DNA of 64,000 bases from assembly GCA_038496445.1 (NCBI GenBank), contig JALMLS010000299.1, positions 1 through 64,000 on the forward strand, given 5' to 3'. Of this stretch, positions 1-64,000 are shown one piece after another (position 1 is the stretch's first letter; the number at the start of each line of letters is the position of its first letter). A program made the position numbers and the translations under genes. The notes beneath the pieces are model-generated. The model was not told the origin of the DNA and made no database searches. It saw only the letters and a list, made by a program, of their open reading frames with translations. Source of the DNA: Trichosphaerium sp. ATCC 40318. Taxonomy: Eukaryota; Protista; Tubulinea.

Positions 1-460
1 TAAATTTTTATTGGATTATATGCTTTAAACACATACAAATACTTAAAATACTTGCTGAGCCAAAAATTTGGCATGATTGAGCTAGATATAAGGCATTGCC
101 TTGTATTTGCCTTTTACATAGAACAAAAACTATACATTTGTGAATGAAAATGCCTTGTTGATTTTCAGCTCTGAGCGAGATAAAAAGATTTCACATAAAA
201 AAAAGCTGATATAATATAATGCAGGTGTAAATGTATGGAAGTAAGAAAAAACACAAGTCTTGAGTTCAAAACATCTTTTACTACATTGGTAATCCTTTTA
301 AAAAAAATCAAAAAACAAAAGCTGTTAGCTTTCATTTTTTACTTAACCTTGGTGTGGCTTATATAAAAACAAACGGCAAAAAGATAAAAAATTACATCTC
401 AGCACATGGAGATGAAAAAGGAGAAGAATGAATAACACTGAAGATTTCTGAATACAATTT

Positions 461-858
461 AGTCGGGCCTCTGCCTCAGCAGGTCGTCGCACCCGAAGGC
501 TTGAGCGACTCCCTAGCTTACAACAGTAAATGCCCTAAGACCCTGTTCGAGTTCCCGTGGTTTACGGGGCCCCTGCGGGCGTTTGCTAAGACGTGCTACT
601 TGTGCCATAGTGTAGAACCTTTGCGGGCCGAAGCCTTTCGTTCGAGGAGGCGCAGCAACGACAATGTCGCCGCGCGGCTCTTGGCGGCTGGGTTTCCGAC
701 TTTAGAGGCCTTCAGCCGTACTCCCAATGGCGTGGCTTCGCGAACCGCCCTCTCGGACGTCCGCGGACACTAGAGGCCACCGATGCCCGTTCCTCTCGTA
801 CTGAGGCATCGCTACCGACGACGCGCATGTTAATAAAATAGGCCCACCAGTAGGGTAA

Positions 859-902
<44 letters not shown>

Positions 903-1619
903 GTAAGTGGGTGAACAATCCAACCCTTGGAGCATTCTGCTACACCTGGATAGGAAGAGCCGACATCGAAGAATCAAAAAGTCGCGTCGCTCTGAGCGCT
1001 TGGCGACCACAAGCCAGTTATCCCTATGGTAATTTTTCTGTCACCCCAGTGTCAGGTTACATGACTAGTCACGAGGGATCTCTAGGCCTCCCGTTAGGGT
1101 GCAAGAGCGATGGCTCCACTCTTGCTCAAGGGGGCTTTTAGCCTTGGCCTCTACGTGGGGTTTCTGTCCCCACTGAGCTCCCCTTAGGTCATCCGTGTTA
1201 CCCTATAGCGGATGTGCCGCCCCAGCCAAACTCCCGGCCACGCGCTGTCCGCCTTAATGCTTGTCAAAGTCCCGAAATCGGAAGGTAATCCGCACTTTCG
1301 ATTGGGCCCGCCTCATCCTAAGGACCGACTTGTATGGTTCGAGCAGCGCCACGTCCTCCGAAGAGGCAGGCGCTTTCGCCCGTTTTGAATGCGTCTGGGG
1401 CCCGACCTCCGGAGTAGAAGTGTTACACCTTTCGTAAAAAACTACTTCCTACCCTATACCTCCAGTGCCAAGCCCCTAAGCGTGGTGAGAGTCAAACTCA
1501 ACAGGGTCTTCTTTCCCCGCTGGTAGAAAAGTCGCCCGTTCGCGACTCTGTGGTTTCGCCACGGTCGGCGTAGGGACAGCGAGAACCTCATTCATCCATT
1601 CATGCGCGTCATTAGTTAC

Positions 1620-1669
<50 letters not shown>

Positions 1670-4283
1670 AACCCGTGCTTGGGTGAAATTAAGCACCGCA
1701 ACTTTCAAAGCACTGGGCAGGAGTCACCCTTTGTCAGACCTCAGAGGAGGTATCAAAGGGCTAAGTTTTAAGTAAACAGTTGGGTTCTCTAAGCTTCTGA
1801 GAGTTCCGCCATGATCCGCTTGTGGACCTCTTTGCAGGGACTGTGCACCGTTCCCGAAGGGGCTACACTGAAGTAGCGCAGATGCACGTCGTCCCGGGTC
1901 CCGGTCAGCAGAGCCAGCCCTTTTCCCGAAGTTACGGGCCGCGTATGCCGACTTCCCTTACGCCGTTTACACCGTGCAGCGCCAGAGGTGACTAACCTAG
2001 GGGACCTGATGCGGTTTTCGGTACGGTATGAGCCTGGAGGACACTGAACACCCGAAAGTGTCGGCTTCGGAGAGGAGCAGCCTCGTGAGAACGAGCTCAC
2101 CAACACCCCTAGAAAGCAAAAGTGCTTTCCCATTAGCTACCCTCGACTCTTTCCCTTCGCCGCTTTACGTGGCTCCGGGGAGTTTCCCTCGAATAGCTTA
2201 GGCGCGGGAGAAGGCCCCGCAGAAGTGTGGTTGCTCGCGTGCGCTCTCTCTCTCAGTGTTGCCACTTCTAAAGCAAATGCATCCTCCTTACCCATGCCCT
2301 GGATTACTCACCAGGTTGCCTTTCGCCGAGTTGAAAGCATCGCAGACTTCCACCAGTCTTCAGAACAGTAAAGTTCATCTGAACAAGTGTCGTCTGCCAG
2401 CATCAAACAGTATACTCTATTAGGAGCTGGCTTAGGACCGGCTAACTCGCAGCTGAATGCCATCACCGCGAAACCCTTCCCCACTTGGGCGACCTGGCTG
2501 TGATAAACACTGTTTCACCAGGCTCCAATTGCTACTACCACCAAGATCATCACTGCTGGTGGCTCCGGGTGGACGCCACCGCCCCCCTTCTACGCCACCA
2601 GCACGCCGTCCTACCGCACCCTGGGCCGAGCCGGGGCGATCGCGCAGCGGCGGCTAAGGCAGTTTAGCGCCATCCATTTTCGGCGCGTCCCAATTCGGCT
2701 GGTGAGAAGTTACTCACTCCTTAGAGGATGACGACTTCCATGTCCACCTTCCAGCTGTCTAAACTGGAACACCGCCTTCGTTGTCTTGGTTACTGCCTAT
2801 TCGGGCGCCTTTGCTGCTGCTCGCGTTTAAAACCGTCTCGTCAGTCCTGCTTATCAAGACCGGCCCAATAGGGGTCCACCGTCTCGGTGACCACAGCCAT
2901 TCGGCCTGTGGTCGGTCGCCTCTTATGTGTTTGATAATAGGTCGATGGCAACTTTGGCCTCCGATACCTCTTTCCAGTGGCTCTACGAGACGAGACCGGC
3001 GTCACGGACCCCCTCTATCCTTAGGGATACTTCGAACGGTACCAGCTACGTTGGCAGCTCGTTTGGTCTCTCGCCCCTATACCCAATGTCCGGCGAGCGA
3101 TTTGCACGTCAGCAACGCTACGGGCGTCCAGCGGGATTTCTCCCGCCTTCCCCCTTTTCGGGTATAGATCGCTACCTTTCGGGTATCGCCCAACGTACTA
3201 TCGCCTGCCAAGAGAACAACGCCGGAGATGGCAAAGTGTATCTACTTTGGTATGACGTGTTTTTAATTACTTGCGTAACATAAAAACATGATAATAGCAT
3301 AGTCGGTTTTTTATGTCGATCTTTGCAAACTTATACATGTAATGTAATACGTTTGTTTTTTTATAAAGAACTTGACGGCCTAGGAGCTTATCCTTGGCTT
3401 CATTTCTGTGCGGGTTGGAGGTTTGATCTCTCACCCTCGCACGCTCGGCGAACTCCTTGATCCGTGTTTCAAGACGGGATACACGGAGGCCATGGCCCAA
3501 TAAGGGCATAGAGCCTCATTGAGGTTGTGGACGATGAATGACGAGCTTCGTTCCTTTCGGAAGAAGACGTACATTCGGAGGTTCCAGTAATTTCAGTGAA
3601 CCAACGCCATTTAAAGGTTTAAAGTGCTTTTTGATGCCCTTTCAACCAAACCCACGTTTTTATGCTTTTCAGCTTGTAGGATGGTGTGGACAGCACGATT
3701 AGCCAGTATGACTTTTTTGTGTTAGTCACTTCTATGTTACCTTCCCCTCGACGTTTTGTTTCATTATAATCTTCCAGGGCACAAGGCCCCGGTCGCTTTT
3801 CCCTCGCTACAAGAGCGTCTGCCATGTGCAGATTAGGTGCAGGGCACCTACGTACTCCGTGCCATTTGTACCCTTGCCGGCTTCGGGTCTTTTAACCCTC
3901 TATCGAGGAGTGCTGTTTCAGTCTTCCCTCACGGTACTGGTGCGCTATCGGCCACCTCCCGATACTTAGCCTTGCCGGGTAACCTCCCGGTAACTTCGTA
4001 TGGCACGGCCAAACCATACTACTCCTGGACGATGGGACTCTATTTCCTCGGTTGACAGCGTACGGGGCTCGCACCCTCTACGGCTACGACTCGTGCGTAA
4101 TTCCCGTCAACGTCTGGAAGAGCCACCACGCCTTAGCCCACAACTCCGATGCTAGGCTCGGATTCAGGCTTGAGCTTGTCCCCTTTCGCTCGCCGCTACT
4201 CAGGGAGTCCCTTTTGGTTTCCTTTCCTCTGCCCCAATGATATGCTTAACTTAGGCAGGTCGCCAAGTGTAACTCAGGACGCA
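461..4283 (-). rRNA. LSU (28S-like) rRNA, divergent, ~3.8 kb
   Basis: Minus strand shows the sarcin-ricin loop CTCAGTACGAGAGGAAC (~789-805), PTC motifs GTCGTGAGACAGG and TTCGATGTCGGCTCTTCCTATC, ACCCGAAAGGT, CCGTCTTGAAACACGGA, and 5' GTTAAGCATATC...GAGGAAAGGAAACCAA; ends approximate. Confidence 0.97.
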
Positions 4284-4480
4284 AGTTGTGTTTTTTTATG
4301 CTTTCAGTATGTAGAACCAACCTTCCCTCTAAAGCTTCGCTTAAGTAAGCTAGGCATGAGTTCTGGAGGAACATCACTTCCGGCAATTTATTTAATTAGT
4401 TGTGGCAACCACTTTCTTTTTTAGAAGATTAAGTGTGTACACCATACGCAGCACCAAATAAATTTAGTGTTTGTTTTGCT
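4284..4480 (-). other. ITS2
   Basis: AT-rich spacer between 5.8S and LSU. Confidence 0.75.
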
Positions 4481-4645
4481 GGCGTCGCTGAGTCACGCTC
4501 CTTTGCCTGTGATTCGTGAGAATACAGAACGCGGCCTGAGGCATTCGGCAATGCCACCTTCAGATGAGAGCGATTCCGGTGGCTGGTTTCATAGTGATCC
4601 ATGGCCTTCTTCGGGGGAGGTGCCTAACCGTTCACCGACAAGGTT
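4481..4645 (-). rRNA. 5.8S rRNA, very divergent
   Basis: GC-rich island between two AT-rich spacers; 5' AACCTTGTCGGTGAACGG...CGAAGAAGG; its 3' end GTGACTCAGCGACGC pairs with the LSU 5' end GCGTCCTGAGTTAC, as expected for the 5.8S/28S helix. Confidence 0.8.
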
Positions 4646-4880
4646 TGGTTTCTTTCGAAAATCTTGACGTTCTTTATAGTCGTGCCACGACTGTGTTTTT
4701 GGTTTGCCAAAATGGCGGTTGTGGAGCTGGCAGATATACAAGATATCACCACAGTAGAGGAGACTATATCTTCACTTACCGAAGTAAGATTGGACTTGCC
4801 AGACCAAAACTGATACTCCAATTTCTTTTAAACTTGGTTAAAAGTTGGTTTAATTGCTTCTAAGGGTTAAATACCAATAG
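4646..4880 (-). other. ITS1
   Basis: AT-rich spacer between the SSU 3' end and 5.8S. Confidence 0.75.
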
Positions 4881-7529
4881 TATTGATCCTTCAGCAGGTT
4901 CACCTACTGAAACCTTGTTACGACTTCATCATCCTTTATGAGCGCAAGTTCGAGCAGGTTCGATAACCGGCAAGCCGGTCGTCCCCCCTGGTCTCACTCG
5001 CACCCACATCGGTCGATGCGACGGGCGGTGTGTACAAGCAACAGGGACAGATTCCAGGTGCGTTGATGACACACCTGTACGAGGCATTCCGCGTTCGTGG
5101 CTACAGTTACAGCAACCAGTCCCTAAGCACGCATGTGTCTTTTCGGAGAAGCAGCATTGAGCACACTTAACATCCAAATCGACCACACGGTGCGCTTTCA
5201 TGTATTTTTTTATGAACATTGCAGAAACTTACTTCATAATAAAGTTTGCCTTGGTAAAGATATAATCTTCCAAGTCAAAGCATTTAAGTGAAGAAGAAAC
5301 CTTATTTGTTAATTTGAAACGATCCACAGCTCTTTCAATGTTTACACTAAGGAACAAGTCCAAAGATGTAAGTTTTCATCTAACAGCGCTTCTCATCTTA
5401 ACATTAAAGGAATTTAACTTCCTAAAAAGCCTCGACGAGGGGGTTAACTCTTTATATTAGGTTCAGGACAGACTTTGTTTTGAAGGTGGTAGTTTCCGAA
5501 GGTGCGTTTAAGTGTAGTCGTATTTAGATAATTAAATCTGAGGTTTAACTCGCTGTCGTGAAGAAGTGTTCTGGCGGTTTCAGGGCTTGCCCGGATGCCT
5601 GTTCGGCCCAGGAACCCGTTGAACTAAGCAGTGTAGGCCGCGTGCGGCCCGGAATATCTGGGGGCATCCCGGATCTGTTATAGCCGCCGCTTCTTACGAC
5701 TTTTCGCCGTCAGTCCTGCACAGGGGTCCCGCACGAGGCGGGGGAATCAATGTGACAGTAGCGATCTCGCCCGTTATCGGAATAAACCTGACAGATAAGT
5801 CCACGAGCCTAAAACGACCATGCACCACCGTTAGCTAACTCGGAAAAGACCCTTCAGTCTGTTCGTCCCCTTAGAGCGTCCGATCCCGGTAAGTTGTCGC
5901 GCGTTGAGTCAAATTGAGCCGCAGCCTCCAGAGCCTGGTGGTGTTGCTCCGTCAATGCCTTTAAGTTTCAGCCTTGCGACCATACTTCCCCCCTGGGCCC
6001 GATTACTTCGGTTTCCCGTGGGAACGGGCCCCGAGCCTTGGTTTGCCCGGCGCCCATTCAGTCGGCATCGTTTACTGTGGAGACTACACGGGTCTCTAAT
6101 CCGCTTCGCTCCCTCCACCATCGTTCTAGATCACCGGCCACGCCCTTGCAGAGCGCCTTCGCTTCGGGTAGTTTGGATCAGGTCAAAAGATTTCACTCCT
6201 CGCTGATACCACACTCTCTACCCCGTACGCACCTAGTAATCGTGTGTTCTTTATTAGTGTGAAGACTAACTCAAGTTTTCCCTCAAAGTACTTTTGTAAT
6301 TCACAATGTTTTTATTCCCTTAATGAAGAACATAAGTTTTCACTCAGACTTGCATTTCAGGATATTGTTCATACTTAGTAAAATGAGACTTGAGCGTCGC
6401 ACTTGGTAAAGTGTTGTTTTTGTTTTTTTTAAAGCCCAATTCCAGGATGCTGGTGGGTGGCATAGCGGCCGAAGCCTAAACTGACCTTGCGTTTGAGCGA
6501 AGCCATTTATGCCTGGTCGGGCGATGAAAAAGAGTCGGGGGGTTTGTTCAAAGAGTAAATTCTTATCTAAACCTTGTCCCTCTCAGCTGTGTCGTTGTTT
6601 GGACTGCGAGCGCTTTAACAGCAACAGCAAAAGTATAAGCTTTCGGAGTGGGTGTTACCGCGGGTGCTGGCACCCAACTTGTCCTCCAATAGTTTCTCAG
6701 GGCGACATTCAGTTGCCCCTCATTGCGACGACCGGTTTAAATGCCGGCCTCGTTACACTCAGTCGCTGGCTCGATTTGCAATCAATGGCCAAGTTACGCG
6801 CCTGCTGTTACCCGTAAGTACAGGGGCCGTATCTAATGCCCCTTCTCCGGGAACCGAACCCTAGTTCCCCGTTACCCGTCACTGCCGCGGTAGGCCGTTA
6901 CCCTACCGCCTGGCTGATAGGTCGGCCGCCCTTCCGACTCGTGGAGGGGGAGAACTCTCAACTTTATATCGATATGATCTTTTTTATGAAAAAGCACATT
7001 CAGCGAAGGATCGAGATTTGAACAATGTTCATTTTTCTTTCACCTAGTTTCACTTATGTAAACTTTAACATTTTTTTTAGAAACATGTCTAGTCAGAGAG
7101 AACTCCTCATAACTCCATCGCATGCCCCAACGCCGCTCTTCCCGACGGAGTACGGACGCCGCTTCCTAAGGGGAGGCTGCTTCCCTTGGCGAACCAAGAT
7201 GGGATCGGGTGATCGTCCGCTCCTGAGCGTTGGATGCGACCGATGGGTCCTTGCAGCAGAGGGGCCCATCGGCAGCGCTAGGCGCATTACGTATTAGCCG
7301 CAGGTTTCCTTTAATCCCGGTTATCCGCGGGGGAGGCCACGAGTTTTGGTTATAGTGCGTTTAGGAAACAAGTTCCTGTGTGCAAAATGACGTGACCATT
7401 ATTAGTCTTGTCGGGTGGGTTACGACCGTTTTAAGGAGCCGTTTGCGGCTCCGAGGATACCTCTTTGCTGAGCTTGCATGGCTTAATCCTTCGAGAAAGC
7501 TTATCACTCCTGGCAGGCTCAACCAGGTA
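4881..7529 (-). rRNA. SSU (18S-like) rRNA, ~2.65 kb with large expansions
   Basis: 5' TACCTGGTTGAGCCTGCCAG, 530 loop GTGCCAGCACCCGCGGTAA, AAACTTAAAGGCATTGACGG, GTACACACCGCCCGTC, 3' AAGTCGTAACAAGGTTTCAGTAGGTGAACCTGCTGAAGGATCA. Confidence 0.98.
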
Positions 7530-7970
7530 CCTTTTGCATCAGAGTTTTTAAAGCAGATAGCTGCATTTAAAATAAATTCTCATCAGACCAAAGGTGGTTG
7601 AGGTTTTTAGGTGGTTTTTTGAAGAATGAACTTCATAAGAAACCATTCAATCTTTATTCCTATTCTCTTTCAAGGAGGATGTAAGATGAAGGTCTTTTTG
7701 ATGAACATCACAAATACCTGGTGCCGGACAACACCAGCCTTTCTTGTTGGAGAAGAAGCTGATGTGTCTTGGTTATGGTTTTTATGGCAAGAGATGCTCA
7801 TAGAGCACATTGCCACAACAGCATAGGGTTGTGTCTTTTTATGGACTACTTTTCTTGATGAGTCATGCTTATTTTTTACTGAGTAGCCCTTTAGGCATCG
7901 TCGGTAATAGCTTGCAACTGCATCATTTTTTATACACTCTTTTATTTTCTTTTGATTTTCTTTACTATTC

Positions 7971-8121
7971 AAGTACTTGAACTGTGTCTTTCCTTGATAA
8001 GCTTCAACTTGTAACTACTTGAGCTACACTTGGGTTTACTTATGTACTTGGCTTGTGTGCCTTTCCATCAATTTACCCTATACATCTTTTTAAACCCAAG
8101 TACTTGATAACTTGTCTTTCC
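7971..8121. repeat. Three degenerate direct repeats (AAGTACTTG...TGTCTTTCC) in the rDNA upstream spacer
   Basis: aagtacttgaactgtgtctttcc (7971), atgtacttggcttgtgtgcctttcc (8042), aagtacttgataacttgtctttcc (8098). Confidence 0.65.
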
Positions 8122-8240
8122 ATTAGGGTTTCTTAGGATGTGGCGCCTTTACAGTCTTTTTATGAACTAGTTGGAACACTTTGATTCCTTTCATCCACTC
8201 AAAGCATACACTTTGGACTGCAGGCTTGTATGAACTTACA

Positions 8241-9037
8241 TCTCTCGATTAGCATTTCTACACCTCCTTAAGAGGAAGTGTTATAATGTTAGAAGAGAGA
8301 CTAAGTCAGCTCATTTACATGATCTAGAACTCGATTGGCATTTCTACACACAATGGTGTTATAATGTCAGAAGAGAACCAAAGTCATGCTTTGTTTGATG
8401 GGTTTTTGTTGCCCACTGAGGGCTTCAAATACACACATCTTTTTAAGTACCGGCGATGTGACTTGCACATCATCAGTAACTATGGTGTTTTTTACATAGC
8501 TCAGTACTCGATTAGCGTTTCTACACCTTTTTTTTTCCTTTCGGAGGTAGTGTTATAACGTTAGAAGAGAACAATAGAGCCAATGCTTATGTTGTTGCCC
8601 ACTGAGGGCATCAACTACAACTACTACAATCGTTGTTCACTATGGAACTTCAACTGACATTGTTAGTGTACTCGATTGCTCAAGCACTCTTTAGATAGGT
8701 TAATGCTAACTACTTGAGATTGCATAAACCAATTCTAATGTATGAGATACCTCGATTAACATGGCCACACTACATTGCTGTAATGCATTACTCATGAAAG
8801 AAGAGGTATCTATGTTGTTGTTGTTGTTGTGTGACTTTTTAGAACTTGTTCATCACTCAGATGCACTCGGTTCAGGTCACTTGTTGTAGTAACAAATTAC
8901 TCGATTAGCATTTCTACTTCTCAACTAAAATATGAGATGTTCTAATGCTAGAAGAGCAAAGTTTGCCATTACATAAGTACTCGATTAGCATTTCTACACT
9001 TCAAATGAGTTGTTATAATGCTAGAAGAGAACTATGT
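8241..9037. repeat. Array of >=6 covarying hairpin repeats CTC-GAT-TAGCATT-TCT-AC..[variable loop]..GT-TAT-AATGCTA-GAA-GAG in the 5'ETS/IGS
   Basis: Copies at 8241-8300, 8330-8375, 8507-8569, 8745-8811 (variant), 8900-8956 and 8971-9037, plus a degenerate half at 8671; the arms are reverse-complementary with compensatory changes. Confidence 0.9.
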
Positions 9038-10739
9038 GACATTTGCCTGTTATGGAAGGGGGATGCAAAAAAAGCAAGTTCAAGTAACTACATAACAAAC
9101 ACATTCACCAACGGGCATCGTCATCGATGGATATACTAAGAGGCGAGTTGTAACTCGTCCTTTTCTATCACATAAGAAAAGCTAGAGTAGCCATAGTTGT
9201 GGTGTTGTGTGTTGCGTAGGAACGCGTTGCTGGTTTTGCTTCCATTCCAACTACAAGATGGGGGGGGGGGACATAAAGCAAGAGGTCTTACAGCCATATG
9301 CTCTTAAACGCGCAAAACCCAATTAAACGGTTCTCTCTGCGATAGAAGAATACAGGCTACCCTCTTGCGGAATATGCTTGTGTGTGTGTGTGGAGGTCGT
9401 TTCAGTGCTCTGTAGTTACAGAGTGACACGTTCGCGACACTTTCCAGCCCAATCAAGACACCTGCCTTGTGTAGACAAAGTGTTGCTTGATGGAGAGCCA
9501 AAAGTCGATTACCACTGTGTGGTGGTAGAAGATCAATGGCTCGTTAAGGTCCCTCAGCCGGTGTTGTGGCTACAAATGTGCTGCACGATGGGCGAGTCCC
9601 ATAACCACCGTGCACTCCCTGTGGGCTTTTAGGTCCAGCAATCTTTGCTTGGAGGTTGCGCTTTACCATCTTTTCTGTATCTTACCCGCTGTTGGGTTCA
9701 AAGAAAAAAATGGCGCGTCTGATTACCCTCCTTTTTTTTTTTTTGCGTGGACCTTGCCAAGGGAAGAGAAATGACTTTCTACAGGTGCGCACCACACAAT
9801 TTTTTTTGTAGCTCCTCTTGCAAGGGCGATAATGTCGCCTGTTGCTGGAACTAGCTCTGTGGTGCTAACCCTTAGCCAGCTTCTCTATTTGCGCCGCTTT
9901 AGGCTACACGGTTGCAAGACTGAGTCCCTTTCCCGAAAATATCGAGTTTTCATAGCCCTCACACCGCTTTTGTAACTCTTCTCTCCCTCTCTGACGTCGC
10001 GGCTGATTTAATTATTGGTATTACAAAAAAAAATGTACCGTGTTGGCGCGTTTTGTCTCGCTATGCGCTTTGTCTCGTTTTTTATTGGTGCGCTTACCCT
10101 CCCAAAACCGCCTTAAACTGTTCTCTATCGCCTCAAATCGCGTCTTTCTCTATTTTATCATCGGTACGGTTTTTGTGGATATTTTTGTCACAAAAAAAAA
10201 ACTTTTGGGTCTCAAAATCGCTTTATTTATGGTCTCCTTGCTCCTTACAAAGCCTTTTTGCCCCGATTACCCCTTTATTTCGCCTTTCCTGTCCATCGCG
10301 AATTTGCGTTGACAAAACGTCCACCTCCAAAAAAAAAAACCGGTCAGCAAACAAAAAAGACGCAAACCGATGCGACTTTCTGTGGTGGCTGTGCGTGCGT
10401 CGTTTAGTTTTTTTTGATGTGGATAAAAATAAATGTAAAAAATAACCCTTCCTTTTTCTCTGTGAGGCTCCAACCCAGCCCCTCCGCGCGCACGCCCTCC
10501 CTTTTGATATCTTCCTCCGTTACGTACAACAACAAAAACCCCCCCACACTCCACAATCCAATTCGATGCGCGGCGTCATTGCAACTGTGTAGAGATATGA
10601 AACTTATTTCTGCTTGCACTAAATTTAACTGTTTGGTATAATCAAGCGCTCAATGCTGGTGACGCCTGTTTTTTATTTGTACAATTTACAATAGTTTTTT
10701 ATCTACACTTTTCTTTGCTCAACGCTAACAAAAAGCGCC

Positions 10740-13700
10740 TTACACATTTTCAGCAGCTAAAGAAGCTGAAATTGTATTTGATCTACTCCACGTGTCGTTG
10801 AGTTGGTTCATTACTTGTGCAATCTGGGATCTAAATAATGCAGCGCTATCCATTATCTTATCAATTGCAGCTTCTTTTTGGTTATCCTTCTCGCTTGTTT
10901 CACTACACGCCGTTTTAATTGATATCTCAGTGACTGAAAATACAACTAAAAAAAAACTCAAGTACAACGTACATCTTGGAAACAAGTTCGGAAGGTGCTT
11001 CAGCTTGCTCTACCAAAGCCGATTCTGCGTCATCCGTTACTACCATTTCCTCTAGTTCATGTCGAATGCCAATCATAGATGAGGATATTTTCGGATGTCT
11101 GGCATCAGTAAAGTATGTTACCGTAGCGTTGGATGGCACTCGGCGAATGAGTGTATAAATTATAACACTAAAAAATCTATGCCAAGGAATTTCTTTGTAG
11201 GTTTCTAAAAAAACAGTGGTTAGCAAACGAGTGGCGAGACGGTAAATGGATCACAAGGTGTATTTTTCAAAACCAAAATACATCCTCCTTTTTCTTTTTT
11301 TTTTGCGCTTTGGTTGTGCGTACTTTTCCACATAGTCTCATCAAACAGTTGCATGTCTCGGATTGCATCACTACCAACTTGTTGCTGTAATCTCGTGAAG
11401 AAATCTTGCAAAGAGTCGAAAAGTGTATTGCACTGTTTCCAATTAGGCAGACGCATGTTATCTACCATAGAGATCATTTTTGTGCGATGTTCTTTTGAAT
11501 CCCAATGAGGGTCTAGCCCATCTAGAAATCATTTTAGTGCAAAAGAAGGTGTATTAAAAGAACAGTAACAAACTTAAGAATAAACAAAAGTCGACATACC
11601 AGATTTGCCAACCTCGAACTCTGTAACGGGCCACGACACGCCGTACTTAAATTCACTCTCCTCGAGTATAACGTCACCTCTCATTACCTTGTTTAATGTC
11701 TTAATATATTTACTAGGTAGTAACTCAGGCATGTTGTTATCTGGATCGTCTCTCTTAGCGGTTTGTAGTATCTCATTCAAAGCGCTCTCAGTTTTTTCTT
11801 CCAAAACTTCTGAAAGCTTAAACGCTTGAAGATGAGGTTGTGGAGGAGCTTGTTTTGCGAGCCACTTTAGTACATTCCGAAAAGTTTTATCCAATACTAG
11901 TGCGTATGTGAGGAACAACAAAAGATAAAGAAAGAGTGTACTCTCTGGTTCGTCAAGAGGCATGAATGCTGTGGATACTTTTCCTCTTCTTTGGTCCAGT
12001 TCGTATACTTTCAATGACTTGTAGAGAACTGTTTGTTCATACTTGTTTATCGTTTGTAGTGTTGCTGGCTTTGTATAGTCAACTACAAACAGTACAGGTA
12101 TGTGTCCATTTTCAGGCAGACACTCTTTGAGCGTGGTCATGACTGTATCAGCGGATGAGGGGTCAGTGCTACGATCAAAGTGAGCAAATCAGAAAAAAAG
12201 ACTTCTTGGAGATCGCACGTTTTTCCAATGGAAAATAGTACAGCTGATGTGCCTAACATTTCAGATTGGAGTCTATCTATTGACGCAACCGTCATCTAAT
12301 TACTGTCAGTCATAATAATCCAAAAAAAAAAAAAACCAGAATCCAAAAATAACGCCTTACGCCCGTTTCCAGAAACACAATGGATATGCGTAGTTCACGA
12401 CATTTTCCAATAGTTTGGTCTACTTTACTTGTGTATAGATTCAATGTTTCTAAGACGACATGTGGTCCGCGAGCCTTTGGTTTTTTAAGCTTGGATACAA
12501 TCCATCTGGGAAGCGTTGTCTCCATCTCAGACCAACTAACCCAACAGTTAAACAAAAAAAATTGGGCGAGACTAATAAAGTGGCAAGCAATAATACGTAC
12601 GGTGTACCAACCACAAGTAATTTAAAGTATATAACCTCTTCAAAAGGATTAGTTTTAGCCAATGGACCGTGTACTATGTCAGTGAATTCGTCCAGCGTTA
12701 GACTACGCCAATTGTTCATGCTTGCTTTGTAGTTCTAAAATAAGCATTGTCAATTAATTATATTCTTCCCCTTGCAGTACTAAAAATGCGTACTGTGAAG
12801 GTATTCGGTGCCACAGCCTTAATCAAGTCTTTTTTTCTTGGTGATAAGAATGGAACTTTAGATCGTTTTGGTTGTTTGTCATGAACAAATTGTTGTGGTA
12901 GTTTACGCTTGAGAGATCGCTGGAAACCTTGTAGATCATTCGCTCTAAGCAAAACAACATTGTCAATTTTTTCTATTTTGTTTTGAACCAAAAACCTGTA
13001 GAGATACGTACTTTTCGGTTTCTAGCATTGATCGCACTACCCTCAACCATTCGCTGAATCCTCTTCGCTTACGCTTAGTTTGAAACTTGTCTTGCCATGT
13101 ATTTAGATGCATCATTATTTCATCAGAAATCGCTTTTATAGGCTCTTCTTCTTCTTCTGTGTCTTCTGCTGAGCTGTCTTCGCTGGTCTCCTCATCTGAA
13201 GCTAGATAAAGCAATAAGCTTTTTTGACAACTTGTAAGCAACAAGCCAGCTCTTACCTTCCTCTACTTCTGTACTTGATACTGATGATTCTTCACCTTCA
13301 CCTTCTTTATCAGGATCCTGATCGGATACACTACCTTCTGGTGTTGATGTGATGGGGCACAGCAGTGATGACTTCATGCTTGTATCAACATCAAAGTCAT
13401 TTTTCTGTTTATCAAGCTCTTCTTGAGTTTTGAGTGGCTGATGCTGCATTCCGTTAAAGGCACCAAATAGGCCTTTCTCCGGCTGTTGTGGATTATCTTG
13501 TTTAGGCTGCTCTTCTGGTGTAATTGGTTGAGGCTGCATTCCTTGAAAAGCGTCAAATATATTGTTCCTCCTCTCAGTAGATTGTGGTTGCTCTTCTTGA
13601 GTTTTAATCGGTTGAGGCTGCATTCCTTTGAAGGCGTCTTCTAACAAACCAGTTTTGGATTTTTCTTTAGTTTTGATTGGCTGAGGACTCATGCCTTCAA

Positions 13701-16700
13701 AGCCGCTAAACAAACCATTTTTTGGTTCTTCTTTTGTTTTAATTGGCTGGGGACTCATGCTTTCAAAAGCACTGAATAGACCATTCCCTGGTTTGTTGGT
13801 TTTCTCAGGAGTTTGTTGTATGCCTTGGTAAGCATTGGTGAAGTTGTCCAGTTGGATTTGAGGCTTCGGTGGTGTGTCAAACGTATTTTTGAAGTTAAAA
13901 GGTTGAACAGGTTTTTGGGTTCGTTCAACAGTTCGCTGAGGAATGCGTATTGGAATTTCGGCGTTTGTTATATCAAACGGTATCTTCGCTGGTGGCTCTG
14001 CCATACCCTCTTCTTGAAATGTAACTTGAGACATATGCAATGGAGCTACAAACTCTTCTTTAAATCCATAATCACTCGACTTTGTGTCAACACTGTCTTG
14101 CTCTTTAAAAACAAAAGAGTTTATCAGGACGGCGCTCAAAAGGGTTTAAAAAAAAAAAGAGGATGAACTGTACCATAGTCATTAGGTTCTTCAAAGTCCA
14201 CGACTTCCTCTCTTTGATCTACGCTGACTTGTGCACCTATAAGTACGTATTAAATAATAATACATAATACATAAATTTATCTAAAGCGTGTCGTACTTTG
14301 TGTTGTTAAAAGCTGTGGGAGGTCAGTAGGACCTTTATTTACAAACTCGCTTAGAGGCCTACCGCCTCTCTTTTCATCAATCAAGTAGTGTTGACGAAGT
14401 GGTAGATCCGCAGGTGGTTCTAAAGTAGAATTAATAAAACATAGAAATGCCTATATCATTACCTGTAAACATGGTTTCTTTGCCAAAAAATCTAACTCCT
14501 TCATCCGTCATCTCCATCTTACAACTTGCACAAAAATCAGCGGCATCTTCTGCGGTTTCAAAGCACAAAGTGCGCGCAATATCTTCGAAAGAAAATGTTT
14601 GCTACCGGCAGTTAGGAAAAAAGAAACACGTGCATAACGTACACCACCCTTTGTATTTCCTACGCTAATTGATAGTATTTTAAAAGCCTCGACTCTATAC
14701 AATTTAGTGTTAGCAATGGATGCAATGAAAAGGGGCAACAAATACCTAATTTGCCTGATATAACGGAACATAAGGCAAGCCAATAAGTAATCACATTTCT
14801 TTAGCAGTTTGAAGAATAGGCACCAGTTATGGTCGTTGTGTGCCTTCCTCATTGATATGACATGTGCGATGTAGGGGTGCTCAATAAATCGTTGCTCAAG
14901 TTCATCTAACTGCATGATAGAGTTAAGAAAAGAGGAGAACATTATCACCAAAGTGTATACACACCTGAAAATTGAACTCGGCCTTGCCGGCTGTAACAAG
15001 CCGGTAGGCAATAAACTCGGGCTCATGAGGGCAATCAATACCTTCCTTTCGATATGCAGTGTACAGGTTCTTTACATCTGTTTGGTACAACTGGATCATA
15101 TCGTTATTAATCTTTGTATCACAGTTACTTGTATCGTGGCACATTTCATGAGCGAGTATGATATCTGATTGTTAAGGAAGCACATTCAAAAAAAAAAAAA
15201 AAAAAAAAACTTTAAGCTTAAAATGCATTGGGTTAGGATACGAAATCTAGTTGAGCGCTCACAAATATCAAGTCTTTCCCAATTGCTAAAGTGTTGCATT
15301 TCGCAATCTTTTCTCACGCCTCTTACCCTGTCGTACAAGAACGTTTGGATCTGTACAAATGGGTACTCAGTGCTATCTAGAACATCATAGAATAGGTAAT
15401 CGATCGTTTTAACCAGGGCAGGAAGAGTTCTAATGTGTTCAGCATCCACTATTGCAACGTGTTAATTTCACTCCTAGAGCTAAGACACGTGACAAACAAA
15501 AAAAAAAAAACATACCAAAAACTGAGTCGGTAGAACGATAGTATGTTTTGACAGCTCTATCAGGATTAAATTCGGCAGTAATTGGATCCTAAAGAGTGGT
15601 TAAATACTACGGAGGTGCAACTTGTACGCTCCACAAACCTTTTCTAATAGATGTATGCTACTTTGCTCCATTCTGCGCTGCCACTCCAATTCAGATGTCA
15701 TGCCATTGCATAGACCTTTAATATGGCCCGGACTCGTAAGGTCGCGATATTCTCGTTCTGGTACACGCCTGGGGATGCTGCCGGACCTTTGTCTTGTTGT
15801 AACTTTCAGAGAACGCTGCGGGCGAGTTGGCTTATTGAATCGGGAACGCTCTGGGGTTGGCTTATTGAACCGAGCCCGCCTATCTGCAGCACTAGCTGAC
15901 GATAATACATCTTGTGTAAGGGCTCGTTTTGGAGTTTCTGGCCGAGATTTTCTTGTCCTACCGTTACCTGCAGGAGAAAGACGGGACGCGAGGCTCCGCT
16001 TTGGACGAACAGGTTCGCTTTCTTCGACATCTTCATCAACCTCTGTTTGCTGCCTAAACTGACCTGGTACAAATCTCGTTGTTGTTACATCTGTCTCAGC
16101 ATCATCATATTGATTGTCGTCGTATTGGTAGTCATTGCGTTGATTATCGTCGTATTGATTGTCACTATATTCTTCGCCAACATCATCACCATAATCAGTA
16201 TGACGCCCAAATAAATTACCGGTGCTGGTTTGGTAATCGCCTTGCTCGCCTTGCTCTTCATATTGATCTTCTTGCTCTTGATATTGGTTCTGTTCATAAA
16301 CTTCATCTTCGTCTTCTTCATCATCCTCCTGCACGTTACCTCTAGTGGCAAATTTGTTTTCGCTACAAGAAATCATTACTACAGTCATTACGTAATCATT
16401 TAACTGTTACCCAAGTTTTATTGTTTTGTCAGGTCGCAGTGATCTCGAAGCCCATTTTGGCTTAACTTGACAGGAACCTTCAAAGAATGAGGGGGAAAAT
16501 GATAAGTAGTATTTAATGGTACCACCATCCTGTGTTGTAATCTTCTTCAAACCACGCTTGGCCTTTTTTGCGGATTGCTACAACGCTCTTAGCAAACAAA
16601 ACAAAAATAAAACAAAGAAAAGAATAAAAATAAATAAAACTTCCTCTCACCTTCGTATCAAACTGTATAATGGCATGAGAAGCGCCTATTTCTATTGCTT

Positions 16701-18317
16701 CTATCCAACCAAAAGCCTTACAGGCTTGAATAAGCGTATATTTTTGAAGATACTGCTGAGACAATCCTGGCAAAAAAATACTAGTGTTATCAGGGTCATT
16801 GGCTGGATCCTATTTTCTCAAAAAATTAGCAAAATGAGTGCGGTCATTTGACACTTTGTGTCACAATTACCTCATATGTGTGAAGTGGAGGTCTACTCTC
16901 ACGAGTTTGTTGCTGCTGCCGTTTTTGCTGTTGCTGACCACCATAATCATCTTCTTGTTCTTCTGCGATGTCTACATCAAAATTGGAGTCTTTTAATCCC
17001 AGCCTGGCATTTTCGAATTTGCTGTTACCGCGACCACGACGTGAACCAGTTGGAGAAGAATTATTCCTTGACGATTGTGTGCTTTGATCACCAAAAGACT
17101 TGGCGCGACGTGGAGGAAAACCACCTTGGTTCTGAGATGCCTGATTCATCAGGCTTCCGTAGAGTTTCCTTCTTGGATCAACTTTCGGTGATGCAGGCTC
17201 ATTAGCAAATACACTAACTTGCTGTTGTTGATTTTGAGATGTAAATCCGCCTTGATTGTTAAAACCCTGGTTTGATGGAGTATTAAAGCCACCCTGATTG
17301 AAACCTTGATTAGACGATTGATTGTTAAAACCTCCAGTGAAATTGCTCGAGCTTCGCCCAAATGGATCGTTATTATTATTAAAAGCGCCTTGGTTGTTGC
17401 CACCACCTTGAGTAAATCCGTTGTTCGTACGCCCAAAAGGATCTGAGTTATTAAAACCGCTCTGATTGCTTTGGCCAAACGGGTCTGGTGCAGAAGAAAA
17501 ATTGTTTGATCCAGCGTTGCCAAAGGGGCTCTGGTTCGCAAATCCCTGCTGACTAAAGCCGCCTTGGTTGCTTTGAGCGAAATTGTTTTGTTGGTTACCT
17601 CCTGAAGGAAAAGCTTGCTGTCCGAATGGACTTTGATTACTAAAACCTTGATTTGAGTTTTGCCCAAATGGATCATTATTATTGTTGAAAGCGCCTTGGT
17701 TGTTGCCACCACCTTGGTTAAAGCCGCTATTCGTACGCCCAAAAGGATCTGAGTTATTGAAACCGCTCTGATTGCTTTGTTGACCAAACGGATCATTTGT
17801 ACGCCCGAATGGATCAGATGATGGAAAAGAGTCTTGAGATATAGGGGTGCTTCTGGTCTTGGTTTTGGTTATACCTATTTTTTGACATGAGTGTCAGATT
17901 GAATAAAATAAAATTTTGTGGAAAACGAAAAAAATAAATTGAATTTAAATGATTAAAAGAACACCAGAACTTTGTTAAAAATTTCCCGTACTCATGGCAT
18001 TAGATTGAGACCGTCCCCTTCCCCTACCACGACCACGACCACGTCCGCGTTTACTTGAGCCTCTGCCTCTTCCTCTTCCTCTGCCTCGTCCTCTACCTCT
18101 GCCACGCGTAGCAGCAGTATTTCTCATTAACGGGTTTGATTTTTGCCCGCCTTGAGTGGTTTGCCTGTTACCTTTGCCTCGACCGCGCCCTCTACCTCGT
18201 TTATCACCATTTCGGCCCTCGAATTTACATTTAGACGCGCCATTACAGCTTTTAAGAGTGTAACCGTACTTTTCGTTGAGACTTCTTGCCGCGTCCTTTT
18301 ACGCTTCCTCTGGGCAT
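10740..18317 (-). CDS. SAC3: SAC3/GANP-family mRNA export factor (multi-exon): N-terminal RG tract and PFG repeats, RRM-like segment, SAC3 domain, long C-terminus
   Basis: IKGLCNGMTSELEWQRR, AVKTYYRS, HIRTLPALVKTIDYL, FLYDRVRGVRKDCEMQ, CPHEPEFIAY match the SAC3_GANP domain; spliced start MPRGSVKGRG at 18317; joining of the 3' exons into one gene is inferred. Confidence 0.85.
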
Positions 18318-18886
18318 CTGGATATCGTTACTACGCGAAATTCGGCAGTAGCAAGGAAAATAAGTTCTCTAGCTTTTACTTTCGACGTTTTGTACACAAA
18401 TTAAACCAAATTGCAGTTGAAATCCTTCTCCATGTAAAATGCCAACAATATTTTAAAAGTGTAGCTGCTTTTGACTTTTGATTTCAAACAAAAAAAAAAA
18501 AAAAACCAAACAACAAATCATAGCGCTAAAACGATCATTTTTATATTAGTACGTTAATTCCACTAAGCCCCGCATTGCCAGTATTGAATTCCCACATAGG
18601 TACAACGGCCGCAAACCCACGTGGTGCTTTTGAACTTACATTAGCGGTCTCAAAAGTGAAAAACAGTGCACAACGATTTCAAAAGTTGTAGTCTGCGCGA
18701 AAAAATTTCATCAACGTTTTTTTTTTTTGAAATTTCTTTTCTGTTTACTACACTATCGCAACGAAAATAAATAAAGAGCCAAGAGTTAAAGTAACGCAAC
18801 GCATTGTGCGACATCTTTGTTGTAATTACATGGCGTTAGGTGCCTTTAAAAACGGTGTTTTCTGGTTAACATTAAAAACTTTTTAT

Positions 18887-19544
18887 CTACCAGTCATCAT
18901 CGTCGTCAGAGCCACCGAAGAGACCACCACCGCCGAGGTCTGCTTCAGATTCTTCTTCTTCTTCCTCTTCTGGTTCTGGTTCAGCAGCAGCTTCGCCGCC
19001 AGTAGCAGATGCAGCTGCAGCGCTGCCACCACCACCACCGGATGTGACTACGAGTTTGGCTGAACCCTCTTTAATAATTTCGTTGATGTCCTTTCCTTTC
19101 AATTCTTTGAGAAGTTGTTGGATCTTTGCGGAATCAGCTACATTTAAGTTCATTAGCGTCTTGTTTTGTGGTTTTAATTCAAAAAACGACTCTTTGCTCA
19201 GGAGTTTGTTTTTTTTTTTTTTTCATTTCGATTTTTTTTTTTCTCTTTACATACCTTCTCCGCCAATAGAGCTGAGAATAGCTTTGATAGCAGCCTCATC
19301 TGGATCGTTGTTTCCACCTGTACAGTAATTGTAAATAACTTGAGGTTGTGTGTTCAAAAAACAGAGGAAGAAAAACTTTAGATAAGGTTAAACAAATGGT
19401 TTATGCGTTCACAATAGCGAACGAAAGCAGTTACAGCGTCGAAATAGTTAAAATGTTTCAATAATACTCAATTATGCTCTATATAAGTACGTGCAAAGCG
19501 TACGTACCGAGGATAGCTAGAAGGTATGCGGCAAGATGTTTCAT
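18887..19544 (-). CDS. RPLP2: 60S acidic ribosomal protein P2 (3 exons)
   Basis: MKHLAAYLLAILG/GNNDPDEAAIKAILSSIGGE/ADSAKIQQLLKELKGKDINEIIKEGSAKL, Ala/Gly hinge and acidic tail. Confidence 0.95.
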
Positions 19545-19737
19545 AGTAGCGATAAAGATAAGTCTTTAACACAGTTATTGACCAAAAAACAATATTTTGC
19601 GAGGGAAAGTCGCTGTCATGACTCGCGCGTGAAATTCGCAGACCTTTTTTTGCTCTCACAACAAAAAAAAAAATCTGCGCCCAGAAAAACAAGAAGTAAA
19701 AGCCCGTTGGTTGTTTTGGTTTATAAATTTACGAAAC

Positions 19738-20730
19738 ATGTCGACTACGCTCCACGAAACAACTTTAGACGAAGCCGTTTGGACTACAATCGTATGCGCC
19801 TTTCCCCTGTTTTCTGCTTGGTTAACGTTGCTTTGTAGTGGCGAGACGTCAAACGAATTGGCATTAAATTGTTCCATGTCCTTGTCCCTCGCACTTTTAA
19901 CAACAAATCCCAAGGCGTTGAAGCACTACGTGATTGTACGTTCCTTTGAAGCAACACCTTGGCGTCCAATGAATTATTTATGATTACACCCTTTTCGCCA
20001 ATTTACACTATCTACAATTTACATTTTTAAGGGGATCTGTGGGGACCACTCTTATTTTGCCTTCTAACGGCAATGTACGCTTATTTTTAAAAAACCGAAA
20101 AAAAAAAATGTCACGCTGATGAGATCTTTAGACTTCTTTACGCTGGTGCACCAAGCACACAGGATGAAAAACAGAAACAAGCAATATTCGCTGCGGTATT
20201 TGTTATTGTGTGGGTTGGCGCTGTAATAGTAACACTAAACTGTATGCTACTGGGTGGCAACATGTACGGTGCTATTTTCATAATTTATTTTTCGTTTTTG
20301 TTTTTTTTTTTTTTTTGCTCATTTTTGTCGCCATAGATCGTTCTTTCAAAGTATATGCCTGCTGGGTTATTGTGTATTTCCCCTGCTGTGTGCTGCGTTC
20401 CTTTGCAGGTTTATTCCTAACAAGAGTGTCATTCTCATGATTGTTCACGTTATAATTGTTGCGTTGGCTGTGATATGGTCTACTGTTGCGTCTGTCGGTT
20501 TTATCGCTGGTATGGTACCAGGACAAAGAAAGGTTCGTGTGATGCTAGTGCTTATGATTTGGTCCATAATCTTATGTTTGTCCTAGTTCCTCGCTACCTA
20601 CCCTGTATGGTTATTTTACGTTGGCTTGGGTTGGATGATCCTGATGAACTTTTCAAGTCAAGCGTCCAAGCCAACTACCGCTCCAACTGTGGCGCCACCT
20701 GTAACTCCCGTAATGCCTGTGAGTTTCTAA
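19738..20730 (+). CDS. YIPF6: Yip1-domain Golgi protein (YIPF6/YIP4-like), multi-exon
   Basis: TTLDEAVWTTI, LRDWDLWGPLLFCL, VWVGAVIVTLNCMLLGG, SFFQSICLLGYCVFPL, RKFLATYPVWLFY; last exon uncertain. Confidence 0.9.
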
Positions 20731-21440
20731 CGTGCTACAAAGGCAAAAAAAAAAAAAGCAACGTTTTTACCGACACTGTACAGAGTAAATATTTTGACAC
20801 TCGTCTTATTATTTGTGTTTTGTTGTTGTACAAGTGGGGGGCAGATATTGAAAAGAGAAAGTATCCCAACAGCTAGTGGTACGATCTTAGTTCAGAAAAA
20901 GTCTAAAATGTTTTTTAGCTGAAACATAAAAAAAAGTTTTGGTTTACCAGCTGTGACATTATTTTTTTCGGTTTTAGCCGAAAGTAGTAGCACCACCAAC
21001 ATCGCGTGATGGCACAGGACAGGTATGGGGTGGTCAACATCTATAGTACGCAGATTCGCTAATTGTGCCAAAATTAACCCATGAAAAAGAGATCAGAGCG
21101 ACCCTAATTCGTCCCGCGAAGCCGTACTACGTGTTGTACTATGAAAATATCTCTATTGATTCAAGCAACGAAGATAAGCAAAAGAACGCTACCACGGACT
21201 GGAACGGTAGAAAAATACAACTGTACGGGCTACAAAATTAAAAAAAAACCGATCGTTTCATAACACAACAATTTAGGGAGTTGAGTGATGCTACAGCTAA
21301 AAGCTGTTTTTATATACGCATCTTTGACAAGGCCGCTGGCAGATTCGGTAAAGACAAGCTGATTGCTGAGGCATCTGTTTCTTTTGACGAGTACGTATTT
21401 TTTTCTTTTTGAAATAGTGTCATCTCCTTGCGGTTTACCA

Positions 21441-24400
21441 ATGGGTAGGGTACTTAAAAAGCATTGGCGATCAACTGACAAGAAAGTCGAAAAAGCGAAT
21501 GCTTGTGTAGTTGACTTGAGCGTAAAGGATCAACACAAGGGAAAGGTTTACTTGTTCCTTGAGGCATCGGGTAAGTTTTAGCAGATAAAAAATTTAAGTT
21601 ATTTCTGTTAACGTTTGTATTAGGTTGGAAGCCAATTCTGAGGATGTTACGCGATTCAAATGAGCTCACCACTGCATTTGATAACCTGACACGTCTAAGT
21701 AAAACAAAGAAGATAATGTCGTACATAAAACCAGAGCTACTGAATGAGCTTTCCATGATTTTAATAGAACTACTACCAACAGCGAAAGGTGTCACGTGCG
21801 TTTTGTTGCTTTTCTTTTGCTGACAATTAAAAAGAGATTAATTAAATGTTTAGCTTTGCTGATCAAAAAAGAGCTTCACGAAAGGGAAAGCCGACAACTC
21901 AAAAAGGAATTGATAAGCAAGTTAAACAAATCCTTGATTTATTTCAAACTCTGGTGGATATGGGTATGGTTTGGTGTTGATGTTAACCTCTCCTTTTTTT
22001 TTTTTTTTTTGTTATTTTAAACGCTTGTTAATCCAGGATGTAGATATTAGTAAGCGTAAGCACTTGGTCGCAGCTGGTTTCTTCACTATCGCTCGCCATC
22101 ACTTAAAAAAGAGCCCTCCAGATGTACAACTTCATTTTCTTGAATATTTGAAAGCATTCTTTGCCAGCGGTAAGTTTCAGTCAATATCTCACTATAGGTT
22201 CTTTTTTGTGGTCGCTAATAGTATTATAGCTGCGCACCAAAATCAGATGGTAAACGAAGGAATGCTACAAACGTTAATCAACCTCATTAAACAAACAAAA
22301 TCTAACGACTTGGTTGTAAAAGCGTTTCACATTCTTATGTATTTTGACGAGACTCATCAAGCTGCACTCCTCGAGCATGGCATATTGCGTATACTTTCTA
22401 AACTTATCAGCAAAGGGAACAATTCAATTAAATCAAAAGCCTTGGAGTTAACTAAGTTCTTTGACGTAAAATATCAAGATCAGATTCTTGAATCAGGAAT
22501 CATTAAACAGGTGCGAGATTTATTTTTTTTTTGTTACAGTATTTGTTGACAAAATATTTTGTAAGTTATTGGAACTCATTGCTGTGGACGGAGAAAAAGA
22601 AGTTATACACAACATGGTACTGCGTGCTTTATCAGTTGTATCATACTTTGATGGTTAGTATCACCTGTAGAAGGAATCTCTCAACTAATTTTGTTGCCTC
22701 AGAGTCGCATCAAAAATTGCTTGTGGATGAAGGAATTATCGGACCTCTTATTGGTCTGCTCAAGGTAGATAATAAACGTATTCAGTTGACCACAATGAAC
22801 ATTTTGGAAAAGTTTTACAGTACGTAAAAGAATATCCTCGTCTTCAAAAGACTTTGTTTTAACGCTCTACTACTAGTAAATTTTTCAAGACAATTATCAA
22901 AACAAGGTGTATATGGAGCATTAGTAGAGTTATTGTATGCAAATTCCGATGAAATTAAAAAAGCAGCGCAAGAGAAAATAGTTGCTCTGAAAGGTATTTT
23001 GTGTTTGTTTTTTTTTTTTTTTTTGGTGAGCACTGTGGGTACTGACTGGGCTTTTAGTAAAACAAAAACGGTTTACGAAAGCAGGATTAGTGAAGGCTAT
23101 AAAGACTTTGCTTGAAAGCGACGATGAGAATGTCCGTTTTCTTGGTTTTAATCTCATTGAAGAACTTAAGAGTAAGTTTAAAAATTGCAAGTGGCATTGG
23201 ATTAACTTTGCTGTGCAGTTAGCAACGATGCTTTGGCGAAAGCTGGTGTATTGACAGCATTGATAAATAGCCTCACAGATAAGTCACGTCGTGACTTGCA
23301 AGGAATGGGATTGGATATGTTGTTGTTTCTACAAGGTAGGTTAAAAATTACCTAATTCCAAGCTAACAATGCCACAGACGACTATCGTAGAGAAGCAGTT
23401 AATGATAATATTATTGAAAAGTTGCGCGATATTCTAATGGATCCTTGTGCGTGACATTACTGGTTCTATTGTGTTGTGGTATTGACATGGTGTAGTGGCT
23501 TTTGAGCGCACAAAGCAAAAGGTGTTAACGATCCTCGAAACTTATTTAGGTACGATAAAAAAGATTGTTTCTGTTAGAAACACTTGCCTAATTGCTTCTT
23601 TAAAAGATGACTGTGAACCATCTCTCATTGAACAGGGAATTGTTGAACTGTTGATTGATGTGGCTTCTTGTGATAACAAAGAAAAAGTAGAAGAGGCAAT
23701 TGCTGATCTTGTAAAGAAAGAAAAGGAAGAAGACGAAGAAGAAGAACGTAAAAGAAAGGAAAATGAACTAGATACTAAACAAGAAGATAAACCAGCTGAG
23801 AAAAAACCTGAGGAGAAAAAACCAGCTCCGGATCTTACACCTCAGTTTCAAATTGAAGTTTTGTGGGAATGGAAAGATGATGGTGGTAACAAATGGGTAC
23901 CTTATGATAACCCAACCAACGCAGTTATCAATGCAGCTTATGCTACTAATGCGAGTGGAAAAGCTATACTCTCCCATGGATTCTTTGGATCGTCTGGAGG
24001 TTACACTATTCACTTCAGTACAATGAAACAAGAAAAGAACAAAACAAAATATAAACGTGATGTTCGTAAAATAGAAAAAAAGGTAACCGCCCTCTCTTTT
24101 TTTTTTTTTTATGGTGAGGTTGTGATATTTACGTTTTTATTAGATCCCTATCGCCAGTATCACATCTTTATTAAGTGGCTTGGAAAAGTCTCAAAGTGGA
24201 AATGTAACTAAGGAAGCAGTAAAAGAAGCAGAGCCAGTAAAGGTTGTTGAGGCGCCAAAACCTAAGCGAGGAAGTGAACTGTTACGGGAACAAATTGGTG
24301 ACACTATGGCCACTAGAATAGCTTGTTTAGATTTACTGCACAATAGTATTAGCGGTACTCTTATCACATTTTTGTTGTTGTCATGAACTTTGATCTTATT

Positions 24401-27400
24401 TTTCTGTGTTAGATTGGGATGTTCTTGTTGTCACCAAAGGGTTACATTCCAAGATCATGGCACTCGCTCGACATAAGGGAAGCTTGAGATTGAAAGCATG
24501 GGATTTGCTTGTTAATATTACTGGTGCGAAATTATAAAAAAAAAAACACCATCTGTCTATTGTTAACTGTACACGTAGATCAAAAAGCACTCATTGAGTC
24601 TGGCCTTTTGGAGCTCATATTTGATAATTTTGATACTCCGCCAATAGAGGGTGATTTAACTGGTCGTGATTTCAAGCTTAGTCTCTTTGATAGGATTAGA
24701 GGAATTTCAGGTAAAAAAACTAACTTATTCTTTACTTGTAATTAAAGTATTATTCAAGATTATCAGATTATGCTCTCCAAGGATCTAAAACGATTCTGTA
24801 AATTAATGACAAATGACGCTGGGTTAACAAAAGATGTTCTTCTAATTCTCAGGTCAGCGAGCGGTGAGTAGTATACTACTTATGAAGTTCTCATTGCTTA
24901 AAATCGTATTTTGCTCCAGGTTTTCACGAGGAATTTTGGCGACAAGAGTGTATGGAAGTTGTTCTTGAAGTTATTTTGAGTGAAGATTTGTTACATAAAG
25001 ACTACAAGATGCAAGCTCTCAGTATGGTCCAACAGATGCAAGGTATTATTCGCATAGCTTACTTTTGGTGGTACAAAACTAATTAAAAAAAAAAAAGGCT
25101 ACAAAGAGTACTTCCTTAGTGAGGGACTACTATGTAAGCTGTTGGCCCCTCCAAAACCTTACGATGCTGGATACCTTCTTAATTTACTTGAATGTATTCA
25201 AAGCTACGACCAGCCATATCACGATGCGATCAAGAAACAAAACGTTCTAAGCGAACTCATTCTTATTGTATGTCCATACTTTTATGCAATCAACCCTCTT
25301 TGACTTATTTGTGTTACTAAAGATGGATGGATTACATGCTAGTGAAGATGAAGTTCTTCGAGCAGTATCAACGACTGCGTATGAGACCATTATTTCTATT
25401 GAAGGTATGCTTTGAAAAGCCACATAGTCACTTAACCACGGGTAGATTATCAAGATGCAATAATGTCTAATGTTGCAGACGTCAAACGTCTACTGAAGCT
25501 ACTTGACCCTAAAAAATCAGAGTTGGTTTGTGAACAAATTCTAAACATAATAACTGTCATTGCAGATGCTGGTGCGTGTACAGCTGTCAAAAAAAAAAAG
25601 AAAAAAAGAAGAAAAACCATTGACAGTCATTTTATGCTAATTTTTTTTCGAAAGCTGAGGAAAACTTGACAAAATTATCCTCAAGAGAGGATATCATCCA
25701 AAAGCTTGTTTGTGTTACATCACTAAACGAGAAAATTGGTCTTAAAGTAGCGTTGCTCCTTAAACGTATAGAGAGTGCGTAGATTTGAAACACGTTTCCT
25801 CCAAAAACCTCGACTAACTTGGCACAGGTTCTGAATGGTTTGTTGAATGTGTAGCGACTAGTACTGTTGAAGCGTCATCATCTGTTGCTGATGATAAAGC
25901 AAAAGTAGTGGGAAATACGGCGTCGCCAACTGCACAGCTCCCTCGCGGTCACACACTACGTACGTTGCACGCAAAGTATCCAACATCAATTGATGTTATT
26001 TAGCGACTGGAATTGCTAGTCATATTAAAAACTGGACCAGCTACTATGGTACCATTAATTGGGTTTGCGCTTACGATGCAAAACTAGATGGCTGGTACGT
26101 ATCGTATATCTAGTAAATATCTAAATTGTAGTACTGTGGCGCAGCTGATTGTTTTATATTATAGGGACCCAAAAAAATTTCATACATTGTGTGATCACCA
26201 AGGACCGTCTGTGGTGGTTTGTCATGATGAAGGTGGTGCTGTATTTGGTGCATACACAGCGTTATCATGGGGTATCAAGAAGATGAGGTATAGTTGGGGA
26301 TGGTTTTTTTTTTTTATCGGTGCTAACATGTTTTGATTGTACAGCATGGCTGACAGAAAAGCCTTTTTGTTCTCAATTAGGGGTCACAATAACAAAAACA
26401 AAAGGCCCATTAAATTACCTATAAATACAGCTTATGCAAGGAATGCTATTGAAGGCGACTGCCAAACTGGGCCTTCTTATGGTACTGGAAAAGACTTGCA
26501 CATTAATCTTTTGACTCCCAAGCATTCCTATGGTAGTGTAGGCTACGGTTATGGCGTAAGTTACTGTTTTTTTTACGTACCCTTAATTCCTTTTTTTTTG
26601 TGTTGCTTACTTTTTTATTTGGCGATAGAAACCACCTGGTGAAACACGTCCAACAAAGTATGTAAGTTTATGATTCTATAGCTCTAAATGGACTACTCTA
26701 GGTTGTTTTTTACTGGGAAATTCAAGTTTAACCTTGCGACCGTCAGGGTGTACTTACAAGTACAACAACTCTTAACAAGTTTTGTTTGTCACTAACAATG
26801 TTTCGTTAGAAAAGCAGAATGAAAACGAGTACTATGAGTGCCAGAGCAAACGTTCTTTCTGCTATCACCACTGGCACAACATTAAAGTCAACAGCTGAAG
26901 ATCCACTTAAAGATCTTATAAACGAATTGAACCTTCCTACAATAGAGGAATCTTTGGCAACGTTTGAGATTAAGACTAAAATCGATAAATCCAAAAGTAC
27001 TATTTCTTTTTACCACTTTCTGTAAGGTTAACTTCTTGTCTGCAGTGTTGAGATTGCTGCCGCATAAAGATGCAGCAAAAGTCAACGAAATGATTGGATG
27101 CGCCGAAGACAGGCGATGGAAATTGGCTTTCAGAGCTTCTGAGGTGTTTGATGAAGTATCTTGGGCAAATGTAGCAGAATCCTTCTTTGCAATTGTAAGA
27201 CAAAAAAAAAAAGATGTTGTTCATTTTACTTAATTGTACTGCTAGGATGACCAGGAAACAGTTTGCCTTACCCGAACAACCAATGATCAGGTATTCGGAG
27301 GATACTCTGATACCGCCTGGAGCGACATGGTAAACAACAAAGCTGGGTTTGTTCCTGGCAATAAGTAAGATTCGTTTTTATATTTATAACAACTGATGTT

Positions 27401-30228
27401 TGGTGTTTTAGAGGATTCTTGTTCAATCTCACAAAGGGAATACATCTGCCTATTAAAGAACAAGAAAAAGACTTTGCTAGGTTGCGTGCACCTCAAGCCA
27501 TTGGGTTTGGTCGTGGTTGCGACTTGTATCTCGACTTTTCGAACCCACTTCAGGTACTACAATGCAATTAAATTATTTATTTACCTGAACTAATATAGAA
27601 ATTTTTTTTTGTAGTGTTATAGCAATCTAGGTGCCAGTTATCAGCTTCCAGATGGCATGTCGTTCATGTCTGATGAGGCCCAAACATACTTGACTGGATC
27701 TAAAGTATTCACAATCCAAGATTTAGACTTATACACAATCTGCTCTGAATCTACGATTGCAGCTTGGAAGGAGAACAGACGTATGTCTATACACATTCTA
27801 GGTTTGTCTAATAAATTATAGCTATTCTACCAAATATGAGATACCTACTATCAGCCCTCAAGACACCATACGAACCTGTAAAGGATTCCTTAAACGAACT
27901 TATAACGCAAATCTTCAGTGCGTATTCTCTTGGTTTTGCAAGACATTGTTTGACTCTTTGCTGTAGATTCTAATCCAAGACGTATCCGCAAGGAATTATC
28001 GCGTATGAGTGGTGATGACATTGCCCAAGGCGTCTTGGCTCGTATAGACTTCCCAGGTGTTAAAACTCTGCCATTCAAAATTGAAGCAAAAGTACAGAGC
28101 GATGGTAACCTTCTTTTGCTCGTTTTTTTGTTCTTCCTATTCTAATGTTACCTCAGAGCAACCTATTGAGAATGTGCTTGAAGTCGATCCCAAGAAAGCT
28201 ATAATAGATGTTTCAGAGGATATTGTTATTCATCTTGAAGGTACGAAAAAAAAAGTTAGCGTTTGGGTTAGTATTATTTTAACTGCTATGTTAGAGGAAC
28301 AATATGTTACTCATCTTGTTCTGGGTTCTTCTCCATATAGTTTAGTGTAAGCCAAGTACATGGAAACTCCTTGCTTATTTGTTATAAATTATAGGTCTTC
28401 TATAAAATCTGCCTTGGTATTCGTTACCCGAGAGTCTGAGGAGCTTGTTGATACTTCTGCTTATGATGGAAAAGAAAGAAAAGACTTTGGTACTCCAAAA
28501 ATATCGAATGCTTCAGAAGAAGATTCAGATGCTGAACTATATGTACGACACGTGACTTTGAGTCTTTTTTTTTTATTAACACATGCGCAGCAAATGCTTG
28601 GGCTTAACGATAAACCTGATGGTGAAGAGGACGAAAAAGATCTTATTTTAGCGACACAGTTTGATGTACAACACATGTGTTGTTGTGTGCTCATATCTAA
28701 CACCTACTAGGCCGACCAAGAACCACTCGATGGGCCTGCTTCAGTAGCAGACTTTAATATTCATGGTGTCGCAATTGTCCCATTGATGGGGTCTGCACGA
28801 CGCGTCAAAACTATTCAAATCAGTACGTTTAAGTAAGTAGAATGCTTGTTATTTACGTGGTGATAGAAATCTTGGAACTGAAAGATCCAACAGTTTCTTT
28901 GTCAACGGAGATATCAGTTGATGCCGATATTCCAAAACCTCCTACGCCTAAACTAGTTGCAGTAGACAATGCTAATTCAGTTGATGCCGATATTCCATCA
29001 CCGCCTCCACCGCCACAACCAGGTATGGCAGGAGGACCACCACCGCCTCCTCCAATTCCAGGATCTTCAGGAGCTGCAGGAGCTGCAGAAGATGCTAGTG
29101 ATGCTACTGAGCCGTCCAGTGACGAAGAGAAACCCAATACAGAGGACTCAAAAAAGGAAAATGATGACGATAAGGTATTAGAGCCATCTGCTAAGGCCAA
29201 AGGCAAAGAAGAAGAGAGTGAAGAGGATGGTGACGAGGCAACACCAGAAAAGAAAGAAGCATTCGCATTGCTTTCATATGTTTCAGTCATTGGTTATGAT
29301 CCAACGTTAAACAACGGACTAGCTCCGCCAACACCAGAAGATATGCCTGGTATGGTTGGATTTATTGGTTTGGATAGCCAGAAGCTCCACGAGGCAATGA
29401 ATTTTGATTATGTTTGGTACAACTCGTATTTTTTATTATTGTTGTTTTACCTTCTGTAAAACGAAACTCACCTCAATTCAAGTGATGGCGATAAGAACGG
29501 ATTAATGTACTTTATCGGCACTGATAGAGGAAAGAGAGGATTCTGGAATAACCCTGCAACGATACTACGCAATGCAGTTGGAATTAAACTTTCACATAAG
29601 CTTTTTGAGTCTAGCATGTCCAAAAACTCTTTAGCTGGTCGTACTCCTCTAAATTGCTTCTGGGGTGGAGGTTTGCCTTTGTGGGTTGAAATTGACTTTG
29701 TTGACATCTTCTTAAAGTACTAAATGTTTTCACACGATTCATTACTAATAATGCCATTTTTAGGCCTTCTCATGTTACTTTCACACATGGCTATAATTGT
29801 AACAACAGCTTTATGCAAAATTTTGATATTGAAGGTATTAAACGACACATACCTTTGCTTGTTTTTTTTTTTTCTGTTATGCCTGTTTGGTTATTTACTG
29901 GAGTTTTAGGTTATCATCAAGGTGCTTGGGTCAATCTGTTTTCTCAAGCAGAAATACTTTTCAACAAGTCGTACCAACAGAAAACAGTTAAAATTACAAA
30001 GAGCAATGATAAATTTTTCAAAAAATTCAGAGTTGTACAACGAACTAACTACAGTATGGGTCCTTCGTCAACATCTGCTGGAGCAGCATTTATGTGTTTG
30101 AGTGGTACGTACTTTTTAACATTTTTTATTATTACAAAGTTTCTATGTATTAACATCACTAAGGTATCGAGTTTTATGGCTTGGCAATAGGCGTTGATCA
30201 TAAGAAAAAAGATGTAGAAAATAATTAA
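21441..30228 (+). CDS. Giant multi-exon protein: ARM repeats + WWE + ARM-like helices + two TLDc domains + Pro/acidic linker + C-terminal HECTD1/At2g30600-like discoidin-type domain
   Basis: ARM-like GMLQTLINLIK/GILRILSKLI/GIIGPLIGLLK; WWE WEWKDDGGNKWVPYD...YTIHFSTMKQ...YKRDVRK; TLDc FHTLCDHQGPSVVV...FGAYT...AFLFSI...GPSYG and WKLAFRAS...FGGYS...FGRGCDL; DGDKNGLMYFIGT...WNNPA...LSGIEFYG. Confidence 0.8.
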
Positions 30229-30669
30229 AAACGTTCTGTAAAACCAAAAATAAATAGAAAGCCAACGTCGACTTACATACCTAAAAAAGGGTGCGTGAAC
30301 AGTTTTCTTTTGCGCAATGAAACAACTTTGATTTGGGTAAAAGATTGGAGTGAAGCGCTGAGTACATGAATATTTGAAAATAGCTGAGTTCCTTTTGACT
30401 ACTTTGTCCACTTGTTAACTCCAGTATTACGCATGCAATTGAATGGCATTTAAATACACGAAACTGCACATGGTTTTCGTATGTACTTCGTGTAGGTTTC
30501 CGAGTAACAAAACGCCAGTCGTGTTTTCTTGCTACTTAGGTGTTAGCTCTCTTGTGGTACGCAAATATAACGGAAAAGTTCTAGTACTAAAGTAATCCAA
30601 GACCAATTAGGCAAATCGATATTCCGAAAGACAGAATTAGAAGGCTCAAAGTTACCAAATCATACCATC

Positions 30670-31512
30670 ATGCAAGCAACTGTCAAACGGATTTACAAGA
30701 ATGCTTCTCGTACGTTATTTGCTACATAAGGGCTTTATATTGTGCTTTGTGCGCTAGTAACACATTTCACCCAAAACAAAACGCTATCAATATTTCATTA
30801 CTTCCAACGCATTGCTTACCCTTATCAAGGAACATTCAAACAAAAAAAATCACCAGGAAGGACAATACGCCGTCGGCCTTCCCTTCCGATGCTTTCTTCG
30901 GTAGTATCTGCCCCACAGCTCTTTCGCAGGAAGTCAAGTCGCCTTACAAAGCGACGTAGAACAAAAACGCTAGCTGTGTTACCAGTAATTCACGAAGATG
31001 CACAATGCCCAAGTCCACACACAGCGCGTGCAACAAAACGTAGACAAACAGTAGTGGTACGATTACAACGGCGGTGTTTTTCGCTTATTTTGATTAACCT
31101 AAATTAGGTTAATATATACTCCAGTGCAAATACGCGCGTTGAGACCGTCCCTAGTTCTGTAGAATCCACAACATCTATAGCATCTATTGCATCATCTTTG
31201 CGAACAATGGAGCAAAAAAACAATAACACTGCAAAGAATCTTGTACGGGGCTTTTCTGAAAGCTACTGTGGCTCTGCACCGTCTTCATTACGCGCAATTG
31301 ACGAAGTTTTATCGGCACCCAATTCCATTAAATTGCCATCACCAACTCGAGGTGTTAATAGCTGGCTACAAGCTTCTAAAAAGCACAAGACAAGTCTATA
31401 CGATGAACTATCATTGGAAATTCAAAACATTCTTGAAACACCACCCTTAACTCCGAAGGGAGGCTACATGTCGCGATTCAATTTGGGATCACACCGTGCA
31501 CAACAGGCCTAA
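30670..31512 (+). CDS. Hypothetical basic, Ser/Thr-rich protein (spliced)
   Basis: ATG at 30670, GT-AG introns linking ORF segments 30742-31107 and 31198-31512; no recognisable domain. Confidence 0.5.
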
Positions 31513-31947
31513 CCTATTCATGTATATAATGGCAGACACCGGAAATCATTACCGATACTAGCGCAGAAATCTGCGCTTTTTCTTTTTTTAACCAAATTGG
31601 TTTCCGTTCATTGTACTTTTAGTAAACCAATGTAACAAATACAAAACTGTATCTATTTCCAACCAGTGTCACTTTATTGTTTTTATCCTTTTGTGAGAAA
31701 TTTTGCGTTGTCCGAAAGTATCGGCATATTGTTTTAGGTTGTAGGGTATTACTGTAAAGTCTTAAAGGGCTCAAGAGCGGAAATCTCTCTGATAGTTTGA
31801 TACTCCGTTTTACGAACTTCCTAAAAGCTATAAAAGCTGTTTGTCCGTATCTTGGCAAATCCCATCTTGCCTCACTGTAGGTGCGGTGCGTACAAGTTAG
31901 TTAATATGTTGGGAGTGTTTTGGAATCTCCGACAATTCCTAAAGAGG

Positions 31948-34140
31948 CTATCGAAAAGACTTCCGAAACTCCACTGCATATTTTTTCTGATGTAAGTTAA
32001 GGCAGAATTTTTCCTCAAAGGTTGTTTATGACTTGAGTAAACATTGGTCTATAAACTCTTCGAAGAGTGTCAATATTGAACCCACAGTCCAAAAATATGG
32101 CCCCCGCTATAGACTTTGAAAAGAGGTAAGCTTACTACCATAATAATACTTGGAAGAAAAGTGCGTAGTACCTCAAAAATATCACCAAGAAATTTCGGTA
32201 CTTTTCCTTTACCTGCATTGTAGTTTGATAGCCTTTGCTTGATAGATGGCCCATTTGTGATGATAAACTTGTGTAATCCGTTTTCAAAGCATACACGGGA
32301 GAAAACAGCATTACTTGTTAACTTTGATCTTGCACGTGCTGTTTCTATAAATGGGTGTTCTTTTTTAGACAAGCAAAGCATCTCACACAGCACTAACTCC
32401 AAGACTGCATCACCCAAGAATTCAAGACGCTGGTAGTCTTTTGTACTTGTTAAAATAATAAGTCATTGCATTTATATACAAGTAGCGCACAATGAATTTG
32501 AAGCACCTGATCCGTGAGTCATTGCCTCTACCAACAGGAATTTATGGTTGAAATCGTATTGTAATTTTTTTTCCAGATTTCGGAAGTTTAGTTTGTTAAA
32601 CACTTTGTCAATGCTTATTTGCTTCCTGTACTTGTGTGTACCGGCTAGTGAAGACGCTTCCCATTTGATATCAATACCACATTGCCTGTGGTCATGTCAG
32701 TTTGAAAGTATTTCATCCTTGCTTACATTGCTAGCATTGCTGCACTTTGGATACCTTTCTCATATAGGCAAGCACCAATTAGGGCCTCAACAGTCTTAGT
32801 GAGCTGTTTGTCAGTTAAAATTTTCATGAGTTTTTCTTGTTGCTCTTCTGCTGTACTATTTGCGTTTGCGTATCTAAAAAACATCTAATACGAGTAAACA
32901 AACTGTACCAAAAAGTACTAGATGTACATTTTGAGAATAATCTATATTTGGTGGGTTTGTAGGGTGCATGTATTTGGGACATCCGAGCTTCAATGCGCAA
33001 TATCTTAATTTGTTGCCATAAAGTATTTCAAGACGCTTTTCGGTAAGCACACCTTCGGACTGAGATGGAAATTGTTGAAACACAGTAATGCCTTTTTATT
33101 TTTAGCGAAGTAATAATTCGCTTGTGCTGCTATTGCTTACCTGCCAAAAACTTGAGCGTGGCATTGCCGATGATGGCTAAGAAGGGGTAAGTAATGTTCG
33201 GTTTCAACCAAGCAATATTTTGAATGTCTAACAAGTGGTAAGTAACTGGGTGACAAAACACCTTGGTACCAGTTCTCCTGGAAATTGTTAATGCTTCAAA
33301 TACTGACGCAATAGATAGGTGTAAGTTGCAGTGTCTCATGAACTTTTGAGCGTTAAGGACATGCTCCAGGAACCACAACAACTTTGGAAGAATGACATAT
33401 TTATCGCAAAAGGCTTGGTCAAACGGTACCTCACGTGGACATAAGCATAATTAAATAGCAACAGAAAGGAGTGTACAAGAAAACATCCATCTGCAGCAAT
33501 TGTGGTTGTTTCACTGGTACTGTTATCTACATTCAGCTTTCGTACTTGCAGTGTTGGTGGCGTAGTGTTCAATACACTCAATAGACACGTAAGAAATTGT
33601 ACTCACATAGCTAGGCTTACCGCTGGACAACCCAGTACAAAGAATGACGCGAAACAATGGCACTTTGTAGTTCCGTCGCTGACACACAAAATATCTCATT
33701 TGCTGTTATTGGCCTCAAGCCTTTCTCGACGGCGTCTTTGTATAATTGCCAGTCCAATTTACCGTTCAATAGAGGGCATACCAAATGCTGAATTACACGC
33801 TCTGTTTTCTGCCTGCGCCTTGTCGTGGCGTCAGTAAACATGCAGTGAAAATTGTAGAGCGTTTGAAGCTGTTCATCGCTAAAATTCTCCTGTCCCGAGT
33901 AAACTAGCTGAAAGTCTTCCCAGCCACGATGCGAATCTTCACAAAGCTGTTCTACGCTTAAAATACAGAAAAGACTTGTTTCTGGCAAGTGTAAGAAAAT
34001 AACGTCGCTACATTGTATACAGTACCTCCACAGGTACTACGTGGGCGAACTTGCACAATTGTTTTGAAAAAAGAATGCGCTCGAAGCGTATCATCGCTGT
34101 CAATACGTAACGCGCGCAACCGTTGCGTAATCGATGCCAT
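31948..34140 (-). CDS. Minimal Dicer-like protein (no helicase; degenerate RNase IIIa, intact RNase IIIb)
   Basis: RIIIb: YDFNHKFLLVEAMTHGS, DYQRLEFLGDAVLELV, RSKLTSN, VPKFLGDIFESIAGAIFLDCG; RIIIa: YPFLAIIGNATLKF, FPSQSEGVLTEKR, TDKQLTKTVEALIGA; connector-like PKLLWFLEHVLNA; 3' end approximate. Confidence 0.88.
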
Positions 34141-34222
34141 TAGCTACTTTATGGAGTGTACTGTCCTTAACCAAAACTAGTATTTAGTTAATCATTCAGA
34201 TGGCGGACATGTAACGATTAAA

Positions 34223-35856
34223 ATGGCTGCAAAGACGTCAGTACCTGGCTATGTTCTGGACATACGTGACCTGATTACAGTATGGAAAAAAGTGCGTCTA
34301 TCATCACTATGAGCGTTAACAAACAACTTTTAGAAAAACTCTACACATTTTGTGGACTTTAGAGCTGCGTGGGTAGAGCTTGATTTTTCTCTCATTCACG
34401 CTGGACAGCCAGTGTATTTAAATAAGCAAAAATACATGCAACTGTTGTATGAAGCTTGTTTCGGTACGTAGAACAGCCTTTATAGCAGTTATTTGCAAGA
34501 AAAAAATAATTGTGGGCAAAACTAACTCGTAAAAGGGTACTTGTACGTACAAGACTTCGCTGTACAAGTAGGCGCTATCTATGCACTGTACACTCTAAAC
34601 AAAACGCATTTTGGTGATCAGAAAATAAATATTAAGTTATCTATTGGTACGTACTACGCTTTATGACGCGGTAGCTAACAGAAACAAAGCAATCTGGGAT
34701 AAAATTATGGAAATACGCGCTGAGGCCGTCAAACGGCGTGAAGTTGAGCCGTGGCTTATAGTAGCTAACCTACTCAAAAGTAACGGTACACATCGATCAA
34801 CGAAACAAACTCTTATCTTTTTCAGCTCTATCAATATCAGCCCAAGTTGAAGTTATAGCGCCAGTCACCGTTTCTCAGATACATGAGTACGTGGTACCCC
34901 ATAAGGACGTTTTGTTTATTTCATCAACCAGGAAAGGTAAAATCCCAGCTTCTCTGTTAGCGGAAGACAATCTAGAGCAGTGTGTTGACGTAGAAAAAGT
35001 CAACGACCTGTTTCAGCGGTATGTACACGCAAAGGAACAGCTACCAGCTGCTGTACAGGTAATGTAAAGTTGATTAAATAGTATACCTAAAACTTGTAGG
35101 CTGGTGTAACACTGGCTGGCACAGGGATAGCCAAACAGATAGAAAGTACTTTGTATCCCCACGGTAGACCCTACGTACACGTTATATACCAACGCCAATA
35201 CTAAGCTGTCTTAGCACATTGAGGAAGCTAACGATTACGGCACAACGGATCAAACGGAGTCTAATTATTTTTCTAATATGAGTGACATGGATCTTTCTTT
35301 TCTTCGTTCTTCAGAGCAATCTATGTCTTTGGAAGATTCTACAAATCTAAATGTTGATTTTTCCTCTATTGGCGCTTCACTCTCTTCTGTGGACCTTACA
35401 GAGGATACACAACAAAATACAACTTCTTTTTCAGTACAAGTAAATACACAAGAAGTACAAACCAACAGCCCAGTAAAGAGAAAACAAAGTAATGGCACAG
35501 GACCACCTCCTAAGAAAAGGCAAAAAACGGCATCTCTTGCTGAAAAGTTACGTGAGCAATCTAAATCACGGCGAGCAAAAGAAGTCAGCAAACACACAGA
35601 CAGAAATAGCTTGTTGTTTGCTCTCGCTTCTTCTAGTCAACCTAGCCAAACCAGTCAACTCAGCCAAGCTAGTCAAGATACCCTACCTAGTCAAATCATC
35701 CCAGCTAGCCAACCCAGTCAGACTGAATCTTTATTCAGCAATGGCAGCGCTTCATCACTTAACCCAACAACTACAGCTGATGCAGAACAAGAGGCTCCAT
35801 TTGAACTTGAATGTGATGACGAAGAAAACAACACTGATATGCCAGATCTAATGTAA
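34223..35856 (+). CDS. SNAPC1: snRNA-activating protein complex subunit 1 (SNAP43-like) with a low-complexity Ser/Gln tail
   Basis: FVDFRAAWVELDFSLIHAG...QVGAIYALYTLNKTH resembles the SNAPc_SNAP43 domain; NLS-like PPKKRQK. Confidence 0.7.
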
Positions 35857-35943
35857 AAATAGTTCCACGTGAGTGTAAAAAAAAAAAGAATAAAATCGCT
35901 TGGAAGAAATTAGCGTAAGTACTTGAAGGTTGATTTATTTATT

Positions 35944-36820
35944 TTATACTAAGCCAAGAAACGATTCAATAGTTGTCACAACATTATTTACAACAGGCGC
36001 CTGTGCTAGTACTCTAACAAACATTGTGTTAGCATGTTAATGTGACCAGTATTAGGCAGTACTTTGTGTCATCGTAATTTGAACCAAGCGTTATACCAAC
36101 AAGCCACAAATTTTTACCTTGTACTGCAAATAAGGGGCCGCCTGAAGCGCCTGGCATAGTTGTTGAATTGTCTGAGCCACTTATAATAGCAACGCTGTTA
36201 TAGCAGTCTTGTAAATCACCTTCATAGGGTGCAACAGTATGTGATTTGCTTACAAGCATGTGTGGTATTCGGAATCGTATAGGTAAGTTACCCCACGTAG
36301 AACTAGATGGAGCTTTAATAGTTTGGATATATGTATTGACATTGTTATGAAATGCTCGTCCAGACTTGAAGTACGTTGCCCATTTTGGATACAACTCTGA
36401 AGAATACAGATGGTATGTACTACCAAAGTCTACCAAGGCACTGTCTGTACAAATAAGAAGCATGATATCATTTTCCCATCCTTTTTTATGGTTTTTAGCA
36501 TAAGTGACATTTGAAATTTTTGATTTGACATTTGAAGAAAATGTGACACGCATTGTGTCAATAAAATCCTTTTTTAGTTTATTTTCGTTTGTTCTCCAGC
36601 ACGGCGCTGTCTTGAAGCCAGCTGCCTTCCATAAGTTATGTTTGGCGGATAGTATGCATACTTTATTGCGTTTTGAAGCAAATATCACCCCATTTGCCGT
36701 AAATCTGCCTCCAATAGATTTAAGTGACACTGTTGTATTGATAATAAGCGTTTTAATATTACTTGGTATTGATTCGAATACTTCTCCGTATTCTGAAGCT
36801 AAAGATGTAGATACGCGCAT
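35944..36820 (-). CDS. Trypsin-like serine protease without signal peptide (probably a single intron)
   Basis: Catalytic triad motifs ILSAKHN (His), ENDIMLL (Asp), MPGASGGPLF (Ser), followed by LVGI. Confidence 0.8.
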
Positions 36821-36923
36821 TGTACATATTTGTATTGCTCTGGTGCTAAAGGAATGCGCACTACAATACAACGAATTGTCAGCTAAATTCCACGCCCTGT
36901 AAAGCCATAGCAAGCGACAAGTA

Positions 36924-38752
36924 ATGCGATTGGTAGCTATTGTTCTGCTATTTTTATTAGCGTATACAGTCTCTGGGGCACAATGGCCACCAGGTCCCCA
37001 AATACCAGAACAAGTTACTAAACTGGAGCCATAACAAGCCTTTTAATATATTTAGATACATCTGGCACATACAGGTGTTATTACAGAAATGGTCGTTACG
37101 TACATTACAATAGATGAATGCGATCAAGACGATCAACACGATCCCGTTTGTCAGCCACAGGGTATATAATGTCTGTTGTGTGACAAGTCTAATTTACCCA
37201 GGAACGCCTACCTCTACGTGTCAATACGGCATCACTAGAACAGGCCTTATTTCCTCCACAGTTGGAGACCAATTCGTAAGAATACAGCAGGCTACAAATT
37301 TCGAAAATTGTTCTGCTTCGCTGCGAACCTCAAATAACCGAGAAATTAGACGTATCATGATGGAGGAGATCAAAAACGAAACATGAGCGTACACACGATC
37401 AAATTAACCAACCTCAAAGCTGATACGCGCTATTTCTACAGGTACATCACACACTACGTATCTTCGTATTCAATCAAGTTTTTAAGAGTTGGTGACGAAA
37501 CTTACGGCTGGAGTGCCATTTACACATTCAAGACACTTGTCCCGGGCACCCCAAAGGTGGACGTCATTATGTATGCTGATGTAGGCGACTGGAACGGTCA
37601 GCAAACTATCCCGTATCTGCAAAATCATGTACAACTTGACGAAGACGTTGACATGATTATTCACTCTGGAGACTTTGCTTATGATATGGCTACAGATAAT
37701 GCACGTGCTGGTAAGCGTTACTTGAGCAAAAAAACTATATGATATTCTTACTTTATGTCGCACATAGGAGATAGATTCTTGAACGACATTCAAAATGTAG
37801 CAGCCTATGTACCATACCAAGTGGCTCCAGGCAACCATGAAAATCACTACAATTACAGTAATTATCGAGCTAAATTTTGGGTAAGTTGTTTTGTTTGATA
37901 ATATTGTAGAGTGCCGAGTCTTATCTTTTTCACTTCCTTAGGCGCCAGGTGAGGAATCTAAGTCGTACACAAACTTGTACTATAGCTTTCCTTTTTCAAC
38001 GATAAGGTTTATAGCAATAAGTACAGAAATTTACTATGATGATGGTATGGAAACTCTAACTTTTATTTCCTACATCCAATCAACAACTTATTGTTATTTT
38101 TTTTAGTGAACTATGACATGAGCCATGTAGAAACTCAGTATAGATGGTTAGAAGCAACCTTACAGCAAGCAGTGAAAGAGAGAAAATATCGCCCTTGGAT
38201 TATAGTATACGGTCACAGACCTATCTATTTTGCTTATGGGCAAGATCCCAACCTGATTCTTGGTAGGAAAGATACAAACGGGTACGTTATTATTACCACG
38301 TGACACCAAAGGATTTTTGTATTTGTACTTTTTTAATTTGTAATAGCACCCGTAAGTTTGGCCTAGAAGATCTCTTCCTGAAGTATGATGTTGACATATA
38401 TTTCGCAGGACATGTTCATAATTATCAAAGGTAACAAAATAACAAGTTTTTAGTTTTTCTCTGGATTTTTTTTGTTAGTCATTGTCGTTTTAGGATGTAT
38501 CCTACAGCAAGACAAAAAGTAGTTTCAAAGAGCTACTCAAACGCAGCGGCGCCAATCTACCTTATTTCAGGAGCAGGAGGTTCAAGCGAAGGAATTTCAA
38601 ATTGTCCTCCACAAAAGCAATTGTGGACTGTCACATGTGTTGAGGAGTATGGCTATGCGCGGTTGATAGCATATAATGGTACAACAATACACTGGCAACA
38701 AATAGGACCAAAAGAGAGTATTATAGATTCTGTGTGGATAACAAAGGAGTAA
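36924..38752 (+). CDS. Secreted purple acid phosphatase (ACP7-like), multi-exon
   Basis: Signal peptide MRLVAIVLLFLLAYTVSG, PEQIHLA, YADVG, GDFAYD, PGNHE, GHRP, FAGHVHNYQR, ISGAGG. Confidence 0.93.
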
Positions 38753-38861
38753 ATAAATATTTACTTTCAATCAATTTTGATATCTACACGTAGAAAATCT
38801 GATCATTTTACAGTCTAAAAGACCACTGAGTTTTAGTGCACTGGAGTTGATCACACAACGG

Positions 38862-39460
38862 TAGTTGAAAAATGTTACGAGAACATTCACCATCTACGAA
38901 TTTGGTTTAGCTTTGCCTTAATTGAGCTTTGTAGTAATTTGATTTTTCTCTTAATTGTATGATATTCAGGTACAACTTCCCACTTTTAGAAAACATAAAC
39001 TAAAATAACACTGACCCAGCAACAAATCTACAAGTATGAATCGTGCTATCATTGCATTTTTTAGTCTTATGTATTGCACTTTGCAGCGACTGGACAACCG
39101 GAGAGTGAACCCTATGATACCCACGAGTTTATGTAACCTGCCCTCAAAGACGAGGTAGCGATTCTTAGTTGTGGAAATCGGACCTGGGGTCAACAAAGAT
39201 ATAACTTGCTCTGCTACTACGAGATATCTATATTTCCAGAAACCAGTCAATTTTGTGAATGTCCCCGTATGCCGGGTAGCTGGGGCAGGTCATGGAGGAA
39301 AGCAAGGCATTCAACCACAATTTTATTTGCAATTATTGGGAAAGTTGCCATGCTATTTGCCAAAAAAGGTTGCTGGGCTCACTGAGTAATAAATTGTAGC
39401 TACAATAAGGTTCACTTTTTAATAAACACTATCATCCCAAAAGCTGTTTTTTCCATATGA
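38862..39460 (+). pseudogene. Copy A of a ~550-nt dispersed element (frameshifted secreted-protein gene remnant)
   Basis: Highly similar to the reverse complement of 63110-63625; remnant reads MNRAIIAF../LCIALCS../QQRYNLLCYYEISIFPETSQFCECPRMPGSWGRSW across frameshifts. Confidence 0.7.
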
Positions 39461-39981
39461 ATCTCCCAGACGGACGTTTGTTGTCAATGTCGGAGAAGTA
39501 CAATGGCATTCACCATCAATTTCCATCACTTGGCATTTTTTAGTGTTCCTCATATGCCAAAAGAGTGATTCTTTTTCACATTGTTTAGCTACAGCCATGC
39601 TTCGATTCTCCTTTTACCAGTTCCAACTCAATCGGTAGGCATAAGTATAGGAGGGACTTGAAATGTGTCTTCTAAAGACACGTGAAACCTTTTTGTACAG
39701 TGACGTATGTGATAAAAAGGATTTGTTGTTTTTCTACAGGTATAAACACTATACAAGCGAGATAGCAATAAACATGAGCATCGCCGCAAGTGCTGAATAC
39801 CACTCGTGTACCGTATTGTTACAGAATGTCACCTCATTAAAATAGCGCTACAAGTAGATTGCTGCAAGTGGCTTTATTTAGTCAAAGCTACGCTGGTCAT
39901 TCACCTAATCAGGAAGTTGTGTTTGGCACTCAAATATGTAATCCTCTCATCTAGTACACTAAAAAAGGCACGAGATCAAAA

Positions 39982-40785
39982 ATGAATAGTGAAAGCGATG
40001 ATAATGACGATAATGTGGAGAACAACGACGTGTCCCGTGATGTTAAGATCAAACACGATCAAAAAGATCACAAAGGCCATAAGAAAGCTAAAAAACCTGC
40101 CAGCAATCAAACAGTGGTCAATATGCCGTCAGCTTCGAATAAAACGAAAACGAAGCCTCCAAACAACGTGCAAACGCGTAAAAAAGACCCGAAATCATGT
40201 AAAGATGCTTTTTGGGACTCAATCAAGAATTACTTCGAGGGTTTTCTAGGAGAACAATTTCACGGCACTAACGAGAAGAATTCGCCTTACCCAACTATTT
40301 TTATGCTTGTACGCTCATGGATTAGCTCTTTTGTAGGCATTTTACTTTTAGCTGTTGTAACACAATTCGTTCTTACAAAAGCTGGCGAAAACACAGCTCT
40401 AATTGGCGCATTTGGAGCTGAGTCTGTTCTACTATTTGCTGCTAATAAAATACCTGCGTCACAACCTAGAAACGCTATTTTTGGTAACCTCATTGGCGCT
40501 ATTATAGGTGTCACGTGTCAGACTTTATTACCTTCTTCTTGGCTTTGGCTCAAAGCGCCTTTAGCTGTTTCTACAACGATACTATTACAACAGATAACAA
40601 AATGTGTTCATCCTCCTGGAGGTGCTGTAGCTCTCATAGCGGTATTAGGCCCACAATCTGTACATAACTCAGGATACTTGTATTTGGTCACACCTACTTT
40701 TCTTGGGACTATGATCTTGATATTTACTGCTATTGTTACTGGCAACATTGGCAAAGGATTAAACTACCCAAAGTACTGGCTGTAA
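39982..40785 (+). CDS. HPP-family transmembrane protein, intronless
   Basis: FGAESVLLF, PASQPRNAIFGN, VHPPGGAVAL, several TM helices, C-terminal YPKYW. Confidence 0.92.
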   Translation: MNSESDDNDDNVENNDVSRDVKIKHDQKDHKGHKKAKKPASNQTVVNMPSASNKTKTKPPNNVQTRKKDPKSCKDAFWDSIKNYFEGFLGEQFHGTNEKNSPYPTIFMLVRSWISSFVGILLLAVVTQFVLTKAGENTALIGAFGAESVLLFAANKIPASQPRNAIFGNLIGAIIGVTCQTLLPSSWLWLKAPLAVSTTILLQQITKCVHPPGGAVALIAVLGPQSVHNSGYLYLVTPTFLGTMILIFTAIVTGNIGKGLNYPKYWL

Positions 40786-41826
40786 ATATTGTAAAAAAAC
40801 CCAATAAGAGCAACTCGCTCTTTTTGTAAAATACCAAAATAAAAAGGCTGCTACCCACAGCTGTTTACCTGTAAGCTCGTATCACCATACTCAAAGACAA
40901 TAGCGCGTATAGGGAGGCCTTGCACCTATGCCAAAAGGCAAGCATGACTACGTAGTTTCCCCTTTGTTAGTTGACAGAAGAGAGTAGACTAGGAGTGTAA
41001 CAACTCTAAAGTTTCACTTACTATTTGGTAATGGGATTCTTGCGAATGAGATTTGCAACATGTGCCGTAAATCCCCTGGACTGTGCGAAATGGTAAGGTT
41101 TTTTCTCACTCTGTTCTTCAACACTCCTGTTCTAAAGATACCGAAAGCAACAGTAATTCCAATAACAATTAAATTAAAAACAAAAACGTGAAATTTTCCT
41201 GTTTTGTAAAACTTGGCTTATGCAAGAGCAAGAAACACATCGGGTACTACCCAAAAATGATCTAAGGCATTCAAAGTTTTGATCAATGCGTATGTGGTCG
41301 TTTAAACTATCATTAGAAGGTATTTCGCCATAAATCGATTTAACACTAACGCTATCAGATTCTTTCACACCTACATTGCGTAAACTTTACCATGCAAGTG
41401 TTGGGTCATGCGCTGCAGCAATACTATCTGGTCTCTTGTTGATTGCCTTTGAATACCTTTGGTTGTGCCTCCTTACGCTGATTATCGCCGTTTTACTGTC
41501 AGTACGTTGATGAAGTGAAAACGTTTTACGTAAAAACATCTATAATACTTTCTTACATTATATAGGCGTTATCGCATTACCTGTGGGTGCGTGTTCAGTA
41601 TTTAACGCGTAGAAAAAAATGTAAAGCACAATTGTCCGCTGTACACAACCTATCAGCACGTATTTTGAAGTCACTAAATACGAACAACGTTCTACTTCAA
41701 AATCAAGCCAAAAAAACGTAATACAAACAATTAAAGCGTTTTTTTTTATTTTTTCTGTAAAAGAATGAAAATGAAAGTTAACACCTTTTTCGAAGGTTTC
41801 AAAGCTCTGCAGAGACAAAAACAACA

Positions 41827-42951
41827 ATGCCAGAGCTGACATATCTAAATTTCTCAAATGACTTAAAACACATCACTACTGTTTACGCCACAGCTATAAC
41901 AGAGCTTCGAAATACGTACGCGAGTTACAATTACAAGCACGTTGTTAATACTTCCTATTTACAGTATGGATTGGCTTCCACAGCTAGCATCTCTAGCACA
42001 TTTCGAGTGTCAACTGTCAAATGACTCTCAATTATCTGAAGTGTCAGAAATAATGAGACTGATGGTTGTACATATTAATGTTATTATTGAAGAAAGTCTA
42101 GATGATGATAAACCTGAACAACATAAAGCAGTATTAGCAGCGAACAGGATTTTGAGTAAATTAGGCGTAATATTGATAAGGACGAACAAGCAATTGCAAG
42201 GGATACAAAGCAATATTCAAGTTGCCCATAGAACAGCTTGTCAAAAAACAAAGCACTTTTGTAAACCAAGTACGCCAGTAATGCTTATTTGCAACTCCCG
42301 CCTGTGTCTCTCGCTTAACATGCGGCTTCAAAAGAGCATATTTATTGATCAATCTCTACAAAAAACTTTCTTTTTTCTTACATTTCGACTAGTTGGCTGT
42401 CTCCCACTTTTTGCTACAGTTCTTGCAATTTATTTAATGGCATTACTTAATTAATATTTCTATTAGCAACTGCTCAAGTAGTTAAAGGATACATAGAAAC
42501 ATGGCAAGCACGTGTGTCAGTCATGGAAAGAGAACACGAAGATTCACCAGAATATTATTCACAAATACAATTTCTCACAAAGGAGCTGTTGGATCTTAAG
42601 GCAATACTCGCCAGGGCTAAAAGCAAAGCAGAAAATACACCTCCAGTGTGCGTAACTTTAACAGCGACGATTATTTATAGAAGCGACTAACTCGAACATC
42701 TTAGACAACAATATTTGAATGCTAAGCTTCTTCGTCCTGTTCAGGAACCAGTAGCTTATGAAAATAGAGTTAAAACTAGTAATACAACTCTAAAGTCTAT
42801 GGCTGTATTGGCATCAGGTCTTGAACTAGAAGCATTCGGAGTTAAGAGTAGCAGTATTGCAAGAGCAACAAAAACATTTAAAAAATCAAAGTCGAAGTTT
42901 GGAAAAAAACTAAAATTAATGGCTGAACTCGAATCTAAGCTCTTGAAATAA
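41827..42951 (+). CDS. Hypothetical helical/coiled-coil protein (spliced)
   Basis: ATG at 41827; GT-AG introns link ORF segments 41942-42454 and 42715-42951. Confidence 0.55.
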
Positions 42952-43088
42952 GATCATAATTTGTACATAGTAAAGTATCATTTATATCTAACGCAAGAAT
43001 ACGAAAAAAGTTCACTTGGGAAACGACAATCGAGCTAGAAAATTCAAGACTTTTTTTTTTTTTCAGTTCAATACTTACGAAAGGCAAC

Positions 43089-43751
43089 ATGGGAAAATCT
43101 GGTGCTGACATTCTGTTTCACGTGCTAAACTTTTTTGTTGCTGTCGTTATCATAGGCGCTGGCGTGCTTCGTATAGCTCTAGGTAGGACATTTTAAACCC
43201 ATTTTCAAAGTAATGACGTTAACTGCTTCCAAAGACAGTGGATGGAAGAATAGCGGTAGTGTCGTTATTGGAATATTCATAATGCAGGCGTCGAAACATG
43301 CCTTTCTTTTGTAGTAATCTTCCTTTGTAGGTTTTTTGGTATACTGATATTCCTTATGGAGCTAGCACCTCCCAAGATATTCCTAGAAGCGTTTGGATAT
43401 TTTAAATGGTGGATGGGTCGTGGACTTTTCTACATCTTGTGCGTAAACTCGTTTTATTTGTTTTCACTACTCTTTTACTTACTTCGTACTAGTTGCGGTC
43501 TTCTTTGGTGCGTTTTTTGACACTTATTTTTAAACACGTGATAAACAATTATGTAGCTTTGGAGGATGGTATGGAAAGTGGAGTTGGGAGCTAAGTAAGG
43601 CGATATGATCTTTTTTGGGTGGTCACTAATTTTGTTTGTAGTGTTTAGTATTATTGTCATAGTAATCGGCATTATCTACTGCATCTTACAGTTTGTCAAG
43701 CAAGTGAAGCAACCAGAACCACTTGTTGGCGATGGTTACCAGAAGGTTTAA
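43089..43751 (+). CDS. COPI-associated/TVP15-like small Golgi membrane protein (with a 15-nt micro-exon)
   Basis: VLNFFVAVVIIGAGV, FFGILIFLMEL, FGYFKWWMGRGLFYIFCG. Confidence 0.8.
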
Positions 43752-44310
43752 ATTAAAAAGAAAACAAACAAGCCAATTTAGATAAGAACTATTCATGACC
43801 CTCTACGCCGTTTCGTGCACGTGATACGTGTCCAATAAAAATGGTTAGAAAGTTCGTGTTTGGTTTTAATTTAAACGTGATATCCATTTTATACAGTAGT
43901 TCTAAACGCATACGAGAGAGGTGGGAAAGAGTCCTGTTACTTGCAGGCAGCCTCTCAAAAACTCATCGCGAATTTTCACCAGTGCTTATTACAACTAGAA
44001 GTCAGGCAGATATCAGTTTATGCAACATTCAATAGGTCTTTCTCCAAAGTTATGCTCAAGGTAGGCAGAAGCATGGGTTGGCGTTTGTGAAACTTAAGAA
44101 GAAAATTTATTTTCAAAAGCTAAAGTTGTTTGAAATAAAAACACCGAAATGTTACACCTTGACCTAGAAGTTGTGCCAGTCGCAGTAGAAAAATGAACCA
44201 CGTCTTGAGTGGAGGATAGTTTGTAGAGATCCGGGAGAACAGTAACCAACCAACAGCGATTAATGTGTAAAAGGAATCCCAAAAAAAAAAAGCTTGTAAG
44301 CAATATTACC

Positions 44311-47300
44311 TTAGCACGTTTTATTCAACTTTTTTTTCCCATTGCAATGTTGTTTAGTATTTAAATAAACTAAAATAACAGATATATTATCTTGACTACC
44401 ACCTTTAAGTGCATGCCTAACCAGTTTATGTGTAGTCTCCTCAATAGTAAGTCCCATATCCTTATGAGTTTTAACAAACTCAACAAGTTCTTCGTTTGTA
44501 AAAACTTCAAAAAGACCATCACATGCCAAAACAAGAAAATCGTCAGTCGAAGAATCAAAAGAAACTTCCCTGACGCAAGGTTTACATAGTACCATATCTG
44601 ATTTAAACTTTTTGTTCCAGTACTCTTCCTTGTAAGTACCTTTATACTCTGGATCACCCATAGCACGTGAAACATTAAGTTCTCCAAATATTCTATAAGA
44701 ATTCTGAACGCCTGCCATTTTTGCAAGTCTTTGAGGTATTTTCATTTCTTCTAAAAGCTTTGGATTTATCTTATAAAGTGTTGATAAATTTATCTCTTTG
44801 TGAACAGTTACTTCGCCACCAGCATCTTCTATACGCTTACGCTCAGTAACACAATCAGGCCTAATGCAGGTAAGTACTTGTACCATACAACCCAGCGCTG
44901 ATTTAAGGTCAAAAGCCGCTCAACTTTTAGAAAGAAAAATCAACCCAAAAAAGTAATGTATGTACCTGTGTTCGTCACATAATTGTAATGCTTTGCCTGA
45001 ACGACAAAGAACTACTCGGGCATCTCCAACATTAAAACAATACAATTTACGACCATCAAAGAAAGTACCAACGACTGTAGATCCAGAAAAATTGCCGTTA
45101 TTAATAGCCCATGTGTTATATTCTTTATCGATCTGTTCACATGCGTCGGTTACATATTCAGCGAAATTGAGTTGGAAAGATGTGTAAGATACAATTTTAT
45201 CAAGCAAGTGCTTTTTGCAGTAATCAGCGCATACAGATCCTCCATGTCCATCATATACACCAAAGAAAGCCATTGACTTTACTTTATGTTTATATTGCGC
45301 TAAACTCATTAGGACAAATCTTATTTTATTTACTTGTTTACCGCACCTCTTATATTTGACACAATTTGATGTTTATCTGTTTAAGTAGTTATTTTAGTGT
45401 AAACGAAGCTCTTATTTGTTTGGCCTTACCTTCCATAGTCTTTCTTTGACCTATAGTAGTAACTACACAAGATTTAAATGAGTAATCAGAGGCCTCATAT
45501 GATATAGACTCTGGTTCAGATATCTTTGGTAGGGTATCTTCCTCTTCAGTGGAAACATGCAGACCTCTCTTAGCATCTAATACAGTCAAAGTTACGTTCG
45601 AAAAGGCACCACAAAAATATACTCATACCTGCCCATGCATCTGGTGATAGGCGCCACCATTTGGTATCTTTTACAGCACATTGTAGTGCTCTAGAAGTTC
45701 GAACAGATTTTTGATTGAGAGCTAGTGCACATTGAATGCTAAACATCCACTTGGACTAAAGAAGAAAAATAGTTAATACAAATGTAAAAAAGTATAGTTA
45801 TACCATATCATCTACACTCTCTGCTTTGAAGTGAAAGCACCTTTGAAAAGCGTCTATCTTAAATACACCCAAACCAATATTTGGAATAGACCCAAGCCGC
45901 GTACAAAGACCCAAAGGAATACTCTTCTTTAGTGTCAACTTATTTTCGTCTAGGTAAACACAAACAATTGCGCTTGATATTGTAACAAACCTCTTCTTCC
46001 ACGTGACATTTTTCCTAATTATTTTGCCTTCCTGCAACCACCCCTCACGGTTTTCGGCTTTTATATAGTGTAAAATATCTTGTTCAGTGCGCATGAAAAC
46101 CATAGAATTACTAGTATTAGGTTAAGGTCGAATACAACTAAAAGTTTAAGGTTACCCTCTTGATGTCTTTAGTTGCTGCCTTTTTAACTTTAGCCTATCT
46201 CTATTATCAGGGCTAAGAGACGCCCTAATATGAGATGGTCTCTTTAGAGAGTCAATTGGACTCAATGCACTTAGTCCTAGTTGTAAAGTAAGCACCAAAT
46301 TTATAAAAAAAACCGCAACACAAATGAATTAACCTGTTGATTCGCGATCAGAATCAGATAAGAAATCTGAGTCATCATAATCCTGTATCTAATAAGATAA
46401 TTGTTGTCTACTACTAATGTGACAATCAAAAGTACCTCTGGTACAGACGATGACATTTTGAGCTTATTTCTCTTTTCCTGATGAGCGTCATCAGTTTTTG
46501 TTGGAATTGCTATACAGCTCTTTGGAAAATGTTCGAGACCATGTAATGCTCTTTTAGGTAATGCGCCTTGAGTAGCATGTAGTACAGTGTTACCATCAAA
46601 CTCGAGTCCTGAAGCAGCTTTGTAAGCTCTTTCTTCAAGCATTTGAACGACGGTTGGATCGAGCCTTGCTCTGATAAACTTTGCAAACAAGTACAAAGTT
46701 GTTGCACCTAGAACCAAACAGATGAGAACAGAGGAAAACGTTTATGAAAGGTGGATACCAGAAAGGACTTCCCCTTCTGTGACCATTAGCATAGATACGC
46801 TACGTGATATAGTATCTTGAAGGTATTAGCTAGGACGCTTTTTGGATGACATTGTGCCTATTGAGTCCATATCTTCATCTAGTTTTGACAAGTGCTGCTC
46901 AAACAACGTGTAGAGTGGAATATTAGCGTAAATGAACGCTGTAACTGCGATTGAGGTTAACGGTTTTCTATTAGAATGGCTGAACTCTTCAGTCAAAACC
47001 TTGTCGTACCTATGGCTTCTGCCGTTTGAGTCTTCTCTTCGTTGTTTCCTTTTTCAAAAATCTAAAAAAACGATTTAACACTATTTTATCAAACTGTATT
47101 GGTCATGCATGCCTGACGAATACCGTCCTTTAATTCTGAAAACGTGAGACGGCGAGAGTTTTTGTAAAACGCTGGGAAGTAGCCAACCAGCACATTGCTA
47201 TGCTATACGCGCAAATTAGCTATTTACAGCGGTATTGATGAGTTTAAGGGTCGTACTACGGGTAGAAATTCTGTTTCTATTTTATCCCTTGTTTGCCAAA

Positions 47301-47433
47301 GTAGAAAGTCTACAAACGCGTCCTGTAGAGGTTTAGCAAAGAAAGCCAAATATAAACAAAAACTGACAATCAACGCAAGGAAACGTACGCGCAACGAACC
47401 AATTAATGATACCCAGTACTCAAGATCTGCCAT
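44311..47433 (-). CDS. PP2C/PPM phosphatase with upstream PH domain and N-terminal hydrophobic segment
   Basis: GQRKTMED, FFGVYDGHGG, NVGDAR, LNVSRAMGD, LACDGLFE, GSQDNISV; PH: REGWLQ...WKKRFVTI...FHFKAESVDDMSKW; 5' exon chain inferred. Confidence 0.85.
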
Positions 47434-47586
47434 CAAGCCATTTCAGAGCGCGTTGAATGTAACGGTATTTTGTCCTCAACGTACGTTGTTCGAAAGCGTT
47501 GATCGCGAAGATACTAATACGTTTAGTACCATATTTCGGTTAAGTTCAGCTCTTTTTTTTTTGTAAAGTTCTGGAAGCATTTAGAA

Positions 47587-49216
47587 ATGAACGCTCTGGT
47601 GCGTGATATACCACCCCACGCGCATATTAACAGTAAAAACAGGTGATTCACGGACCTCGTGACAAAGAAAACTACAAGCTAGAAACTCGGCCAATTCCAA
47701 AGGCAGGGCCAGGTGAGGTAGTAATTAAATCACTCGGTTGTGGTATCTGCGCCAGCGACGTTCATTGGTACGTTCGTTTTTATATTTACTGATTTGACAT
47801 TTTGAAGCTGGGGCGGTGCACCACTCTTTTGGGCTGGCGAGGAGCAGTGGGTACAAAGAAATGTAGTAACAGGTCACGAATTCTATGGTACAGTTGTAGA
47901 GGTTGGCGAAGGAGCTAAAACAGTTCGTGGGGAAACCATAAAAGTACACTAGACTTTGACACTGCTACAACAGTGCTACCACTATTTTTTAGGTGGGAGA
48001 TCGCATAACGTCTGAACAGATTGTACCTTGCCTTGCTTGCCCATATTGCAACAAACTAGATCACTACACGTGCGAACCATTTGTAAAAAGAAATTTCCAA
48101 TGTTTGTTACCATTAATTTTCTTGTATAAGTGTATGCAAAGAGTACGATATTTACGGTTTCCGTACACGTGTAGATGGAGGTATGGCTGAATACGTCAAG
48201 TTCCCAAAAGAAGCGCGTAATTACCTGGTACGTTGATCAGTACATAGCTATGTTCATTTGAGTATAAGTGGCAGTAATTTGTTTAAAGGTAAATCCTAAA
48301 GTTAGTCCTAAAGCGCAGGTGCTCATTGAGGTACCATATGAGTTTGTATCATAGCATCCGTTTTACACAATCATAACAGCCTCTATCTATTGGTGTACAT
48401 GCCGCTGAGCGCGCAAAAGTTATTGCTGGAGAATCAGTAGTTGTTGTTGCCGGATGTGGACCAATCGGTTTGTTTATTATGCTTTCTCTAAAGCATCGAC
48501 ACAATCCAAAGAAACTCATTGCTCTTGATACAATTGACTGGAAACTTGAAGGGACGCTAGATTGAAATAACCAATAGGTAACCTTTCTCTAGTTGCAAAA
48601 AAATGTGGAGCTGATGAGGCTTGGAATATAAGCAAATCGCCATTTGACTTTAAGTCATGCAACATACGAGACAAAATAGAAAAGGTTCCAATAAAAAAAA
48701 ACAGCTTGATTTGCAGTAACACTTCTGATTGCAGATGGAGGGTAGAGGATATGGGTGCGACATTTACATCGAAGCAACAGGACACCCTAGTGCCGTGCAA
48801 CAAGGAATTGACATACTTTCACATTGCGGAACGTACGTGAGTGTTGGTGTTTTTAGTAAAAAAGCATCTGTTGATTGGACTGAATTTGGAGGTGGTAAAA
48901 ATGAAATAACAATCTATGGTGCACATTTATCGGATAACATGGTACCATGAAAAAACCAAAGTCAAGGCGAAACTAAACTATTTCAGGCATACGAGAAGGC
49001 CATGGAGTTATTAGCTTCTGGTAAAGTACCCGTGGATGACATTATTACGCACGAATACAGCCTAGAAAATTGGGAAAAGGTATTTTACCTGTTATTTTTT
49101 GATACTGTCATCTGACGATTTATATTCCCAAGGCATTTTCAGTTGCTCATCGCGATATTGTGGATGGGAAAGAACCAATAAAAGTAGTGATTAGACCACA
49201 CACTGGAGAAATGTAA
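47587..49216 (+). CDS. Zn-dependent medium-chain dehydrogenase, erythritol/L-threitol dehydrogenase (EltD)-like
   Basis: CGICASDVHCWGGAPLFW, GHEFYG, EQIVPCLACPYC, GCGPIG, GYGCDIYIEATGHPSAVQQG, GAHLS. Confidence 0.85.
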
Positions 49217-49459
49217 TCTCCACAATGAAAAAGTAAAGCATCTTTTTTTTTTTTGTAGAAAGCCACGTGTATGGAATAGGTATTTTGTTAGTTAGTGCAA
49301 TCGTACCAATTTCGTTTGTTTGCGAAAAGAAAAAAAAAACAAACTACAGGCGCAAGCCTTGAGTGTAATTAAGTTAAAAATATATATTTTAGCAGATACA
49401 GGTTTCGCTAAAGTTTGTTTGGGAACGCTTCCCCAAGCGGAAAAATTGTGTTTTACCAT

Positions 49460-51215
49460 CTACTCATCTAAGCAGATTGTACGAACGATACGTGAAGTAA
49501 CAACGTAAGGATCAATGTTGGAGGCTGGTCTCCTATCTTCGAAGTAACCTTTACCGTCTTTCTTGCATTGAACAGGGATCCTAACAAACGTTGTAAGTAC
49601 GCGACACACCAGACCAAAAATCGAAGTAATTGTACCTGATGGAGGCGCCACGATCGCCAACTCCAGATTTGAATACCTCCATTGAGGCAGTTTCGTGTTT
49701 TCCAGTCAATCGCTTTTCGTTACCCTCTTTTGTAATGAGTTAGTTTAAGAGTTTTTTTCATAATTTATTTCAAAAGTAAACGAACCTCCGTAACAAGCAA
49801 TGTGCTCGGCGTGTTTTTTAGATAGTTTTGCGATTGCCTCTTCAATCACTTTCATACCACCATCTTCTCTCATGGCAACTGTGGATACGTTTGTATGGCA
49901 CCTGTGAGACTATGAGTACTATTTTTATGGCAATTAAAATAAAATCCAAAAAAGCTTACCCAGCGCCATTCCAGTCTCCAATAATTGGTTTAGGTTCCAA
50001 ACTTACAACAACACCAAACTGTTCAGCAACTCTATTCGGTATTAGAAAAAAACAATTTCTACTGACCAACAAAAACAAAATTGAAAAAATAACGTACCGG
50101 TGAAGAATGTATCTAGAAATCCATAAATGATTACCCATAGAAATACCTTCACATGGTCCTACTTGGTATTCCCATTGACCAGGCATTACTTCTGCGTTGA
50201 TACCCGACATCTACGACATATTTTTAGTTTTCGAAATAAAAAGCTTAATTTGGATGTTGTTTATTTTTGGATTGCAAAAAGTACCTTAACGCCGGCGTAC
50301 AAGCACGCACGGTAGTGTGTCTCTACAATTGGGCGTCCAAAGTTAACTGGAGCACCGACAGAGCAATAGTATGGTCCTTGAGGTGCTGGGAAACCTATTG
50401 GGAGATAATCAGGAAAAACACTGATGCCGTATTAATTAACTTACCGCCTTGAGGCCAGCCCAAAGGATGCAAAGATGGCCAAGCCAATAGTGTGTATTCT
50501 TGTTCAATACCGAACCTTGGCGTTTTTTAGTGGTTTGAAAAGAAATAAACGAATATCAATGTACCATGGTTTTTTGTCCTTGGCTTTCTCCATAACCTTT
50601 GCGCACTCTTCCCAGTTTGATGCAATAGCTGGTGTACCATCTGGTTTAAAGCAGGCGCACAAGCAGAGCTTGTTTTTACCCAGTCTGAAAGGATCTTTGA
50701 ACAAAGCGACAGGCCTTTAGAAAAAGTCAGTCACGTGAGAATTTGATTACACAATGATATTGAAATTGTTTTATAACTTACTTCAGGATAATTTCAGAGT
50801 CATGACCTGGTGCTTGACCGGTAGAAGAACCTAAATAATGTTTGAGAACGAAACAATAATTTAAATAATTTGAAAATCTTTTTTCTTGGTCGTACCATCA
50901 AAGTTCCACTCTGGTAGGTCATCAATGCTGTTAACTTCTTTGCCTACTATCGTCTAGAGTTATGTCAGCGCTTGTTCTTTCTTAATAAAGTAGTTTTCCA
51001 CAAGTTTTTACTTTCGTTTATATTTAAACAGCGTACTTTTGTTTTACAACGCAGATCTAGTCCTGATCCACCAATCCATACGTACTCCTTGCAATTTGGT
51101 GAGTTTCTAATCAAATTTTGTAGAAAGTCTATTGTACCACGAGGATTTGGTCGTTCTGGTCCAAGTCCATGTAGTATTCGCTGATTTGAGCTTTCTTAAG
51201 AGGTGCTGTTGCCAT
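49460..51215 (-). CDS. GLN1: Glutamine synthetase type II
   Basis: [68 protein letters not shown]. Confidence 0.97.
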
Positions 51216-51571
51216 TGTTGTATGTTAAAATATTGTTAAATGTCTGTAGTTTTGTGAACATGAAGGTCTTAAAATAGTGTTCTGTTCCCTTTTTCGATAA
51301 AACTATGGTTACAGCGATCTACGCGCTTCAATATAGGCTATGTAGTGTAGTCAGAATATAACTAAAGCATAATTCTTTAAAAAGTTGGTAGTTTTCAAAA
51401 AAACTTACTTTGTATTCCCAGCTTGGCGTGTTAAAATTTTTTCTTGTCTTTTATGGATCTGATGTCTTACGTAAAGCTCCGCTAATTAAGAAATTTTTGC
51501 CCAAAGAATTACAATTTTTAATTCGTTTTGTAGTTACGAAGAAGCATGAGAAGTTTTTTTGCGTGTATTTT

Positions 51572-53323
51572 TCAACAATGTCTTAGTACAGTGTAGGAGA
51601 CATCTAAATAAACTGTTACGCTATGTAGGTATGTTAACCGATTATTGTACGTCTGAGTAGCACGTTTCTCTGTCCTTAACATGAAGTCCAAGTTCCACCT
51701 TCTTTCAGGGAATACTCTGGTAAAAAAGTTGGGCCAATAGACAGCTAATCCTCCACAACCAAAATCTGTAAGCTGTTTAAGCGTAACATACTCCCAGTCA
51801 CTAACTTTTTTAACTTTTAAAGTTTCTTTAACTCGGCCAAGAAACCGTTTAATATTTCCAATATTCAACCAGTATCCACTTCGGACTTGGGCTAAAAAAA
51901 AAAGTTAGGCCAAGTTAACGCGTGGCACGTACTGAATCTCCACGATTCCCACCGATGGTCAGGGTAAATATGCGATAGTACATAAGGGAGAGATGTATAA
52001 GCACTTTGAAAAAGTTAATAGCTTGTTAACAATTTAGCGCTTTTGAGCTCTTTACTTTTTTACCTTATGAGACCAGCACCACCTATTGAACGGATATCGT
52101 TAACAGTTTTCCTATACCAATCATCTATCTTTAATATATTTAATTGTTCTTCGGCCTTATACGTCGTCAACATAAACTCACAAAGGAAACTCACGTATTT
52201 AATAAACTTTTGAATGCCATCTGTTGTGACCCAAAACGAATGTTTTGCTCTGCCTTTTTGGATGTCATAAGTAACACTTTGGAACCCCGAAAAACTTATT
52301 GGTCGACGTACTAAATTTCCATGGCAGCCAGTCGTAGAAAGGATAAAAGTATGCAACCAGTGCCTGTGTTGACGCTTGAAAATACCTTTTTTTTTTGTTA
52401 AGAGCTAATTTTTTTTGACATACATACTCAAGTAACAGGGATACACCTCCTACCCTATGTACGTCACCGTTGTGTATCTTGTACCAGTCATCAATCTCTC
52501 TAATGTTAAGCTTTTTCTCGGCCTTGGATCAAAACAGTTTAGTCGATGATAATACAAGTAAGAAAAAAGTAAACATACATATCTAAAGAATGTTTCTTTG
52601 TTGTCATGATGTAGCCAATAATTAGGTGGCACACGTGCTGTACATTGTCTAAGATTATAGTGTCAAACATAGATTCCGTACCGAATTGCCATTCGTGCCA
52701 CTCAACTTCCGGGTAGAACGTTGTCAACAGTTCTGCCATATTTCCTTTGTGCATTCTTGTTGACATTAGATCATAGACATTTTTTTAACGGTCGTACTCG
52801 CTGAGATGCTTACCACCGCTACTGCATACTTCGCCTATTGTTCGCTTCAACCAATCACTTGTCATTAAAATGTCATATTTGGCTTCGAACTAGATTGTGT
52901 CAGCTATTCTAGAATCGTAAGGCACTTACGTGGTAGAGCCATTGAATTCGCGCGTTGGGTGAATGCCAAACATTTTTATCGCTCATTTCTGACGTATATT
53001 AGCGCTAAGAGCGTAATACGATGTTGTACAATACACATACTAAATTTCCAACGGCATAACTGCTGTTTGGGATATAAATCAGTAATAACGGCGGCAAAAT
53101 CGACTCCATCGCGCGATAATCCTCCAGCGCCAATATCATACAGATCTTGCCTTGTTTTGCTGTACCAATCATTGACACACATAATACGCAAAGATTGTTC
53201 TGCCTACACTCCTTATAGTTGGTTTAGAGCAAGCCTTACCTTCGCTACAAATGCCTGCTGATGAGACGCTTTTTTCCAATGTCCAGGCCGTTTTGCGCGT
53301 ATCCGCAGAGCTGTACTAGCCAT
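51572..53323 (-). CDS. Trp-rich tandem-repeat protein (~5 units of G-x-W...F...DW-Y...GG...YP...W..W.F)
   Basis: GHWKKASHQQAF..VNDWYSKT..GAGGL..LYPKQQLCRWKF; FYPEVEWHEWQF; FWVTTDGIQKF..IDDWYRKT..GGAGL; VSDWEYVT..GCGGL..VFPERRW. Confidence 0.75.
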
Positions 53324-53610
53324 TTTATCAAAACTGAGGTTTACTGTAGTTGCTGTGTGACATTTTTTCAATTAACGTCAAGTTGCAGTCATCCTTTAGG
53401 ACTTCAGTTTAGCTTATGAGTATGTTTTTTGTGCTGAGCTGTGACGTTGTGTATGGTATTTGTAGGTTAATCAGCAACAAGTTAAAACAGTTCGACAGCT
53501 CACGTGATACATTTAGAGGGGCTGTTGTAACGAATTTTTTTTTCTCATATTTTTAATTAATTACAAGTGTCCATGTTGCTTATTTGTTGAGCTTGTTCTG
53601 TTTCTTGTTT

Positions 53611-56185
53611 TTAGACCCAAACACAGCCAGAAGTAGGAACGAATTCAAACCATGCAAGATCAAGCGCATTGTCCTCAGGTTCAGTAAACGTAATCCTCAT
53701 CCAACGCCTAGAGAATATAAGCACAGATTTGAAAACAAGAAGAGAGATAACGCACAGTCCCGTGGTGAAATAAGGGCACATGGAAACTTCATGAAACCCA
53801 GGGTAGTTGTCCCAAAACAGCCCAAAATTAACCCACGAGTCACCAGTACCAGGGAAATTGAGAATACCATGATTATACGAGTGATCTTCGCCACCTCCAC
53901 CGTAAAACACGTTAAACTTAGTACGTAAAAGTCCCAATTCTGGGGTAGGTGGGCTAAAATGAATAAGTGCACTGATTACAGGAATATGGTTGCATACTAA
54001 TAAGGTAGTCTGTTCCTCAGTCTTAGACGGATTTTATATTGGGTATTGCAATCACTGTAAATAGTGTAGAAGAGATTCTCACCCTGGGTTGTGTTGACAA
54101 CGACACAGTGCAGACTACGAGATGACTTTAATAACGAGAGGTTTTGTGAACAGATGTAAAAAAAAAGTAGCGTACTCAGGGTAGCCAGAAAGATCTTGAT
54201 CAGTATCAGGAGCATAGTAATTCTTATAAAAGCTACCACATGAACCACTACCAGCATTACCCGGAGTACTGTCAGTAGAACCAAGGTCATTGTATTCTTG
54301 CATAAAAATGAAACCAGGCAAATGAAGAAGTGGTCTTGCCAGCCACATACTATCGAAAGGTCCTTAGGTGCATGTGAGAAATCGTAGTTAAACGAAATAG
54401 ATACCTGGACCAGGATCAGGTGACGTCTGTACAGTAGAATAAGCACCATTGCGCTCTGAATTTAAATGTTAAGCACTTTGTAGAAATTAGTCACTACTAA
54501 ACATACTGTATCTAGGTCTAACGGATAAGACTTTGACGTTGAAGCCGTCGTTATCCCACATCTGAATAAAGCATCCACGAATACCAATGCTGTCGTAGTT
54601 ACCGAGAATAGCAAAGAATAGGTCAGTATGAGCAGCACCAACAACATCAGCCTTTTTTTTTTGAGAAGGGTTAGGATAATAATAATGTTTTTATCGAATC
54701 AGGTGCGCGTACTTTGCCGTGAATGTCTGTTGAGAGAAGCAAAGCTTCTTGGTTTGAGTTCCAATCACGACGCATGAGTAACGTTAATTCGTCACCTCTG
54801 ATAGCGCCAATAGTAGCGTAACCCTTAGCATTTACATCTATAGCAGCGTGTTGAGCGTTTATTTTTCTATGATTGAAAACGTTAATACGAGATTTTTTTT
54901 TTTAACAGTAGTTTTGACGTACGTTGGAGGTGGGAATCTCTCAACGTCTTTAAAGCCAGGGCTAATGTAACTAAAGTTTGTCCTGACTGGAAATTCTTTT
55001 GAAATATCAAACTTCATGTACACCAATCGATGCTTCTGGTCTCTTTGACTACCCCAGTAGTCCCAGTTATTTCCAAACGTAACTTTTTGGGAGTGCGCTT
55101 TACACACAGAAGGAGGGGTACCATCAAGAGTGAAAACGTTATCTAAGCGCGTGAGTTTGGAACGTTGTGATTTGTGATCGGGTCCTTACTTTGTGCATTA
55201 ATTTCTCCCATTACATACAAGTGTCCATCCTTTCCAATAACAACACGATGAAGTAAAGATGTAGCGTCGAGTGGTGGGTCGCACAATTCAGTGTTGCTTA
55301 AGTAATCTGCAATAGGATAATCGTACAACGTCCAACTAAAAAGTGTTACAAAACCCAAAAAAAAAACAACTTGTAATAAAATTTTTATGTGATCTTTTCA
55401 AAAAGAAAACTGCACGTGATTTAAAAAGTAGCATAATCGTACCGATGTTTTCCGTTGAGCTCATACATTGATATGTAAGGCCTTTCTTCTTCACCAACTT
55501 TGTTGTTGCCAACGACGTACACGCCCTCATCGGAGCTGGCCAAAGAAGAGATTGGTCGGAGTGTGTCTACTGTAGTCGTAACAATAACGTCATTGGAAAC
55601 GACGTCAAGTATGTGAATCACGTTCGTCTCCGCTAGTAGGGTTTGTAAGGAAGGGTGTTCTTGAGGCTATTTTAAGGGGTTATGTGGCTTACCTTTCACA
55701 GCAACTAGCGAATTGCCTCCACATGTGACGGAGGAATAGGCGTGTTTGGAAGAGTTGGCGGCCAAACCCCAAGTCGAGAGCTTGTACGTGAGTATACCAA
55801 ATTTGCCAACTACATAAACGAACTCGGAGGATACGCATAAACCGGATGCCTGCGAGGTGTTTAGTAGACAGGTAGAGGACTTTCAAACTCACCACTCCAT
55901 TTCCCTCAATGACAGGAGAAATTTGATAATCGTGCAGGTGCTTTACAGGGCGTACAGCCCGTACGGTCCAGCGGTCACTTGTGGAGGAAGACAATACCGC
56001 AAGTTCGTCAGCTCCAAGGTGAGCGATTTGGATGCCTATTTCATCCGGTATTTCTAACGAATGTTGAACTACGCTGCAATACGCTGTGGGCAAATTAATA
56101 CGTAAGACCGAAAGGGAAGAAAGTGTTTTTGTAAAGTACCAATTGCCAGTAGCAGACAGAGTAAAAGTGGTTTCGAAAAGTACAT
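53611..56185 (-). CDS. Hypothetical signal-peptide protein with C-terminal multi-pass TM region (multi-exon)
   Basis: MYFSKPLLLCLLLAI start, beta-rich exons, hydrophobic segments at 54462-54647 and 54000-54350; 3' end uncertain. Confidence 0.55.
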
Positions 56186-56492
56186 TTATTTTTTTTATGT
56201 ACTCCGCCCGTTCGCGTTGCGTTGTGCGTAATAAATTGAAACTTTAACGAAATATCGATCTTGCGGGAAGTACGAGGACTTTTTTTTTAATATTTGTATT
56301 TTGAGGTTGGACCATCTTTATCCAATTTTACGCAAAAAGATCGCGATCAAAGGGGTTTGTTAAAAGGTAAAAACCCAAATTGCCAAACCAACCAGAGTTT
56401 TTCTAAAAACAAATATTCCTAATTGGGCCTGAAGGTTAAATCAAACCTTAAAAGAAAGCGTGGCTATTAAAGCTCTTTAAAAAAACGAAGCG

Positions 56493-59400
56493 ATGTGGCT
56501 CAAATGCTCATTGTACTGGTCGCTTCTATGCCTGTCATGTTTGATTATAAACTGTACTCTCGCTCAATTAACAGGAGAAGCTACATCGACGAATAAGCAA
56601 TACGGAGTGCTAACAAAAATTATTTCGTGCGTTTCGGAACGGACTCAGTTCGTTTAGCGTATTTTATCTCGGTATCGCGTGTGTTGGTAACGTTGGTTAG
56701 AATTGCGGAGATAAAGACTACTTTCAACGATGATATTTACATCAGCCTCCAGTGCCCGACTAACGATACTGTCCCATTACAATACGGCATATCCGATTCC
56801 AGCGGCACCCCACAACAGACTGGGCCGAAAGATTGTGTAAACTGCTTCCCATCAACTACCATTGGACCTTTTATTGGTAACAGAAGCCCGAGAGAGTTCT
56901 TCCTACAGGTAGCTACGGTTCTTAATCACTCAAATATTCTACCTCCAGCGTTGTTTTTACAGCGTTCTAGATTGATAATATTAACAATTGTTCGCACGTG
57001 GGAATATCCGTAACTAATCTACAAGGTGAAGCTGAATTACGTGTAACCACCTCAGGGTACATAACTTACCTAAATTTGTTTAAAGTGTCTGCTAACGAAA
57101 TTTCAATAGTGGGACTATATTGGCGAGCTCTGTAGCGCAACGCGGACCAGGGGTATTTTTATGTTGTTCAACCTTGCGCGAAAGAGGTACTGTTTTTGTA
57201 TTTTTTTTTTTGACGCCCTATCTATTATTAATTTATTACGCAAGGTGTTACCGAAACTGATAATACTTTGACGTTAATAGTATCTTCTGCTCTACCGCAT
57301 AATTCTACTCTACAAATCAGAAATGGTATAGAGGATATTAATGCAGAAAACACGTGGCTATTTCAAGCTACAACTCATCCGACCGAAGGTTACTTACAAC
57401 TTGTTTTTGAGGTAAAGGTTTTCTTAACTTTGTTTAGTTGTGGTACACGTTGACTGTCCTGCGTTTAAGATGAATAGAAAATGTAATTCTGCTTCTCTTG
57501 ATAGAGGAGTATGTGTCCCTCTTCTACCTACTCAACAACCTCTTCACGACTATTACATTGATTTGGCGTACGCCTTTTTCTATTTTGGAAAATACTTGCA
57601 ATCGGAATAATCTTCTTACTTACTATTAATTAAGATTACGCTCTAACTATTCAAAATCTAATCTGAATGTAAATAATTCAATGTATTCTTTCGCTCTAGT
57701 ATTGGATACTCCTACACAAACGGTACAACTGACAATAAAATACCTGAGTGATAACCAAAAAAAAATAGAACAAAAACTTGATACCAGCAAATGCAATTAC
57801 TTCACAGTGTAGATTAAGCTTTCCTAACTTGGTGGATTTAACTGGAAACCCAGTACAGGATTCCATATCATTGAATACACTAGGTTTCACCTGTAATTTA
57901 ACCGAGTGGGAAGTTCTAGTAGAACGTATGTACAAGCTATGTGCTATTTTGAAGATTCTGATGTAATAATAGGTCTGAGCAATACACGTAAACAGCTAGA
58001 CAGTGTCCTACTCAATGACGTAGTATTTGCCGTCGGTACCACGCTTGCGATTGGGTATGATCTGGCTGCTGTGTACTCATCTGGACCATATCTAGCTTGT
58101 CGCCAAGACATAGAAAAAGGTTCCTGTTAACGAGTTTATTAAAAAACTAAAACTGTTTAGAATTGGTAATTGAGGAGACAGATACAACAAAGGAAAGTCT
58201 CAGCTTTCTTTGCAATGACGTGTTAGATTTGTTAAATACAACAGATCCTTGCTGCAACGTTCGGTACGTTACGAAAGCGTGGTGTATTAAAAGTTGTCTA
58301 ATTCTATGACTGCAGATTACGTGATTCTCAGTGCTGCATACCTCAAAATAGGTCTACAAGTTCCATATTCACAGTCGATGCAGCTCGAGTACAATCTCAG
58401 TGTAAAGTGCCTACATGTACTGAAACTGCTATTGATAACTACGCTGTTGCTTTGAATGCCCAGGAACAGGGATGTGCTGAACTCAGAGAAGAGAATAGGG
58501 TTGAGCTCGATGTAAGGACTGGTCCGGACAGCAGATGTACTGTTTCTATATTTGGTTCTTCATGTAGTTCTGATGTTGATTGTTTGGATAACCTTTCATG
58601 CATAGAAGGGAGATGCAGGTAAGTGCACATAATTAATAAGTTATTAACCTAAAACTACAAAGGAAACGCTGTGAAAGTAATGCGGAATGTGCTACAAATG
58701 AATGCGATCAAGGAGTTTGTCTAATATTTGACTCTTCGGATTACGATCCTGCTGGAACTCCGTATTTCACGCAATGCCTTGACAAAGAGAGTTCTAATCT
58801 AACAATGCTTTTCCTCCGTAGACAACTACAATTAGCAGGTGCGTCATTGTTTTCAAAGGAAAATTCAAAAAAAATCACTAATTTATCACGTGTTTAGATA
58901 ATGCATCCCACTCAGAAATTGAGCTTAGTATTTTTACTACTGCTTCATCGTTTTTCTGCATTCCGTCTTTGTCATTTGTAAATGAGACTGAGTGTTTGGA
59001 AAGTAAATCATGTAACTGGATCCGTGATTGTGAAAACAACGACATTTGTACAGAAGGTACAGCCCTCTCACTACTAATACCTAATCTGAGATTTTTTAAA
59101 AGAGTTGTGCCTCGATGAAGACAGGACAGATTTTTGTTGTGCCAGCCAGACTTCCGAAGGACGTTGCTTGGCTGTATTAACTAAACAACCAAGGTGTACT
59201 ATAGATATGACAGAGGAATCTTGTAACACGTACGTTCAAGCAAAGTATCAATAGCGAAACTAAACAAACACAAAAGGTCAAGCGGTGTTAAATGGGATAA
59301 ATTAACAAATGAGTGTTTTATGTTGAATGTAACAACTAGAGAAGCTTGTATTCCCGTTGAAGAATGCAACCCTGTTCGTTTCTCTTTTATCTCACGCCCG

Positions 59401-62400
59401 TTGCTAATAACCCTTTAAAAGGCTGGAGCCACATCGGTTTGCGACCGGATATGTATTGTGGAGAATGTAACAGACCAGGCACTGTGCGTAAGTCAAGGGT
59501 TTCCACTTAGTTGGAGTTCTTGGACTTTTGAGAATGTAACCTATGGTGTTTGTACACGTTTTGCTTTCACCGCGATAATGTGCTCTCCTTATACGTGGAT
59601 ACCTCGTAGATCATGGTAAGGATGAAACTAGTTGTCTTTCATCTTACAGTTTATGATTAGGACAGAAGGCCAATTTGCAACGAGGGAAACGTGTATTGGT
59701 GGATGCAGTACCAATTCTTCTCTGGACACTGAACTCGCTTGTGTATGTAGATTATTAATCAAAACCTGTAAAGTACTCATGTTTTTTTGAATAGGAATGC
59801 CAAGGCGCATCAACAAATACAAGTGTCGCTGAATGTTTAAACGAAAAAGGATCATGTAATGATTGGGACGGTTGCGTATTACCTTATAACGGAATAATAT
59901 GTCCAGACGGTACCACAGATCCTTGTACTTACCAAGTAAAAAGTATGCTCACCGATTATTAAAAGGATTCGAGTGGTCGCCGTTTGGTTGCAGAGATCTA
60001 TCAAGCATTAACGAAACAGAATGTACAGGGTACGTATATACGCAAATAGAATCTATACACCTGATAATCTTGTAAAGGACATGGTTCAGTAGAGCTACTA
60101 CAGAAGATGAGTGTAATCAAAAAGCACTTGTTTGTATTGAAGACCCTTCCTTTTTTGTTATAGAACAGAACCCTTCCCAAAGCAGACCATTTGGTATATC
60201 ATCTAAGACAATGGAAGTTTGTCAAGATTGTGGAGGGAAATTCACACCTTTTTACAGCTGGACACCGGTATTTCCCAAACCAAAAAAAAAGATCTTTGAA
60301 GGCACTAACAACTACATAAGAGCAATCCCGAGTGGGAGGTCTACGAATGGGAAATAAAACAGTGGGAGTCAACAAACGCATGGAAGCGTCAATTCCAGAC
60401 CGGCACTGTTACGAGTTATTTGGCCGCTTCAGCATCACATATGCTATTGAACCTTAAATCCGAACTCCTTTGCAGGTGAGGATCTTTTTTTTTTTTTTTG
60501 GGTTTGTTTATTTCCTTTTTCTACACCAAGTTGAAAAATGGTTAATGCTTCTCTACAGACATGTGCGTACAGCGGAACTGTCTACCAGCATTATAAGCAA
60601 TTGTATTGATACAAGCAACTCGCTTACAGCTATTTCCACGGACACAGAGTTCGCTAGCGACTCAATCACAGCATGTGATGCTATTCCTATTGACGTTTCT
60701 TTTCAAGACTTTGGGCGCTACAGTGCTATTGTACGTTATTAGTAATTCTGCTCAGCCGGAACCATATTAATACTACTTAGGACTTCAAAATAGTTACCAA
60801 TGCTTCATGCTTTAATACCGAATTTGTAGTTCTTCCTATATCTCAATTCGAACAACGTACACAAATACCTTTATCAACAGGAGGATCAAGGTCAACACAA
60901 GCGGGATTTGAAGCAAGGAAGTACCTTAAAAATCGAAATGATATTGCTGTAGGTTTGGTACGCGTCTAACCCTGTTATATCCAGGAAGAATTGATGATTT
61001 TACTAAAACACAAAATTAATTAAAGGTGTGTGAAACTTACAATACAATTTAGGTTTTAAGAGATGGCTTACGCATTCAACCAGCTCAGAATGTCGTATCC
61101 GGAGTTACTTTTTGCTTCCTCACAACAAACCTTAATGTTTACGACTCCAATTTTAAACTAGATTATATACATATAGCAGTAAAGTACGTTACTAGTAGGT
61201 CACGTAAAGTTAAAATCACGTGACGATTTTTTTTTTTTGCAGGCCTTTTGTAAACTCCAGAAAATGTTTTTGATTTTTTTCTTTCTTTCTGTATTCCTTC
61301 TCTAACTATTCTAAAATTACAGTGACGATGTAAACGAAGACTTTGTTGTAACTAGGTTGAGTACAACTGCTCAAGATGTTGCGGAGATTTGCGTCAATAT
61401 TACAAGACCAACAAACTTTTATCTAGTTGGACTTGAAGATGGCTGGGAAGAAAAGTCGTACTTGGATACAGTTGCCACCTCTGAAAAAGTGATGTCAGGT
61501 ATTGGTGCTGCCATTTTTGTAATTCTATTATTGATCGCTGTGTGGGAGCTTACAGTACGTCCAGAAAGCGAAGAGTAGTATCTTTAAAAAAAGTTAACAT
61601 TCAACAATAGACGATTGTTATTTCAACCGACCAACCGATTATGCCTATCATTGCCTTGGCGTTTTTGACTGGATACTTGATATGTACGTTAAATACGGCC
61701 TTTGTACCGATAACTTTTAGAGAACAATTTGTATTGGTCCTAATATCACGACTAACTGTCTTCTTCTCCTAGTTAACATAATATACTTTATACTTCTTCC
61801 ATTTGGCATGTTGAACACCAACGCTCCCTTGATTCTTCAGTCGATATTTACTGAGCTCCCAGCTCTGTTCTTCTTCACCATTTATTCAATAATTACTATG
61901 CAATGGGCTGTTGTGTTTCACTACTCCCGAAAGTATAAAGCGGTACACAAGATTTATTATTTGTACATTTTTCTAAGTTGTTTCTTTTAGAATGACGGCA
62001 GCAGTCTCAAGACCTTAGTGATCGCAACAAATTCAGTTGGATACTTAGCTTTTTGTATATTATTGTTTGCATACATATTTATTGGAGAAGAAGTACGTTA
62101 TGTATTTCTTTGTTGACAACTCTGACAATACTGTCTTCATGGAATTTTTTCTTAACTCTTCTTCTCAGAAATTGACTGTCACGTGCCTTACGGAGCAGTC
62201 CGAAATAGATACATTAACTGCAAGAGAAATTATTGCTCTAGTGTACAAACTACTGTTCGTGGGTATCTGCATTGGCTTTGTCGGTGCATTTTTATTTTAT
62301 GGCTTTGGTATCACTCATAGCTTAATAAGTGGATCTAAGAAAGTTCAAACTTTCAGTAGCGGTGTAAAAGGTGACAGAAATAGACGCGTACTAAAGGTAC

Positions 62401-62777
62401 AAGAGGAAGGAAAAAACTAAACACTGATTGTACATTAAGTTTTACTGATATTTTTAGATGATGCTTGTTACTTTTCTATGCTCTTTAGCACTTCTTGGTC
62501 AAGCAGCATTACTGCTATATAACTCATTTGCAACGAATCCATCACGAATTGGTATGTTAAAGGCTCTTCTCGCTATAAGTTTTGCTGACTGCTTGCACCA
62601 GGTGTGATTGTGTGGATTATTTTTCTTGTATCGATTCCATCATCTCTTCTACTTTATCTCCTCAGTCCTCTGAATACTTTTACAAAGAAGAGAGGTCCTT
62701 TACATTCAACACGTACACGCAATACTCAATCACGTACTGCATCTCGTATTGATTCTGCACGGTCGATTCAAAGCTAA
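56493..62777 (+). CDS. Large Cys-rich ectodomain protein with C-terminal TOM1/THH1/GPR137-like multi-TM (7TM-like) domain
   Basis: Signal peptide MWLKCSLYWSLLCLSCLIINCTLA; many Cys motifs (CSSDVDCLDNLSCIEGRC); TM region with ELPALFFFTIYSIITMQWAVVFH. Confidence 0.75.
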
Positions 62778-63109
62778 AAAAAAAATGGAAAAAACTAAGA
62801 AAAAAAAATACCAATTTGTTATTATGTAGACGTTAGAGTATATGCGTCGTTAGTTATTGTATAAATAAAAACGTAGTTAAAAAAACATAAACAAAATTTG
62901 ATACAATAGCGTACTGTACACGAAAGGCGAAGGATGCCCTTTTCTTTTTTTTTTTGTTTCAAAGTCGCAGGTAGAGGAACAATATTTTGGTTTGGGTGTC
63001 ATACCGAAAAACAAGGAGCACGTTTATTGAACTGAAACTAAAAAAAGGATAATTTCCTACTGAAAAGGAGGTGATTTGGTAGAGTGGAGTGCTATATTAC
63101 CATTCTGCC

Positions 63110-63625
63110 GTGGTTGTACACTGGAAAAAAACAGCCTTGTTTAAGGCAAATGGCATGGTAACCTTCCCAATAATTGCAAATAAAATTGTGGTTGAATGCG
63201 CTTTCCTCCATGACCTGCCCCAGCTACCTGGCATACGGGTACATTCACAATATTGACTGGTATCTGGAAATATAGATATCTCGTAGTAGCAGAGCAAGTT
63301 ATATCTTTGTTGACTCCAGTTCCAAGACAGCTCCGATTTCCACAACGAAGCATCGCTACCTCGTCTTTGATCACAGGTTACATAACTCGTGGGTTATCAT
63401 AGGTTTTGCTCGGTTTTCTAGCGCTGCAAAGTGCAATACATAAATAAAACTAACAGAAATGCAATGATAACACGAGTCATACTTGTAGATTTGTTGCTGG
63501 GACAGTTGTTAATTTAGTTTATGTTTTCTAAAACATAAAATTAGGAAGTACATAGCCTCATCAATTAAAGCAAAACTAAACCAAACCCGTAGATGGTGAA
63601 TGTTCTCGTACCACTTTAGAACTAC
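63110..63625 (-). pseudogene. Copy B of the ~550-nt dispersed element
   Basis: Inverted copy of 38862-39460; remnant MTRVIIAFLLVL../LWKSELSWNWSQQRYNLLCYYEISIFPDTSQYCECTRMPGSW. Confidence 0.7.
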
Positions 63626-63693
63626 ACCTGAGGAAACAACACAAATGAATCATAACATAGAGTTTGCAAGAAGTTATTGTTTTTTTTATTTTA

Positions 63694-64000
63694 TTACTTC
63701 TTCTCACCACGTAATTTCGCATTCTCTTCTTCAAGTTTAGCAACCTTTGCACGCTCGTCAGCAAGCTCATTCTTTAGCTTTTTAACTTTATCCTTGTAAT
63801 GCTCAATCTTTTGAAAACCGTTAATAATTTGTGTTTTAAGCTCAACAATCTCATCCTTCATTTTAAGCTGCTCTTTCAAGTCATCAACAATATCTTCCTC
63901 TGATGCATTGCTTTGTTTATCTTCAGCTTCTTTATCATTATTTTTTGTATCAGATACTTCCGTTGAGTTCTTTGTAGGCTTTTCTTTGGTATCTTTTTGT
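63694..64000 (-). CDS. 3' end of a coiled-coil protein (truncated by the window edge)
   Basis: Open frame ending ...KVKKLKNELADERAKVAKLEEENAKLRGEKK*. Confidence 0.7.
   Translation of the reverse strand, partial: QKDTKEKPTKNSTEVSDTKNNDKEAEDKQSNASEEDIVDDLKEQLKMKDEIVELKTQIINGFQKIEHYKDKVKKLKNELADERAKVAKLEEENAKLRGEKK

What the first reader, a model, noticed from the sequence alone, without database searches (positions are those of the whole stretch)
8241..9037. Array of covarying structured hairpins upstream of the rRNA genes
Six units share a fixed scaffold: basal CTC/GAG stem, GAT/GAA internal loop, 7-bp stem, TCT/TAT internal loop, AC(AC)/(GT)GT stem, then a fully variable apical part. The 7-bp stem covaries: TAGCATT/AATGTTA (8241), TGGCATT/AATGTCA (8330; A-T to G-C), TAGCGTT/AACGTTA (8507; A-T to G-C), TAGCATT/AATGCTA (8900, 8980). 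The basal stems extend with copy-specific complementary arms (TCTCTC/GAGAGA, AGATACCTC/GAGGTATCT, ACATAAGT/ACTATGT). The unpaired internal loops are nearly invariant while paired bases covary, which is the signature of a selected RNA structure and protein-binding motif rather than an ordinary IGS subrepeat. The strand is ambiguous: G-U pairs in the 7-bp stem favour plus (antisense to rRNA), while a C(GAAA)G tetraloop in copy 3 and other wobbles favour minus (pre-rRNA 5'ETS). Inference: a multivalent processing or loading platform in the 5'ETS, or a polycistronic small-RNA precursor. I know of no named family with this consensus.
Basis: partly seen in the sequence, partly recalled or inferred. 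Interest (0 to 1): 0.8.

Follow-up and report, generated by a model that had tools for sequence, protein, structure and literature searches.

The report
Conserved hairpin repeats upstream of rDNA
An amoeba-like protist carries at least 150 copies of a small, tightly conserved hairpin repeat inside a 2-kb non-coding module that sits upstream of every ribosomal RNA gene unit and at about 20 other places; the structure is real and matches no known family, but its acting strand and its job are still open.

Summary
Window 8238-9035 has five canonical hairpins, and there is one degenerate copy (8745-8811) and a short variant (9498-9539). All share CUC/GAG, a GA/AA loop, an 8-bp stem, a UCU/UAU loop and ACAC/GUGU, under a variable but self-complementary tip. 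On 57 distinct copies, 95.7% of cells pair and 9 of 15 pairs show double changes.

This scan found the same family before on paralogous rDNA pieces of this genome (s1-400886, s1-400867, s1-383700, s1-400731, s1-411282).

New here:
- The genome has at least 148 copies. About 20 arrays have no rRNA gene within 5 kb.
- The array is part of a roughly 2-kb module (7970-9980) with fixed order. It ends in an unstructured, highly conserved block 2.27-2.48 kb from the 18S start.
- The 386 nt next to 18S are 96-98% identical in all 23 units, whereas the module is only 70-80% identical. The array therefore lies outside the homogenised rDNA core, so a 5'ETS platform is unlikely.
- Arms evolve about ten times slower than the spacers between them.
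- Wobble evidence does not pick a strand.

Best reading (0.4): repeated protein-docking hairpins in a spacer transcript, like mouse IGS-rRNA/pRNA. The main rival is DNA-level cruciform enhancer repeats, as in myxomycete upstream promoter regions. I could obtain no RNA data.

The parts
8238..8303 (+). Hairpin A, copy 1. The orientation is that of the model; the acting strand is unresolved. It has a basal extension UCUCUC/GAGAGA, G.U at 15:65 and C.A next to the ACAC/GUGU stem.
   Evidence: R1 score 74.0 bits; RNA fold -24.4 kcal/mol, z -5.95.
8324..8381 (+). Hairpin A, copy 2 (stem UGGCAUU/AAUGUCA; A-U changed to G-C at pair 14:66).
   Evidence: 68.5 bits; z -3.46.
8405..8428 (+). Motif B, copy 1: a small palindromic element, GCCC-ACUGA-GGGC flanked by UUG/CAA.
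   Evidence: 57 copies genome-wide, all inside modules, control 0; fold z -2.1.
8501..8575 (+). Hairpin A, copy 3 (stem UAGCGUU/AACGUUA; A-U changed to G-C at pair 17:63; long tip).
   Evidence: 72.7 bits; z -1.54.
8591..8614 (+). Motif B, copy 2.
   Evidence: fold z -3.8.
8745..8811 (+). Degenerate hairpin variant. It keeps the CUC/GAG stem and the GAU/GAA loop and has a 9-bp basal extension. The same variant recurs in other arrays.
   Evidence: 19 bits, E 0.043; z -3.62; the same variant is seen in C6, C12, C34 and C126.
8894..8962 (+). Hairpin A, copy 5.
   Evidence: 66.6 bits; z -3.88.
8974..9035 (+). Hairpin A, copy 6.
   Evidence: 75.9 bits; z -2.79.
9099..9212 (+). Conserved module block. 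It contains a variable small hairpin (9142-9159) between conserved flanks and ahead of CUUUUC.
   Evidence: 86% identical to non-rDNA loci L039 and L045; 74-96% among rDNA units; flagged as terminator-like.
9491..9546 (+). Short hairpin variant. It has the same GA/AA-U.G base motif on a different stem (UACCAC/GUGGUA), with the first basal pair flipped to G-C. It lies at the same relative place in non-rDNA modules.
   Evidence: 24 bits; fold -22.5 kcal/mol, z -4.3; homologues in L034 and L042.
9574..9628 (+). Conserved module block.
   Evidence: 87-92% identical in non-rDNA loci.
9885..9965 (+). Terminal block of the module. It is the best-conserved piece across all module families and is not structured, so it is a candidate promoter or terminator.
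   Evidence: 31 copies, found in all 21 array-bearing rDNA units at 2.27-2.48 kb from the 18S start and in non-rDNA modules; alignment; fold z +0.35 and +0.71.
7970..8106 (.). Left edge of the module. It holds perfect 10-bp palindromes CAAGTACTTG at 7970 and 8097, plus related GTACTTGG...CCTTTCC motifs.
   Evidence: homology with non-rDNA loci starts at 7969 or 8042.
7535..7920 (-). rDNA-specific leader next to 18S (5'ETS and probably the promoter), homogenised among all units. It is not part of the module.
   Evidence: 96-98% identity over its full length in 23 units and no other match in the genome; identity profile.
4881..7529 (-). 18S (SSU) rRNA gene, 2649 nt.
   Evidence: RF01960, 1034.8 bits.
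661..4282 (-). LSU rRNA gene.
   Evidence: RF02543, 1722.3 bits.

Best explanation
The hairpins form the repeat body of a separable, roughly 2-kb non-coding module (window about 7970-9980). The module accompanies every rDNA unit, starting about 0.4 kb upstream of 18S, and also stands alone at about 20 other intergenic or subtelomeric places. I think the module is transcribed as a spacer RNA, most simply from its conserved terminal block toward the rDNA. Each hairpin would then be a docking site for one sequence-specific protein. That protein would read the invariant asymmetric internal loops (GA/AA plus U.G, and UCU/UAU) held on a stem whose pairing, but not sequence, is kept. An array of 3 to 11 such sites would make a multivalent platform that tethers or regulates rDNA chromatin or nucleolar association, in the manner of mouse IGS-rRNA/pRNA and its stem-loop that binds TIP5. 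Shown: the structure, the covariation, the slow evolution of the arms, the module architecture, and the position outside the homogenised rDNA core. Inferred: transcription, the acting strand, the protein partner and the regulatory role.
For: - Structure: 95.7% of cells pair, 9 of 15 pairs have double changes, and 0 of 500 shuffles reach the score.
- Loop bases: the internal-loop bases are invariant or nearly so in 57 distinct copies.
- Rates: between the orthologous arrays of C75 and C12, arms are 99.0% identical (197/199), spacers 89% and tips 79%.
- Tips: the tips differ in sequence but remain self-complementary, with mean z of -1.7 on the + strand and -2.1 on the - strand over 39 tips.
- Base motif: the same base motif sits on a different stem in the short variant.
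- Order: hairpin A, motif B, the internal blocks and the terminal block keep one order and orientation in all loci.
- Position: the first hairpin lies 689-741 nt from the 18S start in all 21 units.
- Terminal block: it is unstructured yet the most conserved piece, about 1.95 kb from the homogenisation boundary. This matches the layout of the mouse spacer promoter, its 2-kb IGS-rRNA and the T0 terminator (PMC9575697).
- Not independent genes: no external promoter motif lies at a fixed distance from single hairpins.
Against: No RNA evidence could be obtained. Five exact-ORF look-ups and one protein search came back blank. Wobble evidence does not single out a strand, which is not what a one-strand functional RNA usually shows:
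- The scaffold has one invariant U.G and one invariant C.A.
- The tips fold equally well on both strands, 24 against 19.
- Isolated mismatches favour the + strand in the scaffold (G.T 22, A.C 0) and the - strand in the variable stems (A.C 31, G.T 2, mostly one recurrent C.A).

Motif B and the CAAGTACTTG palindromes look like ordinary palindromic DNA-binding sites. No relatives outside this genome were found, so conservation between species is untested. The standalone modules have no rDNA to regulate.
Confidence: 0.4

Rival explanations
1. These are DNA-level cis-elements. The array would be a Pol I upstream enhancer or upstream-promoter-region repeat whose inverted repeats extrude as cruciforms or are read as single-stranded DNA. 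Candidate readers are HMG-box/UBF-like proteins or origin or barrier proteins. Standalone copies would act as natural 'pseudo-NOR'-like sites.
For: The position upstream of the homogenised rDNA core, in arrays, is typical of spacer enhancer repeats. G.T-type and A.C-type mismatches are balanced between strands, as expected if both strands matter equally. Neighbouring motifs B and CAAGTACTTG look like palindromic protein sites. [quoted passage not shown]
Against: The internal loops would weaken a DNA cruciform, yet they are invariant and asymmetric between the arms. The distance between the arms varies from 6 to about 30 nt, which a dimer on duplex DNA would not tolerate. Selection on duplex-DNA binding sites gives no reason for the fast-evolving tips to stay self-complementary.
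Confidence: 0.28
2. The array is a polycistronic precursor of small RNAs. Each roughly 60-nt hairpin would be cut by a Dicer- or RNase III-type enzyme into about 20-nt RNAs from the conserved arms (miRNA- or endo-siRNA-like), or released as a roughly 60-nt hairpin RNA.
For: The two 20-nt arms are conserved while the tip varies, which is the pattern of clustered pre-miRNA families. Several hairpins in one orientation are packed within 0.8 kb. Basal stem extensions exist in some copies.
Against: Five of the 20 arm positions lie in internal loops. The arms have no complementarity to the pre-rRNA beyond shuffles. Pattern hits in the genome are essentially all hairpin copies, so no obvious trans targets appear. 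No Rfam miRNA family matches. There is no small-RNA data.
Confidence: 0.14
3. The hairpins lie in the 5'ETS of the pre-rRNA (rRNA-sense strand) and form a loading or processing platform for ribosome-assembly factors.
For: The array is always upstream of 18S in a fixed orientation and at a fixed distance. The recurrent C.A next to the ACAC/GUGU stem reads as G.U on the rRNA-sense strand. If the terminal block were the main Pol I promoter, the 5'ETS would be about 2.4 kb long and would include the array.
Against: Homogenisation of the rDNA stops about 400 nt upstream of 18S, and the array region is only 50-80% identical between units. The same arrays occur at about 20 loci with no rRNA gene and no 5'ETS-proximal sequence. 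Copy number per array varies from 3 to at least 9.
Confidence: 0.08
4. This is selfish or neutral DNA: a foldback or MITE-like element, or a subtelomeric satellite, spread with segmental duplications. Palindrome-correcting replication errors would keep the stems paired.
For: Many arrays lie within 2-25 kb of contig ends. Standalone modules belong to multi-kb repeat families that are 90-99% identical. Template-switch mutation can create paired changes without selection (established knowledge).
Against: There are no target-site duplications, all copies in an array share one orientation, and the order relative to the other motifs is fixed. The arms are 99% conserved where the spacers are 89%. Palindrome correction would erase the internal loops, which are instead invariant.
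Confidence: 0.08

Closest known systems
[quoted passage not shown]
   Same: Both are in Amoebozoa-type organisms. Both are arrays of repeats just upstream of the Pol I unit, each repeat holding an inverted repeat able to fold on either strand. Copies within an array are similar but not identical. The function is presumed regulatory and is unproven in both cases.
   Different: The myxomycete units are 260 bp with 140-bp palindromes on an extrachromosomal rDNA. Here the units are 55-75-nt imperfect hairpins with invariant internal loops and covarying stems, upstream of dispersed chromosomal rDNA units and also at loci without rDNA.
Mammalian spacer promoter, IGS-rRNA and pRNA with the TIP5/NoRC-binding stem-loop (review PMC9575697)
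   Same: A conserved element lies about 2 kb upstream of the gene promoter, repeats lie in between, and palindromic elements sit just before the rDNA core. In both, a hairpin in the spacer RNA would be the functional unit.
   Different: pRNA has one functional stem-loop overlapping the promoter, not an array of 3 to 11 near-identical hairpins. Transcription is not shown here. The mammalian system has no standalone copies away from rDNA.
Xenopus 60/81-bp and mouse 140-bp rDNA enhancer repeats
   Same: These are arrays of short repeats between a spacer promoter and the gene promoter. Ectopic arrays can act without rDNA (pseudo-NORs).
   Different: Those repeats are not hairpins and show no covariation. 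They act as duplex DNA bound by UBF.
Dictyostelid Class I RNAs (PMC7919456)
   Same: Both are amoebozoan families of roughly 60-nt RNAs with conserved ends forming a stem, a variable middle, and clustered intergenic genes.
   Different: Class I genes each have a DUSE about 60 nt upstream, an 11-nt motif and AAG...CUGU ends. None of these is present here.
Clustered pre-miRNA families
   Same: Both are hairpins of about 60 nt with two conserved 20-nt arms and a variable loop, several in tandem in one orientation.
   Different: The duplex here has a 2x2 and a 3x3 internal loop. No small-RNA data, targets or Rfam match exist.

Membership tests
rDNA intergenic-spacer subrepeats or enhancer-type repeats | Tandem or clustered short repeats located upstream of the Pol I transcription unit | tested here: met
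   Arrays of 3 to at least 9 copies lie 689-741 nt upstream of the 18S start in 21 of 23 units. They lie outside the homogenised 386-nt leader.
rDNA intergenic-spacer subrepeats or enhancer-type repeats | Confined to rDNA | tested here: not met
   About 20 arrays (C14 x9, C93, C234, C248, C354, C136, C343 and others) have no Rfam rRNA hit within 5 kb and no 18S or leader match.
5'ETS element of the pre-rRNA | Lies between the Pol I start and 18S | tested here: inconclusive
   The start site is not mapped. The homogenisation boundary at about 7925-8000 and the standalone copies argue against this placement. A start at the terminal block is not excluded.
Dictyostelid Class I RNA | DUSE-type promoter element about 60 nt upstream of each gene | tested here: not met
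   This genome's U6 genes carry GGCAATGCC...ACCACAA...TTTAAAAATGG upstream. No such element, and no conserved motif at any fixed distance, precedes the hairpins.
Dictyostelid Class I RNA | Conserved 11-nt motif next to the 5' stem and AAG...CUGU termini (PMC7919456) | tested here: not met
   The hairpins begin CUCGAUUAGC and end GCUAGAAGAG.
microRNA precursor cluster | Hairpin with conserved roughly 20-nt arms and a variable loop | tested here: met
microRNA precursor cluster | Discrete 20-24-nt products with Dicer-type ends | not testable with these tools
   No small-RNA data could be reached.
microRNA precursor cluster | Match to a described miRNA family | tested here: not met
   Rfam at E up to 5 gives only mir-4766 at 7853-7898, 18.4 bits against a gathering score of 72, and that hit lies outside the array.
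MITE or foldback transposon | Terminal inverted repeats flanked by target-site duplications, with independent insertions in either orientation | tested here: not met
   The flanks are AG.A and .AC with no duplication. All copies in an array share one orientation and keep a fixed order with motif B and the blocks.
Kink-turn (L7Ae/15.5K-binding) motif | 3-nt bulge followed by tandem sheared G.A and A.G pairs | tested here: not met
   The basal loop is symmetric, 5'-GA-3' opposite 5'-AA-3' next to a U.G pair, and has no bulge.

The most novel reading that the evidence does not exclude
The module would be a gene for a new class of nucleolus-associated non-coding RNA. This would be a roughly 2-kb transcript (or its roughly 60-nt products) carrying 3 to 11 copies of a hairpin whose invariant purine-rich internal loops bind one dedicated protein. 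Together they would build a multivalent RNP scaffold beside every dispersed rDNA unit. The standalone copies (for example nine along 170 kb of contig C14) would mark extra nucleolus-associated or silenced domains.
Probability: 0.3. Interest if true: 0.7.

Novelty: new variant of a known kind. Interest (0 to 1): 0.45.

Why it matters
Repeat arrays upstream of rRNA genes are known regulators in vertebrates, and fold-back repeats are known in slime-mould rDNA. In no case, however, is the repeat a small hairpin that combines invariant internal loops, stems that change by paired substitutions, and arms evolving ten times slower than their surroundings. That combination points to a specific binding partner, which a simple hairpin pull-down could identify. 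This organism has about 23 dispersed single rDNA units plus about 20 rDNA-free copies of the same module. It therefore offers a natural test of whether such upstream modules act on their own, for example in nucleolar tethering, silencing or replication, or only together with Pol I genes.

Tried and rejected
1. Known RNA family: Rfam at gathering score over the window, and at E up to 5 over 7530-10100, found nothing relevant. Rfam over 15 standalone loci found no rRNA or other RNA.
2. Relatives elsewhere: a left-arm scan of metagenome contigs gave 96 single hits. None holds a full hairpin by the covariance model, so they are chance matches. The viral contig scan gave 0 hits. A literal sequence search of papers gave 0 hits.
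3. RNA evidence through spurious ORFs: five exact look-ups and one protein search were all blank.
4. Spacer promoter as a duplicate of the gene-proximal region: the best local alignments are T-rich stretches no better than shuffles. The short shared words (GCCTAAAG, TTGCAA) are not significant.
5. Arms as guides against the pre-rRNA: complementarity is no better than for shuffled arms. An RNAduplex version timed out.
6. Independent small genes with a U6-type promoter: no such element was found, and no motif lies at a fixed distance.
7. MITE: rejected.
8. Link to neighbouring MORN-repeat genes: seen at only two loci, so taken as coincidence.
9. A first strand test that counted all transition-type mismatches was swamped by unpaired positions. 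It was replaced by isolated mismatches inside helices.
Identity percentages from the search tables were used instead.

Full report
**Setting.** The window is the first 64 kb of contig C75 of a 70-Mb eukaryotic assembly with 642 contigs. Rfam places an LSU rRNA gene at 661-4282 and a long (2649-nt) SSU rRNA gene at 4881-7529, both on the minus strand. The finding (8241-9037) therefore lies 0.7-1.5 kb upstream of 18S. Earlier notes of this scan describe the organism as a marine amoeba and had already reported the same hairpin arrays on paralogous rDNA pieces (s1-400886, s1-400867, s1-383700, s1-400731, s1-411282). I treated these notes as leads only.

- The 18-nt left arm occurs five times on the + strand, against 0.07 expected. 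The right arm occurs five times at matching distances, against 0.03 expected.
The z-scores run from -1.5 to -6.0.
- The sixth unit (8745-8811) is a degenerate variant that keeps only the base (19 bits).
- A seventh element at 9498-9539 carries the same base motif on a different stem. Its first basal pair is flipped from C-G to G-C.
- A small second motif, B (GCCC-ACUGA-GGGC flanked by UUG/CAA), lies at 8405-8428 and 8591-8614.

**Covariation.**
- I built a covariance model from 27 copies (A1, R1) and aligned 100 matches, 57 of them distinct (A2).
- 95.7% of cells form standard pairs, and 9 of 15 pairs show changes on both sides. No shuffle out of 500 reaches the observed covariation score. Sliding the partner by 1-3 columns drops pairing to 25-51%.
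- The unpaired loop positions are invariant or nearly so.
- Pair 15:65 is irregular: G-C 19, G.U 9, A-U 7, A.A 11, G.A 9, U.C 2.
- The tips differ completely in sequence but are significantly self-complementary, with mean z of -1.7 on the + strand and -2.1 on the - strand over 39 tips.
- Between the orthologous arrays of C75 and C12, the arms are 99.0% identical (197/199), the inter-hairpin spacers 89% and the tips 79%. The arms are therefore under strong constraint, the tips evolve fastest, and the tips still pair.

**Distribution in the genome.**
- The model finds at least 148 copies. Only 150 candidates were scored, so this is a lower bound. The plain pattern finds 158 copies against 5-7 in the control.
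- There are 23 rDNA units, and 21 of them carry an array. The first hairpin is always 689-741 nt from the 18S start, and the model orientation is always opposite to the rRNA.
- About 20 arrays are not next to rDNA: nine along C14:347-516 kb, plus C93, C234, C248, C354, C136, C343, C27, C55, C126, C133, C164 and C616.
- Fifteen of these stretches have no Rfam hit within 5 kb, and none has an 18S or leader match. They lie between ordinary genes (MORN repeat, 2OG-Fe(II) oxygenase, SET). They belong to multi-kb non-coding repeat families.

**The array is part of a larger module.**
- The standalone loci share more than the hairpins with the window. They also share, in the same order and orientation, window 7969/8042-8304, 9099-9212, 9574-9628 and 9881-9977.
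- The last block (9885-9965) is the best-conserved piece across all module families (alignment). It is present in 31 places, including every array-bearing rDNA unit, at a constant 2.27-2.48 kb from the 18S start. It has no fold better than shuffles, with z of +0.35 and +0.71.
- Motif B has 57 copies, all inside modules and all in the hairpin orientation, against 0 in the control. It lies 20-37 nt after a hairpin in about 40% of cases. It is conserved in sequence rather than by covariation.
- The left edge of the module holds perfect CAAGTACTTG palindromes.

**Relation to the rDNA transcription unit.**
- The 386 nt next to 18S (7535-7920) are 96-98% identical over their full length in all 23 units and occur nowhere else.
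- The next segment, 8000-8240, is 98% identical only in the recent duplicate C6 and 70-80% identical in all other units.
- A five-unit alignment puts the break at about 7925-7970. This is also where homology with the standalone modules begins, at 7969.
- The rDNA core is therefore homogenised among the dispersed units, and the module is not. The array is thus unlikely to belong to the functional 5'ETS, although a distant start at the terminal block is not excluded.

**Strand.**
- Whole hairpins fold better as + strand RNA in 48 of 57 copies, with means of -15.5 against -12.3 kcal/mol. This rests on the invariant U.G at the base of the 8-bp stem.
- The scaffold also holds an invariant C.A in the UCU/UAU loop, which is a G.U on the other strand.
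- The tips fold equally well on both strands, 24 against 19.
- Isolated mismatches inside helices are G.T-type in the scaffold (22 against 0, all at pair 15:65). In the variable stems they are A.C-type (31 against 2, mostly one recurrent C.A next to ACAC/GUGU that reads as G.U on the rRNA-sense strand).
The usual one-strand wobble signature of a functional RNA is absent.

**What it is not.**
- No Rfam family matches.
- It is not a Class I RNA. This genome's U6 genes show a GGCAATGCC...ACCACAA...TATA-like promoter, but nothing of the kind, and no motif at any fixed distance, precedes the hairpins. The defining 11-nt motif and termini (PMC7919456) are also absent.
- It is not a MITE. There are no target-site duplications, and the orientation and order are uniform.
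- It is not a kink-turn, because the loop is symmetric.
- The arms are not complementary to the pre-rRNA beyond shuffles.
- No relatives appear in metagenome or viral contigs, and the sequences appear in no paper searched.

**Best explanation (confidence about 0.4).**
- The layout runs from a conserved unstructured block about 1.95 kb upstream of the rDNA core, through arrays of repeats, to palindromic elements just before the core. This parallels the mouse spacer promoter, its 2-kb sense IGS-rRNA ending at T0, and pRNA, whose stem-loop recruits TIP5/NoRC (PMC9575697).
- I therefore favour a spacer transcript in which each hairpin is a docking site for one protein that reads the invariant internal loops. 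An array would give a multivalent platform.
- The structure, the constraint and the architecture are shown. Transcription, strand, partner and role are inferred.

**Main rival (about 0.28).**
- The same elements may act as DNA, as cruciform-forming enhancer repeats. This resembles the inverted repeats nested in direct repeats of the Didymium and Physarum upstream promoter region (PMC13182076).
- This reading explains the strand-neutral mismatch pattern and the palindromic neighbours.
- It does not explain the invariant asymmetric loops, the variable spacing between arms or the self-complementary tips.

**Limits.**
Only five rDNA units and sixteen standalone stretches were studied base by base.
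- Copies are related by descent, so the shuffle controls overstate independence.

**Verdict.** This is a real, strongly constrained, lineage-specific hairpin repeat family. It belongs to a separable upstream-spacer module, not to the conserved 5'ETS. It is a new variant of the known class of rDNA upstream spacer repeats, and was already met by this scan on paralogous DNA. The new facts are the standalone copies, the module anatomy, the homogenisation boundary and the strand-neutral mismatch pattern.

Noticed in passing
window 7535-7920 against 8000-8240: There is a sharp homogenisation boundary among the 23 dispersed rDNA units. The leader next to 18S is 96-98% identical everywhere, even against the recent duplicate C6 (97%). 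The next 240 nt are 98% identical in C6 but 70-80% in the other units. Concerted evolution acts on dispersed single units and stops about 400 nt upstream of 18S.
   Followed up: partly
window 1-7529 and contigs C6, C12, C34, C123, C125, C166, C257, C284, C293, C410: rDNA units are single and dispersed. Most lie within a few kb of a contig end, with the LSU gene facing the end, which suggests subtelomeric rDNA. No telomere repeat is visible in window 1-660.
   Followed up: partly
window 4881-7529: The 18S gene spans 2649 nt against an 1831-position Rfam model, so it carries large insertions. Earlier notes of the scan propose AT-rich spacer-like inserts.
   Followed up: no
window 7970-7979 and 8097-8106: There are perfect 10-bp palindromes CAAGTACTTG, each followed by a ...CCTTTCC-type motif, between the rDNA core and the hairpin array. 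They are also present at the same edge of standalone modules. They are candidate protein sites, for example a promoter-proximal terminator.
   Followed up: partly
window 9142-9166: A small hairpin of variable sequence lies between conserved flanks (TATACTAAGAG ... CTTTTCTATC). The stem differs in L034 and L042 but is kept. Its shape is terminator-like on the + strand.
   Followed up: partly
window 9262-9271, 8813-8830, 9380-9392: Simple runs lie inside the module: G10, (TGT)6 and a short (GT)n.
   Followed up: no
G000 C42:130105-130211, C5:13029-13136, C8:806777-809093 (L143-L146): There are 17 U6 snRNA matches, 16 of them above the family cut-off. The four copies inspected (L143-L146) share one upstream layout: GGCAATGCCATTTCT, then ACCACAA (DUSE-like) at about -55, then TTTAAAAATGG at about -30. 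They end in a T7 terminator.
   Followed up: partly
G000 C14:347000-517000: Nine standalone modules, each with 2-3 hairpins, motif B and the terminal block, are spaced 5-44 kb apart in both orientations along 170 kb of one contig.
   Followed up: partly
window 32730-33230: An earlier first-reader note flags a minimal Dicer-like gene with a degenerate RNase IIIa domain in this window. I did not examine it, and I have no evidence of any link to the hairpins.
   Followed up: no
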